Positions 1 to 64,000 of a stretch of 64,000 bases of DNA are shown piece after piece. The notes beneath the pieces are model-generated. The model did no database searches and was not told the origin of the DNA. It was given only the letters and a program-made list of their open reading frames with translations. Each line of letters starts with the position of its first letter. The first letter of the stretch is position 1. Where the stretch lies: contig CAYLKE010000004.1 in the NCBI GenBank assembly GCA_964384425.1, positions 6,511 through 70,510 on the forward strand, given 5' to 3'. A program made the position numbers and the translations under genes. The DNA comes from an uncultured Methanosarcinales archaeon. GTDB lineage: Archaea; Nanobdellota; Nanobdellia; Woesearchaeales; JAGLXL01.

Positions 1-806
1 CTCCTAACGATGGAATAACAGACGGAGCAGCATTAAATTCATCTGCAATATATATTGAAAATAGTCTTCCTGAAAATGTTTCATTAATAGAAATTGCAAA
101 TGGAACAACAACAGGAGATAACACTCCATTCTTTAATTGGACAGAATCAACAGAGGATGTCGACGGAGACACAATAACATATACATTACAAATAGATAAT
201 AACTCAGATTTTACTTCTACTGAATTTGAAAAAACAGGAATAGAAGATACAAATTACACATTACTTTCTGGAGAATTCCTTACAGAAGATTACTATTATT
301 GGAGAGTTTTAGCAGATGACTCTTATGATACAAATCCATCAACAATATGGGAATTTGATTTAAATGCAACAGGTGCAATTGCAATATCATTATCTGATCC
401 ATTAGGAACAGGAATATCTTGGAATATATCATCCCTTCCTTCATACAACACTAGTGCAAATGGAAATAATGGGACAAGTGTAACAGAATACAACATATTG
501 GTTTTAGCAACAGGAATAACTGCAGATTTATATATGAAAGCAAATGCAGATTTAAGTAATTCATTTGGAGATAAAATAGGTGTTGGAAATATAACTTACG
601 ATTATAATTTATCAAATTCATCTGTACCTAGAAATGTTTTTGGTTCAATGACAACAGACTTTACTGGCAACCCAATAGGAGATAATGTTACAAATGGAAC
701 ATATTCTTATCTTAAATATTATTTAGATGTAGGACCTAGTCAATCACCTGGAACATATAATAATACTGTGCAATTTAAAGCAGTACCTGAGGGATACACT
801 CCTTAG
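1..806 (+). CDS. 3' portion of a surface-protein gene that begins upstream of the window; FN3-like module (…YYWRVLADD…) followed by the sequon-rich ~170-aa domain shared with the next two genes
   Basis: Frame 3 is open from nt 3 to the stop at 804-806; the track ORF 498..806 starts at an internal TTG. The last ~100 aa (…YYLDVGPSQSPGTYNNTVQFKAVPEGYTP) align with residues ~100-195 of ORF 852..4457 and with ORF 4670..5275. Confidence 0.6.
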   Translation, partial: PNDGITDGAALNSSAIYIENSLPENVSLIEIANGTTTGDNTPFFNWTESTEDVDGDTITYTLQIDNNSDFTSTEFEKTGIEDTNYTLLSGEFLTEDYYYWRVLADDSYDTNPSTIWEFDLNATGAIAISLSDPLGTGISWNISSLPSYNTSANGNNGTSVTEYNILVLATGITADLYMKANADLSNSFGDKIGVGNITYDYNLSNSSVPRNVFGSMTTDFTGNPIGDNVTNGTYSYLKYYLDVGPSQSPGTYNNTVQFKAVPEGYTP

Positions 807-851
807 TGAATAAAAAATATTATAAATGTTTTTTAATTACTTTTTTTAAAA

Positions 852-3800
852 ATGGAAAAAAAAAGATGGTTTATTTTTTTAGCAATTGTATGTTTTTCAC
901 TAATTTTAACTATAGGATTATATTATAGTTCACTTACTGGTAAGACAGTAGATCTCGATACAAATTCAACAGTAACAATTGCAAACTATTATGCAATTAG
1001 TTTATCAGATGATCTTTCAAATGGAATTGATTTTGGTTCAGTAACTCAACTACCTACTATAAAACAAAACGCAACTAAGAATAATTTATCTAATGGTCCT
1101 CCTGGATATTTTATCACTGTTAGTTCTGATTCAAATGTAAATGTGAGTTTATGTCTCAATGGAACACAGATGGAAAATGTCAATGGTGTTAAATTAACAT
1201 ATCCTAGTTATGTATGGAATGATTCTTTGACAGGATCTGCATCTTCTCCAAATTTTCCAGGAATTCAATTATCAAACAATCTTACAGATACAAGCACCCC
1301 TACAATAGCTCCAGGAGTTAATAATTATTTTAGATTTTGGTTGGATGTAAATTCATCAACTCCTCCGGGAACATACAATAATAGTATTTTATTCAAAGCA
1401 GTTAAGACTGGAGATACCTGTGGTTCAACTGGAACACTTGGAACTGGTGGTGCAGGTTCTTTAGGATTGGGAACTGGTTTTGGTAGTTTTTATTATTCTG
1501 TTATTGATTCAAATGGGGATCTTAATATTGGTAGTACTTCTGATTATAATTCTTATTCAATTAATACTATCACTGGTGCTTACACTGGAGAAACAAGTTT
1601 CTCATCATATGAAAGAACAACACCTAATACATATTATCAATCATTTGCTGCAGTTGATGGAGGTACACTTAAATTTTGTCAAAATCCTACAGGAACCTTT
1701 AATTGCGTTGATGTAACTGCAGGAAATATATGGGGAGTAAGTACATATTCAGATCCAAATGGTGCTTTTTCAGGCTATGTTATTGCTGCTTACGTCGATA
1801 ATGACCTTTATGTATACTTTAGCTCTGATGGTGTATCTTGGTCACCTTTGCAATTAGCAACAGGTTTATCTTTAACTCAAGGAGATGCTAATACTGATAT
1901 CGCATTAGACTCATTAACAAATACTTATATATTCTATAGAGATACAAATGATCTCTATTCTTATCAAATGGGGGGTTCTGCTGCACCTATTGCAACAGGA
2001 GTTTATCCTTCAAGAATATCAGCAACTTTTGATTCAAGTGATTATCCAAAAATAGTCTATTATAATGAAAATACAGATGAATTAAAACATACTTATTATG
2101 ATAGTGGTTTTCAAACAGAAACTATTGCTGCTAATGTAAATTATCCTAATATGGTTTATGATTCAGCAAATGATTATACTTATGTCACAGGAATCAATAC
2201 TGTAACTAATACTGTTGTGTTATATAGCAATACTGGATCTGGATGGGAATCTACAGATATAGCAACAGGCATTGACCAGACATATTCAGATGGAGTAAGT
2301 ATGAGTCAAACACCTGATGGGTTATTTAGAATAGCTTATATTAAATTAGGTTATGTTTTTGTAGGAGAATATGATCCAACAACTGAGGAGTTTACAATAA
2401 TTGGTGTAGCTGATACAGGTATGGCAATTACAGAAGATTCTTCAGGAAACGAATATTATGCATTAAATAACGGAGGAACATTGAATTTCGTTGATGATAC
2501 TAATTCAAATACATATCAGGTTGATACAAATGTAAATGGTATACCTTATGGTCTTGTTTTAGGTAATGGAGATCATTTCTTAGCATATACAAAAGGATCA
2601 TCTCCTGTTACTCTTGAAAAAGCAATAATAGATGGTTCTACATTTGCTGTAACAACTACAACAGAAGATTCAGGCAATGTAATTAATGGTTTAGACGATG
2701 ATGTGAGTAGTAATTATGTGGCATTATCTTATATTGGGGATACTGCTGTTATTTTAAGATTATATGATTATACTGATGAATCTTTTAACAAACAATGTAC
2801 TGTGGATACAACAAATATTGGTGGATCTGTATCATCTGTTGCATTAGGTCCTTTAGATAACTATGCTTATCTTTATTATAATGCAGCTAATGGAAATACT
2901 TACAATGCAAAAGTTAAAATCTCTGATTGCACTGTTACTGTAAATCAAGATACTGGTATAAGTACTCTTGCTGATATTGATTTAGAAATATTGGATGATG
3001 GCTATCTTTATGCAATGGTAGAAAAAGGTTCAAATAATGTCGAAGCTATGAAAGCAGAATTAATTAATTTAAATTTAGGATTGGAGAATGTGGTACTTGT
3101 CAATCTAAATCCTGGGGCTGGAGGTGCAATAGCTGGAATAGGTGCTAATGGGGGACAATTACCTGGAGCAAATATTATATTTTTTGGAGCTGGAGCAGCA
3201 CCTGGGGGAAATGCTCAAGTAGTACCTGTATTTATGGCTGCTGGTAATGCTAATGCAGCTATTAATGTACAAGACATTGTTGGTTTTGAAGAAGGTATTA
3301 TTGCATTTGAAGAAAAGGGACCTGTTGCTACTGGTGAAGAAATTATTGATTTTGGTAGTCTTGATGGTGAAGGTAATGCAGTAAAAAAAGACCCTAATAA
3401 TTTTCAAATAAGTTGTGGAGATGATGTTTGTACTGGTGATGAAACAGTTGAGAATTGTCCTGAAGATTGTTCAGTGGCAAATATTGAAGAAATTCCTAAT
3501 CCAGAAGGTCTAGAAAAGTCCATATCTGATGTATCTGTAAATTCTGCAGGAGAGGTACAAATTACTTATCCAACTAGTGGTGGATTAGAGGCAAGATCTA
3601 GAAATGGAGGGAATTTCGGACCACCAACAACAATTGTTGCTACAACCCCATATTATTTAGATGGTGCTACCTATGATAATAATTATTACGTTGCGGTAGT
3701 ATCTGATACTCAAGATGAGATAATACTATACAATGATGTTTTCGGTACAAATACTCCTGAAATAGTTGCAAGTGGTCTTAGTGGAGTAGAGTCAGTATCT

Positions 3801-4457
3801 ATGGAAATTGACTCAGCAACAGGTAATAAATTTGTTGTATACTCAACACAAGATAGTATTGTAATGAAATATCATGATGGGGTATCTTGGAATGAATATA
3901 TTTATTTAGAAGACATTGTTGGTGATACAGTGTTATCATCTGTTGAGACAGGTATAGATGAAACCAATAATCTGTTGTTTGTAATAGCATCAACAAATCT
4001 AGAAGGTATAATAAGGTATAGTTTTAATTTAGATACATTGACTTATGATTCATCAATTCAAAGAAGTGCACAAAATTGTCAAGAAATATCTTATAATGCT
4101 GTTGATAATGCATTTGGAATAATTGTTGGTATTACTGTTACAGGAGACCTTATTTTTATTCAAGGTGTTAGTGAGAGTACTTTAGGTTCAGGTTATACTG
4201 ATGCAATAGTAGCTTATAATGATGTAGAAGGATATAATACAATAATTGCTAGTAAAGAAGATAAATCTATCAGTAGATGGTTTAGTTTCGATGGAACAAT
4301 GACTGAACAAATAATTGGTGCAGGAACTATTTGGGATTTTGTTATGCTCGATCTTAATACTTATGTTGGTGCATTTTATAATCTTTTTACAGGAGAATTT
4401 TACATTGCAGACATACAACACTATCATTATTTTGATGCTGGTGGAGTGATAGGATAA
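852..4457 (+). CDS. Giant secreted / cell-surface protein (1201 aa): N-terminal hydrophobic anchor/signal, sequon-rich shared domain, BNR/Asp-box-like (SxDGxSW) beta-propeller-like region, Gly/Ala-rich linker, CGDDVCxGDE…CPEDC cysteine knot-like motif, beta-rich C-terminal part
   Basis: Long ORF with an N-terminal hydrophobic segment (WFIFLAIVCFSLILTIGLYY). Motifs YFSSDGVSWSP and YSNTGSGWEST resemble Asp-box repeats. Many N-x-S/T sequons. The N-terminal ~165 aa are paralogous to ORF 4670..5275. Confidence 0.75.
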   Translation: MEKKRWFIFLAIVCFSLILTIGLYYSSLTGKTVDLDTNSTVTIANYYAISLSDDLSNGIDFGSVTQLPTIKQNATKNNLSNGPPGYFITVSSDSNVNVSLCLNGTQMENVNGVKLTYPSYVWNDSLTGSASSPNFPGIQLSNNLTDTSTPTIAPGVNNYFRFWLDVNSSTPPGTYNNSILFKAVKTGDTCGSTGTLGTGGAGSLGLGTGFGSFYYSVIDSNGDLNIGSTSDYNSYSINTITGAYTGETSFSSYERTTPNTYYQSFAAVDGGTLKFCQNPTGTFNCVDVTAGNIWGVSTYSDPNGAFSGYVIAAYVDNDLYVYFSSDGVSWSPLQLATGLSLTQGDANTDIALDSLTNTYIFYRDTNDLYSYQMGGSAAPIATGVYPSRISATFDSSDYPKIVYYNENTDELKHTYYDSGFQTETIAANVNYPNMVYDSANDYTYVTGINTVTNTVVLYSNTGSGWESTDIATGIDQTYSDGVSMSQTPDGLFRIAYIKLGYVFVGEYDPTTEEFTIIGVADTGMAITEDSSGNEYYALNNGGTLNFVDDTNSNTYQVDTNVNGIPYGLVLGNGDHFLAYTKGSSPVTLEKAIIDGSTFAVTTTTEDSGNVINGLDDDVSSNYVALSYIGDTAVILRLYDYTDESFNKQCTVDTTNIGGSVSSVALGPLDNYAYLYYNAANGNTYNAKVKISDCTVTVNQDTGISTLADIDLEILDDGYLYAMVEKGSNNVEAMKAELINLNLGLENVVLVNLNPGAGGAIAGIGANGGQLPGANIIFFGAGAAPGGNAQVVPVFMAAGNANAAINVQDIVGFEEGIIAFEEKGPVATGEEIIDFGSLDGEGNAVKKDPNNFQISCGDDVCTGDETVENCPEDCSVANIEEIPNPEGLEKSISDVSVNSAGEVQITYPTSGGLEARSRNGGNFGPPTTIVATTPYYLDGATYDNNYYVAVVSDTQDEIILYNDVFGTNTPEIVASGLSGVESVSMEIDSATGNKFVVYSTQDSIVMKYHDGVSWNEYIYLEDIVGDTVLSSVETGIDETNNLLFVIASTNLEGIIRYSFNLDTLTYDSSIQRSAQNCQEISYNAVDNAFGIIVGITVTGDLIFIQGVSESTLGSGYTDAIVAYNDVEGYNTIIASKEDKSISRWFSFDGTMTEQIIGAGTIWDFVMLDLNTYVGAFYNLFTGEFYIADIQHYHYFDAGGVIG

Positions 4458-4482
4458 AATGTTTTTTATGTTTTTATCTAAT

Positions 4483-4526
4483 TTATTGATTTCCGATTAT
4501 AAAATTATTGATTTCCGACTATAAAA
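4483..4526. repeat. Perfect-phase tandem 22-bp repeat, ttattgatttccga(t/c)tataaaa x2, in the intergenic region upstream of ORF 4670
   Basis: Two adjacent copies (4483-4504 and 4505-4526) differ at one base. They end in TATA-like 'tataaaa' about 140 nt upstream of the start. Confidence 0.6.
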
Positions 4527-4669
4527 ACAATAAACTTTATAAACGATTACATCTTACTCTAAAAAATACATTATTAATGTTATTATTTATGATAATATAA
4601 TAATAAAAAAATAAGATAGTGAGATTATCCATTATCAAATAAAAAAAACAATAAAAAAGGAGGGATCAA

Positions 4670-5275
4670 ATGGAAAAAAAAGATCTATTGATCGTATTTC
4701 TAATAGGTGTCCTAGTAGTAGCAATAGGAGCACTAGTGGCTAATATAATGCCAGCACAAAGCAATTATTTTACAGGTAGACAAACAGAATTGGATACAAA
4801 TTCAACTGTAAATATCCAAAACTATATTGCTGTAAGTTTATCAGATGATTTAGCTAGTGGAATAGATTTTGGTACAGTAAATGCATTGCCTGTAACAAAA
4901 CAAAATGCTACAGAAAATAACCTTACATCAACTGCACCAGGTTATTATATTGAATTAAGTTCTGATTCAAACTATAATGCAACAATTTGTCTTAATGGTA
5001 GTATTATGACAAACCCTAATTCAGATACAATTCCTTTAGGAAATTATTTCTGGAATGATTCATTAACAGGAGATGGTAGTAATCCAGGATTACCTGGTAC
5101 AAACTTAACAAGTGAAATGAAAAATGGAACACCCACAATGGCACCATCAGCTAAGAATTATTATAGGTTCTGGTTGAATATTTCAGGAAACCAAAATCCA
5201 GGGGTATATAACAATACAGTTTATTTTAAAGCAGCAAGATCTGGACAAGATGCATGTGGTAATATAACCAAATAA
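4670..5275 (+). CDS. Small secreted/membrane-anchored paralog (201 aa) of the N-terminal domain of the 1201-aa surface protein
   Basis: AAGGAGGG Shine-Dalgarno 7 nt upstream of the ATG and an N-terminal hydrophobic segment. Roughly half of positions are identical to residues 30-195 of ORF 852..4457 (LDTNSTV.I.NY.A.SLSDDL..GIDFG…NYYRFWL…PG.YNN…FKA). Confidence 0.75.
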   Translation: MEKKDLLIVFLIGVLVVAIGALVANIMPAQSNYFTGRQTELDTNSTVNIQNYIAVSLSDDLASGIDFGTVNALPVTKQNATENNLTSTAPGYYIELSSDSNYNATICLNGSIMTNPNSDTIPLGNYFWNDSLTGDGSNPGLPGTNLTSEMKNGTPTMAPSAKNYYRFWLNISGNQNPGVYNNTVYFKAARSGQDACGNITK

Positions 5276-5299
5276 TTGGTTAAATAAAGAGGTGTTAAG

Positions 5300-5932
5300 A
5301 TGAAAAAAATATTATCAATCTTTATAGCGATTTTTTTAGTGACTATTGCATTCTCTTCTTTTACAGAAGCAAGAAAAGGAGTAGGTCTTAAAATACTAAG
5401 TGTTGGAGAAATAGTTAATGAAGGTGAAGAAGTATGTGTTCAGTATGGATTATATAATCCTTGGGATGAAGATGTTTATGCAAGTTTGAAAGTTTCAAAT
5501 GAACTTGCAGATGTTGTTTCAAATATCGAAGCAGAAAACAAATTAATTCCAGGATATACTTCTTCTGCAGAAGCAATTCCAACAAAATTATGTTTTGAAG
5601 TAGGAGAAATTTATGAAAAAGATTGTTTGATTGGAGACAATTATCTTTGTGAAAAAAGATGTCCTACAAATTTAGAAACATATAATGGAGAAGTAACTCT
5701 TGTACAAGTAAAAGACGATAGTATGGAAGGAATGGGTTCAGCAACAGCATTAGGAATAACTAGTGGATTAAGACTAAGGGTTATGTGTAATGGATATAAA
5801 AGAGACTGGACTCCGGTATATATTATTGTAATAGTAGCAATATTAGTTATATTGGCAATTTTATTATACATAAGATATAGTGTCCCAGAAACTCCAAAAA
5901 ATCGTAAAAAAAGCAGAAAGAAAAAAAGATAA
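5300..5932 (+). CDS. Secreted protein with N-terminal signal peptide, C-terminal transmembrane anchor and basic tail (…KNRKKSRKKKR)
   Basis: GAGG Shine-Dalgarno-like motif upstream. Signal peptide (IAIFLVTIAFSSFTEA). C-terminal hydrophobic stretch IIVIVAILVILAILLYI followed by a Lys/Arg tail. Confidence 0.7.
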   Translation: MKKILSIFIAIFLVTIAFSSFTEARKGVGLKILSVGEIVNEGEEVCVQYGLYNPWDEDVYASLKVSNELADVVSNIEAENKLIPGYTSSAEAIPTKLCFEVGEIYEKDCLIGDNYLCEKRCPTNLETYNGEVTLVQVKDDSMEGMGSATALGITSGLRLRVMCNGYKRDWTPVYIIVIVAILVILAILLYIRYSVPETPKNRKKSRKKKR

Positions 5933-5966
5933 TTCTTTTTTTTATTTTTTTTATTTATAATGTTAG

Positions 5967-8900
5967 ATGAAATCCAAAAGAATTTTTATTTATAGTTTAT
6001 TTATACTAATTATTATTCTCTCCTTATTTTCAATTTTATTCTTACCTAGCAAAATAACTGGTAATTTTGTAATAATAACAACTTCTTCTGCAAGAATAGA
6101 TCCAGGAATAAGAGTCATTTATGACACTTTCGATGGTTCTACAACTGATTTTCTTTATCTTAATGATACTCAATTATCGTCCATAGAAAATATGGTGGTT
6201 GAAAATAGTTCAAATGGAAAAATTATATTTAATGGGAGTATAAATCTTGCATCTGATGCAATTTTAAATATAGTTGATTTAGATAATGGGATAACTATTT
6301 CTTCTGATTCAATATACATAAATACAACATATCTTTCAAGTTTAACAGGATACACAACAATAACTTTTTACAACGAATCATTTACTAAACCTGTTGCATA
6401 TAAAAATGGACAATTATGTCCTAATTCAGAATGTTATTTTGTAAGTTATGATGGAGAAAATGCAACTTTTAATCTTTCATTTGATAGTACACCTTATACA
6501 AACATAACATTGGGTGAGGCCTATCCAAAATCTTGGGATAGCATAGAATATCCAGAAGGAGTTTATGAACCATACAACATTGGACTAGTGGGAACACACT
6601 TACATAGATTTGGAATTAAATTTGTAAATATGAATGCTTCTTCAGGAGATGTTTTGGGATGTTACATAAAACAATCTAATGGAAGTGTGTTTTTCTTAAA
6701 TGAAACTTTATTAACTTCATATAATTCACAAAATTATAGTTTAAATTATACTGTTGCAAATTCAGATAATATTTCTAAATTTACTAGGTGGGAAGGAATC
6801 AATTGTACTTTAACAAACTCCACTTCACTAAAATCTCTTGATAATGATTATTATTTTTCACGTCTAAAAAGATCTATATTTGTGCACGGAAATAATTGGA
6901 CAAAATTTAATACTGTTGATGATGATGCATATCTTGCAAGTAGATGTTTTTTAGGAATACCAAAAAGATATTTTAACAATTCCCACTATTGTGATTATGT
7001 AGGAGACGTTGCATTTGCAGTAAGCATGGCAACTGGTTTTGCAATAGAGGGTTATTGTGATGATGGGATAGATAATGACAATAATGGAAATACAGATTGT
7101 GACGATAGGTATTGTAGGGGTATCCCATATACTTGCATAGATCATAGATATGCAGGAGATCCATTTTATGGAGAATGTCAAAATGGTGTATGCTGGGAGA
7201 CGAAAAACTTTGGTGGAAGAGATATAACTTATTATTACAATAGATATGTCCAGCCTGGTGGAACGTTAAAAATAAGATTTGAAGGTGGAGATTATAATAC
7301 AACAAAACCAATTTCATATGCAATAACTGATTTACTTTCATATGATAGCTATGGTTATTATTCAGAAGGAAATGGACTTGGAACAATAAGCACAACTGAC
7401 TCAAGTGTCGTTGCTGAAGATGGAAATGGTAGAGTAGGAGATGCTGACATGGTTTTATGGGTAAACTTAAGTAGTGCATATACTGATGGAAACGAATATA
7501 ATGTTTCTATTTATTTGGTTCATGAAGGATATGATTTATTAGTTGCAGGAATACCTATAGTTATTGATTCTACTGCACCAAGCGTATGGGACGAATCTGT
7601 TACTGGAAAAAATAGAACTAGTCCTTGTTCAAATTCAATTGATGAAGATATTGATTACAATACAAGCTGTCAAGACTTAGATTGTAATGGTTCAATCGGA
7701 GGAAGTGATTGTGCAAGAGGAAATGCATACTGTGAATTTGGATCAGAGACAACATGTAATGATTGTTTTGATAATGAAGGAGATGGAAATTATGATTGTG
7801 CTGATTTAGATTGTGATTTAAAATCTGGATCTTCAACAAATTCAAGTATAAAATGTCATTATTATGGTGAAGGAAATCAAACACAATATAATTCATCATT
7901 ATATAGTTGGGTATTTGCTTGTGTTGATCTTTTTGATAATGATCAAGATGATGCTGTTGATTGTGAAGACAGAACATTCTGTTGGCAGAGGGGAGGAACA
8001 AGCCTAACTTTACCTTGTCCTGCTTATGAAAATAACACTGCTTTATGGTGTCACGATGGTATAAATAATGACTATGACAATAGGACAGACTGTGCTGATT
8101 ATGATTGTTGGAATGTTTCATATGCAAATGCAACATATTCTGCAAGATGTCCTGATAATGAATCACAAGATAAGTTTGGAAACTTTAAACCTTTACAATG
8201 TTTTGATTCATTGGATAATGATTTAGACAGCCCTATACAAAAATATTCTGGATTGGGGACAAATATTGATTGCGCAGATATAGATTGTAATGGAGTAACA
8301 CATCCCACATTAAATGTTACTTGTATGCCCTTTGAGTATAATCTTTCATTAAACATAACGCCAGAGTATTGTATGGATAATCTTGATCTTGATGGAGATA
8401 AATCTCTGGGTTGGCCAAATGGAGGATTAGATTGTAATGATCCTGACTGCAATAAACAATTTGGAAGTTGTGGACCATGTCCTTCATTTGAATATATGTC
8501 TTATGGATCTTGTGCAGATAATATTGATCAAGATACAGACAGACCAACATCCTACATAGATTGTGAAGATACAGATTGTTTAGGCAAAATGGGTTCAAAA
8601 GATTCATCACAGGTTTGTGCTGCTTCTGAAAATACTATTACTTTATGTTCTGATGAATTTGATAATGATGCAAATGGAAATACTGATTGTGCAGACAGCA
8701 ATTGTAATGGAATAGGAATATGTGAATACTCAACTGAAACAACTTGTAATGATCAACTAGATAATGATGGTGATGGTGATACTGATTGTCTAGATAGTGA
8801 TTGTTATGGGATTGGAAGTTGTGCATCGATGTCATGGACAGCAGGAAGTTGTTTGGTTGTGCCTTACAATACTAGCTCTTTATCAATAGGTTCAACAAGT

Positions 8901-11900
8901 GTAACATTCTATCATACAAGCAGACATCATATTAATAATAAATATTATATGAATTTTGCAAGTACTGAAAGTTATTCATCTGTAACAATAACTGTTGGAG
9001 ATGCAACTGATTCAAATGATTATTTTCCTTACAATGCTTCAACATGCACATTAAGTGGAGACACAAATAAAATTAACTTAGTGACTTCTCAAGATGAAGT
9101 TTTTCAGTTACAAGACAGAGGGAGTTTTACAGGAGGATTTAATGTAACTATTGAATGTGATGGACTAAGTAGTGCACAGACTAACACATACCCTATTATA
9201 ATTTCAAATAGCTTACAATCTAGTGCAACAGAAAGTGCTGATGAATCATACACAGCAGTTGTATATGAAAACACTGCTCCATCTGTTTCATCTGTTGAGG
9301 TAGATTTATGGGATGGGAGTGTTGCAGAAGTGAATTATGGAGATCCTATATCCTTAAGAGCAATACCTTTAAATGATCCATCAAATATTTGTAAATGTAG
9401 TTTTAACATTGGAGGAAATGTTTACAATAGTTCAGATGGAAATTGCATATATGAACATGATGTTTATGATGACACTTCTTATACATTATCTGCAGCTGCA
9501 AGAGATGGAGCATATAATTTAGGTACTTATGGGGGCACAAGAATTGTTCCTGTAAATGTACTTCCTGTACAAGATTTTTTTGCAATAAGCAGAAATTATC
9601 CTTTCTTTAATTCAACTGCTGGAGAAAGTATAGTTTTTACCTCACTATTCAAGTCTGCAACATCAGGAAGTATTAGTTCTTGTAATGCATGGATAGAGGA
9701 TGAAAGTGGAAGTATTGTTTTAAGTAAAAGTGTAACTCCTGTTGGAAGTAATAGTGCAGCATGCAATAATAATTTTAACACATCTTCATTAGCAGACGGA
9801 ATTTACTATGTCCGTATGAATGCAACTGATGAGGATGGTGACACTGTAACTTCAGATAAAAAATTATTTTATGTCTGTTCAAATTACACTTCCAGTGGAA
9901 GTAATTGGAATTGTTCAATCGCAGACTTTGATCAAGATGGTCAACCAGATCAATGTGATTACGCATTACAATACGATGTTGGAGTTGATTTAGCATTTAA
10001 TTTTGAATTCATTAGTAATTATTCAATTAAAATTACATCTATTTACGAAGCTGTAACTGACTTTTTATTATTAGAAAAAACAACAAACGCATCTTTCCTT
10101 GATTTTAAACTTCCAACAGGTGAGTATGATGTAAATATTGATGTTTTCGACGGAAACTTAATAGTACACTTAAATGATTTAAACTTAACTATTGAAAGTA
10201 ATTATACTTTTGCGTTTGATATGTATGATGGTGTAAATGGTATAAGGGCTTATGCTTTTTCACCTGGAGTTAATTTTAGTAGTGCTTATGTTAAATTCGA
10301 TTATTCAGAACTTGATTATGTCAGAGAAGCTAATTTAGTTTTATATAAGTGTGATGGTCATAATTATAACTTTACAACCAGAAGATGTATGAATGATTCT
10401 TGGTATTTACTTAATTCAACAATAAATTCCTCAACACAACATATATTAGCAGATGTTGATAATTTTTCAGGATTTTATATTTATGAAAATCCTCCAACTC
10501 CAAAATGGACAAGATTATTGCATCCAGAAGGAGTTTATGAACCTTATAACGCCGGACTTCCTGGAAAACATCTACACACATTTGCACTTAAATTTGAAAA
10601 CTTAAATACCTCTCTTGGAACTGAATTAGAATGTCTCATAGAACAATCAGATGGAACTTTATTTAATGTAACTGAACCTGTAACTCAGAACACTCTTTAT
10701 TCAAACTTTTCATTAAATTATACTATTAAAAATACAGACAATGTTTCCAAATTAACTCCTTGGGAAATTGTAAATTGTACTTTGTATCGGTCAGATGGAG
10801 TTATTGAGTTTTCAGATGACACTGAATTTAGTAATGCAACATACAATCTTACTCATTTAAACAGAAGTATTTTTGTTCATGGAAATGAATGGACGAGATT
10901 TGACACATCAAATGATGATGCTTACAGGGCAGCAAGATGTTTCTTAGGTTTCCCAAAAAGATATTTTAATAATTCTTATTATTGCGATTATGTGGGGGAC
11001 GTTGCATTTGCAGTTAGTATGAGTTTAGGAATGAATTTAGAAGGAAATTGTCAAGATGGAATAGATAATGATGGAAATGGAGATGTAGATTGCGATGACA
11101 GATATTGTCAAGGATTACCTTACTCTTGTAAGAATCATGTTTATGCAGGAGATCCATTTGAAGGAACATGTAGTAATGGAATATGTACAGAGTCAAGAAC
11201 ATTTGGTGTTCCTGCAAAAACATTAACATATAGTTTTACAAAATATGTAAAACCTAATGGAACATTCAAGGTCAGATTTAATGGTGGGAGTTATAGCACA
11301 TCGTCACCTGTTCTTTATAGTGTAACTGATTTAAATGGTGTTGATTCATATGGCCATTACAATAGAACAGGATATGATTCACTTGAATCTTTTAGTTCAA
11401 CTGCAACAAGTGTTGCTACTGAATCTTCTTCAGGACATAGTGGGAATGTAGATTTTGTTATGTGGATTAATTTAAGTGATTATAGTGAAGGTAATTACAA
11501 TATTTCATATTACTTTGTACATAATGGACAAGATCTTTATGTTCAAGGAATTCCAATTGTTGTGACAGATAATGCTGTTTCAAATTGGGATGAATCCGAA
11601 ACTGGAACATATACAACATTGCCTTGTGCAAATAGTGCAGATGAAGATTTAGATTACATTGAAGGATGTTTAGATTTAGATTGTGATGGAGAAATTGGTG
11701 GGACAAATTGTGTTGGTGGAAATGCATATTGTGAATATGGAACAGAGTTAACATGTTATGATTGTTTTGATAATGATGATAATGGAGCTTATGATTGTGG
11801 AGAAAGTGTATGTGATTTAAAAAGAGGAAGTTATAATGATGCAAGTATTCTTTGTCATTACAATGGAGAAGGACATAGTAGTTATGATAGTTCAATATAT

Positions 11901-14750
11901 AGTTGGGCAAATGCCTGTAATGATGGATTTAATAATGATCAAGAAGATGGAACAGATTGTTATGATACAACATTTTGTCGGGGAAGAGGAGGAAGTAGTA
12001 CAACATTACCTTGTCCTGCAAATGAGAGTAATGATCCAAGTTGGTGTTTTGATAGCATAGATAATGATTTTGATGGAATGATGGATTGTAATGATCTTGA
12101 TTGTAGTGGTGTTATTTATGGAGATAATAAATGTCCTACAAAAGAAATGGAAACAACTTCAAATGAAAATAGTTCATTACAATGTTTTGATAGCATAGAT
12201 AATGATTATGATGGTAGTTCAGATTGTTCTGATACAGCAGATTGTAGAGGAGTTGTCAATTTATTAAATTGGCAAGTATGTCATTCAAGTGAATTTAATT
12301 CAAGTTATAGTTTTTCTTCAATGTTTGGAGGATATAATACTATTGAATATACTGCACCTACAAATATTGTTGCATGTTTAAATAATATAAATGATGATGG
12401 TGATGGAGATGTAAATTGTTATGATGATGATTGTAATGGAAAAAGTGGAGAATGTGGACCTTGTCCAGATAGAGAAGATGTTTCATTTACTTCATGTTCA
12501 AATAATTTGAATGATGATTACAGTGGGGGAAGTGATTGTGTAGATAGTGATTGTTATGGGTTATTTGGAGAATTTACATCATCTAGTGGATCTGTAAAAT
12601 GCCAAGCAAGTGAAAATAATAATACTTTATGTTCTGATGAATATGACAATGATGCAGATGGAAATGTTGATTGTGAAGATAATGAATGTGATGGGTACAG
12701 TTATTGCGAACATTCAACTGAAACAACTTGTAATGATGAATATGACAATGATGCAGACGGAAAAACGGATTGTGCAGATAGTGATTGTTTTGGAGTTAGT
12801 GGGTGTAGTGCAATGTCTTGGACAGCAACAAGTTGTACTGCAATACCTGCAAGTGGATCTTTATCATTAGGATCTGTTTCTGCAAGTTATCTTACAAAAC
12901 ACCATATTAATTCAAATTATACAATATCTTTTACTGGATCAGGTGATTATGATTCAGTCACTGTAACTTTAGGGGACGCAACAAATAGTTCCTTATATTT
13001 TCCTTATAATGCAACACAATGTGTTTTAAGTGGAGACACAGATAAAGTAAAATGGGTATCTTCTCAAAATGTTGTAGGTCAGTTACAAGATAATAGTTCT
13101 TTTACAGGAGGATTTACTGCAACACTAACTTGTCCTGGACTTTCAACAGTACAAACTAATTCATATTCAATAACTACATCTAATCAAGTCGATGGTTCAA
13201 CAGAAAGCTATTCAGATACATTATCAACAACAACTTATGAAAATACACTTCCTAGTGTTAATGCTTTAGAACAATCACATATAAATTTAGAATATAATGA
13301 AGGATTTTATTTTAGAGGAATACCTTCAAATGATCCAAGTGGAATATGCACTTGTCTTTACAATATTTCTGGAACACAATCACTAGTTGATGGGAATTGT
13401 ATTAAAGCAATGAATTTACAGACTATAGATACCTCATATAATCTAGGTGTTGCTGCAAAAGATGGTGCAAGCAATATTGGAAGTTACACTTCATTTGGAA
13501 GTTATAATGTTAATGTGATGATAATTGCAAAATCAGTAAGTATAGGAGATTATTTTTATAATTCAAGTTCATTAAATTCAATATCTGTATCAGCTGATTT
13601 CCAGACTGCAGATAATGGGCAAGTAGTGGGATGTAATGCATCTATAATAAATTCAACAGGTCAACAACAAAGTATTATTGTTATGAATATTAGTGGTACA
13701 AATGATGTAACTTGTAGTGGGAACATAGATATAAGTTCACTTTCAGATGGAGATTATATTGTTGAATTTTTTGCAGTAGATGAAGATGGAGACAATGCAT
13801 CTATTGAAACTGTATTTAGCATATGTTCTGATAATACATCATCACCTATGTGTGCATATATGGATTTAGATAAAGATGGAATACCTGACAATAAAGATTG
13901 TAAATATCTTCTTCCATTTATGGATTATCCTTATCAACTTAAATTTAATTATGTTTATTCATCATCTGAAAATCCTTCACCTAAGTATTATATCTATAAA
14001 ACTGGATATAATTATTCTCTATTTAATAAAAATTTAGCAGGAGCATCTTCAACAGAATTTGATATTGTTGAAGATATTTATGATTTTGTAGTGTTAAATT
14101 ATGATGATAAGTTTTCAGTTAGATTTAATAGTGTTAATATAACTCAAAATGAGACATACACAATAAAATTAGACAATCTTGACAATACAAATACTTATGG
14201 ATATAAAACATATGCAATTGATATAGATCCAGAAAAAAATTCAGATGCAATTGTAACTGTGAGTTATGATGGATTAAATTATACTAATGAAACAAATATA
14301 GATCTTTATGTTTGTTCTGATTGGAATATGGGAACAAGAAGTTGTAAAACTAATTGGGTTGTTTCAAACTCTACACAATATTTTGCTGAAAATCTTTTTA
14401 GAACTACTTATGGTGGATCATTTCAAGCAGGATTTTCAATTGCAGATTCACAACCTATAAAAACAACTCCTCCTCCTGTAGAAGAAGAGGAAGAGATTCC
14501 ACGTAGAAGTGGATCAGGACCATTACCTTTCCAATTACAAGATTTGATATATCAAATTTCAACTAGTGAAATAAAATTATCTGATGATTTTGGAAAAAAA
14601 GAAACAAAACAAGAACTAGTATCATTTAGTATAAATAAAAAACAATTCGATTATAAAGAAGTTATAAAAGAATCAACTAAGTTTTATTTTAGTAAATTGA
14701 TTATTGCATCATTTAATTGGATATTGTCATTGTTTTTATTTTTATTCTAA
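5967..14750 (+). CDS. Giant cell-surface protein (2927 aa) with N-terminal signal/anchor, two large internal repeat units, many Cys-flanked Asp-rich DxDxDG (putative Ca-binding, TSP3/dockerin/EF-hand-loop-like) repeats, and a C-terminal hydrophobic anchor
   Basis: Uninterrupted 8.8-kb ORF with an N-terminal hydrophobic segment. Repeated C.D..DND.[DN]G..DC.D.DC motifs (e.g. CNDQLDNDGDGDTDCLDSDC). C-terminal hydrophobic tail (LIIASFNWILSLFLFLF). Abundant N-x-S/T sequons. Confidence 0.8.
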   Translation: MKSKRIFIYSLFILIIILSLFSILFLPSKITGNFVIITTSSARIDPGIRVIYDTFDGSTTDFLYLNDTQLSSIENMVVENSSNGKIIFNGSINLASDAILNIVDLDNGITISSDSIYINTTYLSSLTGYTTITFYNESFTKPVAYKNGQLCPNSECYFVSYDGENATFNLSFDSTPYTNITLGEAYPKSWDSIEYPEGVYEPYNIGLVGTHLHRFGIKFVNMNASSGDVLGCYIKQSNGSVFFLNETLLTSYNSQNYSLNYTVANSDNISKFTRWEGINCTLTNSTSLKSLDNDYYFSRLKRSIFVHGNNWTKFNTVDDDAYLASRCFLGIPKRYFNNSHYCDYVGDVAFAVSMATGFAIEGYCDDGIDNDNNGNTDCDDRYCRGIPYTCIDHRYAGDPFYGECQNGVCWETKNFGGRDITYYYNRYVQPGGTLKIRFEGGDYNTTKPISYAITDLLSYDSYGYYSEGNGLGTISTTDSSVVAEDGNGRVGDADMVLWVNLSSAYTDGNEYNVSIYLVHEGYDLLVAGIPIVIDSTAPSVWDESVTGKNRTSPCSNSIDEDIDYNTSCQDLDCNGSIGGSDCARGNAYCEFGSETTCNDCFDNEGDGNYDCADLDCDLKSGSSTNSSIKCHYYGEGNQTQYNSSLYSWVFACVDLFDNDQDDAVDCEDRTFCWQRGGTSLTLPCPAYENNTALWCHDGINNDYDNRTDCADYDCWNVSYANATYSARCPDNESQDKFGNFKPLQCFDSLDNDLDSPIQKYSGLGTNIDCADIDCNGVTHPTLNVTCMPFEYNLSLNITPEYCMDNLDLDGDKSLGWPNGGLDCNDPDCNKQFGSCGPCPSFEYMSYGSCADNIDQDTDRPTSYIDCEDTDCLGKMGSKDSSQVCAASENTITLCSDEFDNDANGNTDCADSNCNGIGICEYSTETTCNDQLDNDGDGDTDCLDSDCYGIGSCASMSWTAGSCLVVPYNTSSLSIGSTSVTFYHTSRHHINNKYYMNFASTESYSSVTITVGDATDSNDYFPYNASTCTLSGDTNKINLVTSQDEVFQLQDRGSFTGGFNVTIECDGLSSAQTNTYPIIISNSLQSSATESADESYTAVVYENTAPSVSSVEVDLWDGSVAEVNYGDPISLRAIPLNDPSNICKCSFNIGGNVYNSSDGNCIYEHDVYDDTSYTLSAAARDGAYNLGTYGGTRIVPVNVLPVQDFFAISRNYPFFNSTAGESIVFTSLFKSATSGSISSCNAWIEDESGSIVLSKSVTPVGSNSAACNNNFNTSSLADGIYYVRMNATDEDGDTVTSDKKLFYVCSNYTSSGSNWNCSIADFDQDGQPDQCDYALQYDVGVDLAFNFEFISNYSIKITSIYEAVTDFLLLEKTTNASFLDFKLPTGEYDVNIDVFDGNLIVHLNDLNLTIESNYTFAFDMYDGVNGIRAYAFSPGVNFSSAYVKFDYSELDYVREANLVLYKCDGHNYNFTTRRCMNDSWYLLNSTINSSTQHILADVDNFSGFYIYENPPTPKWTRLLHPEGVYEPYNAGLPGKHLHTFALKFENLNTSLGTELECLIEQSDGTLFNVTEPVTQNTLYSNFSLNYTIKNTDNVSKLTPWEIVNCTLYRSDGVIEFSDDTEFSNATYNLTHLNRSIFVHGNEWTRFDTSNDDAYRAARCFLGFPKRYFNNSYYCDYVGDVAFAVSMSLGMNLEGNCQDGIDNDGNGDVDCDDRYCQGLPYSCKNHVYAGDPFEGTCSNGICTESRTFGVPAKTLTYSFTKYVKPNGTFKVRFNGGSYSTSSPVLYSVTDLNGVDSYGHYNRTGYDSLESFSSTATSVATESSSGHSGNVDFVMWINLSDYSEGNYNISYYFVHNGQDLYVQGIPIVVTDNAVSNWDESETGTYTTLPCANSADEDLDYIEGCLDLDCDGEIGGTNCVGGNAYCEYGTELTCYDCFDNDDNGAYDCGESVCDLKRGSYNDASILCHYNGEGHSSYDSSIYSWANACNDGFNNDQEDGTDCYDTTFCRGRGGSSTTLPCPANESNDPSWCFDSIDNDFDGMMDCNDLDCSGVIYGDNKCPTKEMETTSNENSSLQCFDSIDNDYDGSSDCSDTADCRGVVNLLNWQVCHSSEFNSSYSFSSMFGGYNTIEYTAPTNIVACLNNINDDGDGDVNCYDDDCNGKSGECGPCPDREDVSFTSCSNNLNDDYSGGSDCVDSDCYGLFGEFTSSSGSVKCQASENNNTLCSDEYDNDADGNVDCEDNECDGYSYCEHSTETTCNDEYDNDADGKTDCADSDCFGVSGCSAMSWTATSCTAIPASGSLSLGSVSASYLTKHHINSNYTISFTGSGDYDSVTVTLGDATNSSLYFPYNATQCVLSGDTDKVKWVSSQNVVGQLQDNSSFTGGFTATLTCPGLSTVQTNSYSITTSNQVDGSTESYSDTLSTTTYENTLPSVNALEQSHINLEYNEGFYFRGIPSNDPSGICTCLYNISGTQSLVDGNCIKAMNLQTIDTSYNLGVAAKDGASNIGSYTSFGSYNVNVMIIAKSVSIGDYFYNSSSLNSISVSADFQTADNGQVVGCNASIINSTGQQQSIIVMNISGTNDVTCSGNIDISSLSDGDYIVEFFAVDEDGDNASIETVFSICSDNTSSPMCAYMDLDKDGIPDNKDCKYLLPFMDYPYQLKFNYVYSSSENPSPKYYIYKTGYNYSLFNKNLAGASSTEFDIVEDIYDFVVLNYDDKFSVRFNSVNITQNETYTIKLDNLDNTNTYGYKTYAIDIDPEKNSDAIVTVSYDGLNYTNETNIDLYVCSDWNMGTRSCKTNWVVSNSTQYFAENLFRTTYGGSFQAGFSIADSQPIKTTPPPVEEEEEIPRRSGSGPLPFQLQDLIYQISTSEIKLSDDFGKKETKQELVSFSINKKQFDYKEVIKESTKFYFSKLIIASFNWILSLFLFLF
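6540..13930 (+). repeat. Intragenic tandem duplication: two diverged ~3.9-kb copies (approx. 6540-10500 and 10510-13930) inside the 2927-aa gene
   Basis: Protein segments starting EYPEGVYEPYNIGLVGTHLH… and HPEGVYEPYNAGLPGKHLH… stay collinear over >1100 aa. Shared blocks include RSIFVHGN.WT.F.T.DDAY.A.RCFLG.PKRYFNNS.YCDYVGDVAFAVSM and …CSDE.DNDA(N/D)GN.DC…. Confidence 0.7.
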
Positions 14751-15266
14751 TTTGATTTTTATTCTCTAGTTTTATTTATTAGTTATTAACAAAACAACAA
14801 CAAACAAAAACAGAATAAAATAATATAAAAAAATACTAAACAAGATATCGACTAATAACAATCAATAACAAACAATATCAAAAACAAAAAAGAACAAAAT
14901 ACTAAACCAGATAATAACCAATAACAAAACAACAACAATAAAAACAAAGACTAATACAATATTACACAAAATAATAAACAATAAGAAAAAGAAAAAAACA
15001 AAAGAAAGACTAATAACTCTACAACAACAATAAAAACAAAGACAAATACAATATCACACAAAATAATAACCCATAACAAAACAATATCAAACAACAACAC
15101 AAAACCAAAATTAACATAATATCACACAAAATAATAACTCATAACAATACAATAACAAACAAAACAAAGACTCATAACAATACAATATCGCACAAAATAT
15201 TAAACAATAACAGAATAAAATAATATAAAAAATAATACTAAACAAATAACCATTTGATTAAACGAA
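14751..15266. repeat. G-poor A/C-rich low-complexity block of degenerate ~60-90-bp tandem repeats, bracketed by a ~34-bp direct repeat (14811-14844 and 15211-15246)
   Basis: About 0.5 kb between convergent genes composed almost entirely of A and C on the + strand. Recurring units such as acaaagact(a/c)ataacaatacaatat(t/c)(a/g)cacaaaataataa. Terminal copies read cagaataaaataatataaaaaa(a/ta)atactaaacaa. Confidence 0.6.
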
Positions 15267-15986
15267 TCATAATATATTTTCTCTTCTATGTGTATAATAA
15301 ATTGTAGAAATTATAGCAACAATAATTGCAAATAATAGTGTTATCCATATATTTATCAAATACATAAAAGCAATTATTGATGTAATAAACATAAATGAAA
15401 ATATGTAAAAAGTTCTATTTGCAAAATAAATATTAAGACCATTTAATTTAGGTAATGGTAGCATTGTAGCTATTGCAAGAGTTATGTTTATTAATATTAT
15501 TTCATTTAATATTGTTGAGTTTAAGAATGAATTTATTGTTTTTAATATTATTGCAAAAAATAATGATGTCAAAGGACCTGTTAATGAAACAAATGCTTTT
15601 TCAAGAAAATCAGTACCATATCTAAATTCTCCGATTCTTAGTCGAGAAACAAAAATCATAAATATGCCTCCTGGCAAAATAACTCTTACCCAACCATTTG
15701 TAAAAAATACTAATAATAATGATATTGCAATACCTATCCACCAAATTTCAAATTCTGCAATATGTCCATACTTCAAAGAATGTATTTTTTGTGCAGAAAG
15801 ATGTAAAAGCATAGATAATAATACAAAAATCGAAAGTAAAATCACTGAACTAAAACCTTTTATTAAAGAATCCCAACTTCTAAAAGCAAATATGAATCCA
15901 AATATTAAAGAACATATTATTAAATTTTTAAGTTCTTTTTTTGAAAATTCAAAATATTCTGTTATTCTTGATTTTAATTCTGACAT
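15267..15986 (-). CDS. Polytopic integral membrane protein of unknown function
   Basis: 239-aa ORF with about 6 hydrophobic segments. Convergent with the giant gene. Confidence 0.55.
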   Translation of the reverse strand: MSELKSRITEYFEFSKKELKNLIICSLIFGFIFAFRSWDSLIKGFSSVILLSIFVLLSMLLHLSAQKIHSLKYGHIAEFEIWWIGIAISLLLVFFTNGWVRVILPGGIFMIFVSRLRIGEFRYGTDFLEKAFVSLTGPLTSLFFAIILKTINSFLNSTILNEIILINITLAIATMLPLPKLNGLNIYFANRTFYIFSFMFITSIIAFMYLINIWITLLFAIIVAIISTIYYTHRRENIL

Positions 15987-16191
15987 AAGTATTGTTATTT
16001 ATTTAAGGCTTATAAATGTTATTGTAATTGTACTAAAGAGCAGGGTTTATTTTATATTTAAATTATAAAACTTGTTTAATTAATATTCTTGTTTTTTTCT
16101 TATTGAATTTATTGATTTAAATTAATCTATTCTAATTATTGTATTATTCTTATTGTATTATTCTATTTGTTGTTTTGTCTTATCTATTTTA

Positions 16192-16671
16192 TTAAAACAT
16201 TAATCTCATAATTTTAAGAATAAGAGCAACAATTAATAAAACAAATAAAAATACTTCGCTTGTTGTCCCGGTTTCAATAAATCCACTTAATCTAAGTGTT
16301 GTTATTGGATTTAGAAAATTAGTTCCTTGTACTGTAAATCCATCTATCAATAAATGACTAAGATATCCTACAAACAATCCAAATAAAAATGAATTACTGC
16401 TCCAGTATAATGTTATTGCAAATATAATAATTAAAGGAAATATAGAATGCATAACTCCTCTATGTTTTAATGTTCTACTTAAAACTTGAGTCATGGGTTT
16501 TAAAATTTGAGGAACTTTATTATTGAAATATGATTTAGGATGATCTACATCTGGAAGAATTGCACCTAAAAAAGCACCAATAAGATATAATGTCCAAGAA
16601 CTTGTTCCTCTAAAATCCAATACAAATAATGCTAAAAGAATACCAAAGACCATATGTGTCTTTACTCTCAT
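16192..16671 (-). CDS. Membrane-bound metal-dependent hydrolase-like protein (DUF457/YdjM-like)
   Basis: 159 aa with 4-5 transmembrane segments. His/Asp-containing motifs (ILPDVDHPKS, GVMHS, SHLLIDG) are typical of this family. Sits 3 nt downstream of the ZPR1 gene, so probably co-transcribed. Confidence 0.5.
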   Translation of the reverse strand: MRVKTHMVFGILLALFVLDFRGTSSWTLYLIGAFLGAILPDVDHPKSYFNNKVPQILKPMTQVLSRTLKHRGVMHSIFPLIIIFAITLYWSSNSFLFGLFVGYLSHLLIDGFTVQGTNFLNPITTLRLSGFIETGTTSEVFLFVLLIVALILKIMRLMF

Positions 16672-16674
16672 TTT

Positions 16675-17187
16675 TTATTTTCTCTTTTTTGTAATGTTTG
16701 TTTTGTCAGAAACAATTGCTGATGTTCCACTAGGATCATCAATTATGATCTTAATTTTATCTCTTCCAAGAAGCACATTACTTATTTTTTTAAGAAGATT
16801 TTTCTTTTTCTTTCTATCTACTTCTTCTTCATCATATGATTCTATTATCAGTTTAATTTTTGTTAAAAGTCCTTCGACATTTGTTATGAATCCTTCTGCA
16901 TCTGGACCAGGTTGGATGGTGATTATTCTGGGTATTTTTATTGTAGCTTGACTACTTCTTACTATTTTCACATTTAAGTCTTTTTCGTCTTTTACTTCAA
17001 ATTCATATTTTGCTGGATCATGAATCTTTTCTGGTTCAATGTCTGCTTTTTTATAATTACAGCCTTCACATTCCATAGATAAAATAAAAACTTTCCCAAA
17101 ATGAGGTATTTCTACTAATTCTTCTCTTAATATTAATTTATTTTCTCCACATATTGGACATTGCTGTCCCTTTAGTTCCTGTGCCAT
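16675..17187 (-). CDS. ZPR1-type zinc-finger protein (archaeal ZPR1-like)
   Basis: N-terminal C4 zinc ribbon CPICG…(x~25)…CEGCNYK followed by a beta-rich domain, the pattern of ZPR1 zinc-finger family proteins. Confidence 0.6.
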   Translation of the reverse strand: MAQELKGQQCPICGENKLILREELVEIPHFGKVFILSMECEGCNYKKADIEPEKIHDPAKYEFEVKDEKDLNVKIVRSSQATIKIPRIITIQPGPDAEGFITNVEGLLTKIKLIIESYDEEEVDRKKKKNLLKKISNVLLGRDKIKIIIDDPSGTSAIVSDKTNITKKRK

Positions 17188-17407
17188 ATTCCTATTAATT
17201 TATTTTTGTTTATATAATTTTTGTTTCTTTTTTCGTAGTTATTGTGATTATTATTCGTCGAATAGTAAGTTTTAAGAATGTTTTGATTTATTTTTTAATA
17301 TTTGTTCTGTCATATATTCCTCTTAATGTGCTATAATATAGAAAGATTTTAAAATTACATTATTTATTACTCTTAATATAAAAGAATATAATAAAAAGAG
17401 GTTTAAA

Positions 17408-17728
17408 ATGGATGAATTAAATAAAAAAGAGATTGAAAATCATTCAGATGATGTAAAGAAGATAATTAATAATATGTCTCTTGTAAAAGAGTTTATATCA
17501 GAATGGCAGATTTATATGAATAATATTGTTGAAGATATGTCATCCTTGGCTAAATTAGTAAAACAATATGATATTGTAAAAGGAGATATTAGACCAATAA
17601 ATATTGAAAAACAAAAAAATGTCATCAATAAAATTATTGAAAAACATGATATGTTTGTTGATGATGTTGAAAATAACAAGCAAAGATTTGAAAAAATTAA
17701 ATCAATAATAAATAACCTTAATGAATAA
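17408..17728 (+). CDS. Small charged coiled-coil protein of unknown function
   Basis: 106-aa ORF. Its stop overlaps the extended ThrRS reading frame. Confidence 0.4.
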   Translation: MDELNKKEIENHSDDVKKIINNMSLVKEFISEWQIYMNNIVEDMSSLAKLVKQYDIVKGDIRPINIEKQKNVINKIIEKHDMFVDDVENNKQRFEKIKSIINNLNE

Positions 17729-17759
17729 ATTTAAAATATTTAATATGGGAGTGGTTTTA

Positions 17760-19487
17760 ATGAAAATAGATTTTGAAAATAAAGAAGTATTTTGGCATAC
17801 TAGTGCTCATGTGTTGGCACAAGCAGTAAAGAAATTGTTTCCTGATGCAAAGCTTGCTATTGGTCCAACAATTGAAAATGGATTCTATTATGATTTTCAC
17901 ACAGAACATACATTCACACCTGAAGATCTTAAAAAGATTGAAAAAGAGATGCGAAGGATTATCAAGAAAGGATATGATATTACTTATAAGGATTTATCAA
18001 TTAAAGACGCTAAAAAATTATTTGAGAACAATAAATTTAAGATTGAACTTATTAATGAACTTGCTGAAGCAGGTGAAAAAAAAGTTAGAGTTTATTATCA
18101 TGAAGATGATTTCTATGATTTATGTAGGGGTCCTCATTTAGAAACTACAAGAAATATTACTGCTTACAAATTGTTAAAAGTATCTTCTGCATATTGGAGA
18201 GGAGATTCCAATAGGGAAAGTTTGCAAAGAATATATGGGATAACTTTTCCTTCAAAAGAACAGATGAAAGAATACATTAATTTTTTACGTGAAGCTGAGA
18301 AAAGAGATCATAGAAAAATTGGAAAGAAATTAGATTTATTTTCATTTCATGAAGAAGCACCAGGATCACCTTTTTTTCACGATAAAGGAAATTATATTTT
18401 TAGACAATTAGTTAATTATATGACCGAATTATTAGATGAAAGAGGATATGAACTTAATAGAACTCCTTTAATAATGAATGAATCTCTCTGGAAGCAATCT
18501 GGTCATTATGATCATTATAAAGAAAATATGTATTTTACTGAAATAGATGGACAGGAATTTGCTGTTAAACCAATGAATTGTCCTGGAAATTTATTAGTTT
18601 TCAAAGCTAATTCACATTCATATAGAGAGCTTCCCATAAAAGCTGGGGAATTTGGAATTGTTCATAGACACGAATTAAGAGGTGTTTTATCTGGATTATT
18701 CCGGGTGAGGTTTTTTACACAAGATGATGCTCATGTTTTCTGTACAGAGGAACAGATTGAAGAACAAGTAAAGGAATTGATTGATTTAATTGGTATAACT
18801 TACAAAACCTTTGGATTTAGTTATAATCTTGAACTTTCAACACGTCCTGAAAAAGCAATTGGATCGGATGATATGTGGAATAAGGCAGAATCTGCTTTGA
18901 AAAATGTTCTTGAAAAGAATAAAATTGATTATAAACTAAATCTTGGAGATGGTGCATTTTATGGACCTAAAATTGATTTTCATGTAAAAGATGCAATTGG
19001 AAGAAGTTGGCAGTGTGGGACGATTCAATTAGATTTTTCTATGCCTGAAAAATTTGATTTAAAGTATAAAGGAAAAGATGGAGAAGATCATAGACCTGTT
19101 ATGATACATAGAGCAATTTATGGAAGTTTAGAAAGATTCATGGGAATCTTAGTAGAGCATTACGCAGGAAAATTTCCTTTATGGATGAACCCAAATCAAA
19201 TTGTTGTGTTACCAATAACAGATAGGCATATTGATTATTGTAATGAAATATATTGTGAGATAAAGAAGAATTGTTTTAGAGTGGATGTTGATGATAGAAG
19301 AGTTTCTCTTCCTAAAAAAATTAGAGAAGCACAACTTTCTCAATATAATTATATCTTAGTTATTGGAGATGATGAAACTACAAAAGGAGTTATCAATATC
19401 CGTACAAGAAATAATGAAGTTCATGGTGAGAAACAATTAAATGAATTTATTAAAGAAATTGTGAAAGAAAGAGATGAGAAGAAATGA
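17760..19487 (+). CDS. thrS: Threonyl-tRNA synthetase (class II), N2 editing/SAD + catalytic + anticodon-binding domains; lacks an N-terminal TGS domain
   Basis: The HTSAHVLAQAV and CRGPH zinc-binding motifs of the SAD/N2 domain are present, followed by class II catalytic motifs. Probable start is the ATG at 17760 (MKIDFEN…) preceded by GGGAG about 9 nt upstream; the track ORF extends to 17721. Confidence 0.85.
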   Translation: MKIDFENKEVFWHTSAHVLAQAVKKLFPDAKLAIGPTIENGFYYDFHTEHTFTPEDLKKIEKEMRRIIKKGYDITYKDLSIKDAKKLFENNKFKIELINELAEAGEKKVRVYYHEDDFYDLCRGPHLETTRNITAYKLLKVSSAYWRGDSNRESLQRIYGITFPSKEQMKEYINFLREAEKRDHRKIGKKLDLFSFHEEAPGSPFFHDKGNYIFRQLVNYMTELLDERGYELNRTPLIMNESLWKQSGHYDHYKENMYFTEIDGQEFAVKPMNCPGNLLVFKANSHSYRELPIKAGEFGIVHRHELRGVLSGLFRVRFFTQDDAHVFCTEEQIEEQVKELIDLIGITYKTFGFSYNLELSTRPEKAIGSDDMWNKAESALKNVLEKNKIDYKLNLGDGAFYGPKIDFHVKDAIGRSWQCGTIQLDFSMPEKFDLKYKGKDGEDHRPVMIHRAIYGSLERFMGILVEHYAGKFPLWMNPNQIVVLPITDRHIDYCNEIYCEIKKNCFRVDVDDRRVSLPKKIREAQLSQYNYILVIGDDETTKGVINIRTRNNEVHGEKQLNEFIKEIVKERDEKK

Positions 19488-19693
19488 ATGATAAAGAAAG
19501 ATTGCAAAAATTAAGAGGTGCAGTAGAGATTCTTTTTAATTATTCTCTTGATGTGACTGTAAATACATCTTCTATTAAGGATTCCAAAAAAAGAGGAAAA
19601 TTGCATGAATATTTTTTTCAATTAAATCAAAAAGCAAAAGAAATGAGAATGATATTAGATAAGATAGATTACGAAATAAATAAAAAACATTAA
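19484..19693 (+). CDS. Small hypothetical protein (69 aa), 4-nt overlap with thrS stop
   Basis: ATGA start/stop overlap with thrS. Charged and helical. Confidence 0.35.
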   Translation: MNDKERLQKLRGAVEILFNYSLDVTVNTSSIKDSKKRGKLHEYFFQLNQKAKEMRMILDKIDYEINKKH

Positions 19694-20205
19694 AGTTTCC
19701 TACTATCAATTGCCCAATGAAGTAATGCTTGACGTTGTTTAGGTCGACAAGTAAATTGTTTTCTTTTGCAATTCTTTTTTACTTGTGCAATATGTCTTAT
19801 CATTGCTTTCCATCTTTTTATTTGTCTTTCATCGTCTTCATGGCGTCTTCCCATATAATATCTACAATACCATTGAAACCATCCTCTTGGATCATCATTA
19901 TGTATCCATCCTTTTTCTTTCCAATACCAAAGCGACTTAGACGCATTTATTTTGAAATAGTTTAATTCTGGATCATGTTTCTTGTGATTAAGTTTTGCTT
20001 TTTTAAACCATGATTTTGGAAATTCATTTTGGCAGTCAGTCATATACTTCCCACCAAAAACACCTAATTCAAGCATTTGTTTTGGTGTAAGGTCAGGAGT
20101 AAAATCTGGGTGAAAGTTCTTTCCTTCTGGTTCTGTTAAGAAGTAGGTGTAATTCTTCTGCATCAAGTCATTCACAACTACTTTTTTTGGTTTTTTTCTT
20201 GACAT
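19690..20205 (-). CDS. Conserved hypothetical Trp/Arg-rich protein (171 aa)
   Basis: Complex, non-repetitive sequence with conserved-looking blocks (ELGVFGGKYM, WIHNDDPRGWFQWYCRYYMGRR). Shares a ttaa stop overlap with the convergent upstream ORF. Confidence 0.5.
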   Translation of the reverse strand: MSRKKPKKVVVNDLMQKNYTYFLTEPEGKNFHPDFTPDLTPKQMLELGVFGGKYMTDCQNEFPKSWFKKAKLNHKKHDPELNYFKINASKSLWYWKEKGWIHNDDPRGWFQWYCRYYMGRRHEDDERQIKRWKAMIRHIAQVKKNCKRKQFTCRPKQRQALLHWAIDSRKL

Positions 20206-20343
20206 AATTAAATAATAGTTTTATTTTTTATAAAACATGTGGTTCGCATCATACTCATCGCATCTTTCACACATCCACAATATTAATAAATAGGCACATA
20301 TTATTTTTTTACTTATATTAATCAAAAATAGGAGGGGATAAAT

Positions 20344-21069
20344 ATGGAAGAAAATATGAACAATATTAATGAAAATACAGATGATTATGAAGACATTATT
20401 GTTGAGGAAGATCTTAATGATTCTGAAGAAAATTCTGGAGGAAGAATTCCTTTGTTAGGAGATTATTTTCCAGATGTTGAAGTACAGACAACACATGGGA
20501 CAATGACATTACCTGATGTATATGAAGGAAAATGGTTTGTGCTTTTTAGTCATCCAGCAGATTTCACACCTGTTTGTACAACTGAATTCGTTGCTTTTCA
20601 GAAAAGATATGATCAGTTTAAAGCATTAAATTGTGAATTAATTGGATTGAGTATTGACCAAGTTTTTTCACATATCAAATGGAAAGAATGGATCAAAGAT
20701 AAATTACAAGTAGATATTCAATTCCCTATAATTGCAGATAATGGGGATCTTGCTGAAGAATTAGGATTAGTGCATCCTGGAAAAGGAACAAATACTGTCA
20801 GAGCTGTATTTGTAGTTGACTCAAAAGGTATTATTAGAACAATATTATATTATCCTCAAGAACTAGGAAGAAATATGGATGAGATTGTAAGAGTTGTCAA
20901 AGGATTACAAAAAACAGATAATGAGAAAATAGCTCTTCCTGCAAATTGGCCTAATAATGAATTGATACAGGATAAGGTAATTATTCCACCACCAACTTCA
21001 GAAAAGGAAGTTGCAGAAAGAAAACAACAGTATCCAAATTGTTTAGACTGGTGGTTCTGTTATAAATAA
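20344..21069 (+). CDS. Peroxiredoxin (Prx6/1-Cys-like archaeal type with C-terminal Cys pair), with a ~35-aa acidic N-terminal extension
   Basis: GGAGGGG Shine-Dalgarno upstream. Peroxidatic-Cys motif FTPVCTTE. The C-terminal …CLDWWFCYK Cys pair is typical of archaeal Prx. Confidence 0.85.
21039..21069. repeat. Copy 1 of a 31-bp direct repeat (ttgtttagactggtggttctgttataaataa), the 3' end of the peroxiredoxin gene
   Basis: Identical to 21928-21958 except for one mismatch. Confidence 0.7.
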
Positions 21070-21145
21070 TTATTTTTTTTATTTTTAATATACAAAAAAT
21101 TTAAATAGTACATTGTATTACATTGTAACACAAAGGGTTTATACA

Positions 21146-21409
21146 ATGGAAACACTATCTATAAGATTTCAAGAAAATATTATGAAGAAAATTGATTCAG
21201 TAATAAAAAGCAATTTCTTTAATTCTAGAACTGAGTTTGTTAGAGAAGCTGTTAGAGATAAATTATCTGAATTAGAGAAAGAATGGGCTATTAATGAATT
21301 TTTAAAATTACATGGAAGTATTAAAAGAAAAACAAATAAGACTGATAGACAAATAAGAGAACAAGTCAGTAAAGAAATGTTAGCTGAATTAGAAAAAAAG
21401 TTTGGTTAA
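21146..21409 (+). CDS. Ribbon-helix-helix (CopG/RHH) DNA-binding protein, antitoxin-like
   Basis: The N-terminus (METLSIRFQENIMKKID…SRTEFVREAVRDKL) fits a beta-strand plus two helices RHH fold. AAGGG Shine-Dalgarno-like 9 nt upstream of the ATG at 21146; the track ORF starts at a TTG at 21113. Confidence 0.55.
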   Translation: METLSIRFQENIMKKIDSVIKSNFFNSRTEFVREAVRDKLSELEKEWAINEFLKLHGSIKRKTNKTDRQIREQVSKEMLAELEKKFG

Positions 21410-21443
21410 ATTTCTTCTGGTCTCTTTGCTTTAGTTATGTCAT

Positions 21444-21824
21444 TTAGATAATTAAAAAATGTTTATCTCTTGTAATCATTATTGCATTGTTATCTCTAGC
21501 TTGAATTGCATACAAACAATCTCCTAAAGGAAGATTTCTTTTTATTGAAAGATTTTTAGCTTCTTTAAATGTCTTTTCACTAATTTCTATTTTAATTATT
21601 TTGCCAGAAATAAATAATAAATTTAACATATAATTAATGTCTTGTTCAGAATATGTTGTTTTTAATTCTTTTATGGTTGTATTAGAAAATAATATTTTAT
21701 TTTTTGATTTAATTATCTTATTGATTAGTGCAGTTGCATATTGCCCTATTGGATTTCCTACTAAACTAATTCTGTTTTCAAAAAAGTCCATCCAAATACA
21801 TGTATCTAATAAATATTTTCTCAT
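21444..21824 (-). CDS. PIN-domain protein (VapC-like ribonuclease toxin)
   Basis: N-terminal LLDTCIWMDFF… with acidic residues spaced as in PIN domains, and a C-terminal …ITRDKHF. Confidence 0.55.
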   Translation of the reverse strand: MRKYLLDTCIWMDFFENRISLVGNPIGQYATALINKIIKSKNKILFSNTTIKELKTTYSEQDINYMLNLLFISGKIIKIEISEKTFKEAKNLSIKRNLPLGDCLYAIQARDNNAIMITRDKHFLII

Positions 21825-21927
21825 GTAAGAAAAAGAATATTTTAACTTATAAATGCTACACGAGGACTTGTCTAGTGTGTCCAGTGTATATTTCTGGAAA
21901 GAATAGAATATTTTTAATAAAAAATAT

Positions 21928-21958
21928 TTGTTTAGACTGGTGGTTTTGTTATAAATAA
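21928..21958. repeat. Copy 2 of the 31-bp direct repeat (ttgtttagactggtggttttgttataaataa)
   Basis: Matches the last 31 nt of the prx gene, including its stop codon, 858 bp downstream. Confidence 0.7.
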
Positions 21959-21990
21959 GTTTTTAAACTTCTTTTTCTTTTTATTATTTT

Positions 21991-22335
21991 ATGAAAAAGA
22001 AAAATAAAATAATTTTATTTTCTGTATTATTGATTGTGGTTTTAATATTAATTAGTTTTTTTAGTTTTAGATTAATTAATAGATATGACAATTATATAAA
22101 ACATAAAGATTTTTTTAAACAAGATAATGTCCATATAGAGTCTTGGATGGCAGTTAGTGTTGTTAAAAATAAATTCAATTTAAGTAATCAAGATTTATTT
22201 GAAGACTACAATATTGAAGATAAATTTTGGTATAATAGATACACTCTTGATGAGATATGTGAAAAATTTAATTTGGATTGTGAAAAATACGTTGAAGAAC
22301 TTAATCAAAAAGTAAAGGAAAAGAAAAATGATTGA
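21991..22335 (+). CDS. Small membrane-anchored hypothetical protein
   Basis: 114 aa with an N-terminal transmembrane helix, then a charged domain. Confidence 0.45.
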   Translation: MKKKNKIILFSVLLIVVLILISFFSFRLINRYDNYIKHKDFFKQDNVHIESWMAVSVVKNKFNLSNQDLFEDYNIEDKFWYNRYTLDEICEKFNLDCEKYVEELNQKVKEKKND

Positions 22336-22337
22336 AA

Positions 22338-22949
22338 ATGGTTGAAATTCTTTCTTTTACATTGGCAGGTATAGGAGCATTGGCATTATTTTTTCTAATA
22401 GTTTATGCTGCTTCTTTTGCAATACCAACAGGTGCAATGTTTTTTATTATATCATTAGGAGCATCTTTAATATCTTTCATAGATTATTTTTGGGTTGTAT
22501 TGATTACATTACTTGCAACTATTGCAGGAGATATTTCAACATATTTAGTTTCTAGAATTTTTAGAGAAAAGATTCATGGTTTTTTAAGTAAATACAAATG
22601 GTTTCTAAAAAGAGAAAAAGAAGCACAAAGACAATACCATAAACATGGTGCTTATGCAGTTTTCATAACCAGATTTTTTGCTGCTCCTATTGGTCCTTTT
22701 CTTAATTATATAAGTGGTTTTCAAAAATTAAAATTTAGAAAATTTTTTGTTGCAGTTGTGAGTGGAGAGATAATTTATTCTGCTTCATATGTAGGATTTG
22801 GATTTTTCTTTAAAGAGACATGGAGAGATTTGATTGTATTGGTAAATGATTTTACAATATTATTTGTTTTGATTGTTGTGTTGGGTTTTATATTGTATAA
22901 ATTACTTGGATATTGTAGGAGAAAGAAAAAATGCAAGATAAAAAAATAA
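22338..22949 (+). CDS. DedA/VTT (SNARE-associated Golgi protein)-family membrane protein
   Basis: Polytopic protein whose motifs YHKHGAYAVFITRFFAAPIGPFLNYISGFQ resemble DedA family signatures. ATG at 22338 lies immediately after the upstream stop; the track start at 22332 is a TTG. Confidence 0.5.
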   Translation: MVEILSFTLAGIGALALFFLIVYAASFAIPTGAMFFIISLGASLISFIDYFWVVLITLLATIAGDISTYLVSRIFREKIHGFLSKYKWFLKREKEAQRQYHKHGAYAVFITRFFAAPIGPFLNYISGFQKLKFRKFFVAVVSGEIIYSASYVGFGFFFKETWRDLIVLVNDFTILFVLIVVLGFILYKLLGYCRRKKKCKIKK

Positions 22950-23581
22950 ATATTGTATTAAAAAAATTAAATAAATTTGTTTCTAAGTTTAGACTGCCAT
23001 TAGGAGAGACAATTAAAAATAAACATAAATATGCTTTTCATGTTTTAGTTTCTACAATATTATCTGCGCAAACAAAAGATACTTTGAATGAGAGAGTTCT
23101 TCCAATCTTATTTAAGAAAGTTAAGAACTTTAAAGATCTTGAAAAGATTTCTCTTTCTGATTTGCAGTCGATAATTAGACCAATTAATTATTACAAAAAT
23201 AAATCCAAATACTTGAAAGCACTTCCTTCTGCTATTAAAGAATTTAAAGGAAAAGTTCCTGATAACATTGATGATCTGGTTAAGCTACCTGGTGTAGGAA
23301 GAAAGACAGCAAACTTAGTTGTAGGATTAGTATTTGATAAAGATAGTATTTGTGTGGATACACATGTTCACAGAATTTGTAATAGATTAGGATATGTTGA
23401 AACAAAAACTCCATTACAGACAGAGATGGCTTTGAGAAAGAAGCTTCCTAAAAAATGGTGGAAAGATATTAATAGAATTCTAGTTATGTTTGGACAGAAT
23501 CATTGTTTTCCTAGAAATCCTAAATGTAAAACTTGCCCTGTTCGTATGTATTGTAAATATAAGAAAGAAAAATCATATTAA
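22931..23581 (+). CDS. nth: Endonuclease III (HhH-GPD DNA glycosylase/AP lyase with [4Fe-4S] cluster)
   Basis: HhH-GPD motif LPGVGRKTANLVVG…VDTHVHRI and C-terminal Cys-x6-Cys-x2-Cys-x5-Cys (CFPRNPKCKTCPVRMYC). Confidence 0.85.
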   Translation: MQDKKINIVLKKLNKFVSKFRLPLGETIKNKHKYAFHVLVSTILSAQTKDTLNERVLPILFKKVKNFKDLEKISLSDLQSIIRPINYYKNKSKYLKALPSAIKEFKGKVPDNIDDLVKLPGVGRKTANLVVGLVFDKDSICVDTHVHRICNRLGYVETKTPLQTEMALRKKLPKKWWKDINRILVMFGQNHCFPRNPKCKTCPVRMYCKYKKEKSY

Positions 23582-23704
23582 TTTCTAAATATTGATGATT
23601 TTTTAGATGCAATCAAAAAAATTTAAATCAACTACCATAAAACCACAATCTTTAAAACAAAGAGGTAATTTTTTACTAGATTTTACTAAAAAAGGAGAGG
23701 CAAA

Positions 23705-24292
23705 ATGGAACAATACAAAATAACACCAAATCACATAGCTAACATAATAAAAGACGAGAAATTCTTAAAAAATACAAAAGATTTATCTAATTCAGATGGA
23801 CTTATCTATGTTTTACAGCAAGCTTTTACTGAAAATTTTGAAGTAAGTCCGGTAATAAATAAAATCGAACAATTAAATGGGTATCATCAAAGATTTTGCA
23901 TGGATCTGGAATTTAAATCTAAAAATCCAGAATATGGCTTAATGTCTTGTTATCCTTTCAAAAGGGACGGAGATCTTGTTTTTTCAGGTATTTTTCCACT
24001 TTCTGGACCTTATAAAAAAGAAATAAAAAGAAGAAATAAAACATTAGAAATAAATCCTTTTAGTTGTGGTGTTTATAATGAAGATGGGTTTAATTTAATT
24101 TTAATGCAAACTGATGAAGCCACAAATTATCTTCCATCAAATATCATATTGGAAAAAAATTCTTCTTATGAAAAAGTTAAAGAAAAATTAAAAAGTATTT
24201 TTGAAGAAAGAAAAATTAATTTTGCATTTATTAATCCTGATGAAGATAAAAGAAATATAGAAAAAAAATTGGAAGTTTTTAATTACTCTTAA
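23705..24292 (+). CDS. Hypothetical cytoplasmic protein (195 aa)
   Basis: GGAGAGG Shine-Dalgarno upstream. No recognisable motif. Confidence 0.45.
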   Translation: MEQYKITPNHIANIIKDEKFLKNTKDLSNSDGLIYVLQQAFTENFEVSPVINKIEQLNGYHQRFCMDLEFKSKNPEYGLMSCYPFKRDGDLVFSGIFPLSGPYKKEIKRRNKTLEINPFSCGVYNEDGFNLILMQTDEATNYLPSNIILEKNSSYEKVKEKLKSIFEERKINFAFINPDEDKRNIEKKLEVFNYS

Positions 24293-24681
24293 ACAAAAAC
24301 AACTAATCTATTGAAATAGTAATTTACAACTGACAAAGACATGTTTGTTCCAATTATTGTGGAAAGATATGGAAAATTATATCCTTCAACCAATGCAAAT
24401 GAAAAACTCCAACATAAAATTGCAATAATTGTTGTAAACACAAAAAATATTGGATAAGCAGGAGTGTCTATTTTTTTAACTCTAAATGTTATACTATAAT
24501 GGTATGTAAATAAAAACAATGTACCTACTGTTAATGCAAATATATACGAAAACATAGGTTCCATATCTAAAAACTTAACAAGACTTAAAAGAATAGTAAT
24601 TTCTAATACATATCCTATTCCTCCTCCTGTTAAGAATCTTAAAAATCTGTTTTGTGATAATCTTAATATCAAATTATACAT
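24289..24681 (-). CDS. GtrA-like small 4-TM membrane protein
   Basis: 130 aa with four hydrophobic helices and an N-terminal FLRFLTGGGIGYVLEI motif typical of the GtrA family. Confidence 0.5.
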   Translation of the reverse strand: MYNLILRLSQNRFLRFLTGGGIGYVLEITILLSLVKFLDMEPMFSYIFALTVGTLFLFTYHYSITFRVKKIDTPAYPIFFVFTTIIAILCWSFSFALVEGYNFPYLSTIIGTNMSLSVVNYYFNRLVVFV

Positions 24682-24779
24682 AATCTTATTTTAGAATTTG
24701 CATTTATTAATCTTTTTATTGTTATTTTTAAATAAAAGGTAAATCTTATAAATAAACTAAATACAATAATAAACAAAAG

Positions 24780-25595
24780 ATGTGTGATAAACTTAAGAAA
24801 AGAACCCATGATATCATGGAGAAAGCTCAAAAAGGAGATGTTTCAAGTAAGATATTCGATATATTTATTATTTTATTAATATCTTCAAATGTCTTAGCTG
24901 TTATTCTGGGGACTGTAAAAAGTTTTTCACAATATAATTACTACTTTCATGTTTTTGAAACTGTATCTGTTGTTGTATTTACAATAGAATATGTATTGAG
25001 ATTATGGTCTTCTACATCAGACAAAAGATATAGGGGTTGGTTTATAGGAAGAGTGCGTTATTTTTTCACTCCTCTTGCAATAATAGATCTTTTAGCAATA
25101 TTGCCTTTTTATATTCCTATGGTATTGCCTTTAGACCTTAGATTTTTAAGAGTTGTAAGGTTGATAAGAATATTTAGATTGTTTAAGATAGGTAGATATT
25201 CAAAATCTTTTGATATATTTAGAAGAGTACTAAAATCAAAAAAAGAACAATTGTTGATAACGCTTTTTATGGTATTCATATTACTTACATTATCTTCGAG
25301 TTTTATTTATTATGCAGAACATAAAGTGCAACCAGATACTTTTTCTGATATACCTTCATCTTATTGGTGGAGTATTGTAACTCTTGCAACTGTAGGTTAT
25401 GGTGATGCAATACCTGTGACTTCAGTAGGTAAGATAGTGGGTATGTTTGTGTCTCTTTTAGGAATAGGTATGTTTGCATTACCTGCAGGTATTCTTGGAA
25501 GTGGGTTTTTTGATGAGATACAGAAGAGAAAAACTATTAAATGTCCTCATTGTGGTAAAAGAATAAGAAAAAAAGATCATATAATAAAAAAATGA
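24780..25595 (+). CDS. Voltage-gated-type (6TM) potassium channel with C-terminal CxxC tail
   Basis: S4-like arginine ladder RFLRVVRLIRIFRLFKIGR. Pore helix plus selectivity filter TVGYGD. Confidence 0.8.
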   Translation: MCDKLKKRTHDIMEKAQKGDVSSKIFDIFIILLISSNVLAVILGTVKSFSQYNYYFHVFETVSVVVFTIEYVLRLWSSTSDKRYRGWFIGRVRYFFTPLAIIDLLAILPFYIPMVLPLDLRFLRVVRLIRIFRLFKIGRYSKSFDIFRRVLKSKKEQLLITLFMVFILLTLSSSFIYYAEHKVQPDTFSDIPSSYWWSIVTLATVGYGDAIPVTSVGKIVGMFVSLLGIGMFALPAGILGSGFFDEIQKRKTIKCPHCGKRIRKKDHIIKK

Positions 25596-25608
25596 TTATG
25601 CAATTAAA

Positions 25609-26649
25609 ATGGGAGTAAATATAAGAGATTTAGTTGATATAAAAGAAATAGAAATTGATGAACTTAGAGGAAAAATTCTTGCTATGGATGCATATAATAA
25701 TCTCTATCAATATCTAACAACAATTCGGCAATATGATGGGACACCTTTGATGGATAAAAAAGGTAGAATAACATCTCATCTAAATGGATTATTTTATCGT
25801 CTATGTTCTTTAATGCAGAAAAAACTGAAATTTATTTTTATATTTGATGGAAAACCACCTGAATTAAAAATAAAGGAATTAGAAAGTAGAAAAAAAAGAA
25901 AAAAGATTGCACAAGAGAAATTAAGAATAGCTTTTGAAGAAAAAGATACAGATGCAATGAAAAAGTTTTCTGCAAGAACTGTAAAGATAACATCTGAGAT
26001 TGTAGATGATGCAAAGAAACTTCTTGATGCACTAGGTGTACCTTATATAACAGCTCCTTCAGAAGGAGAATCTGAAGCAACAGAACTTGTAAAAAAAGGA
26101 AAAGCTTATGCTTGTGTATCACAAGATTTTGATACTTTATTATTCGGATGTCCTTATGTTGTTAGAAATTTATCTCTTGAACAGAAAAAAAGAGTTAGTG
26201 GAAAAATAGGAAAAGTAAAAGTTAAACCTCAATTTATATCTCTTTCAAAATCTCTTAATAAAATGGGTATTGATCAGGAGAAATTGATTGTGTTGGGTAT
26301 TCTTGTTGGAACAGATTATAATCCCGGAGGAATATCTGGCATAGGTCCTAAAAAAGGATTAAAAGCAGTTAAAGAATGCAATAATTTTGATGATTATGAT
26401 AAACTTTTTGAAAAATTAGAATGGGATAAATATTTTGATTTTTCTTGGAAAGAAGTTTTTGATTTAATTAAGAACATGCCTCATCATGATAAATTTGATA
26501 TTAATTTCAAAAAAATAGATGGTGAAAAAGTTGTTCAGTTGTTGGTTGAGGAACATGACTTTTCAGAGGATAGGGTTAGAAGTGTTTTAGATAAAACAAA
26601 GAAAGCATTAGGTTATGGACAACCTTCACTTAATAAATGGTTTGGATAA
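25609..26649 (+). CDS. fen: Flap endonuclease 1 (FEN-1), archaeal
   Basis: XPG N/I domain motifs (AMDAYN…, GKPPELK, SQDFDTLLFG, GIGPKKG) and a C-terminal PCNA-interacting QPSLNKWF motif. Confidence 0.85.
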   Translation: MGVNIRDLVDIKEIEIDELRGKILAMDAYNNLYQYLTTIRQYDGTPLMDKKGRITSHLNGLFYRLCSLMQKKLKFIFIFDGKPPELKIKELESRKKRKKIAQEKLRIAFEEKDTDAMKKFSARTVKITSEIVDDAKKLLDALGVPYITAPSEGESEATELVKKGKAYACVSQDFDTLLFGCPYVVRNLSLEQKKRVSGKIGKVKVKPQFISLSKSLNKMGIDQEKLIVLGILVGTDYNPGGISGIGPKKGLKAVKECNNFDDYDKLFEKLEWDKYFDFSWKEVFDLIKNMPHHDKFDINFKKIDGEKVVQLLVEEHDFSEDRVRSVLDKTKKALGYGQPSLNKWFG

Positions 26650-26660
26650 GCTAGAATAAA

Positions 26661-27884
26661 ATGAAAAATACAATAAAACTTTCTGAAAAAGAAAAAAAAC
26701 TATTGCCTTCATCATTTGATATGTTGGGAGATATGATTATTGTAGAGATTCCTGAAGAACTTATCAAAAAAGAAAAATTAATTGGAGAATATCTTTTGAA
26801 GAAAAATAAAGTAAAATCTGTGTTTAAGAAATCATCACATTTTTCAGGAGTCTATAGGACGAGAAAATTGCGTTTGTTGGCTGGAGAGAATGTTAAAGAA
26901 TCTTATTATAAAGAGAATGGTGCTATTCTTAGAGTAAATGGAGAAAAGGTTTATTTTTCAACACGATTGGCAAATGAAAGATTGCGAATAGGAAAAGCTG
27001 TTAAGAAAAATGAAAATGTCCTTATTATGTTTGCCGGATGTGCTCCTTATTTAGGGAGTATAGGAAAAAATTCAGATTACAGATTTATGTGTGGGATAGA
27101 AATAAATCCTTATGGTGTGTGGTTAGGACATCATAATATCAAAATAAATAAATTAAAGAATTCTATTATGTTAAATGGAGATGTAAGGGAAGTAATGCCA
27201 AAGTTAGAAAAGTATTTTGAAAAGAAAATCTATAAGCAAGAACATATTGTATTAGATAAGAAAGATACAAATTCACAATTTATAGTTGTTGAAGATCCAA
27301 CTAAAATCAAAAAAAGAATATTAAAGGATTTTTCTGTTAATTTTGTTATTCCTTATTTTGATTCATTAAGTTTTAGAACAATTGTAAAAGTATTAAGAGA
27401 TAGACATAAAGAATTTGGTATGGAATATTCAGATATTAGAGAGAGGATATATGTTTTGACTGATAATGTGAGTGAGGATGTTAAGAAGAGTATGGAATAT
27501 AATAAAATCAAAAATGTAATTCTTGAAAATGAAAAAGATAAAAAACATTTTGATATAAAAGAATATAATATTCATTTATTTGATGGAAAAAGAATAAATT
27601 TATTTCCTTTTCATGAAAAGTATTTTGACAGGATAGCAATGCCTCTTCCAATGACAGGAGAGGAGTTTTTAGATGTAGCTGTTACTCGTCTTAAAAACAA
27701 AGGAATTATTCATCTCTATGCATTTGAACATAAAGATGAATATGTTAAAATCATGAAAGATAGAATTGCCAAGTATTTAGGAAAATCAAAATATCAGTAT
27801 AAGATAAAACAAATAAAAGAATGTGGTGCATTTTCTCCAACTACAGTAAGAGTTGTTGCAGATATAAAAGTAATGAAGAAATAG
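26661..27884 (+). CDS. Trm5/Taw2-family tRNA (m1G37/wyosine) methyltransferase with a ~150-aa insertion between the GDaRE-like and NLP-like motifs
   Basis: Motifs VLIMFAGCAPY, IEINPYGVWLGHHNIKIN, GDVREV and …DRIAMPLP…GIIHLYAF are collinear with Trm5 MTase motifs. The extra segment spans about aa 180-320. Confidence 0.6.
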   Translation: MKNTIKLSEKEKKLLPSSFDMLGDMIIVEIPEELIKKEKLIGEYLLKKNKVKSVFKKSSHFSGVYRTRKLRLLAGENVKESYYKENGAILRVNGEKVYFSTRLANERLRIGKAVKKNENVLIMFAGCAPYLGSIGKNSDYRFMCGIEINPYGVWLGHHNIKINKLKNSIMLNGDVREVMPKLEKYFEKKIYKQEHIVLDKKDTNSQFIVVEDPTKIKKRILKDFSVNFVIPYFDSLSFRTIVKVLRDRHKEFGMEYSDIRERIYVLTDNVSEDVKKSMEYNKIKNVILENEKDKKHFDIKEYNIHLFDGKRINLFPFHEKYFDRIAMPLPMTGEEFLDVAVTRLKNKGIIHLYAFEHKDEYVKIMKDRIAKYLGKSKYQYKIKQIKECGAFSPTTVRVVADIKVMKK

Positions 27885-27990
27885 TTTTTGAATAATTTCT
27901 AATTTCATTAATTTTATTAGAAAGATTTATAAATATATAAATATATACAATAATATATATAAGTTTATATAAAAATTATAAGGAGATTAT

Positions 27991-28257
27991 ATGAAAACTA
28001 AAACACAATTAATACACTATCCTAATCTAAAAACTGTTTTGATGGTTGAAGAAACTTTAATGAAGTCAAGTAGTTTATTAACAAGAGAAGAATTGAAAAA
28101 TAAACTACCTAAAAAAATAATGCACCAAACACTTAATGTTATTTTAAGTTATCTTGAAAAAAGTGGTAAAATTATTGATGGTAGAAAAGGAATTTTGTGG
28201 ATATATAATAAAAGTAAAAAATTAGAAAAAGCTATTTCTTTAGGAGTAGAATTATGA
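27991..28257 (+). CDS. Putative antitoxin (small winged-helix-like protein) of a RelE/ParE-type pair
   Basis: AGGAG Shine-Dalgarno upstream. 88 aa. 4-nt ATGA overlap with the downstream toxin-like gene. Confidence 0.4.
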   Translation: MKTKTQLIHYPNLKTVLMVEETLMKSSSLLTREELKNKLPKKIMHQTLNVILSYLEKSGKIIDGRKGILWIYNKSKKLEKAISLGVEL

Positions 28258-28634
28258 AGTTTAATGATAAAATCATTAAGATAGTAATTACTGGACATGC
28301 TAAAGAGGAATTTGAAAAATTAAATGAAATTGTTGGGCAGGAAATCACAAAAGGAATTTCAGGAAGTAATTATCAAACTTTATTTAATTCAATAAAAGAC
28401 AAAATAAAATTATTAAAGAAAAATCCTCAATTTGGTGTACATGTTAGTAAAAACAAAATTCCTAAATCATATATCCAAAAATATGATGTTAACAATATTT
28501 GGAAAGTAAATTTGGCTGGTGCATGGAGGATGATATATACTTTGAGAGGGGATAAAGTAGAAATAATTTCATTAATTTTAGATATTATTAATCATAAGGA
28601 TTATGAAAAAAAATTTAATTATAAGAAATCTTAA
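28254..28634 (+). CDS. RelE/ParE-superfamily toxin-like protein
   Basis: C-terminal …WKVNLAGAWRMIYTLRGDKVEIISLILDIINHKDY fits the RelE/ParE pattern (R…YR.iY.…v.il.i.H+.dY). Confidence 0.5.
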   Translation: MKFNDKIIKIVITGHAKEEFEKLNEIVGQEITKGISGSNYQTLFNSIKDKIKLLKKNPQFGVHVSKNKIPKSYIQKYDVNNIWKVNLAGAWRMIYTLRGDKVEIISLILDIINHKDYEKKFNYKKS

Positions 28635-28697
28635 TTTAAAATCTTCATAAACAAAATATATAAAAAAATATTTTCTATCTTTGTTTTTATAAAATTT

Positions 28698-29324
28698 TTA
28701 TGTCACTTCTATACTATCTTTATGAATATTCAGTCTTCCTTCTTTCTCGAAATATCTTAATATGAGATCAAATTCAACATCATCAATATCTTCACTACTA
28801 GACATTATCTTTAATTGATTGATAAGAATTATCCTTCCACCTGTCATTGCCATGTCATTTATTATTTTCATAAGTGTTGCAATTTTATCTTCATCAAGAT
28901 CATCAAACATATCATCTCTTTTAATAACTTTTTTTGGTTTTTTTGTAGTTTTTTTAGATTTACTTTTTTTCTGAGAAGTTTTAGTATTTTTCTTTTTATT
29001 GGTTTTTGTTTTCTTAGAACTTTTACGAGTTGTTTTCTTTTTATTTGTTTTTTTATTAGTTGGATTCTTTTCTATTGTCTTCTTTTTTACTGGTTTTTTC
29101 TTTGTTGTTGTTTTCTTTTTTGCTACTTTATTTATTGCTTTCTTTCTTGAGTCTTTCTTTTTGTCTGTTTTTTTATTTTTTGAACCTGTTTTTGTTTTTT
29201 TCTTATTAGAATTTTTATTTTTCACATTCTTTTTTTTAGTAGATGACTTATTGATTTTCTTTTTAGAAGATTTAGCTACAGGTTTTTTCTTTTTTCTTTT
29301 TGAAGTTTTTTTAGTAGGGGACAT
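28698..29324 (-). CDS. Histone-H1-like basic protein: ~135-aa Lys-rich low-complexity N-terminal tail + ~70-aa C-terminal globular (winged-helix-like) domain
   Basis: GAGGTGA Shine-Dalgarno 4-5 nt upstream of the ATG on the minus strand. Tail is about 45% Lys (KKTSKRKKKKPVAKSSKKK…). C-terminus is a compact acidic/hydrophobic domain (…LMKIINDMAMTGGRIILINQLKIM…FDLILRYFEKEGRL…). Confidence 0.6.
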   Translation of the reverse strand: MSPTKKTSKRKKKKPVAKSSKKKINKSSTKKKNVKNKNSNKKKTKTGSKNKKTDKKKDSRKKAINKVAKKKTTTKKKPVKKKTIEKNPTNKKTNKKKTTRKSSKKTKTNKKKNTKTSQKKSKSKKTTKKPKKVIKRDDMFDDLDEDKIATLMKIINDMAMTGGRIILINQLKIMSSSEDIDDVEFDLILRYFEKEGRLNIHKDSIEVT

Positions 29325-29533
29325 AATATCACCTCAGTTTTTATTGGTGTATGATTTATGTGTTTTTATACTTTGCTATAATCTATGCGTATTTTATTAT
29401 AATATTACTATTTTTTTGTTATGGATTTTGTTTATCAAATCTATTGTAATTTAATTTTATGCAATTGATTAATTATCAATAGAGGTATTTGTATTTGTTT
29501 TTACACACACTCTCAGTAAATATAATCATAATT

Positions 29534-29696
29534 GTTGCATGATTACTATTTAACATACACTTAGCTGATAACTGTATTTTGTTATAATTACGAGTTAGTG
29601 CATTTGACATAATTACTATTCAGCACATAGCTGTTCACCTAAGAAAATTTAATTATGAATATATTGCATTTGATATAATTACTATTCAGCACATAG
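29534..29696. promoter_or_regulatory. Three ~32-bp direct repeats (tgcatttga(c/t)ataattactattcagcacatag; third copy degenerate) at ~65-bp spacing in the 560-bp divergent intergenic region upstream of the pilin-like operon
   Basis: Copies at 29599-29630 and 29665-29696 differ at one base. A degenerate copy lies at 29534-29560. Confidence 0.45.
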
Positions 29697-29886
29697 AGTT
29701 TATTGTGCGAAACATTTATATATATTTTATAATAAATAGTAATGTAAGATAAATAGTTAGATTAGTGTATTAAATTGGTGTGTTAAAAGTTGATATGTAT
29801 TAAATTAAATAAATTGCATAATATTAACCAATATTAAAACACATATTAATTAAATATCAAATAATTTATTTTCAAATAATAGGTTT

Positions 29887-31773
29887 ATGATGGAAAAAAG
29901 AGGTCAGGTGACAATATTTATTATAGTAGGTATAATATTATTGGTTTCTATTGGATTAGTTTTTGTTTTCAGAAGTGAGCTTATTTCTGAAACTAAAATA
30001 TCTTATCCTGCAGAAGTTGAACCTGTTGCATTTGCAGTAAGAGATTGTTTACAACAAAAAGCAGATGAAGGTTTAGCATTACTTGGAAGTCAGGCAGGAT
30101 ATATTTATATTCCTCCTCAAATATTAGATGATAGTAATCTTAATGCTGATATTGGTATAAAAATACCTTACTGGAAAAAAGGAGATATAGTAAACATACC
30201 TTCTCTTGATAAAATGAGTTTTGATCTTAACAAATATATTGAAGTTAATCTAAAAGATTGTATGGGTAATTTTTCTGATTTTAGAGATTATGAAGTTATT
30301 GAAACTTCTCCTTTATCTGTAAATACCTCAATAGGTGATGAGGCAGTTGTATTTTCAATGAATTATCCTCTCAAAATAAGATTATTTTCTGATGGATCTG
30401 AGTATGATATTTCTCAATTTGAATATATTTCAAATATTAAATTAAAAAAACTTTGGTTATTATCTAAAGAAATCATGGAAAAAGAAATTGCAACAAAAAA
30501 ATTAGGAGATACAACATTTGATCTTATGGCAATGGATACAAAAATACCTGTTAATGGATATGATTTTAGTTGTGATAAAAAAGAATGGAAAATATCTGAT
30601 GTAGAAGACAGATTAAGAAAATTATTAGCATTTAACTTACCTTTATTAAGAATAAAGAAAACCCCAATAGAACAATTTCCTGATGAATATGAATATATGA
30701 ATACTCACTATATATGGGATGCAACAGATTTTGAATATGATGATGTGTCTGTTAGTTTTGGAATGATGGAAACTGAACCTTTAATGATGCATGTTTCGCC
30801 TTCAAAAGGAGAATACATAAAAAGTGGTGTTATAGAATCTCCTGATAAAAATAAATTAAGTCAATTAGGTATAGATACATCTGCTTTGCTTTCATTGGTT
30901 TGTTTTCAATTATGGAAATTTAATTATGATGTTTCCTATACTGCTTTTGCAAATGTTTTAGATGAATCAACAGGTTTTAAATTTACATTTCTATTTGATG
31001 TAAATGTAGAAGATAATGCTCCAGTTGATACTAGCAATGTACAAGTTGATTATGAAACTTATGTTGAAAAAACAAGTAATGAAGATTTTTGTGATGATAA
31101 AGTTAATGACTTAACAATATATACAAATGAATTTACTAATAATGATAATTATGGTGGAAGTCTTAATAATGTTGAATTGACATTTGATTGCATGCAATAC
31201 TCTTGTGATTTAGGTGACTCAATACCTATTGAAGGAGCATCTGGACTTAAAGTAAAACTACCTAGATGTACTTATGGTTATGTAAGAGCTAATAAAGAAG
31301 GATTTTTAGATGATGAAGAAGTTATTGAAATAGGACAAGAAAAAGTAGATATTAATCTTGTTCCTATACATAAATTAAATAATTTTGTAGTAAAAAAATA
31401 TATTTGGAATGAAAATATAAATGATTGGTTTATAGACGATATAACTGGATCAGATTATGCACTTGTATCTTTAAGAGGTAGTTTAAATAAAGGTGGAGAA
31501 AGTGTTGATTTAGGATCAAGTACAACTTATCCTTTTGAAGAAAGTGTACAAAATTATCTTGAAATATTTTCAGGATCTGATGTAAATTATATTGTTGATG
31601 TTAATTTATTAAGGTCTGGTAAAGTTATAGGAACATATAGTGGAAATTGGAATGTTTCTTGGCAAGATATTTTATTAGGAGAAGAGGTTATTATTCCAGT
31701 TATATTTAATTCAGATAGTCAAGAAATTTTAAATCTTAATAAATCACTAATACCTGAGATAGAGATAAGATGA
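29887..31773 (+). CDS. Large (628 aa) archaeal type IV pilin-like protein with class III signal peptide
   Basis: N-terminus MMEKRGQVTIFIIVGIILLVSIGLVFVF has a KRG|Q prepilin-peptidase-type cleavage motif followed by a ~22-aa hydrophobic helix. 4-nt ATGA overlap with the next gene. Confidence 0.6.
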   Translation: MMEKRGQVTIFIIVGIILLVSIGLVFVFRSELISETKISYPAEVEPVAFAVRDCLQQKADEGLALLGSQAGYIYIPPQILDDSNLNADIGIKIPYWKKGDIVNIPSLDKMSFDLNKYIEVNLKDCMGNFSDFRDYEVIETSPLSVNTSIGDEAVVFSMNYPLKIRLFSDGSEYDISQFEYISNIKLKKLWLLSKEIMEKEIATKKLGDTTFDLMAMDTKIPVNGYDFSCDKKEWKISDVEDRLRKLLAFNLPLLRIKKTPIEQFPDEYEYMNTHYIWDATDFEYDDVSVSFGMMETEPLMMHVSPSKGEYIKSGVIESPDKNKLSQLGIDTSALLSLVCFQLWKFNYDVSYTAFANVLDESTGFKFTFLFDVNVEDNAPVDTSNVQVDYETYVEKTSNEDFCDDKVNDLTIYTNEFTNNDNYGGSLNNVELTFDCMQYSCDLGDSIPIEGASGLKVKLPRCTYGYVRANKEGFLDDEEVIEIGQEKVDINLVPIHKLNNFVVKKYIWNENINDWFIDDITGSDYALVSLRGSLNKGGESVDLGSSTTYPFEESVQNYLEIFSGSDVNYIVDVNLLRSGKVIGTYSGNWNVSWQDILLGEEVIIPVIFNSDSQEILNLNKSLIPEIEIR

Positions 31774-34700
31774 ATATAAAAAAAGGATTTATGATTGTAG
31801 TTTTGTTTATTTTGTCAGTCACATTTGTGTCTGGGCTTGTTACAGAAAATATAGATGTAACTTCTATAACTGATAAAAGTGCAGTTGTTTCAATTCAAGC
31901 AGATGAAACTTCAACAGCAATTGTAAGATATTGGCCAGAAGGAGGGAGTGTAAAGCAAGTAAGATCCTCATCTTCTAATAAAAAACATGAAATTACTTTA
32001 GGTGGTTTAGCAACAAATACTAAGTATTATTATAATCTAACTTTATATGGGGAAGGAGATAATATTTTTAATAACAATAATGTAGGACAACAATTTACAT
32101 TTACAACTGCTTCTGAAGATAATTTTGCACCATTTATTGATATAAATCTTCCTGATTCTTATGATAGAAAGCAAATAAGTATTCTTGGGAAAACAGAACA
32201 GAATTCACACATTACTCTTAGAGTAAATAATGAAGTTATTGGAGAAATGGATGATGATGTTGGAGAGTTTTATTTTCATCATGTTGTTTTAAATGAAAAT
32301 TCACAAAATGATATTTATATTGAAATAGAGGATAATAGGGGCAATAAAGAAACATATTCAAAAACAATATTTGTTGATACCATACCTCCAAATCTTAATG
32401 TTACAACATCTCCTGAAGGAGATTTAATAAATAAAAGTCAAATCACAATAATAGGAAATGTTTCTGAATCTTCACAAATAATTGTTACAATAAATGGTGA
32501 AGAAAAAATAAATACTTCTGGAAGATCATTTGAATCTTCTGTTCAATTGATTGATGGAAGAAATTATATTTCAGTAAAAGCTGTTGATAATGCTGGATGG
32601 AGTACAAAATATGAAAGAACAATAATTGCTGATTTTAAAGATCCTGAAATAACTGAGATAAGACCTAAATTAGATGATATGTTTTTTTATGAAGGAAGTG
32701 GATATAGGTCAGTAAGTGGAAAAACAGAACCTAATTCAAAAGTTTATATTTATGTTGATCCAATTTTAACACCTAGACCTTCTGATGCAACAATTGTAGG
32801 AGATTATTCATATCATACAACTACAGATGAGAATGGAAATTTTAATTTTGATATTGTTGATTTACAACATGGAAAAGACATAGGTAGAAGATTTACTATT
32901 CAAGAGACAGATGATGATCTCAGTATAACTAGAAATAAAAAAATTGATGTTTATGTAACTGTTGAAGACAAGGTAGGACATAAAACAACAAAAAAATATA
33001 CTCTTTCTGTTGGGAATTGCAATGAAGGTTCTTTTGTATTTGCAGTTAATAATCTAGTTGATTATCAATCTCCTAAATATTTTAGTTTAGAAAGAATGAA
33101 GCAAGGAACAGAAGTATTTTCATTTGTACTTGATTTAGAATATAATGGTGCTGCACAAAATAATAAACTCAAACCTTCAGTTGAGGAAATAAAAGATAAT
33201 TATTATCAAATAAGATCTGTAAGTTTAGATTCTGCTTGTAAGGCAGGAGCATATGGAGAAAGTAATAGTTATACTTGGGCATGTGAGGTTCTTCCTTCTC
33301 GTCCAAAAATAGCAATGCCATTGAATGCAGAAAAAACAAGATGGTTTTTTAGTTATGACCTTAAAAAATTAAGTTATGAAGATTTTGATAAGTTATCTCT
33401 TATTGATATGAATATTACTAAAAATGATACTTCTGTTGTTTCAGATAAAGCAGTTGAAAGATTTGAGGAATTAAAAAAGAATGCTTTATCTGTTTTTAAT
33501 AAAGATACAAATGGGGAACTTAAGTTTCCATTTAAAGTAAAAATATCTTATCAAGAAAAAATATTTTCTAAAAAACTTGAGACAAAATCTCAGACAAGTT
33601 GTACAGAAGTTGCAAACTATATGGATGTTGTAAGAACAGAAGATTTCCCAAGTTTAATTCCAGATAATATTATTGATGATGCTTCAAAAGAGATAAATAA
33701 TAGTATAAAAGAAATCGAATATTTCCAGACAAATTATCTTATGAAAGCAATAGAATATGTTAATTATGCTTGTATTGGAAGTACTGTTTCATTATTTGCA
33801 TTTAAGATATATAGGAATTTTCAAGAACTTAGTGCAATAACTGCTTGTATTGCTGGAGAATCTCAAGGAAAAACTTGTTCTCTTGGAAAAAATCCAGTAA
33901 CTGCAATAGATAAACTAAACAAATGTTATTATACTGGGTCTGAAGATCCTATAAAAAAATCAAAACAAGATTATGTGTTGGGGACATGTAAAACTGTACA
34001 AAATCCTACTGGAGAAAGAAAATCACTTACTTCACTTACCTTAACAAATCCTGAATTTTCAATTGTTCAAAGTGCATGGAATTATGAAGAAAGATTATGG
34101 TATATTATGAGATGGGCTTGTGATAGGACATTATGTAGGGTGACACCTGCAAGATGGACAGAAGATAGAACAATAGAAGATATAAGGAGTATAAAATCAA
34201 ATGAACAAAAATGTGCTGTTGATTTAGGAAATGTAAGGTCTTTAAGAAAAATAGATAGTTGTGGTGATAATTACAAAGATTTATTACAAAAAAGTTTTCA
34301 AAAACAAGAAAATTGTTATAAATTAGATAATTGTCTTTACAAATTAGATCCAGGAAATAACAAACTAATACTTATTTCTAAAGAAACAAAAGATAAAAAC
34401 AATGTAACTGATTGTGAAAAAAATCTTAAATACAATAAAGTTGGAGATAGTGTTTATACTTCTTTACAAGAAACATGTAATCAAATTTGTGGAAGAGCTG
34501 AAGGATGGGAAGGAAAATGCATGAAGAAAGATTTTGAAAAAGATTCTGCTTATAAAAAAGATACAGCATATTATTCAGGAGGATGGACAAGAGATTGTGC
34601 AACTAAAGATAATCAAATATGTGTATGTTATAGAAATGATACAAAAATAGTTTCAAAAGAAATAAAAGATGTTCAGAAAAGAGGTGCTGCTTATGCTGGT

Positions 34701-37070
34701 ATTGGAAAAGATGAATATTATTCGGGAAGTAGTGGTGCAGATAAATCTACTTTAGGTAGTGGTTGGAAATTTAATTACAGAGAAAATAGATTATATTTAG
34801 AAAATAATGGAAAATCTGGAATCTATTATCCTAAGGAAAGATTTTATTCTGGTAGAGATGAGCCAGGTGCATTAGGAATGTCTCATTTATTTGATATGTT
34901 TAGAGACGAGAAAAAAATATCCGAATTAAATCCTTATGTTGATTATATATCTCCATTTTTCCCACAACTTTGTTTAACTGGAATGAATGCAAGAATAAAT
35001 TTACTTAAGAATCATCTTAAAATGTTTCAAAAATGTATGGAACAAACAAAAACAACAGGAGATGCAAATTCAGCTACATGTAAGAAAATATTTAGTCAAG
35101 GATTATGTAATTTATTATCTACTTTATTTTTATCACAAGAAAAAGGATGTTTTGGAAAACCTATGTCTGCTTCACAAGGAAAAGATGGAGGAGCTCCTTC
35201 AACATTAGCTCTTTTAAGAACTGCTATAGGAAGTGCAACAAAAGATATGGAAAATAGTCTTAAAGCAGATTATGGAGAAGAAATGGGACTTGCATCCTAT
35301 CTTGAAGGAGGAAGTGTAAGTATTGCAAAAAACATTTGTCTTTTTGCATTAGGAATAGATATAAATCTTGATTTAGAAGCTATGGCAACTGTAACAATGG
35401 GATCTGAAGTTCCTTCAAGAACATCTGTATTAGTATTAACTAAATCAGGACAAGCAGGTGAAAGACAGATGCTTTCATTTAATCCAGCAAATGGAAATGC
35501 AATATATGCTTATGATGCTGCATGGACAATATCTTCTGGATGTGATTTAGATTACAACATATATCTATCTGCTGTTACAGACAAAGAAGTTAGAGAAAAT
35601 AATTTAGATTGTACAATAGTCAATGCAGCAATTGAAGGAAGTAATGGATGCGATAACTTTAATGGAAATACTGAAGTAACTTCTTTATTTTATTCTCAAT
35701 CAGGACTAGAAAATGGTCAATGGGTTGATAAATCAAAATCAGTTAATATAAATTCAAATAGAAGATATGATCATATAAAGATTGTGTTTAGACCAAAAAC
35801 TAATGTAGATATTTCAAAATGCTTTCCAAAAGAATATATTAAGGGAAATCAAGCTGTTATGTATTTCCCAATAAAAGAACAGTTTTCACTTGCAGATCAA
35901 TATGGATGTAGTGTGCAAAGTAATGGTGAATTTAAATGCACTGCTTTTGGAATAAGTGGCCAGAAACAAGCATGGATTCAGGATGTAAAATGTTTTAATC
36001 AAAGAACTTATGAATATGAAGATTGTAGTAGGGTTGAGATGCATTTGGGTGATCCTGTAAAATTAGCAGCAGAGGTTTATACTGATGGAAACAAATATTG
36101 TTTAGGTGGACAACTTACTGGAGATGAACAAAAGATATTGCCTGTTATAGGAGCAGGAAGACCTGAAACATTTGATGTTAAGATAACTCTTGATGATAAT
36201 ATTACCTTGCAAGATTTTATGTCTAATCTTAAGAATAGTGTGTGGGTAAGTAGTAAGGTTAATGTAAGTGCTGTGGGTATTGAATTTGTAAGTGCTGCAA
36301 GTGAAACAAAGAGTGGGGAAGTGAAGATAGGGTATCAGAAAAGTGGTTCACAATATAAGTTTACATTGCCTAAAAATAGTGGAATAAATTCAAAACCTTT
36401 TAATGATGGAGAATATTCTCTAACAGAAATTTCTCGTTATACAATAGATTATAATGGATATAAATTTAAGATAAAAGAATTCATTCCTTCAAAAGATAAA
36501 GGGTATTTTGTTATAAGAACTTCTGCAATAAGAGCAAGTGAGGGTTTTGGAAGAGATGCTTCTTTAAGTTTATATTATCCAAAGGAAGGGACAAGTACTT
36601 GTGTAAAAGGTCAGATGATATCTGTCACACTTCCAGAAGGAATGGCTTATCCAACTTCAAGAACAGTAAATCTTAAATTTAAGCAAACAGATGAAGTTAT
36701 TGAAGGAGCTCAGAAATATTATGACGCTGGAAAGAAAGCATTTAGAAAATGGGCAAGTAATTATACAGATAGTAAAACAGCTGAGTTTGCTATAAGTAAT
36801 TTTAAGATAGCTGCTACAAAAGAACCTCAAGGATTTTATGATCTTAATTCACAATTTGCAATAATTACAACTTATGGTTTATTGAGTGAGAAAGCAATTA
36901 ATGATAAAGAAAAATATAAGAAAAATATGTGTGATAATTATTTTGCAACAAAACAAAAATTTGATGCTGGTTATTATTCAAAATATCCAAAAAGAGATCA
37001 ATATGAATATACTTATGATTATGATAGAATAAAAGCATATTTTGATAAATATGGGGAGATATGCAAATAA
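31770..37070 (+). CDS. Giant secreted protein (1766 aa) with Ig/FN3-like beta repeats and a Cys-rich C-terminal half; possible class III-like N-terminus (KKG|F…)
   Basis: N-terminal MNIKKGFMIVVLFILSVTFVSGLV. Repeated ~90-aa beta-rich modules. About 60 Cys in the C-terminal 1200 aa. Confidence 0.75.
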   Translation: MNIKKGFMIVVLFILSVTFVSGLVTENIDVTSITDKSAVVSIQADETSTAIVRYWPEGGSVKQVRSSSSNKKHEITLGGLATNTKYYYNLTLYGEGDNIFNNNNVGQQFTFTTASEDNFAPFIDINLPDSYDRKQISILGKTEQNSHITLRVNNEVIGEMDDDVGEFYFHHVVLNENSQNDIYIEIEDNRGNKETYSKTIFVDTIPPNLNVTTSPEGDLINKSQITIIGNVSESSQIIVTINGEEKINTSGRSFESSVQLIDGRNYISVKAVDNAGWSTKYERTIIADFKDPEITEIRPKLDDMFFYEGSGYRSVSGKTEPNSKVYIYVDPILTPRPSDATIVGDYSYHTTTDENGNFNFDIVDLQHGKDIGRRFTIQETDDDLSITRNKKIDVYVTVEDKVGHKTTKKYTLSVGNCNEGSFVFAVNNLVDYQSPKYFSLERMKQGTEVFSFVLDLEYNGAAQNNKLKPSVEEIKDNYYQIRSVSLDSACKAGAYGESNSYTWACEVLPSRPKIAMPLNAEKTRWFFSYDLKKLSYEDFDKLSLIDMNITKNDTSVVSDKAVERFEELKKNALSVFNKDTNGELKFPFKVKISYQEKIFSKKLETKSQTSCTEVANYMDVVRTEDFPSLIPDNIIDDASKEINNSIKEIEYFQTNYLMKAIEYVNYACIGSTVSLFAFKIYRNFQELSAITACIAGESQGKTCSLGKNPVTAIDKLNKCYYTGSEDPIKKSKQDYVLGTCKTVQNPTGERKSLTSLTLTNPEFSIVQSAWNYEERLWYIMRWACDRTLCRVTPARWTEDRTIEDIRSIKSNEQKCAVDLGNVRSLRKIDSCGDNYKDLLQKSFQKQENCYKLDNCLYKLDPGNNKLILISKETKDKNNVTDCEKNLKYNKVGDSVYTSLQETCNQICGRAEGWEGKCMKKDFEKDSAYKKDTAYYSGGWTRDCATKDNQICVCYRNDTKIVSKEIKDVQKRGAAYAGIGKDEYYSGSSGADKSTLGSGWKFNYRENRLYLENNGKSGIYYPKERFYSGRDEPGALGMSHLFDMFRDEKKISELNPYVDYISPFFPQLCLTGMNARINLLKNHLKMFQKCMEQTKTTGDANSATCKKIFSQGLCNLLSTLFLSQEKGCFGKPMSASQGKDGGAPSTLALLRTAIGSATKDMENSLKADYGEEMGLASYLEGGSVSIAKNICLFALGIDINLDLEAMATVTMGSEVPSRTSVLVLTKSGQAGERQMLSFNPANGNAIYAYDAAWTISSGCDLDYNIYLSAVTDKEVRENNLDCTIVNAAIEGSNGCDNFNGNTEVTSLFYSQSGLENGQWVDKSKSVNINSNRRYDHIKIVFRPKTNVDISKCFPKEYIKGNQAVMYFPIKEQFSLADQYGCSVQSNGEFKCTAFGISGQKQAWIQDVKCFNQRTYEYEDCSRVEMHLGDPVKLAAEVYTDGNKYCLGGQLTGDEQKILPVIGAGRPETFDVKITLDDNITLQDFMSNLKNSVWVSSKVNVSAVGIEFVSAASETKSGEVKIGYQKSGSQYKFTLPKNSGINSKPFNDGEYSLTEISRYTIDYNGYKFKIKEFIPSKDKGYFVIRTSAIRASEGFGRDASLSLYYPKEGTSTCVKGQMISVTLPEGMAYPTSRTVNLKFKQTDEVIEGAQKYYDAGKKAFRKWASNYTDSKTAEFAISNFKIAATKEPQGFYDLNSQFAIITTYGLLSEKAINDKEKYKKNMCDNYFATKQKFDAGYYSKYPKRDQYEYTYDYDRIKAYFDKYGEICK

Positions 37071-37128
37071 AAGATTGAAGGTGAAAATTGCAAACAATTT
37101 TCAGTCATCAATTAGGAGAGTGATAAAT

Positions 37129-37803
37129 ATGAAATATATAACACCATTCAAGAAAATGTATGAAAAGTGGTATTTAACATTATTATGTTTAGCAATAATA
37201 TTTTTATCTATGTTTTTTATAGGGGTTATTAGTGTGAGATATTCTTTACATCTTGCAGAACTCACATTAACAAATCAAATGTTTGATTCTGGTTTACAAC
37301 AGCAGGTTATGTCAACAATGCAGAATATGTTTTTGTTTATGTTACTTATATTTATTTTTAATGAAGGATTTTTATGGACATTAGGTGAAAGAATAATGCA
37401 TAGAAAACTTTCATTTTATAATTCATGGTTTAGGTGGTTAATAATAACAATAGTTACTGCTTTGTTTGTGTTATTGTTTTCAGTATTTGCTTATATGGGA
37501 TTGAATATGATTATTTATTACTTGCTGTTGTTGTTAGTGGGATATTTTGCAATAATTGCATATTCTTCTATACACCATAGATGGCCAGGGATATGGAAGT
37601 CAATTTTTAAGGTAGGGTTTAAGAAATTTTATATTGCACTTCCATTTTATTTGATTCCTGCATGGTTTTTTTATTATTTTGGTGGTTGGATGATGACAAT
37701 ATCAAATGCATTTGCTAGTGTGTTTTTATTGGTGTTTTTAGGAGTTGTTTATTTATTAATTAGATTATATTGGATATATTTATATGGAGAGATACTTGCA
37801 TAA
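37129..37803 (+). CDS. Polytopic membrane protein (6-7 TM) of unknown function
   Basis: AGGAG Shine-Dalgarno about 10 nt upstream of the ATG at 37129; the track ORF starts at a TTG at 37042 inside the previous gene. Several hydrophobic helices. Confidence 0.6.
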   Translation: MKYITPFKKMYEKWYLTLLCLAIIFLSMFFIGVISVRYSLHLAELTLTNQMFDSGLQQQVMSTMQNMFLFMLLIFIFNEGFLWTLGERIMHRKLSFYNSWFRWLIITIVTALFVLLFSVFAYMGLNMIIYYLLLLLVGYFAIIAYSSIHHRWPGIWKSIFKVGFKKFYIALPFYLIPAWFFYYFGGWMMTISNAFASVFLLVFLGVVYLLIRLYWIYLYGEILA

Positions 37804-37812
37804 TTATTAAAA

Positions 37813-38376
37813 ATGAGTAATATAACTCAAAAATGGGTAAATGTATTTAAAGCTTATTCATCAAATTATAATGGAAAGCTTTCTGCTAGTCAGATTTCTA
37901 AAAATACAAAAATACCTCAACAAACAGTTTCCAGAATAATGAATCAAATGGTTAAAGATAATGTTGTTAGATTTATTAAAGAGGGAAGAAATAAATTATT
38001 CTATCTTGATAAAAATGCAGTTACCACAAAACCTCTTGTTAAAATAATAGAATGCCAAAAATCTGTTGATTTTTTATTGAAGAATAAAAATATTTCTTTG
38101 ATTGTTAAAGATTTACTTAAGAAATTTAAATGTTTTATTATATTCGGAAGTTATGCTTCTGGTAAAAACAAAAAAAGTTCTGATTTGGATATTTTGATAT
38201 TTTCTAAGAAGAAATCAATAAGAGATATTAAATCTAAATATTCTATTGATATAAATGAACATTTTATTACTTTTGCTGAATTTAAGAGAATGAAAAATAA
38301 TACTTTAATTAAGGAAGTTATAATGAATCACGTGTTATTTGGGGATTTTGACAATGTAATTGAGGTGTTTTTATGA
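37813..38376 (+). CDS. Minimal nucleotidyltransferase (MNT) with N-terminal winged-HTH
   Basis: NTase motif IIFGSYASGKNKKSSDLDILIF (hG[GS]x9-13DhD). N-terminal HTH-like segment (LSASQISKNTKIPQQTVSRIMNQMV). Confidence 0.65.
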   Translation: MSNITQKWVNVFKAYSSNYNGKLSASQISKNTKIPQQTVSRIMNQMVKDNVVRFIKEGRNKLFYLDKNAVTTKPLVKIIECQKSVDFLLKNKNISLIVKDLLKKFKCFIIFGSYASGKNKKSSDLDILIFSKKKSIRDIKSKYSIDINEHFITFAEFKRMKNNTLIKEVIMNHVLFGDFDNVIEVFL

Positions 38377-38810
38377 AGATTAAATGGTGTTTTGAACAAA
38401 AAGGTGTTGAACTTATTGATAAAAAAGAACATCTTTCTGAATCTTATATGAAAGAAGCAGACGAAACACTTGAAAATATGTATTTAACTAAAGGAAAATG
38501 GAAAGTAATTACTGCTTATTATTCTTGCTATAATGCAATTTATTCTTTGTTGATGAAAGTAGGTATAAAATGTGAAATACCTGATTGCACTATTGAATTG
38601 ATGGAATTATTTGGATTTAGTTTGGATGATATTGAGTTTATGAAAGATCTGAAAGACGATAGAATTAAAAACCAGTACTACTTAAAGAATATTGAACTAA
38701 AAAATGAATCAAAAGTTAAAGAATTTGTTTTAAAATGTAAGGAAAAACTTTTGATGAATGATTCAGATGTTGAGAATATAAGAAAAAAGATAAAAGAGAT
38801 GATTGAATGA
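38373..38810 (+). CDS. HEPN-domain protein, cognate partner of the upstream MNT
   Basis: 4-nt overlap with the MNT gene. Helical 145-aa protein with an R-x2-N-x2-Y motif (DDRIKNQYYLKN) in place of the canonical Rx4-6H. Confidence 0.5.
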   Translation: MKIKWCFEQKGVELIDKKEHLSESYMKEADETLENMYLTKGKWKVITAYYSCYNAIYSLLMKVGIKCEIPDCTIELMELFGFSLDDIEFMKDLKDDRIKNQYYLKNIELKNESKVKEFVLKCKEKLLMNDSDVENIRKKIKEMIE

Positions 38811-40189
38811 AGAAATTAATTGCTTTGATGTTTGTATTGATGTTTTTGTTAGTTCCATTTACAAGTGCACAAACTAATGATGCAGCATTAGAGGATACTG
38901 CTTTTATCGAATATATCTGGAGTCAGATTGTGTATAAAACAACATTGAAATTTAATTTAGAAGGAAATAATGTTTTTTATAATCCTGAAAAGAAAGCTTG
39001 GACAAATAAACTTACTCAAAAAAGTTTAGAAGATATTGTTGGGTTTACAATTGAGTTAGAAACAATAAGAAAAGAACTAGTTGGTAATTATTCTGATCAA
39101 AAAGATGGCATAAATATTATTTTGAATGAGATAGAAAGAATTGGTCCTGATGCTATTTTTGCTTTAGGAGATTTTTGGTTGATATTTAAGAATAAAAGTA
39201 TGTCATCAGGTGTTCGAGATAATTTTATTAATGTTGCAAGAAAATTAAAAGATGATAAGCTCGAAAATTTCCTTTTAAAAGCAGAGAGATCAGATAACCT
39301 TGAAACATTTATTTCATCTTATAATAAGTCTAAAGAAAAAGAAGAAGATAAAGGTGAAGAAAATAAAGAAGAAACAAAATCAGAAAAAGATGGTTTATGT
39401 ATTGATACAAATAATTGTTATATTACACCAAGAAGTATATCTGAGGCAAATAAAACAAAAATAAGAACTTATCTTAGTAAATTTAAAGCTGAAGATTTAA
39501 GTGATGCTGAAAAAAGACAAATAAGTTTTTGTGCTTATGTAGATACTGTTCCTAATTTTGAATATCTTTATCATGTTCTTGGAAAAGGAGATTATACTGG
39601 GCCTATTTGGCCAGATGGTACAGAATATGTACTGGAAGGAAAAAGTTATTTGGGTGATTTTGATGGATTCGCTAGCGCTTATGTAAATGCTTTAGCATAC
39701 CCATATCATCGTGTTTTTAAAATATATTATGATGAAGGAACTGCTGATTGGTGGATTGAATTTGCAGAAGAAGGATTTTCAGGAGATATAACATCTTATT
39801 CTACTAAAAATAAATTTTTTAAGGAAGTTCTTGCTGACAAAGATGAGAAGTTAGATGTTTATTTTGAACAAGATAAAGATTGGCATATAGCAATAGGTAA
39901 TTATTGTAACTTAAGTTTTCAAAATAATTTGGATTTTTATAGTTCTTCAGTTTATAATTGCCCTCATGGATTTTGGGATTTGGTTCATTGTAAAGAGATA
40001 GAATTTAATAATACAGAAAAGAAATATTATATTTTTGCAAAAGAGGAAGTAGAAAATAATCATGAAGTAATTGGTTCTGAAGAAAAAATTAGGGAAGATT
40101 TTGGTCCTTGGAGAGTTTACAAAAAAGAATTTTTAGATAGCTTTTTGAATAATAAAACAAGGATAAAATTTACTGAAATAAAAAAATAA
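38807..40189 (+). CDS. Secreted protein (460 aa) with Sec signal peptide, K/E-rich linker and Cys-containing C-terminal domain
   Basis: Signal peptide MKKLIALMFVLMFLLVPFTSAQ|TND. 4-nt overlap with the HEPN gene. Confidence 0.65.
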   Translation: MKKLIALMFVLMFLLVPFTSAQTNDAALEDTAFIEYIWSQIVYKTTLKFNLEGNNVFYNPEKKAWTNKLTQKSLEDIVGFTIELETIRKELVGNYSDQKDGINIILNEIERIGPDAIFALGDFWLIFKNKSMSSGVRDNFINVARKLKDDKLENFLLKAERSDNLETFISSYNKSKEKEEDKGEENKEETKSEKDGLCIDTNNCYITPRSISEANKTKIRTYLSKFKAEDLSDAEKRQISFCAYVDTVPNFEYLYHVLGKGDYTGPIWPDGTEYVLEGKSYLGDFDGFASAYVNALAYPYHRVFKIYYDEGTADWWIEFAEEGFSGDITSYSTKNKFFKEVLADKDEKLDVYFEQDKDWHIAIGNYCNLSFQNNLDFYSSSVYNCPHGFWDLVHCKEIEFNNTEKKYYIFAKEEVENNHEVIGSEEKIREDFGPWRVYKKEFLDSFLNNKTRIKFTEIKK

Positions 40190-40246
40190 TAAATGAATAA
40201 TGAATAAAATAAAAACATTTAAATTACTTCTTTATCTCTTTTCTTT

Positions 40247-40822
40247 ATGATTTACATAATAGAACATTTAGATGATGAATTATACAAATGGAGTTTGTTA
40301 GAGTATACTCATATCTCTAAGATTGTTGGAAAAGAGAATGTTCTCTTCACAAATATTAAATACGAGAAAGATGCTAAAATATTATCTAAGATTGGAAAGG
40401 TTGAGGAAAAATCAGTAATAGAACTATCTTATTTAAACAAAAACAATACTTGTATTCTAGAACTAGATGGAAAACAGAAACTTTCACTTAATGAAACATT
40501 CAAATATTATATCTTTGGAGGTATTCTCGGAGATCATCCACCACAAGGGCGTACAAGATATATAACAGAGAAATTAAATTTTCCAAAGAGATGTTTAGGA
40601 AATAAACAAATGTCAACAGACACTGCAGTTATTGTTTCTCATGAGATTTTAGAAAACAAAAAGAAATTTTCTGATTTAAAATTCCAAGATGGATTCGAAT
40701 TACAGATAGATGAAGGATTTTCTAATTATTTTCCATTTAGGTATTTGAAGAAAAATAATAAAGTTGTTTTAACACCTGGATTAAAAGAATATCTGAAAGA
40801 AGAAGATATTTCTAATTGTTAA
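40247..40822 (+). CDS. Hypothetical protein (191 aa)
   Basis: Globular, non-repetitive ORF with conserved-looking motifs (YIFGGILGDHPPQGRT). Confidence 0.45.
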   Translation: MIYIIEHLDDELYKWSLLEYTHISKIVGKENVLFTNIKYEKDAKILSKIGKVEEKSVIELSYLNKNNTCILELDGKQKLSLNETFKYYIFGGILGDHPPQGRTRYITEKLNFPKRCLGNKQMSTDTAVIVSHEILENKKKFSDLKFQDGFELQIDEGFSNYFPFRYLKKNNKVVLTPGLKEYLKEEDISNC

Positions 40823-40893
40823 TTACTATTTAACATTTGTTTATAAAGACTTGTTAAATGGCAAAGAAAGGTTTATAAAGAAAAACAGTTTGT

Positions 40894-41835
40894 TTATAAA
40901 TACCCAAAATAAACTTCAAAGAATTTCTTAAAAGTGTTTTCAAATTTATTTAAAATAAATCTAATCAACTTATTGTTATGTTTATTATCAAAAGCACTTA
41001 AACAATCAAAATATGCTTTTCTCATTGTTTTTCTTATTATCAATGGAGGATATCCTTTTTCCATTAACATAGCATTTAATAAAATTCTTCCAATCCTTCC
41101 ATTTCCATCTTCAAATGGATGAATGTTTTCAAATTTTCCATGAAATATCGAACATAGTTCTAAAATGTGTTTTTTATCTTTATTTTTTTCATACCATCTG
41201 ATTAGTTTATCTATTTCTTGTTCAACTTTTTCAGGAGGTGTTGTGCGGAGGTTAGTCATAACAATAAAATTAGGAAATTTTTTAAAACCAGTTGAGACAC
41301 CTGTATCTTTAACAATTTCTGAATGTAATTTAATTATTGATTTTTTATTGATTTTAATTTTTTTATTAAACAATAATTCAATAACATTTCTCATATTTCT
41401 TGTTTCATACACTTCCCTTAGGTCTTTATCTTTTGGAATAAGGTTATCTGTCATAAACATAGTTACATCTTTTAATGTTAATGAGTTTCCTTCAATTGCA
41501 TTAGTTTCATAAGTAAAGTTTGCTGTAAATCTGTCAAGAATGTCTTTTTTTTGGTTTTTAGTTAATTTATTCATTAAATGTTTATACTTAACTTTAATTG
41601 TTTCTATTTTTTTAATATTTATTAAAGAATTTTTTTCTTTAGTTTTTTCTATAAATTTGATATTTTCTTCTATTTCTTTATTTAACAAATATTCTTTTAC
41701 TTCTTTTTTATTTACATCAGATTTATTTTTAATCATTTTTGATACTTTCTTTATTTTTTGATTAGGTAATCTAAATGAATGTTCTGCATAAAGGTACTTA
41801 TGGGACTTAATTGTTTTAGTTTGGACACTAACCAT
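40894..41835 (-). CDS. Fic/Doc-family protein (AMPylation-type Fic domain)
   Basis: Canonical Fic motif HPFEDGNGRIGR within a helical domain. Confidence 0.8.
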   Translation of the reverse strand: MVSVQTKTIKSHKYLYAEHSFRLPNQKIKKVSKMIKNKSDVNKKEVKEYLLNKEIEENIKFIEKTKEKNSLINIKKIETIKVKYKHLMNKLTKNQKKDILDRFTANFTYETNAIEGNSLTLKDVTMFMTDNLIPKDKDLREVYETRNMRNVIELLFNKKIKINKKSIIKLHSEIVKDTGVSTGFKKFPNFIVMTNLRTTPPEKVEQEIDKLIRWYEKNKDKKHILELCSIFHGKFENIHPFEDGNGRIGRILLNAMLMEKGYPPLIIRKTMRKAYFDCLSAFDNKHNNKLIRFILNKFENTFKKFFEVYFGYL

Positions 41836-41882
41836 GTATTTTGTTATCCCTACATACTTTTAAATATTTCTATTTTGTAGGG

Positions 41883-42227
41883 TTAACTAATTAAATTTAC
41901 TTTATTCCCTACCATTACATATTCACCTTCTTCTTTTTCTACACTTCCTTCAACTTGTATTATGTCTCCTTTTTTTAATGAAATATTTTTATCATAGAAT
42001 AATAAAACACTTACTTCTTTTGGAACCATTTGTTGAACTGTTAAGAAGGTTACTTTATTTCCATTACCAGTATTTGTAATTTCTCCTCTTAGAACAAAGT
42101 CTCCTTCTTGTGTAAGATTTTGAATAGTTGTTATGTTTGGATTAATTGTAAGAGATATTATAAAAAGCAATACAACACCTACAAATGCTCCAATATAAGA
42201 TATTTTCTTTAATGTTGATTCTTCCAT
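41883..42227 (-). CDS. Small exported/membrane-anchored protein with beta-rich (OB-like) domain
   Basis: An N-terminal transmembrane/signal segment (IGAFVGVVLLFIISLTI), then ~80 aa of beta-like sequence. Confidence 0.45.
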   Translation of the reverse strand: MEESTLKKISYIGAFVGVVLLFIISLTINPNITTIQNLTQEGDFVLRGEITNTGNGNKVTFLTVQQMVPKEVSVLLFYDKNISLKKGDIIQVEGSVEKEEGEYVMVGNKVNLIS

Positions 42228-42347
42228 AAGATTTTTTTGGATTTACTTTTTATAAGTTACTTGTTTTTATTTTCGGAATATTTTTGTTAATATACTATTG
42301 CTTAAAGGTTAACAATATTAATAAAGAGACTATAATTTATTTTATTA

Positions 42348-43318
42348 TGAAAAGAGTTCAAAGTCCAAGTTCAATAAACACATACAAGCAATGCCCTAGA
42401 AAATATTATTATCAATATATAATCAAATTACCTACTTCTGGAAATATTCACACAATTAGAGGAAATATTGCACATACTGTGTTAGAAGATTTTTATGATG
42501 TAGATGTAAGTTCAGTTGATTTTTCTAATTTTGAAGGATTTTTCAAGAAAAAGATGCAGAATATGCTTTTTGAAGAATGGGGAAAACATAAAGAAGAGAT
42601 TGAGGAGATGGTGGGGTCAAAGGATAAAGCTATATTTTATTTTGAAGAAACCCTTATGATGTTATTTAATTGGTTACAGCATTTTATTAGAGAAGTAAAG
42701 GAGAAGAATGATGGAGAAAAGTCTTTTCAAGAATTATTTAAACAACTTACTCCAGAAAGAGAAGGATCATATAAATCTATGAAATACTCTGTCAGAGGAT
42801 ATATTGATAGAGTAGATCTTGTGGATGGGAAAATAATGGTTGTTGATTATAAGACAAGTTCTCGTTATAAATTATCTAATGATTATAAATTACAATTAGC
42901 TATATATTCTTTATTATATTATGAAAAACATGGAAAGATTCCAGATGAAGTTGGATTGTTTTTTTTAAGATTTCAGCCTTTGATGATACCTGCTAATCAA
43001 GAACTTATTGATTATGCAATTCAAGAAGTTGAATTTGTTCACGAACAGACACAATACAAAGAAATAGAATATTATCCTCGTAAAACTTCTCCATTATGTA
43101 AATATTCTACTGGACAATGTCCTTTTTATGATGTATGTAATGGAAATATGTGTCCTGAGAAGTATAAAGAGATTATGGGTGTTAAGGACGATAAAAATAA
43201 TCCTAGGAATGAGAAAAATGATGATTCTAGTAAAAAGGAACAAGTTAAGAAATGTGAATCTCTCATAGAGAAAAGACCTCAGTCACATTTCACAAATGGT
43301 CAGACGACATTTAGATAA
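42348..43318 (+). CDS. Cas4-like / RecB-family PD-(D/E)xK nuclease with predicted 4-Cys Fe-S cluster (stand-alone, no cas genes)
   Basis: N-terminal QCPRKYYYQY. Motif II-III GYIDRVDL…VVDYKTS. C-terminal Cys triad CKYSTGQCPFYDVC(…C). Probable start is the ATG at 42348; the track ORF begins at an upstream TTG. Confidence 0.6.
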
Positions 43319-43594
43319 TTCTTTTATTCTACAAATGAAATTAATGAGTGGATAAACAATGAAAATAAAATTTTCAAGCATTAATCAGAGATTAATAAAA
43401 TAGTAAGACCGATGTTTCAAAAGAATAATATGAATTAGTTATCAAAGAGATTAAAGAATTTATGGAACTTATCAAAGGACATGAAAAAATACTCTATGCT
43501 ATTGGTAAACTTTAGTTTTTTATTTATTTTACTAAATTAATTATTTATGAAGATAATTTATTTGTTTATTGTATTGAACAAATTGTATCAAAAA

Positions 43595-43612
43595 TGTTCA
43601 GTGTACTGAACA
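43595..43612. promoter_or_regulatory. Perfect 18-bp palindrome tgttcagtgtactgaaca flanked by tgaacaaatt direct repeats, about 160 bp upstream of ORF 43767
   Basis: Seven-bp arms around tgta; tgaacaaatt recurs at 43575 and 43607. Confidence 0.3.
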
Positions 43613-43766
43613 AATTTAATGTATTTCTAATTTTTGTTTTTTATTGGAATAGTTGTTGGAATTATACTTATTACGATAAGTATTATTACGATAAGTATGT
43701 TTTCTTGTCTAAAAGATATGAATTTCACTCACAAATAATAACACATCTTTTTAAATAATAATTTTA

Positions 43767-45203
43767 ATGTATTCTTATATGAAAAAATTATGGGTGCTAT
43801 TAGTAATTCCTTTACTTTGTTTTGGATTCTTTAATTGGTTTTCTTCAGAACCTGTTGTTACAGGAAAACAAGCTAATCCAATAAAGGTTTATCCAGGACA
43901 ATCACTTAATATTATGGTTTCTTTTGAAGATAAATATGGAATAGAAAAAGCAACTGCTTATTTTCAACATGAAAAAGGAGAAGATAAAGTTGATATGATT
44001 TTATCTGCTGGATACGATACAAAAGGGACGTATTCTGCTAATTGGATTGTTCGTGATACCTTAGATCAAGTATGGTATGGTACAAGAGTTGTTCTCGTCA
44101 ATAAAAAAGGAAAGAAAACTGAAACATTTGTAAGATGGCAAGATCCTACACAAAGTCATTCTTTGAGTCAGATAAAACCAGGACACACAAATGTGGATTC
44201 TGTTGTTGAAAATACAGATGGAAGCCAATTTAACTTTACATATAATGGAACTGATCTTGCAAAAAATTACACTATTCTAGGTTCTACTTATTATCATATG
44301 TATCCATTTATGAATATAAAAACACATAATTCTTCAGGACTTTTTGTTAATTCTTCATATGATGTAAACACACTTTATCAATATGCAATTAAAGGATTTG
44401 GGAAATTCATTGGTGTTGTTGGCGAAACAGATTTTGGTTATGGGGTTCAAGGAAAAACAACATCTTCTAGTTCTGGTTCGATAGGAGTTTATGGGCATGC
44501 AAGTTCAAGTTCTGGTTCAACCAAAGCAGTTTATGGATTATCAGAATCTTCTTCTGGAATAGGTATTTACGGAGAGGCAAGTTCAAGTTCTGGTTCAACA
44601 ATTGGTGTTCGTGGTGAATCAAATTCTCCGAATGGATGGGGGGTTGTTGCAGAAGGAGCAGATTATAATTATAATTCACTTTACAATGTAACTCAAATAA
44701 ATTCTGAAACAAGAGGACAAGCACTTTTAGCAAAAGGGGATGAAAATATAACTGGATTAACAAATGATAATTGTGTTATATGGAACTATTCTTTTACCAA
44801 AAGTAATCATACTATTCCTGTACCAGAATCATGCATTGATAGTACTTGTGATATAATTTTATCTGATATAGGTAAGCAGGAAAGTTCAGATACTATTGAT
44901 ACAATAAGACAATTAAAACTTGTTAATTATTTTCAATCAAGTTTAGACAATCGTGTTGTTTATATGAGTTCTTTTTATAGTACTTCAGAAAGTCTTTTTA
45001 CATATTATAGTAGTAATCCTGACGCAAGAAATGGAATAAATCAAAATTTATTAATAACTCAAACTGGAACATGGGGTGGAAGCATATATAATGATGATTA
45101 TTGCTTTTTGTGGATAGATAGAAGTGCAAGTGGTGAAACAGATGCAAATAATTGGACTTTAGAAATAACAAATAATGGTTGTGCAATTTATATTTGTAAT
45201 TAA
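43767..45203 (+). CDS. Secreted protein (478 aa) with four tandem Ser/Gly-rich ~17-aa repeats (SSSSGS..GVYG.A)
   Basis: N-terminal signal/anchor (LWVLLVIPLLCFGFFNWF). Repeats lie at about aa 232-295. Confidence 0.65.
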   Translation: MYSYMKKLWVLLVIPLLCFGFFNWFSSEPVVTGKQANPIKVYPGQSLNIMVSFEDKYGIEKATAYFQHEKGEDKVDMILSAGYDTKGTYSANWIVRDTLDQVWYGTRVVLVNKKGKKTETFVRWQDPTQSHSLSQIKPGHTNVDSVVENTDGSQFNFTYNGTDLAKNYTILGSTYYHMYPFMNIKTHNSSGLFVNSSYDVNTLYQYAIKGFGKFIGVVGETDFGYGVQGKTTSSSSGSIGVYGHASSSSGSTKAVYGLSESSSGIGIYGEASSSSGSTIGVRGESNSPNGWGVVAEGADYNYNSLYNVTQINSETRGQALLAKGDENITGLTNDNCVIWNYSFTKSNHTIPVPESCIDSTCDIILSDIGKQESSDTIDTIRQLKLVNYFQSSLDNRVVYMSSFYSTSESLFTYYSSNPDARNGINQNLLITQTGTWGGSIYNDDYCFLWIDRSASGETDANNWTLEITNNGCAIYICN

Positions 45204-45233
45204 AATAAAAGAAGAATAAAAAAGAGGTAAAAA

Positions 45234-48200
45234 ATGAAAAAAAATACTAGATTTTTAAAAATCATTCAAATGTTTATTGTTTTTATTTTTATGTTTTCCA
45301 TATTTTCTAATTCTGCAAATGCTCAATTTGGTGCTGGAACTACTGGAGGTGTTGCTGCAGCAGCAGCTGGTGGAGGAGCAGCAACTATTTCTGTAGGAGC
45401 AGTTCTAGGTATTGTCGGTGGAGCAGCTGCGATATTAGCAATAACTGGTTATTTTGCTTATGAAAAGGGTTGGTTTAATTCAGATGAATACATGTTTTTA
45501 CATAGTGTTGCTAATGGAAAGACAGATGATGCTGTTGATTTCTTAAATCATCTTAGTAGGGATGAACTTATTGAATTGATTTGTGAGCATATGGATGAAT
45601 TGCTTGAAAATCTTAATAAAAAACGAAAGGAAATAACTGGTGATCTTCTTGATGTCAGTGAGGATGTTAATAAAGAAGATAAAGAAAATCAAGAAGAAGA
45701 AAACGCTATTAAAAATGGTGAAAGCACAGATGAAACTAGTCGACAAGAAGCAGCTAGAGAATCTCTTGAAAGTAGTGTTTGGAGCGAAACACTTGGTGAA
45801 TTAAACGCTACATTTGATAAAGAGATGAAAAATGCTGCAAAAGATGCAGTAACTGAAGATTATGATGATGCTATGGAAGCTGAAAAGAAAGCTGAACAAA
45901 AAGAGGCAGCTAAAAAAGCAGCAGAAGAACTTCAAGGTATTGTTAAAGGATTCAAAAAACAAAAAGAGGGTAGTTCTGAACTTAATGATAATACTATTAA
46001 ACAAGTTGCAGGTGTTTTGAATGATCCAGATATTTCACAAAAAGATAAACAAAGATTGTTTAATGCATTACCTGATTTTATTAAAAATAAAGTTAAACAA
46101 AAAGCATTATTGGGATTAAAGAATCATTACACTAAATTGATAAATAATTTTTCTAAATTTAAAGACAAGTTTGATGCGTTATGTGATGAGAGTGCTAAAG
46201 AAGGATATACTCATGACAACCTTATAACTGCAGTCGAAATATTATTTGAATATGATTTAGGCCCAAAGATTATGAATGGAGAGGCAGAACCTGGAGAAGC
46301 TTGGAAAAGAATAATGCAGATATGGGAAGGTTCTGATGCTATTTCTGGAGAAGATGAAGCACTTTTATTTAAGATGGCTGTTGCTGCAGCAAACAAACTT
46401 AATGAAGCTAGAAAAGCAGCAAAAGGAAATACTGCAGCAGAACAAAATCTTTTGGAGCAAGAATGTTCTATATATTGTGGTCTTCTTAATAAGCTAGGTT
46501 GTGATGCTTTCTTTGAAAACCTTAACAAGCAAGATATGAAAAAAGCAAGAAGAGTGGCTGAAGTTCTTTCTGAATGTGCAGACAAAAATATTGGTGGATG
46601 TTCAGCAACAGATTGTTTAAAGCCAGGTTCAATTGCATTTAAGGCAGCAACTGAAAATCTTTTGAAGTGTAATAAAAATCTTGTTAATCTTTTTAAAAAA
46701 GAAGTTGATAAGATAAAAGCTATGGAAGATGGTGATGCAAAAAATGATGCAATCAATAAAGCAAAGAACAAATACAAAAAACTTGCTCAAAAATTAGAAG
46801 AAGAATTTAAGAAAAAAGTCAAAGCTAAAGAATCAGTAAGTCAAGATGTTAGTGACAAAATAAAACAAATGAATGATTTAGTTAATAAACTTGAAGAAAT
46901 GGAAGATGCTGTTATTAGAAAGTTAAGTCTTAAGGTTGTTACAAGTATGATTCCTCCTGAAGCACATATAAATGATGCATTGGATAAACTTATGGAATGT
47001 GATTCTTCTTATATTGATGGTTTAATAGAGAATCTTGTTAAAAAAAGAAATGCTCTATTAAATGATAATGCAGAAGAAGATGATAATAAAAAGAAAGAAG
47101 AGAGGAATAAAGAGATAGAAAAATTAAATGATGCAATAAAAAAAGTAAAAGATTCAGTTGATAAAGTTAAAGATTGTTTAGAAAAAACTAAAAATGATTT
47201 AAATAATAATCCTTCTAAATATTATGGTGAAGGAAGTGATGTTGTTGATAATAAAAAACTCAAAGATAATCTAAGAAAATGTCTTGGAAAAGAAGGAATC
47301 AGAGAATATGTTGGTGTTTTAGGAAATGGAGAAAATATTGGAAATATTGTTAAGCAACTTGAAGCTAAGATAGATGCTTTAAGTAAAGTATCAAGTAATG
47401 CAGATCCTGGTAAGGAAAAAGATCTAGAGGATCCAAAAGGAACAAAAATACCTGCTAATGATATTGGACAAACATCTGAACCTGCACCAAGACCTGCGTT
47501 TAGAAATCAGATAACTCAAATCCTAAATGAGATTAGGGCTTGTCAGACAGAAAAGATAGATAAGTTAAAAGAAATGTTAAAAGATAAAGGTGCAGACGAA
47601 GGTGACAAACAATTGATTAGAAATACTATTGCTGCTTTGGAGAAAGAGAAAGCAAAAGAAGAAAAAAAATTAATTTTGATAGTTAATCGAAGATTAGTGG
47701 AAATCAATAAAAAAATTGAGAAATTAGAACAACTACTCAATGGGGTTAATGATATTCCTCAAAGTAATATTGGGAATGGACAATTAACACAGCTTCTGGA
47801 AGGTATTAAAGCATGTAATGTTGATGCTGAAGATTTATTGAAAGAAGCAAAAGAGAGAGGTGTTTCTGAAGCAGATGCTAATGCAATAAAAGCTGCAATG
47901 AAAGATATGGAAGACAAAGTTAAGAGATTGGAAAAAGAAAAAAATACATTAGAAGCTGAATTAGAAACAGAAGAAGATGATTATGCTCCCGATGAATGGG
48001 GACCAGAAGAGGATAAAGAAAAAAAGATAAAAGATTTACGAGATAAAATAAAAGAAAAAGAAGAAGAGATTAAAAAATACAAACACAAATTAGAAGTATT
48101 ACAAGAAATATTGGATGAATACACTGATTACGCTACATTTGATAATAAAAAGCAGTTTACTGGATTATTAGTAGAAATAGCTAAATGTAATATTGATGCT

Positions 48201-49487
48201 GAAAGATTAAAAGTAATTGCAGATAATTATAAATTAAATGAAAAAGATAGAAAAGAAATAGAAAAAGCTAGAGAAAAGATTAAGGAAGAAATTAAGAGAT
48301 TAGAGAAAGAAAAAGAAGAAGAAGAAGATAAATTTCTGAATTCTGATAATGTTGATTCAACTTCAACAAAACTTTTAGAACTAGAAGAACAATTAGCTAA
48401 ATATAAAAATAAACTAGAAATATTAAATCAAATATTGGAAGAAGATAGAGGTCAAAAACTAATAGGGATTATTACACTTAAACTAAAAAAAAGTGAAGAA
48501 AAACAAACAGAAGAACAAGCAGAACCACAAGAAACACCAATAATAACTTCTTCAGAAATAGAAGAACCAGCTGAGCAAGAACAAGTATATGTTAATGGTG
48601 AGTTACAATTGTCTGAAGAAGCTGTAAGTCTTTTAAGAGATGTACAAGAAGACTGGAGTGTTCTAAGTATGGTTGGAGATGCATTTATGGCTGCAATTAA
48701 TCCAATACCTGGAAATGATATAATAAGTGATATAGAATCCCTAGTAGTCTCAGAAACAGAATTAGAATATCCCGAACAACTATATGAAGAAGAGCAACAA
48801 GTATCACAAGAACCAACAGGTGATACAGACGCAGATGGAATACCACAAGAACCAACAACACCAGAAGAACCAACAATATCTTACACACAACAAGAGCTTG
48901 AAACAGTTGAATATCTTCTTGAAAGAACAGCTAGTGGAGAACTATCTGCTGTACTTGAATTAAATGACTTGGTAAATGCAAATCCAGGATTAAGAGACAC
49001 ATTTGAAGTATTAAATGAACAAGTTGACAATGCATATATGACATTATTTGAAAACTATGCAGGTGACCTATATACACAAATAGGAGATAATATCTTTGAA
49101 ATGAAAATGGATGTTTCAGGAGAATCTGCTGACATGCTTACAATGTTTGATGAGGCAATAACAGGAGAAGATAATACAGCAAGTGAAATAGTAAACACTT
49201 ATTCATTTGATGCTCAAGTATTAGGTAATGATGGTGTAACTGTACTTATTCCAGATTGCATGGCAGAAGAATCTGTAATATGTGGTGTTGAATATTGTTA
49301 TGGCATATATAATGGAGAGGCATTTTCAGTTGATGCTCCTAGAGAAGATGTAGTATCAGCAGTAACTACAGAAAATGGATTTAGCATAGAAAATGGACAA
49401 TTAGTTGTTGAACCAGGACAAAAAGACATAAATAACTACGTAATGTTATTTAAAAATCCAATAAGCAGAATAGTACCTTTAATATAA
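45234..49487 (+). CDS. Giant (1417 aa) membrane-anchored coiled-coil protein (N-terminal signal + Gly/Ala-rich TM, Cys-containing head, >900 aa Lys/Glu-rich coiled coil, acidic C-terminal domain)
   Basis: GAGG Shine-Dalgarno upstream. N-terminal signal peptide, then GAGTTGGVAAAAAGGGAATISVGAVLGIVGGAAAILAITGYFAY. Long heptad-like K/E-rich stretches. Confidence 0.75.
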   Translation: MKKNTRFLKIIQMFIVFIFMFSIFSNSANAQFGAGTTGGVAAAAAGGGAATISVGAVLGIVGGAAAILAITGYFAYEKGWFNSDEYMFLHSVANGKTDDAVDFLNHLSRDELIELICEHMDELLENLNKKRKEITGDLLDVSEDVNKEDKENQEEENAIKNGESTDETSRQEAARESLESSVWSETLGELNATFDKEMKNAAKDAVTEDYDDAMEAEKKAEQKEAAKKAAEELQGIVKGFKKQKEGSSELNDNTIKQVAGVLNDPDISQKDKQRLFNALPDFIKNKVKQKALLGLKNHYTKLINNFSKFKDKFDALCDESAKEGYTHDNLITAVEILFEYDLGPKIMNGEAEPGEAWKRIMQIWEGSDAISGEDEALLFKMAVAAANKLNEARKAAKGNTAAEQNLLEQECSIYCGLLNKLGCDAFFENLNKQDMKKARRVAEVLSECADKNIGGCSATDCLKPGSIAFKAATENLLKCNKNLVNLFKKEVDKIKAMEDGDAKNDAINKAKNKYKKLAQKLEEEFKKKVKAKESVSQDVSDKIKQMNDLVNKLEEMEDAVIRKLSLKVVTSMIPPEAHINDALDKLMECDSSYIDGLIENLVKKRNALLNDNAEEDDNKKKEERNKEIEKLNDAIKKVKDSVDKVKDCLEKTKNDLNNNPSKYYGEGSDVVDNKKLKDNLRKCLGKEGIREYVGVLGNGENIGNIVKQLEAKIDALSKVSSNADPGKEKDLEDPKGTKIPANDIGQTSEPAPRPAFRNQITQILNEIRACQTEKIDKLKEMLKDKGADEGDKQLIRNTIAALEKEKAKEEKKLILIVNRRLVEINKKIEKLEQLLNGVNDIPQSNIGNGQLTQLLEGIKACNVDAEDLLKEAKERGVSEADANAIKAAMKDMEDKVKRLEKEKNTLEAELETEEDDYAPDEWGPEEDKEKKIKDLRDKIKEKEEEIKKYKHKLEVLQEILDEYTDYATFDNKKQFTGLLVEIAKCNIDAERLKVIADNYKLNEKDRKEIEKAREKIKEEIKRLEKEKEEEEDKFLNSDNVDSTSTKLLELEEQLAKYKNKLEILNQILEEDRGQKLIGIITLKLKKSEEKQTEEQAEPQETPIITSSEIEEPAEQEQVYVNGELQLSEEAVSLLRDVQEDWSVLSMVGDAFMAAINPIPGNDIISDIESLVVSETELEYPEQLYEEEQQVSQEPTGDTDADGIPQEPTTPEEPTISYTQQELETVEYLLERTASGELSAVLELNDLVNANPGLRDTFEVLNEQVDNAYMTLFENYAGDLYTQIGDNIFEMKMDVSGESADMLTMFDEAITGEDNTASEIVNTYSFDAQVLGNDGVTVLIPDCMAEESVICGVEYCYGIYNGEAFSVDAPREDVVSAVTTENGFSIENGQLVVEPGQKDINNYVMLFKNPISRIVPLI

Positions 49488-49569
49488 TTTATTTTCTTTT
49501 TTATATATTTTTTAATATATATTTTGTAAAATAGCATTATTTATTAATAGTAACAACTTTCTAATTGAT

Positions 49570-50184
49570 ATGAAAAACAAAATACTTAAATTATCATTCT
49601 TAGCAATGTTGGCTTATTCAGGATGTAATTCTCCAGGTCTTACTGAAAGACAACATCAAGAAGATCTTAAAAGACACGAAAGAAAGATGTATCTTAAAGC
49701 TTTTAAAAAGAAATTTGATGATCCAAAACAACAAGATTTATGGGATTCTATAGATAATATTCATTTATTGCTTATAGATAATGATGTAGCATTAGATTAC
49801 AAAGAAGTTATAAATAAACTTACAGAAAGAGGTTTCTATAAAACAGGAGATGATGATACTATAAGAGATAGATTTAAAATAATTATAGATGAAAAATATT
49901 ATGGCTCATTAAAAGAACATTTTCCTTCTGCTAAGAAGAATACTAGATGTTTTAATCCAAATCATTTTTATAGGCATCTTGTTATAACAGATGTAAAACA
50001 TAATCTTTATAGAGATGAAATTACAGGAAATAAAATACAACCTACCATAGAAGAGATAGTGAATGAAATTCCTTTCATGAGACCAGGTTATTATAAAAAT
50101 TCTATAAAGGAAAGATTAAATAAAGATAATGTTATAGTAATTCCAGAAAAAATATATCAACCTAAAGGACAAGCAGTAGATTAA
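49570..50184 (+). CDS. Lipoprotein (lipobox …AYSGC), paralog A
   Basis: Signal peptide plus Cys lipobox. About 45% identical to ORF 50273..50896 (…KQQ.LWDSIDNI..L..DNDVAL.YKEV.N.LT.RGFYKTGDD…GQ.VD). Confidence 0.6.
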   Translation: MKNKILKLSFLAMLAYSGCNSPGLTERQHQEDLKRHERKMYLKAFKKKFDDPKQQDLWDSIDNIHLLLIDNDVALDYKEVINKLTERGFYKTGDDDTIRDRFKIIIDEKYYGSLKEHFPSAKKNTRCFNPNHFYRHLVITDVKHNLYRDEITGNKIQPTIEEIVNEIPFMRPGYYKNSIKERLNKDNVIVIPEKIYQPKGQAVD

Positions 50185-50272
50185 AAATATTTTTTTATTA
50201 AATTATTAAAATAAACTTTTATATATTCTCCACACCAATATTATTTATTAATTTATATTTCTAATAAAAATT

Positions 50273-50896
50273 ATGAAAAAAACACTTACTACTTTATTAT
50301 CTGGATTATTATTAGCTTATTCTTCATGCTCTTCTCAACAAATAACAAAAGAAGAAAAAGAAAAACAATTCAAAGAAAGAATGGAGACATATAAAAAACA
50401 AAGATATTTCAGAGCTTTTAATAGAAATTTTAAAGATCCAAAACAACAAAAATTATGGGATTCTATTGACAATATAAATGTTTTATTTGTTGATAATGAT
50501 GTTGCATTAGAATACAAAGAAGTGTTAAATGAATTAACAGATAGGGGATTTTATAAAACAGGTGACGATATAAGTTTAAGAGATAATTTTATAATATTTA
50601 TAGATCACAAATATAAAGACTTACGAAAACATTTTGATAAATGCGAAGTAAAAAAAGAACCTTATATTCAAGAAAAATTATATAGGCATATTTTCATAAC
50701 AGATATAAAAAACAATCCTTATGTTGATGAATTTTCTGGAAAAATAATACAGCCAACAATAAAAAATATATTATTTGACATTCCATTTATGACTAATAGT
50801 TATTATAAGTATTCTTTTTATAATAGATATAATAAAAATAATGTTAAAGTTATTTCTGAACCATTTAGATCTATGAGGGGTCAGGGAGTGGATTAA
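50273..50896 (+). CDS. Lipoprotein (lipobox …AYSSC), paralog B
   Basis: Tandem duplicate of ORF 49570..50184. Confidence 0.6.
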   Translation: MKKTLTTLLSGLLLAYSSCSSQQITKEEKEKQFKERMETYKKQRYFRAFNRNFKDPKQQKLWDSIDNINVLFVDNDVALEYKEVLNELTDRGFYKTGDDISLRDNFIIFIDHKYKDLRKHFDKCEVKKEPYIQEKLYRHIFITDIKNNPYVDEFSGKIIQPTIKNILFDIPFMTNSYYKYSFYNRYNKNNVKVISEPFRSMRGQGVD

Positions 50897-50971
50897 TTCT
50901 TACATTATTAAAAACATTTATAAACTAGTGGTTATTTTATTAACCAAGTGGTTATTTAAATAAACATTAAA

Positions 50972-51493
50972 ATGGATAATATCTTTAAAACAAATCAATA
51001 CAGAATGTTAGAGTTATTTATAGAAAATCCCAGAATAGATTATTCTGCTAGAGGTATGGCTAGAGAATTAGGGATAAATCATGTTACAGTGTTAAAATAT
51101 TTAAAAGAGTTATTAAAATTAGATTTAATAAAAGTAAAAAATGCTCTATATCCTCTTTATTATGCAAACACTCAAAATAAAAATTATCAATTTTATAAAA
51201 TAAATAAAATTGTTTTTGATATTAAACAATCTAGGGTTGTCGAATATATACATAATAAAACTTTAGCTTCTGCAATAGTATTATTTGGTAGTTGTTCAAA
51301 AGGAACTTATAATAAAGAAAGCGATATAGATATATTTGTTGAATCTACTCAAAAGAAACTTAATTTATCTAAATATGAGAAAATATTAAAGAAAAAAATA
51401 AATCTTATTTTTCATTCTGATATACAAAAACTTTCCGAGAATCTGAGAATAAATGTTATAAATGGTATTACTTTATATGGCAATATAAGGTAA
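50972..51493 (+). CDS. Minimal nucleotidyltransferase (MNT) with N-terminal winged-HTH (second copy)
   Basis: NTase motif LFGSCSKGTYNKESDIDIFVE. N-terminal HTH-like segment (ARGMARELGINHVTVLKYLKEL). Confidence 0.65.
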   Translation: MDNIFKTNQYRMLELFIENPRIDYSARGMARELGINHVTVLKYLKELLKLDLIKVKNALYPLYYANTQNKNYQFYKINKIVFDIKQSRVVEYIHNKTLASAIVLFGSCSKGTYNKESDIDIFVESTQKKLNLSKYEKILKKKINLIFHSDIQKLSENLRINVINGITLYGNIR

Positions 51494-51498
51494 TCAAT

Positions 51499-51921
51499 AT
51501 GGATGAAATATCATGGAAAGAATGTATAGAAAATGGAATTATTTTTGAAACTATACCTGATTTAGAAAGATCATTACAATTATTGTCTATGGCTGAGACA
51601 AGATTTCTTTTTTGGAATAAAAAAGTTAATAAAAAATTTATTACATTGAAAGTTGAAGGATACTACGAAATCATTAAAGAACTTATTTTTGCTTTAATAT
51701 ATAAAAATGGTTTTAATTGTAAAAATCATATTTGTTTAATTGCATATTTACAAGAAAAACATTCTGAATTAATTTATGAAATTGATAAGATCAATGAATT
51801 GAGAAAAATAAGAAATGATATATCTTATCGTGGATTTTATGTTGATAAAGATTATTTAGATAGAAATGAATTAGAGTTTAAGAATATTATAAATATCTTA
51901 ATAAATAAAGTTAAACAATAA
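51499..51921 (+). CDS. HEPN-domain protein, partner of MNT (second pair)
   Basis: Starts 6 nt after the MNT stop. Helical, with an R-x-R-N-x3-Y motif (LRKIRNDISYRG). Confidence 0.5.
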   Translation: MDEISWKECIENGIIFETIPDLERSLQLLSMAETRFLFWNKKVNKKFITLKVEGYYEIIKELIFALIYKNGFNCKNHICLIAYLQEKHSELIYEIDKINELRKIRNDISYRGFYVDKDYLDRNELEFKNIINILINKVKQ

Positions 51922-52038
51922 TTTTTTAACATCAAAATTAAAATATCAAAATAAAATTGTCTCGTTTGGCACAAAACCTTCCCAAAATAGACAGGATATT
52001 GAGAAATATTTATAAACAAAGCTTTCTTTTTTAAAATA

Positions 52039-53253
52039 ATGATAAAAAGACATTATTTTGAAGATATTGAAAAAGAACTTGATTTTAAAGAAATAACTGT
52101 GTTAATTGGTAGTAGAAGAGTTGGAAAAACTACTATAATGCAACACTTGTATGAAAAAGTAAAAGATAGGGCTGTTTATTTAACATTTGATGATCTTGAA
52201 GTTTTGGATCTTTTTGAAAATAATGAAAAATTATTCAAAGAACAATATGTAGATACAAATGATATAATCTTCATAGATGAGATACAATATTCTAAACAAT
52301 CAGGTAGAATATTAAAGTATCTTTATGATACAACTAAAAAGAAATTTATTGTATCTGGTTCATCTACTCCAGAAATATCTATTCATTCAATTTCATATCT
52401 TGTTGGAAGAATGAGAGTAATAGAGGTTTTTCCAATAAAATTCAATGAATTTATTCAATATAGAGCAAGTAAAAAATCTATTCTTTTAAACAAGATAAGA
52501 TCACTTAAAGAATTTAAACAATTAAAAAATTATTTTGAAGAATTTTTAAAATTTGGAGGATATCCAAGAGTTATATCTTTAAAATATGATGAAAAGAAAA
52601 AACATCTTTCATCATTAGTAAACACATATCTATTAAAAGAGATAAAAGACATTATAAAATATAAAAATGTCATGGAATTTGAAAGGTTTTTAAGATATCT
52701 ATCAAATAAAGACGGAAATATAATTAACAAATCTGTTATTTCTAGAGAATTTGGATTAAATAGAAAAAAAATATCAGAAATAATAGATACTTTAATTAAA
52801 ACTTATGTTTTATACGAAGTTAAACCTTTTCTAAAAAGAAAAACAAAAGAACAAATAAAAAATAATAAAATTTATTTTCAAGATACAGGTTTTAAAAATT
52901 CATTGGCAAATAATTTTAATGATCTTGATTTTAAACATGATAAAGGAATGATTCTAGAAAATTTTATTTTAAATTCATTGATACGGAAAGGATATGATGT
53001 TAAATTTTGGAATTATAAAAACAGATATGAAATGGATTTTGTAATAGAGAAAGATAATAAAATTGTGGGGATTGAGTGCAAATCAAGGTTAACTGATGCA
53101 ACAATAAGTAGTTCTTCAAAAGAATTTAAGAAAAGATTTTCACCATATAAAATATATGTTGTTAATGAGTCTATTGATAATAAGAAAGATAATATTGAAT
53201 TCATAAACTATTATAACTTCATAGTCCTTTTAGAAAATAATAAATTATTCTAA
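52039..53253 (+). CDS. AAA+ ATPase with C-terminal DUF4143-like PD-(D/E)xK nuclease-fold domain
   Basis: Walker A GSRRVGKTT; Walker B-like IIFIDEIQ; C-terminal …YEMDFVIEKDNKIVGIECKS (D…E.K). Confidence 0.7.
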   Translation: MIKRHYFEDIEKELDFKEITVLIGSRRVGKTTIMQHLYEKVKDRAVYLTFDDLEVLDLFENNEKLFKEQYVDTNDIIFIDEIQYSKQSGRILKYLYDTTKKKFIVSGSSTPEISIHSISYLVGRMRVIEVFPIKFNEFIQYRASKKSILLNKIRSLKEFKQLKNYFEEFLKFGGYPRVISLKYDEKKKHLSSLVNTYLLKEIKDIIKYKNVMEFERFLRYLSNKDGNIINKSVISREFGLNRKKISEIIDTLIKTYVLYEVKPFLKRKTKEQIKNNKIYFQDTGFKNSLANNFNDLDFKHDKGMILENFILNSLIRKGYDVKFWNYKNRYEMDFVIEKDNKIVGIECKSRLTDATISSSSKEFKKRFSPYKIYVVNESIDNKKDNIEFINYYNFIVLLENNKLF

Positions 53254-53387
53254 CCAAAAACACTTTCAATAATATAATCAATAATCATAAGAATAAAAGT
53301 TATTATCATTTATATCACATATATTAATTATATATTATTTAGAATTGCATCAAAATAAAATTTTAATAAAATAAAAAAAGAAGAAAA

Positions 53388-54695
53388 TTAGTAATAATTT
53401 TCATCATCATCTTCTAGGTCATCATCGTCTTTCTTTCTCATTTTTGTTAATCCGACGATAACTAATAGTAATACTAAGATGATAACTAAAACTATTAAAC
53501 TAACTTCTAATATTTTAACTGTGTCTGTTCCAGCAAAAGTTGAACTTTCTTCTGTTCCATCTGTTCCTATTACAAATGCATTGAAGTTTACGTCCTTTAA
53601 TGCTTTTGTGTTTGATAAAACAGTAACTGCTATTTCTTGAAGTCCTTCTGTTTCTTTTTTAGCTGCAAGATATAAGTTAATTTTTTTAGATTCTTGAGGT
53701 TCTAGAACAACAATATTGTTGCTTAGTTGAGCATCTGCCCACTCAATTTCTTCTGTTTTTAACATATATGTTTTAACTGAATCTGCTTTATTGGTTAAAA
53801 GCATTGAAAATTCAGCAGTTTCTCCAGCTTTAACTTCTTGAAAATTATCAGCAACTGAAATTACTAGTGCTTTATCAGATTGACTTATTATTTCATTAGC
53901 TTCTGAAGCTATAACTTCTGCTTCTGTTACTAATGTTTCTTCGTATGTTTCTATTTTTTCTGATTTTTTAAATACTAATTTAGGTTGTAAATTTATTCTT
54001 TTAAATTCTTCTTTTCCTAATTTAATACCTAATACACCTTCTTCTCCTTCTTCAAATTCTTCTGGTACATTAACTACAAATGTTTTTGTGTAAATTGTAT
54101 CTTTATCAACATTGAATTTATTTGTTCTTAATGATTCACTTTCAAATTCTGAACCTGAAAATTTATATTCAATAAAGATATTTTCAACATCTTCTTTTGC
54201 TTCGAATGTTAGTTTAACTTTTAGATCTTCGCCGATTATGATATCATCAACTTTGTATCTGTCTGCATCATTATCTCTAATTCTGAAATCTGCATCTCCA
54301 ATATCTAGTTTCATAACATCAACCCAGTCAACTCTTGATGTATCTCTACATAATGCGTATGCTGTTCCTCTGATTTCAGCTTTATTCCATGTTCCGCCTG
54401 TTCTTCTTACGTTCCATTTAACTGAATTTACTTTATCTTCTTTTTCAAAGTCATCCATATGGATTCCTGTTGATTCTTCTTTATCATTTTCCATCCATGC
54501 ATCAACTGCATAATAATTTGGTGGACATGATACTTTAATGTCTATGCTTTCATCTGGCCATCTGATTATTTTATGGTATGTATCTGACATTACAACATCT
54601 CCATCTTGGTATTCTGGTGATGTGTATGTTTGAGCTGCTGCAAATGGAGCAACCAAAGCCAGTACAAGCATTAATGCTGTAAATAATTTTTTCAT
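53388..54695 (-). CDS. Secreted protein with Sec signal peptide, beta-rich ectodomain, C-terminal TM anchor and poly-acidic tail
   Basis: Signal peptide MKKLFTALMLVLALVAPFAAAQ|T. C-terminus …LIVLVIILVLLLVIVGLTKMRKKDDDDLEDDDENYY. Confidence 0.65.
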   Translation of the reverse strand: MKKLFTALMLVLALVAPFAAAQTYTSPEYQDGDVVMSDTYHKIIRWPDESIDIKVSCPPNYYAVDAWMENDKEESTGIHMDDFEKEDKVNSVKWNVRRTGGTWNKAEIRGTAYALCRDTSRVDWVDVMKLDIGDADFRIRDNDADRYKVDDIIIGEDLKVKLTFEAKEDVENIFIEYKFSGSEFESESLRTNKFNVDKDTIYTKTFVVNVPEEFEEGEEGVLGIKLGKEEFKRINLQPKLVFKKSEKIETYEETLVTEAEVIASEANEIISQSDKALVISVADNFQEVKAGETAEFSMLLTNKADSVKTYMLKTEEIEWADAQLSNNIVVLEPQESKKINLYLAAKKETEGLQEIAVTVLSNTKALKDVNFNAFVIGTDGTEESSTFAGTDTVKILEVSLIVLVIILVLLLVIVGLTKMRKKDDDDLEDDDENYY

Positions 54696-54726
54696 TTTAC
54701 CCCTCCTATTGAGTTATTATGATTTT

Positions 54727-55581
54727 TTATTGTTTTTTGAATATAAATTCAGATTTGCTATACTCTTCTTTAAAATCCTTTAAGTCATCTAATAAATTGC
54801 TGTATTTTTTCTCTATTTTCCCAATAGCTTCATTTCTGTTTTGCATATATTGTTGTGTTTTCTTTACTAATTTCTTATATTGGTTCATATTACTCTTTTT
54901 AAGTGCTTTTTTTCTATCGTCATTTATTTTACTAAGATTATTAGTGTATAAATCATTCACTTTTTTAATCTCTTTTTTCTTTATACCATCATAAGAATCA
55001 ATTATCAATTCAATTATCTGAGAACTGTATACATTATTCAGACTTTTTTTGAATTTATCATTAAAGCCATCTATTTTTTCACCATTGACATATAATGCAT
55101 CCATTGCCTTCATATGCTTTAATGTATTTTCTTTATAACCAGGATTTATTATACTCAAGTTAAATCCTTCTTCATCTATATTTGTTTTTCCCAATACTTT
55201 TCTATTATCAATATAACCAGTAATTGTAACTTTATCATTTAATTTAACTGAATAAGTATCAACAATAGAAGTATTTAGTATTTTATTTATATTTTTTTTA
55301 ACTAATTCATTACATCCTTTAAATTCATTAATTATTTGATCTTTAGAATAAATATCTTTTATTTTGAAATCTTCCTTTGCTATATTTTCATCATGTATAA
55401 TTTTTTCTAAAGGTGTATCTTTCTTCATATCTGATTTTTTTTCTTTAATAAACTCATTTCTTAGTTTAATATAATCTTCTTTAGGTACAATATTTTCGTT
55501 TGAAGTGATACATCCTTGACTCATTCCAAATGCTACAGGTAATACCCCATACTTTCCGATTTTTAATAATAAATCTGCCAT
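54727..55581 (-). CDS. Putative lipoprotein (lipobox-like …FGMSQGC) with K/E-rich domain
   Basis: N-terminal hydrophobic segment ending in a Cys. Confidence 0.55.
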   Translation of the reverse strand: MADLLLKIGKYGVLPVAFGMSQGCITSNENIVPKEDYIKLRNEFIKEKKSDMKKDTPLEKIIHDENIAKEDFKIKDIYSKDQIINEFKGCNELVKKNINKILNTSIVDTYSVKLNDKVTITGYIDNRKVLGKTNIDEEGFNLSIINPGYKENTLKHMKAMDALYVNGEKIDGFNDKFKKSLNNVYSSQIIELIIDSYDGIKKKEIKKVNDLYTNNLSKINDDRKKALKKSNMNQYKKLVKKTQQYMQNRNEAIGKIEKKYSNLLDDLKDFKEEYSKSEFIFKKQ

Positions 55582-55685
55582 TTTATTCCTCCTCTAATGT
55601 AACTTTATAGTGATAACCTTATTTATACAACTTTTATTTATAAACTTTTTGGTTCTGTAGTTACTATAGAGTAGTTTTACCATTT

Positions 55686-58283
55686 TTATCTTTGTTTTAA
55701 TATGATTTCATATTTTTTTGTTAAATTGAGCTTATTTTCTTTTTCTCCATCATCATTCAATCTCATATATGGGAGAATATCATTTGAATAGATTTTTTTG
55801 TTATTTTTTATCTTGTTTTTTAAATCATTATTTATTTCTTTATTTACTATAACATATCTATTATTCAACCAATCTGTCTTTTTTCCCTTGAATGTAACCT
55901 TATATATTAATATATCATTTATCTTATCATCTATTCCTTTTGCTCTACCCAATATATCCTTATATTGCTCAAATACTTGCTGTGAGTTAGTTATTTTAGA
56001 TGAATACAACTTATTGATTGCAAATTGCTTTAATTCATCTGGAAGTTCTTGATTCGAGTATTTTGTTTTCAAATCAAGATATTCAGAAGTTAAGTTATCG
56101 ATTTTTTCATTTAATTTACTATATTCATTAATTGTTCTTTTATTTACTTTATTTAATCCACTAAATATTGTTTTTTTGATTTCTTGAATATCTTCTCTAA
56201 CTTCTGCTTTTTTAACATAACTACTTAGTGATTTATTGAATGCACTAACTAATTTTCTTATATTAGAACCAAATTTTTGTATTTTCATGTAGTCATTCAA
56301 TGATGTTGTTATATCTTTTACTTGTTCTTTGATACTTTTGTCATTTTTGTACAGTTTAGACATCTTTCTACTTATGGACCCCATAACTCTCCCGAACTCT
56401 TTTTTACTTAAAACATCATCATTTTTGTTATTATTTATGTAATCTATTACTTTATTGTAAAGCTTTTGATGTTTTTCTTTTAATTCTTTTTTATCTAAAT
56501 TAATCTGCTCTTCAATACCTGTAATTTTTTCTGATAGTGAAACATATCCTGCTTTGATATTTTCTAGTTTTTCTTCTAATTTATCATTATCTTCTAATTT
56601 ATCATCAACAACATTCCCAACTTCTTGTTTGAATTTTCCTTTTATGTTTGATAATAATTTGTTAATTTTATTAGAAATATAGGATTTTGATTGTTTTATC
56701 TTATTGCTTACAAAACCTTCTTCTGCCACATAACCTTGTTCAGCAGCTGCTCCTGCCCCACCTAATGCCAATGCTCCAATTACTAGTGAAGCCAATACTG
56801 TTTTTCTTACAGGATGTGTGTTTGTAGCTTTTTTCACTGCTTTTCTTTTTTTCTCGTCTTCAACTTTCTCATAAATTGCATTCTCTATTTTTTCTTTAAA
56901 ATATTCAAGTTCCTTTCCTTTTCCTTTATCAAATCCAGAGATTATTTTAGATAATCTAGGAATCTCTTTTTTAAGAACTCTTTTTAATTTTTTGGCTTTG
57001 TAATTAGCAATATCATCTGCAAGTTCTTTATCAAGTTTACCTTTAACAGCTTCACTTTCAAAATCACTTAGTTTTTTATCAAAAACTTTATTTTCTAGAT
57101 CTTTCTTATTTTTATTAAGATATGCCCTCAATTTACTCTTTTGAAGGGAATTTTTAGCACTGTCAGCAATAAGATATTGAATAATTGTTTTTTCTTTGTT
57201 ATTTAATTTAATTTTATTATCTTTTGAATATTTTTGAATTATATTATTATAAGCTGAAGCAACAGAATTGTCTATATTATAATTCTCTCCATCCATTACC
57301 ATATCTGTATTAATCTTATTGAATTTATTTTTAATATAATTAATAATTCCACTTTCTAAATTTTTATTAGTTATACCTGTAGTTTTTTTTGTAGTTTCTG
57401 GTTTTTTTCTTTTAATTCTTATTTCTGTTTTCTTATTGATATCATCGTCTTTTTCTTCACTAAAATTTTCTTCAACATTAAATTCAGAATAAGGTTTATT
57501 ATTATCTTCAGAAATCATTTTTTCAATACCTTTTTCAACATCTATATCTTTCTTTGAAACTTTTTTGTTTTGTTTATTATCATCTGTCTTTTGAATTTTA
57601 TATTCGTCAGGTTCTTGATTTTCTAAAGGTTTATCATCATTTTCTATCTTAGGACTTCTATTAACATTTTCAACAGATTTCTTAACCTCAGAATTATCTT
57701 TTACTTTTTCTAATTTATTGTATGGTTGAGTTACTAATTCTTTTTCATCATTTTCCTCAACATTTGATTTATCATCTTGTTTGGTATTATATTCTTGTTT
57801 TTTATCTAGAGGTTCTTCATTAACTTTCCCTAATTTATTATTTAAAATATTACTTACTTCATTATTGATACCACTATAATTACTTGGATTAGGATTTTCT
57901 TGTTCTGAAATGTATTGATTATTTATTTTTATAAATTGATCAAGATTTTTAGCTATGTCTCTCGCATAATTATCATTAATATTTACAAATTCTTCTTTTA
58001 AAATTTCAAGATAATCATTAATTTGATATATTTTTTCACTGTCTAAATTATCTACTTTTATATTTGATTGGTAATCTTTGAATATTTTAGATGACTCTGC
58101 TAATTTTTTAATTTCTTCTGAGAATATTTGGTGTGTTTGAGGATCAATTGATTTTTCTAATTCAAATTCATTAGGGTTTATTCTTTTAATATATCCTAAT
58201 GTTGCTATTTCAGAATTAACTTTTTTTTTAGCACTTCCTAAACTTTTTTCATTAATAATATCTTCGAGGTCTTTTTTGTCCAT
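55686..58283 (-). CDS. Large (865 aa) bitopic membrane protein: ~490-aa Lys/Asn/Glu-rich low-complexity N-terminal region, single Gly/Ala-rich TM, ~350-aa coiled-coil C-terminal region
   Basis: Central hydrophobic segment VLASLVIGALALGGAGAAA. Strongly charged flanking regions. Confidence 0.65.
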   Translation of the reverse strand: MDKKDLEDIINEKSLGSAKKKVNSEIATLGYIKRINPNEFELEKSIDPQTHQIFSEEIKKLAESSKIFKDYQSNIKVDNLDSEKIYQINDYLEILKEEFVNINDNYARDIAKNLDQFIKINNQYISEQENPNPSNYSGINNEVSNILNNKLGKVNEEPLDKKQEYNTKQDDKSNVEENDEKELVTQPYNKLEKVKDNSEVKKSVENVNRSPKIENDDKPLENQEPDEYKIQKTDDNKQNKKVSKKDIDVEKGIEKMISEDNNKPYSEFNVEENFSEEKDDDINKKTEIRIKRKKPETTKKTTGITNKNLESGIINYIKNKFNKINTDMVMDGENYNIDNSVASAYNNIIQKYSKDNKIKLNNKEKTIIQYLIADSAKNSLQKSKLRAYLNKNKKDLENKVFDKKLSDFESEAVKGKLDKELADDIANYKAKKLKRVLKKEIPRLSKIISGFDKGKGKELEYFKEKIENAIYEKVEDEKKRKAVKKATNTHPVRKTVLASLVIGALALGGAGAAAEQGYVAEEGFVSNKIKQSKSYISNKINKLLSNIKGKFKQEVGNVVDDKLEDNDKLEEKLENIKAGYVSLSEKITGIEEQINLDKKELKEKHQKLYNKVIDYINNNKNDDVLSKKEFGRVMGSISRKMSKLYKNDKSIKEQVKDITTSLNDYMKIQKFGSNIRKLVSAFNKSLSSYVKKAEVREDIQEIKKTIFSGLNKVNKRTINEYSKLNEKIDNLTSEYLDLKTKYSNQELPDELKQFAINKLYSSKITNSQQVFEQYKDILGRAKGIDDKINDILIYKVTFKGKKTDWLNNRYVIVNKEINNDLKNKIKNNKKIYSNDILPYMRLNDDGEKENKLNLTKKYEIILKQR

Positions 58284-58442
58284 TCTTTCTCCATAAAATA
58301 TAATAATTAAGTTAAACAGACTACCAACCTCTCCTATTTGTATTTACTATTTCAAAGTGGTTTATAAGTTTTTCTATTTTTTTACATAATTGATTAGGTA
58401 TAAATAATATATTATAGAATTTAATAATAAAAATAAAATTAG

Positions 58443-58976
58443 TTATCTTAAAAGATTTAATATTTCTTTAAAATCATCTTTTTTAGTTAAATCAATATTA
58501 TCAATACTCTTAGCTTCCTGTGTCATTAATTTCATTGATTGAATAATCTTTTTAATATCATCTAATGAAAAATCTTTTTCACCAATATAAGGACCTAATT
58601 TTTTTAGATCATTTTTAGAAAGATTATCCATATATTTTATCAATTTATTGAATCTTGATTCAATCCTTCCAGCTATTTTTATTATCTTGTTCTTGTCTTT
58701 TGTATTTTTTAAAAGTTCAAAGTCATTTTTATTTTCTTTTTTTATTTTTATTATTTCACTTAAAATATTTTTTTCTGTGTCTGTTATATTTTCTTTATCA
58801 ATCTTTTGAACTATTTTATTATTCAATTTATCAAATTCATTATTCACTTTTTCAACTTGTTTAGCAACAACTGGTTTAAGTTCATTATATTTGTCTTTTA
58901 TTTGTTGCTTTATACATCCTGTTGCTAGTGTAAATCCAATAAGTGCCATTCCGATAAGTCTTTTTATTTTATCCAT
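58443..58976 (-). CDS. Small lipoprotein with coiled-coil domain
   Basis: N-terminal LIGMALIGFTLATGC lipobox-like signal. Lies 10 nt downstream of the FlaJ-like gene. Confidence 0.55.
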   Translation of the reverse strand: MDKIKRLIGMALIGFTLATGCIKQQIKDKYNELKPVVAKQVEKVNNEFDKLNNKIVQKIDKENITDTEKNILSEIIKIKKENKNDFELLKNTKDKNKIIKIAGRIESRFNKLIKYMDNLSKNDLKKLGPYIGEKDFSLDDIKKIIQSMKLMTQEAKSIDNIDLTKKDDFKEILNLLR

Positions 58977-58986
58977 TTTCTCTCCC

Positions 58987-61170
58987 TTATGTCATAGTTC
59001 CTACCATTACATATCCTGCAATAGAATTAAATAATATCATAACAACCAGAGCTATTGCACAATACATAAGTGTACTATTTGTTAAATTTTTTCCAAGTTG
59101 ATATCTTTCCATTGTATCATCTTCTCCAAATTCAATACCATTACTTATGATTGTTAATATGAATATTAACTCAACAACATATATTCCAATAATTATTTGA
59201 AAATAATATATTGGAAGACCTGTTCCAAACATATCCACTATTCCTGTAAATTGAGATGCTTGTCCCTGAACTTGTCCACCACTAACTAATTTTGTAAGCT
59301 GTCCACTTAATCCTGCTAGTATTGTTGTAATCATTGATGTGATACCCACAACTATTCCTGATATTGCAGGTGTCATAAACTTTATCTGAGATTTCATTGA
59401 AGAAAGTGTTTCTCCTAATAAATCTCTTAATCTCTCATCAACTCTATGCATCTCTCTTATGTAACGAGACATTGAAAGTAATGCTTGTGCAGCTATCTTA
59501 GGACCTTTTTTAGAACTTTCAACAAGTATTTTCATTGAACTTTTAATTATCTCAGAAGGAAACATACTTAATGTTCCTGTTTCTTTATTAAATAGGGCTT
59601 CTTCTATACTCATGCCCATTTTTATCATGTTCTCTACAGTACGCTTAAAAAATTGTCCTGTTGTACTATCTCCTAATTCTGCTGCAACTTTCCTAAATGC
59701 AACTTCTACAGGTAGTCCATCTCCTAAACGATTACCTAATTGAAATAAAGCTGATGCAAATTCTTCTTCTAATTCTTTTGTTTTATCTCTTATTTTTATT
59801 ACATTTTTACTACTTAATTTATAATAAATACCTGCACTTATTCCTACTGCTAATGTTATGAATAAAGACATTATACCTGCTCCTAATCCAAATGGGCCTA
59901 TTTTTTCTGAAGCATCACATGCAATTTTTCCAGGAGGACAGATATAATTTAAGAACTTTGATGTTTCAGTTATTGCAATATCAAATGCAGGATCTAAAAA
60001 ATGAATAATCATTGGAAATAATCCTATTAATAGTAAACCCGCACCTATTAATATTGCAATATGTTTTGCCTTTATTGTTATTTCAGAAAATCCTAATTTT
60101 ATTGTAATACCTTTAATAATAGATTTTTTATTTTTTTCTTTTCCTCCTCCACTTGGACGTTTTTCAAGTATACGTCTTCCCATATAATAAACTCCTACAG
60201 GAAGAAGAATGTTGTATATTACAGCAATATAAAGAGCAATTCTTCCAGGAGAAAGTGATTCATCACTCATAAAACTTACAATTAAAGGCAACATGACTAA
60301 TCCTAAAATAGGAAGAATAACTCCTAACATATTTAACATAGTCATGGGAGTACCCATATTATGTGCATAATGAAGCATTTTTTCATATGTTTCAGAAAGA
60401 AGTACATCAAGAGATTTATCTAATAAATCAAGACGACGTGATTCAGATCCTTCATATAATGAACTTACAATAAGATGAAAAACTTCTATAAATTCTCTAT
60501 TAGTTTCTTTCCATCTTTCTAAATAATGATTAATTGATTCAGTTATATTTGAAAATTCTTGTGTTTCTACATCCCAAAGTATTTTTTTCATATCTAATGC
60601 AAGAGGAGGTTTAAGATGAATAGATGCAAACTCAATTGCTCTTTCAAGATTAGATGTATGTTTCATATATGTAACAATATAAAAAATACATAAAATCATT
60701 TGATTAGATGTACGCATTTTCCATTTAGTTGATAAAAAATCTGGAACTTTTTGAAGTATAAAAAATAAAACAGCTGCTACAATAAGAGATAGTAATAAAA
60801 GAAACATAGAGCCCAATAATCCAAAAGAAATAAATGCACCTAAAAAGAACACAATAATTGCTGTAATATAACTCAAAGATATTGCTCCTTGTGGAGTTAT
60901 ACCAAGATGAGCTTCTTCTATTCTTATATTTAAATTTTTTACTTGTTTATCAGTTATAGGAAATTTTATTTTTTCAGAATAATTACATGCTTTTTCATAA
61001 TAAGTTAATCTTTTAGACATAAATGATTTTTTGAAATTTTCATATTCAACAGTTATTGGACGTTTACTTTTTTCAAATTGTTCTATCTTTTTATCTGGAT
61101 TTGTACTTTTTTCTAACTCATTCTTTATTCTTTCCTTATACCTGCTGATTATTTTTTCTTCATCAGCCAT
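58987..61170 (-). CDS. FlaJ/TadC (GspF-like) polytopic membrane platform protein of a type IV pilus/archaellum-type system
   Basis: 727 aa with at least 9 hydrophobic helices and two soluble helical domains. 8-nt overlap with the upstream secretion ATPase gene, the gene order expected for FlaI-FlaJ. Confidence 0.55.
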   Translation of the reverse strand: MADEEKIISRYKERIKNELEKSTNPDKKIEQFEKSKRPITVEYENFKKSFMSKRLTYYEKACNYSEKIKFPITDKQVKNLNIRIEEAHLGITPQGAISLSYITAIIVFFLGAFISFGLLGSMFLLLLSLIVAAVLFFILQKVPDFLSTKWKMRTSNQMILCIFYIVTYMKHTSNLERAIEFASIHLKPPLALDMKKILWDVETQEFSNITESINHYLERWKETNREFIEVFHLIVSSLYEGSESRRLDLLDKSLDVLLSETYEKMLHYAHNMGTPMTMLNMLGVILPILGLVMLPLIVSFMSDESLSPGRIALYIAVIYNILLPVGVYYMGRRILEKRPSGGGKEKNKKSIIKGITIKLGFSEITIKAKHIAILIGAGLLLIGLFPMIIHFLDPAFDIAITETSKFLNYICPPGKIACDASEKIGPFGLGAGIMSLFITLAVGISAGIYYKLSSKNVIKIRDKTKELEEEFASALFQLGNRLGDGLPVEVAFRKVAAELGDSTTGQFFKRTVENMIKMGMSIEEALFNKETGTLSMFPSEIIKSSMKILVESSKKGPKIAAQALLSMSRYIREMHRVDERLRDLLGETLSSMKSQIKFMTPAISGIVVGITSMITTILAGLSGQLTKLVSGGQVQGQASQFTGIVDMFGTGLPIYYFQIIIGIYVVELIFILTIISNGIEFGEDDTMERYQLGKNLTNSTLMYCAIALVVMILFNSIAGYVMVGTMT

Positions 61171-64000
61171 ATTTCTTAGCCTCTTTTTTTATAAGTTCTT
61201 TATATTCAAAAAAAACTCTTTCATTATCTATAAATCCTTTATCTTTTTTAATTTTATCAATTGTTTTATGAAAATAATCATTGCATCTTAATACAAAATC
61301 TGCTTCAAGAAGATCAGGATTTTTTAATTTATCAGATAATTTAACTATTTCTTCTTTGCATTTTGCTCTCAATTGTATATTTTCCCATACTGCATTCCAG
61401 TTTCCTGCAAAATCAGATATATTCGATGCAATTAATTTAAGAACTTCTGAATCTCCTGATGATAGTTCGTCTGTAATTTCTAATTGGTCTGTAATAGAGT
61501 TGTATTTCATAAGATCAACAAAACCTTTCTCTCTCATAGGATCATCTGTCCATTTTTTTCTTACTTCTGTTATTTTAAGAACTCTTCTTTTTTTCTTAAG
61601 ACCTGCAGCACTCTTAACAGGATTAGATATTACAATTATATCTGTTGCTTTGAAAGAAGTTTTTGGAACACCAATATCATTAACAACTCTATCAAAAACA
61701 CCATAAGGTGAATCACCATGAATTGTTCCTGCAACTACATTTGCAGCTGCACCAACTCTCATTGCTTCATAAAGTGATTTCGCTTCACTGTTATGAAGAA
61801 GTATGCTTCCTGATCCGCCAATAAATCTTTGTGTTGATTTAACAGAAAGATCATAAACATATTCGGGCTTATGAAGATTTATTGTTTCTATTGATTTTAT
61901 TCTATCAATAAAAAAATCTCCGTGAGCAAAATCATATAATTCATCAGTACATTTTACTTCTTCTGTAAGTTTTTTTAGATAATTCTTTGAACAGCATTTT
62001 GTCTTTCTTAAATGTCTGTATTTTCTTGGAAGTACAACATTTTTTTCTAATTCTTTTGGGTTAAAGACAACAGAGTCATTTTTTGAATGTGAAAATGAAT
62101 TTGATATTATTTTTGGTTTTTTATGAGTAAATCCTATGTTTTCAAGAAAGTATTTTATATATTTTCTTAATTTTATCTCAGCAATATAATATTTCCTATT
62201 TTCTTTTTTATTGGGCATTCTTTCAATTAGTTTGCATACTATGCCTTGAGTTAATAGAGCATAATTCACATCTTCAACTAGTTTTTTAGAAGTTGAATAA
62301 TATCTTATTATATTACCGCACTTTTTTAGAGAAGAAATTGATCCATCTCCACTATACATTCCTTTTAGAAGAGCACATATTTTATTTTTATTTAATCCAT
62401 AAACAAATTCAGGTATTCTTTTATGCAGACTTGTTTTGCCACAACCAAAATACAATAAAAGATCTATTAATGGTTTTGACATTATAAATATCTGAACCGA
62501 AGAACCTAATCCTTTAATTTTTCTTTGTGATACTTGAAGACCTAATTCTTTCTGACAAATATATTTTATATCTTCAATAATCTTTGGTTTTGAATTTGTG
62601 ATTTGAATTTTATTATTGTCGATGTTACCTTCTGCGAGATAATATCCAATAAGTCTTAAAATATTTTCATTGATTGGAAATTTGGCAGGAATACTATTAG
62701 AAGTACCTCTTTTTATTCTTAAGTCCTCAAGATTGTATTTTATCTTTGCTCTTTTCATTAGTTTTAAAAATGATTTTATGGGGATTCTTGTTTTTTGTGT
62801 TGAAAGAAGATACCTATAAATATCTGGGATTTTGCATATTTTACTTGCTTTTTTCCAGTTAAGTATTTTTATTGCTTTCCTTATATATGGTTCTGCATTT
62901 TCAACACGATAATTTTCTTTGAATATTTCAAGAAGATTAATACTATCAAAATTTTTGAATCCACAAGGTATTTTTGAAGGTATTATTATTGGATCATCAG
63001 ACATTAATTGATTTGTATTTATAGCTGCTATTTTAAAATCTACATGAGTAAATACACTATGATCTGGTGTTACAATAACTGATCTTCCTGATTTAGTTGT
63101 AAGTTTTATTAATTTGCTGGATTTAGGGTGTTTTATAAATCCTGAAATTGGTTTCAATTCCATTTTATTTTCATTTGTCAATGTGGGAAGATAAACATTT
63201 TTTAGATCTTTTCCTTCTATGTTTTTAATTGCAGTTCTTCTAGTAATTCCTTTTTCAATTATCACAACTTCTTGATCTCCCCTTAAAGAGCTTCTAACTT
63301 CTCCTACAATTAATGCACTATCTCCTAAACGAAGAGTTGTTCTAATTCCTATTGTTGCAGAAACTTCACTACTTTCTTTTCCAGCAAGTGCTGATGCAAC
63401 TTTAAGTGGTTGTATGTTGTAACCTAATTTCATAAGGGAATCAGTTGGAAGTTCTAGAGTGTTATGTGCTAGGATATTATCTGAAATAAAATTTTCATTT
63501 TCTGGAACTGAAAAATCATAAACCCAATTTTGTTTATTTTTTAATTTTTTAATTGAAACAATTTCGTCCCAAAAAATATCTGAATTAGATATTTTTTTAA
63601 GATATTTACCTAACTCATTTTTTTTGTCTATCAGATAATCTGCAATCTTATCTAGTTTATTTATTCCAATTTTATTGTTTCTTGTAATGTAATCTTGACT
63701 ATTAAAGATTTTCTTAGGACAAATTGACTTTAATTTATTCAATATGGTTTTATCTAATTTAACACTATCTGAACTAGCATGAGTTGATTTTCTTTTTGAT
63801 AAAATATTTAATTTCTTATTTTTATACTCTTGTAAAAATCCAATATATTTTTTAAACTTATCAATACTTTCCTGAGAACTGATTCTTCCATCTTTAGTTC
63901 TGTCATTATCTTTTGATTTTCTTTTTCTTAGTCTATTTATCCTAAATATTATTCCCCAATTAAGTAAAAGTGTTTGAATATCTTCCAATAGATTCATTGA
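61163..64000 (-). CDS. FlaI/VirB11-family secretion ATPase (N-terminus beyond window) interrupted by two inteins
   Basis: The frame stays open to the window edge, so the M at 63997 is internal. Extein motifs: …RLGDSALIVGEVRS | SEAKSLYEAMRVGAAANVVAGTIHGDSPYGVFDRV (Walker B, then a His-box-like motif), plus a C-terminal domain. Confidence 0.7.
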   Translation of the reverse strand, partial: SMNLLEDIQTLLLNWGIIFRINRLRKRKSKDNDRTKDGRISSQESIDKFKKYIGFLQEYKNKKLNILSKRKSTHASSDSVKLDKTILNKLKSICPKKIFNSQDYITRNNKIGINKLDKIADYLIDKKNELGKYLKKISNSDIFWDEIVSIKKLKNKQNWVYDFSVPENENFISDNILAHNTLELPTDSLMKLGYNIQPLKVASALAGKESSEVSATIGIRTTLRLGDSALIVGEVRSSLRGDQEVVIIEKGITRRTAIKNIEGKDLKNVYLPTLTNENKMELKPISGFIKHPKSSKLIKLTTKSGRSVIVTPDHSVFTHVDFKIAAINTNQLMSDDPIIIPSKIPCGFKNFDSINLLEIFKENYRVENAEPYIRKAIKILNWKKASKICKIPDIYRYLLSTQKTRIPIKSFLKLMKRAKIKYNLEDLRIKRGTSNSIPAKFPINENILRLIGYYLAEGNIDNNKIQITNSKPKIIEDIKYICQKELGLQVSQRKIKGLGSSVQIFIMSKPLIDLLLYFGCGKTSLHKRIPEFVYGLNKNKICALLKGMYSGDGSISSLKKCGNIIRYYSTSKKLVEDVNYALLTQGIVCKLIERMPNKKENRKYYIAEIKLRKYIKYFLENIGFTHKKPKIISNSFSHSKNDSVVFNPKELEKNVVLPRKYRHLRKTKCCSKNYLKKLTEEVKCTDELYDFAHGDFFIDRIKSIETINLHKPEYVYDLSVKSTQRFIGGSGSILLHNSEAKSLYEAMRVGAAANVVAGTIHGDSPYGVFDRVVNDIGVPKTSFKATDIIVISNPVKSAAGLKKKRRVLKITEVRKKWTDDPMREKGFVDLMKYNSITDQLEITDELSSGDSEVLKLIASNISDFAGNWNAVWENIQLRAKCKEEIVKLSDKLKNPDLLEADFVLRCNDYFHKTIDKIKKDKGFIDNERVFFEYKELIKKEAKKYG
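61790..63289 (-). other. Intein 2 (500 aa) with LAGLIDADG homing-endonuclease domain, inserted after VGEVRS of the ATPase
   Basis: Block A SLRGDQEVVI; block B TPDHSVFT; LAGLIDADG motifs LIGYYLAEGNI and LLKGMYSGDGSI; C-terminal …VYDLSV…GSILLHN followed by +1 Ser. Confidence 0.7.
63461..64000 (-). other. C-terminal part of intein 1 (start lies beyond the window), ending …NWVYDFSVPENENFISDNILAHN with +1 Thr
   Basis: Intein blocks F/G (VYDFSV…ILAHN|T). The downstream extein resumes with TLEL…, as expected for an insertion right after the P-loop GKT. Confidence 0.5.

Follow-up and report, generated by a model that had tools for sequence, protein, structure and literature searches.

Two LAGLIDADG inteins within one T2SSE-type motor ATPase gene of a DPANN-type archaeon

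Organization of the locus

The stretch of DNA analysed here (64,000 nucleotides, referred to as the window) ends inside a gene of the minus strand whose open reading frame (ORF), spanning 61163-64000, stays open for 945 codons (frame 1, from 64000 down to the stop codon) in DNA of about 27% G+C. The gene runs past the window end, and its 5' part beyond position 64000 comprises the N-extein, the Walker A motif, the 'IED' half of the Asp box and blocks A and B of the first intein; the 'ATG start' at 63997 in the ORF list is an internal Met. No 5' continuation was recovered: an exact 51-mer of the window end was absent from the metagenome contigs, no locus of 100% identity was found among the genome contigs, and exact-protein look-ups with three neighbouring genes returned no record. 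Within the window, the ORF is made of the C-terminal fragment of an intein (intein 1), a short middle extein, a complete second intein (intein 2) and a C-extein, and it is followed by a gene encoding a polytopic membrane protein (Table 1).

Table 1. Features of the ATPase ORF and of the downstream gene (a slash marks a splice site)
Feature	Residues of the ORF	Position	Strand	Remark
Intein 1, C-terminal fragment, 180 aa	1-180	63461..64000	(-)	ends ILAHN/T
Intein 1, block F		63500-63526	(-)	WVYDFSVPE
Intein 1, block G		63461-63490	(-)	FISDNILAHN
Middle extein, 57 aa	181-237	63290..63460	(-)	continuous alignment with intein-free homologs
Half Asp box		63446-63460	(-)	TLELP; first residue is Thr+1 of intein 1
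Walker B		63290-63313	(-)	LIVGEVRS; end of the middle extein
Intein 2, complete, exactly 500 aa	238-737	61790..63289	(-)	SLRGD to LLHN/S
Intein 2, block A		63263-63289	(-)	SLRGDQEVV; Ser1 is Ser238 of the ORF
Intein 2, block B		within 63050-63079	(-)	T74-P-D-H77, in VIVTPDHSVF
Intein 2, LAGLIDADG motif 1		62624-62659	(-)	LRLIGYYLAEGN; acidic residue E220
Intein 2, LAGLIDADG motif 2		62339-62374	(-)	ALLKGMYSGDGS; acidic residue D315
Intein 2, block F		61835-61864	(-)	EYVYDLSVKS
Intein 2, block G		61790-61828	(-)	RFIGGSGSILLHN
C-extein, 208 aa	738-945	61166..61789	(-)	stop codon 61163-61165
Start of the C-extein		61760-61789	(-)	SEAKSLYEAM; first residue is Ser+1 of intein 2
His-box region		61715-61738	(-)	VVAGTIHG
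Polytopic membrane protein, 727 aa		58987..61170	(-)	downstream of the ATPase gene, 8 nt overlap

A first-pass annotation of this DNA had recognised both the complete LAGLIDADG intein and the tail of the other one, and profile searches bear out the two assignments: Pfam detects Intein_splicing (E 5.3e-28) and LAGLIDADG_3 (E 4.8e-25) in the ORF, while the NCBIfam models intein_Cterm and intein_Nterm match at residues 159-181 (E 1.2e-10), that is, at the end of the tail, and at residues 245-318, respectively. The third-position G+C of the inteins (0.13-0.14) matches that of the exteins (0.09-0.11) and, because of this match, the inteins can be regarded as long-resident in such a genome.

The intein at the post-Walker-B site

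Intein 2 lies, as the same annotation had it, between the Walker B motif and the SEA…GTIHG stretch that leads into the His-box region. Its first residue was set at Ser238 because only that parse restores the length of the homologs, which read VGEVRS-x-EA at this point; a start one residue earlier (VGEVR/SS…) was rejected, as it leaves the extein one residue shorter than in all homologs. Across 95 inteins of this site, 89 positions reach a conservation of at least 95%, and intein 2 agrees with 84 of them, including S1, T74, H77, E220, D315, D480, H499 and N500; the two block B residues, T74 and H77, belong to this set of at least 95% conservation among the 95 relatives. The closest solved structure is that of PI-PkoII. 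Ser1, the terminal His-Asn and Thr+1 are found in 90/90 other inteins of the site, whereas the window intein has Ser at +1. Judged by its motifs, with blocks A, B, F and G all seen, intein 2 can be assigned to canonical class 1, and the same assignment is made for intein 1 from its blocks F and G and from its homologs.

The intein at the Asp box

The visible part of intein 1 consists of the tail of the endonuclease domain followed by blocks F and G. The full intein, of the LAGLIDADG type, is estimated at about 520 aa, and the window covers only the part after LAGLIDADG motif 2. Aligned with 36 complete inteins from the same site, the fragment starts at column 368 of 557 and retains 30/30 of the positions whose conservation reaches at least 90%, among them the block F Asp, the His-Asn pair and Thr+1. 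The closest of these relatives (P0212) is 63% identical over 180 aa. Since Ser1, like HN and Thr+1, is present in 36/36 of them, we infer from the homologs alone that the N-terminal nucleophile of intein 1 is also Ser. The possibility of a split intein was rejected, given that the ORF runs in frame through endonuclease sequence as far as the end of the window, shows no start site and can be aligned with contiguous inteins. As for the insertion site, intein-free homologs read GTRSSGKTSLLGSLLVEIMRRYRIITIED/TLELP, which places it in the Asp box, 21 residues past the Walker A lysine.

The host ATPase and its membrane partner

Conceptual splicing of the ORF yields a product that aligns end to end with intein-free homologs (99% of its length, 62-72% identity), with no gap at either junction. 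The middle extein also aligns with the structures of CpaF, AfGspE2 and FlaI, as does junction 2, where ivgevrsseakslyeam in the spliced product faces IVGEVRGPEAFDLLQAM. The ATPase motifs within the window are Walker B, the AGTIHG of the His-box region and half of the Asp box; Walker A is not in the fragment, and the Pfam T2SSE model gives the spliced product 20.3 bits, the cut-off being 24.9. Homologs at 62-72% identity carry a precomputed PF00437 match and read GTRSSGKTS…IIEDTLELP. The C-extein, which ends in a family-specific C-terminal domain, is by itself 62-72% identical to T2SSE ATPases of Woesearchaeota and Nanoarchaeota, and a search of cluster representatives with it returned 215 matches at E<=1e-10. 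The close homologs all belong to Woesearchaeota or Nanoarchaeota, in keeping with a DPANN-type archaeal host; the first-pass annotation had written of a reduced-genome archaeon.

The initial description of the protein as a FlaI/VirB11-like ATPase holds at the level of the T2SSE/VirB11/FlaI superfamily and fails at that of the FlaI equivalog. An intein-free member of the family (P0253) aligns to AfGspE2 (2OAP, E 1.2e-25), CpaF and FlaI, but scores only 132.6 bits against the FlaI/ArlI equivalog model (NCBIfam NF058587), far below the curated cut-off of 550, and an identity as the archaellum motor was therefore rejected. Within the window, the neighbourhood of the ATPase gene showed no archaellin or other fla/arl genes. 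From its motifs and homologs, the host protein is classed as a T2SSE motor ATPase of the PilT/VirB11/GspE/FlaI superfamily, of the hexameric-motor type, conserved in DPANN archaea of the Woesearchaeota/Nanoarchaeota type. The family is an approximately 760-aa DPANN version, extended at its N-terminus by about 220 aa. The mature protein is estimated at about 750-761 aa, instead of the about 440 aa first suggested, and its precursor at about 1,780 aa. Many database entries of this family are fragments or were mis-started within or after inteins.

In 74 of 85 related loci, the ATPase gene is immediately followed by a homolog of the 727-aa membrane protein. The matches of this protein to T2SSF are below threshold (for the window protein, E 0.011 at aa 477-587, 16.2 bits versus a cut-off of 25.2), and such a match recurs in 7/21 homologs, the best with E 0.0015; a profile of this protein family found no match in the PDB. 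The protein is the conserved partner of the ATPase and is probably a divergent platform protein of the T2SSF/FlaJ/TadC type. A role in filament assembly is likewise deduced for the ATPase, which, together with this membrane protein, probably builds a surface structure resembling type IV filaments.

Distribution of inteins across the ATPase family

The suggestion that this ATPase is a hot spot for inteins agrees with their distribution in the family, since the post-Walker-B site is occupied in about 90 protein clusters and the Asp-box site in about 30. A third site, in the P-loop (GTRSSGK/C…HN/TS), is filled in six proteins (P0244, P0245, P0252, P0254, P0257 and P0281), and the three occupied sites fall within 80 residues. 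The further assertion that two inteins in such a gene are unusual proved overstated: in addition to each site being commonly filled, both are occupied together in at least four public proteins of 1625-1783 aa (P0171, from the Nanoarchaeota MAG NCBI GCA_016784245.1; P0248, 1783 aa; P0261, 1781 aa; and P0286, 1772 aa).

Empty alleles are nevertheless the majority. No intein is present at either of the two sites in 76 of 80 GTDB species loci (the best 80 of about 570, a ranking biased against site-2 inteins). Among 69 long cluster representatives, 40 were scored empty at both, three of these having an intein in the P-loop. The intein-free sequence at site 2 reads …GDSALIVGEVRS-T/K-EA…, and its +1 position is Thr or Ser in only about 30% of the empty alleles. 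A scan of metagenomes with the whole fragment found two loci: a close relative (L081) with an intein at site 2, and an intein-free gene of 779 codons (L082). The identity of intein 2 to its relatives reaches 77%, above that of the exteins (63-68%), and the two values do not track each other: P0179 is 68% identical to the window protein in the extein and 42% in the intein, while the figures for P0150 are 54% and 74%. This mismatch of intein and extein identities indicates horizontal homing.

Comparison with known intein-bearing ATPases

Inteins in archaeal ATPases of the VirB11 type have already been catalogued. Table 3 of Novikova et al. (2016; PMC4760082) lists 21 inteins in VirB11/FlaI-type ATPases (COG0630) and 5 in CpaF ATPases (COG4962). 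As tabulated there, these cases resemble the present one in the host superfamily (T2SSE P-loop secretion or pilus ATPases), in their archaeal hosts and in their location inside ATPase motifs; the survey, however, is older than most DPANN genomes, whereas the family described here is specific to DPANN.

A second precedent is the KlbA intein, known from Methanocaldococcus jannaschii MJ0781 and four orthologs (class 2; PDB 2JMZ/2JNQ), a 168-aa mini-intein that lacks an endonuclease and carries Ala1 and Cys+1 (PMC2807308). It is also hosted by an archaeal VirB11-like secretion ATPase, and its HINT fold is distantly related to that of the window intein (E 1.6e-08). In contrast, the window inteins are class 1 by their motifs (Ser1, His-Asn, Thr/Ser+1), are about 500 aa long and have LAGLIDADG domains. 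KlbA is interrupted at a fourth position, in the His box (NTGHDG/…/(C)SGTLH, flanks from PDB chain 2JMZ), which lies about 12 residues downstream of site 2 in the alignment through CpaF and about 17 when the count is taken to the His-box GT. An intein of the KlbA class 2 type was rejected on the basis of these other sites, of Ser1 (for intein 1, from homologs) and of Thr/Ser+1.

The closest parallels are the public double alleles, which share with the window gene the identical two sites, a spacer of 56-57 aa, Ser1 in both inteins (for intein 1 of the window, by homology) and a mature size of 750-761 aa. They differ in that their inteins are 39-49% identical to those of the window, and in having Thr+1 at site 2, where the window has Ser+1. 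The nearest relatives of the window inteins (77% identity for intein 2, 63% for intein 1) all occur in single-intein alleles. A comparable arrangement outside this superfamily is that of MCM-a and MCM-d in Haloferacales, two neighbouring endonuclease-bearing inteins in one ATPase domain, where the +1 residue of one site varies and must be co-converted (Turgeman-Grott et al., 2023; PMC10643990). The window ATPase resembles it in the pairing of neighbouring inteins and in the variable +1, and differs in host protein and lineage. Searches of the literature that paired inteins with DPANN or Woesearchaeota, and with FlaI or type IV pili, brought up no paper on such a case.

Alternative explanations

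Three other readings of the locus were weighed. The first is that decay or a splicing defect affects one or both of the inteins, which would make the gene effectively a pseudogene or a source of little active ATPase. Block G of intein 2 does depart from a near-invariant form (IGGSGSILLHN/S versus IGGFGGI(L/M)LHN/T in 91-94 of 95 relatives), and the changes F493S, G495S and T+1S, at or next to the C-terminal junction, are almost never seen in 94 relatives; these departures could lower the splicing efficiency of intein 2. Decay, moreover, occurs in the lineage, as the endonuclease domain of the site-2 intein in L081 contains a frameshift. Against this, the ORF is uninterrupted over its 945 codons in AT-rich DNA, and the catalytic residues of intein 2 are intact (S1, T74, H77, D480, H499, N500, a nucleophilic +1 and both LAGLIDADG acidic residues). 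Ser is a competent +1 nucleophile in class 1 inteins, and the Ser+1 of intein 2 thus counts as one. Conservation of the extein is also good, and the partner gene that follows is intact and overlaps the ATPase gene translationally. Decay is thus considered improbable.

Somewhat less probable still is that the inteins, once domesticated, now serve as conditional splicing switches, with filament assembly gated post-translationally in response to temperature, redox state, metals or the binding of a ligand. Conditional splicing has been documented for other inteins of ATPase domains (PMC4513877, PMC5790916, PMC6195587), an analogous proposal exists for the RadA and DnaB inteins, inteins recur at both sites in the family, and both inteins interrupt catalytic motifs, which would make ATPase activity strictly dependent on splicing. 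However, the sequence bears no sign of sensing, the junctions, with Ser1 and Ser/Thr+1, lack a redox-sensitive Cys, most family members are intein-free, and the patchy distribution and the mismatch of identities fit selfish homing.

Finally, the alignments leave practically no chance that the partial intein occupies the P-loop (GKT/T of Walker A), where the first-pass annotation had put it: the survey by Novikova et al. (2016; PMC4760082) gives this as the commonest intein site in ATPases generally, and P-loop inteins do exist in this family, but those lead into TSLLGS… and not TLELP, whereas the partial intein precedes TLELPTDSL, which directly follows …RIITIED in every intein-free homolog, and is 40-63% identical to the 36 Asp-box inteins.

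A model for the doubly interrupted gene and its significance

The reading that we hold with high confidence is that the gene encodes a precursor of about 1,780 aa with two class 1 LAGLIDADG inteins, one in the Asp box and one after Walker B, which presumably splice themselves out to leave a DPANN ATPase of about 760 aa, and presumably home. The anatomy, the insertion sites, the conservation of catalytic residues, the continuity of the exteins and the distribution are observed; splicing and endonuclease activity are deduced from sequence. In the proposed mechanism, intein 1 would be excised from …IED/T-LELP, with Thr+1 and, by homology, Ser1, and intein 2 from …GEVRS/S-EA…, one residue after the Walker B motif, with Ser1 and Ser+1. 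Splicing is predicted to take the standard four-step route, in which an N-O acyl shift at Ser1 is followed by transesterification to Thr/Ser+1; the terminal Asn then cyclises with the help of the penultimate His, and an O-N shift completes the process. These reactions would rejoin the ATP-binding motifs, and the ATPase would be inactive until both inteins are out. The endonucleases, in turn, would cut intein-free alleles at the matching conserved sites, so that the intein is copied in; homing of this kind would explain the patchy distribution of the inteins.

The intein pair is real but ordinary, since the identical two sites are filled in many related public genomes, and it leaves the current understanding of inteins unchanged. 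What appears to be undescribed in the literature searched is the multi-site hot spot in the DPANN ATPase. The window pair seems, in the searches made, to combine sub-lineages otherwise found only in single-intein alleles. A broader proposal is that the DPANN-wide ATPase is a multi-site hot spot in which double alleles were assembled several times, independently, from different sub-lineages, the window pair being one case; we put this forward tentatively, as a possibility that is more doubtful than not. If it were true, the family would supply natural data on a large scale for testing the model in which neighbouring inteins interfere with each other's homing, and the +1 co-conversion barrier could be examined outside the haloarchaeal MCM. 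It is less likely, as an extension of this proposal, that splicing gates the assembly of a surface filament that DPANN cells may use for attachment to their hosts.

For annotation, the locus should be described as one precursor of about 1,780 aa giving rise to a mature ATPase of about 760 aa. Its activity would depend on two successful splicing events, in a protein that, with its membrane partner, is conserved in genomes of the Woesearchaeota/Nanoarchaeota type. The family offers a usable comparative system for intein evolution, as it has many alleles with no, one or two inteins and a site whose +1 residue varies. Its most useful points may be the independent assembly of the window intein pair and the existence of several insertion sites in one ATPase family.

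Two Inteins Interrupt a Secretion/Pilus-Type ATPase Gene

The ATPase frame (945 codons, with about 27% G+C in the surrounding DNA) is unclosed at the window edge, the 5′ part of the gene lying outside the window, and the ATG at 63997 is an internal methionine. In this ORF, Pfam matched Intein_splicing (E 5.3e-28) and LAGLIDADG_3 (E 4.8e-25), and NCBIfam matched intein_Cterm (residues 159-181) and intein_Nterm (residues 245-318), together with many models of 'intein-containing' proteins. These matches and the parse in the table (arrows mark splice junctions) bear out the first-pass annotation, which had recognized two inteins in one ATPase gene, the complete one being exactly 500 aa long.

Features of the window and their coordinates
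Feature	Length or residues	Position	Strand	Remarks
ATPase open frame	945 codons	61163-64000	-	Stop codon 61163-61165
Intein 1, C-terminal fragment	1-180	63461-64000	-	Ends ILAHN↓T
Middle extein, 57 aa	181-237	63290-63460	-	Ends LIVGEVRS
Intein 2, 500 aa	238-737	61790-63289	-	SLRGD … LLHN↓S
Intein 2, block G		61790-61828	-	
Intein 2, +1 codon		61787-61789	-	
C-extein, 208 aa	738-945	61166-61789	-	
Polytopic membrane protein	727 aa	58987-61170	-	8-nt overlap with ATPase stop
Giant ORF	1201 aa	852-4457	+	No Pfam match above threshold
Giant ORF	2927 aa	5967-14750	+	Sub-threshold TcfC match
Giant ORF	1766 aa	31770-37070	+	Glucodextran_B domain, sole above-threshold match among the four giants
Fic/DOC protein		40894-41835	-	
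Giant ORF	1417 aa	45234-49487	+	No Pfam match above threshold
Tandem paralog	~205 aa	49570-50184	+	No Pfam match
Tandem paralog	~205 aa	50273-50896	+	No Pfam match
Nucleotidyltransferase (NTP_transf_2) and 140-aa ORF		50972-51921	+	
AAA_14/DUF4143 ATPase		52039-53253	+	

The Host Protein and the Insertion Sites

The conceptually spliced product (265 aa) aligned through the intein 2 junction with the structures of CpaF, A. fulgidus GspE2 and FlaI, the window's ivgevrsseakslyeamrvga pairing with CpaF IVGEVRGPEAFDLLQAMNTGH. A large protein collection yielded 997 matches to it, the best 120 of which were Woesearchaeota/Nanoarchaeota proteins annotated as T2SS/T4P/T4SS, TadA, VirB11 or FlaI-type ATPases, with identities of 61-72% across 93-100% of the query and, in most cases, no interruption at either junction. 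Alignment with homologs lacking an intein at a given site (empty alleles) fixed both insertion sites: site 1 reads GTRSSGKTSLLGSLLVEIMRRYRIITIED↓TLELP… and site 2 …LRLGDSALIVGEVRS↓xEAxALYEAMRVGA…, so that intein 2 does lie, as had been proposed, immediately past Walker B and ahead of the His-box region. In contrast, the P-loop junction suggested for the partial intein (GKT↓T) was ruled out, because the empty alleles place TLELP in the Asp box, 21 residues past the Walker A lysine. Likewise, the mature protein would measure about 750-761 aa, judging from family members, and not the roughly 440 aa initially estimated.

The description of the protein as FlaI/VirB11-like holds for the superfamily, but not for FlaI itself. 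An intein-free relative of 761 aa (P0253) aligned through residues 219-659 to AfGspE2 (2OAP), and also to CpaF and FlaI, but its top NCBIfam model, FlaI, scored 132.6 bits, below the cut-off of 550, indicating that the ATPase belongs to the superfamily without being a FlaI equivalog. It is a DPANN-specific form of the protein, extended at the N-terminus by about 220 aa.

In 74 of 85 related loci, a homolog of the 727-aa membrane protein is encoded immediately downstream of the ATPase, and this conserved adjacency suggests a FlaJ/TadC-like platform protein. Pfam gave no match above threshold for it (T2SSF was sub-threshold, at about 16 bits), and a PDB profile search with the family matched no solved structure.

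Intactness of the Inteins

Of 89 positions with at least 95% conservation in an alignment of 95 site-2 inteins, intein 2 retains 84, among them Ser1, Thr74 and His77 of block B, the acidic residues of both LAGLIDADG motifs (E220, D315), Asp480 of block F and the terminal His499-Asn500. Three of the five deviations fall at or beside the C-terminal junction, where block G and the +1 residue read IGGSGSILLHN↓S versus IGGFGGI(L/M)LHN↓T in 91-94 of the 95 relatives. Ser is a competent +1 nucleophile, and the three rare substitutions may be either co-adapted or mildly defective; they are the chief ground for caution about the predicted splicing efficiency of intein 2. In a close relative (L081:1-2129, JGI Ga0180009_10024216), the site-2 intein is frameshifted within the region of the second LAGLIDADG motif, the frame switching near nt 915-1023, a change explained by either an error in the sequencing or decay of the endonuclease.

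Aligned with 36 complete site-1 inteins (496-522 aa), all of which carry Ser at position 1, the 180 residues of intein 1 that the window contains match their final third. The fragment keeps 30 of 30 positions at least 90% conserved there, including the block F Asp, the His-Asn pair and Thr+1. Its endonuclease-domain sequence runs unbroken up to the window edge, indicating a contiguous intein and ruling out a split one. Inteins (0.13-0.14) and exteins (0.09-0.11) share a similarly low G+C at third codon positions, which argues that the inteins have long resided in this type of genome.

Distribution and Assembly of the Pair

When the whole 945-aa fragment was used as the query, about 90 protein clusters (~1,260 aa) among the best 120 matches had only a site-2 intein, all with Ser1 and Thr+1, about 28 (~1,280 aa) had only a site-1 intein, and one, a partial 1625-aa protein from an NCBI Nanoarchaeota MAG (P0171), had both. 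A C-extein-only query, which lies downstream of both sites and so favours no intein state, was run against 1.84 billion cluster representatives. Three of the proteins recovered, P0248 (1783 aa), P0261 (1781 aa) and P0286 (1772 aa), are complete and carry two inteins, at exactly the window's two sites, 56-57 residues apart. The query also revealed a third site at the P-loop (GTRSSGK↓C…HN↓TS), where P0244, P0245, P0252, P0254, P0257 and P0281 carry Cys1 inteins between 188 and 711 aa long, one of them a mini-intein lacking the endonuclease. Four of the best 80 GTDB species loci carried a site-1 intein, in a ranking biased against site-2 inteins. JGI labels some of these proteins 'VirB11/archaellum biosynthesis ATPase/intein/homing endonuclease'. 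The contig of one relative (L084, JGI Ga0118719_1003334) holds two further selfish elements within 10 kb of its intein-bearing ATPase, namely another intein-containing gene running past the locus end (1-1468, minus strand) and a free-standing LAGLIDADG_3 ORF of 234 aa (18119-18823, plus strand).

At best, intein 2 shows 77% identity to inteins of relatives whose exteins are only 63-68% identical, and across the set intein and extein identities to the window do not rise and fall together (extein 68% and intein 42% in the homolog P0179; 54% and 74% in P0150), a mismatch that points to mobility. The inteins of the four public double-intein alleles are only 39-49% identical to the window's, whose closest counterparts, among those compared, are all in single-intein alleles; the pair thus seems to have arisen independently, the simplest route being that a second intein entered an allele already holding one. 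At site 2, the future +1 residue in 237 intein-free homologs is Lys (83), Thr (61), Glu (21) or, in the rest, Gly, Pro, Ser, Val and others. Since only about 30% of empty alleles offer Thr or Ser, most would need codon co-conversion to accept the intein, a barrier paralleling that reported for the MCM-d intein (PMC10643990). In contrast, this position is a nearly invariant Thr or Thr/Ser at site 1 and at the P-loop site.

Genomic Context

Elsewhere the window resembles a DPANN chromosome: besides a ThrRS and a TYW2/Trm5 methyltransferase, it holds several giant ORFs that matched few Pfam families or none; the four listed are probably large surface proteins, as in DPANN genomes. The tandem paralogs have lipoprotein-like N-termini (…AYSGC and …AYSSC) and share the motifs DPKQQxLWDSIDNI… and RGFYKTGDD. 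The nucleotidyltransferase gene is followed 5 nt on by a 140-aa ORF without matches, and the two could be a toxin-antitoxin-like pair; the AAA_14/DUF4143 ATPase comes next, and the Fic/DOC gene lies farther upstream. Both the orientation of the genes and the GC skew change over at about 53-54 kb. Across positions 1-64000, searches found no tRNA genes and no Rfam family that reached the gathering threshold.

Comparison with Known Inteins

A listing by Novikova et al. 2016 (PMC4760082) gives 21 inteins in archaeal VirB11-type (COG0630) ATPases and five in the CpaF type. The best studied are those of KlbA (MJ0781 and orthologs), class 2 mini-inteins with Ala1 and Cys+1 (PMC2807308). The flanks in PDB chain 2JMZ (MNTGHDG↓ALAYDEP…GFAVS(A)↓(S)SGTLH) put the KlbA insertion inside the His box, at a point that, depending on the His-box alignment, is about 12-17 residues past site 2; it thus differs from both window sites. 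Together with the three sites of the present family, this brings the count of insertion positions in the superfamily to at least four. A literature search for inteins in this DPANN ATPase found no paper describing them, and a survey of multi-intein genes, which covered only two DPANN genomes, found none there (PMC10643990).

The secretion/pilus ATPase of the window carries canonical LAGLIDADG inteins, and in public DPANN genomes the two sites are often filled as well. What is noteworthy is the apparently independent assembly of the pair, the presence of three sites within some 80 residues, the variable +1 residue of site 2 and the odd block G of intein 2.
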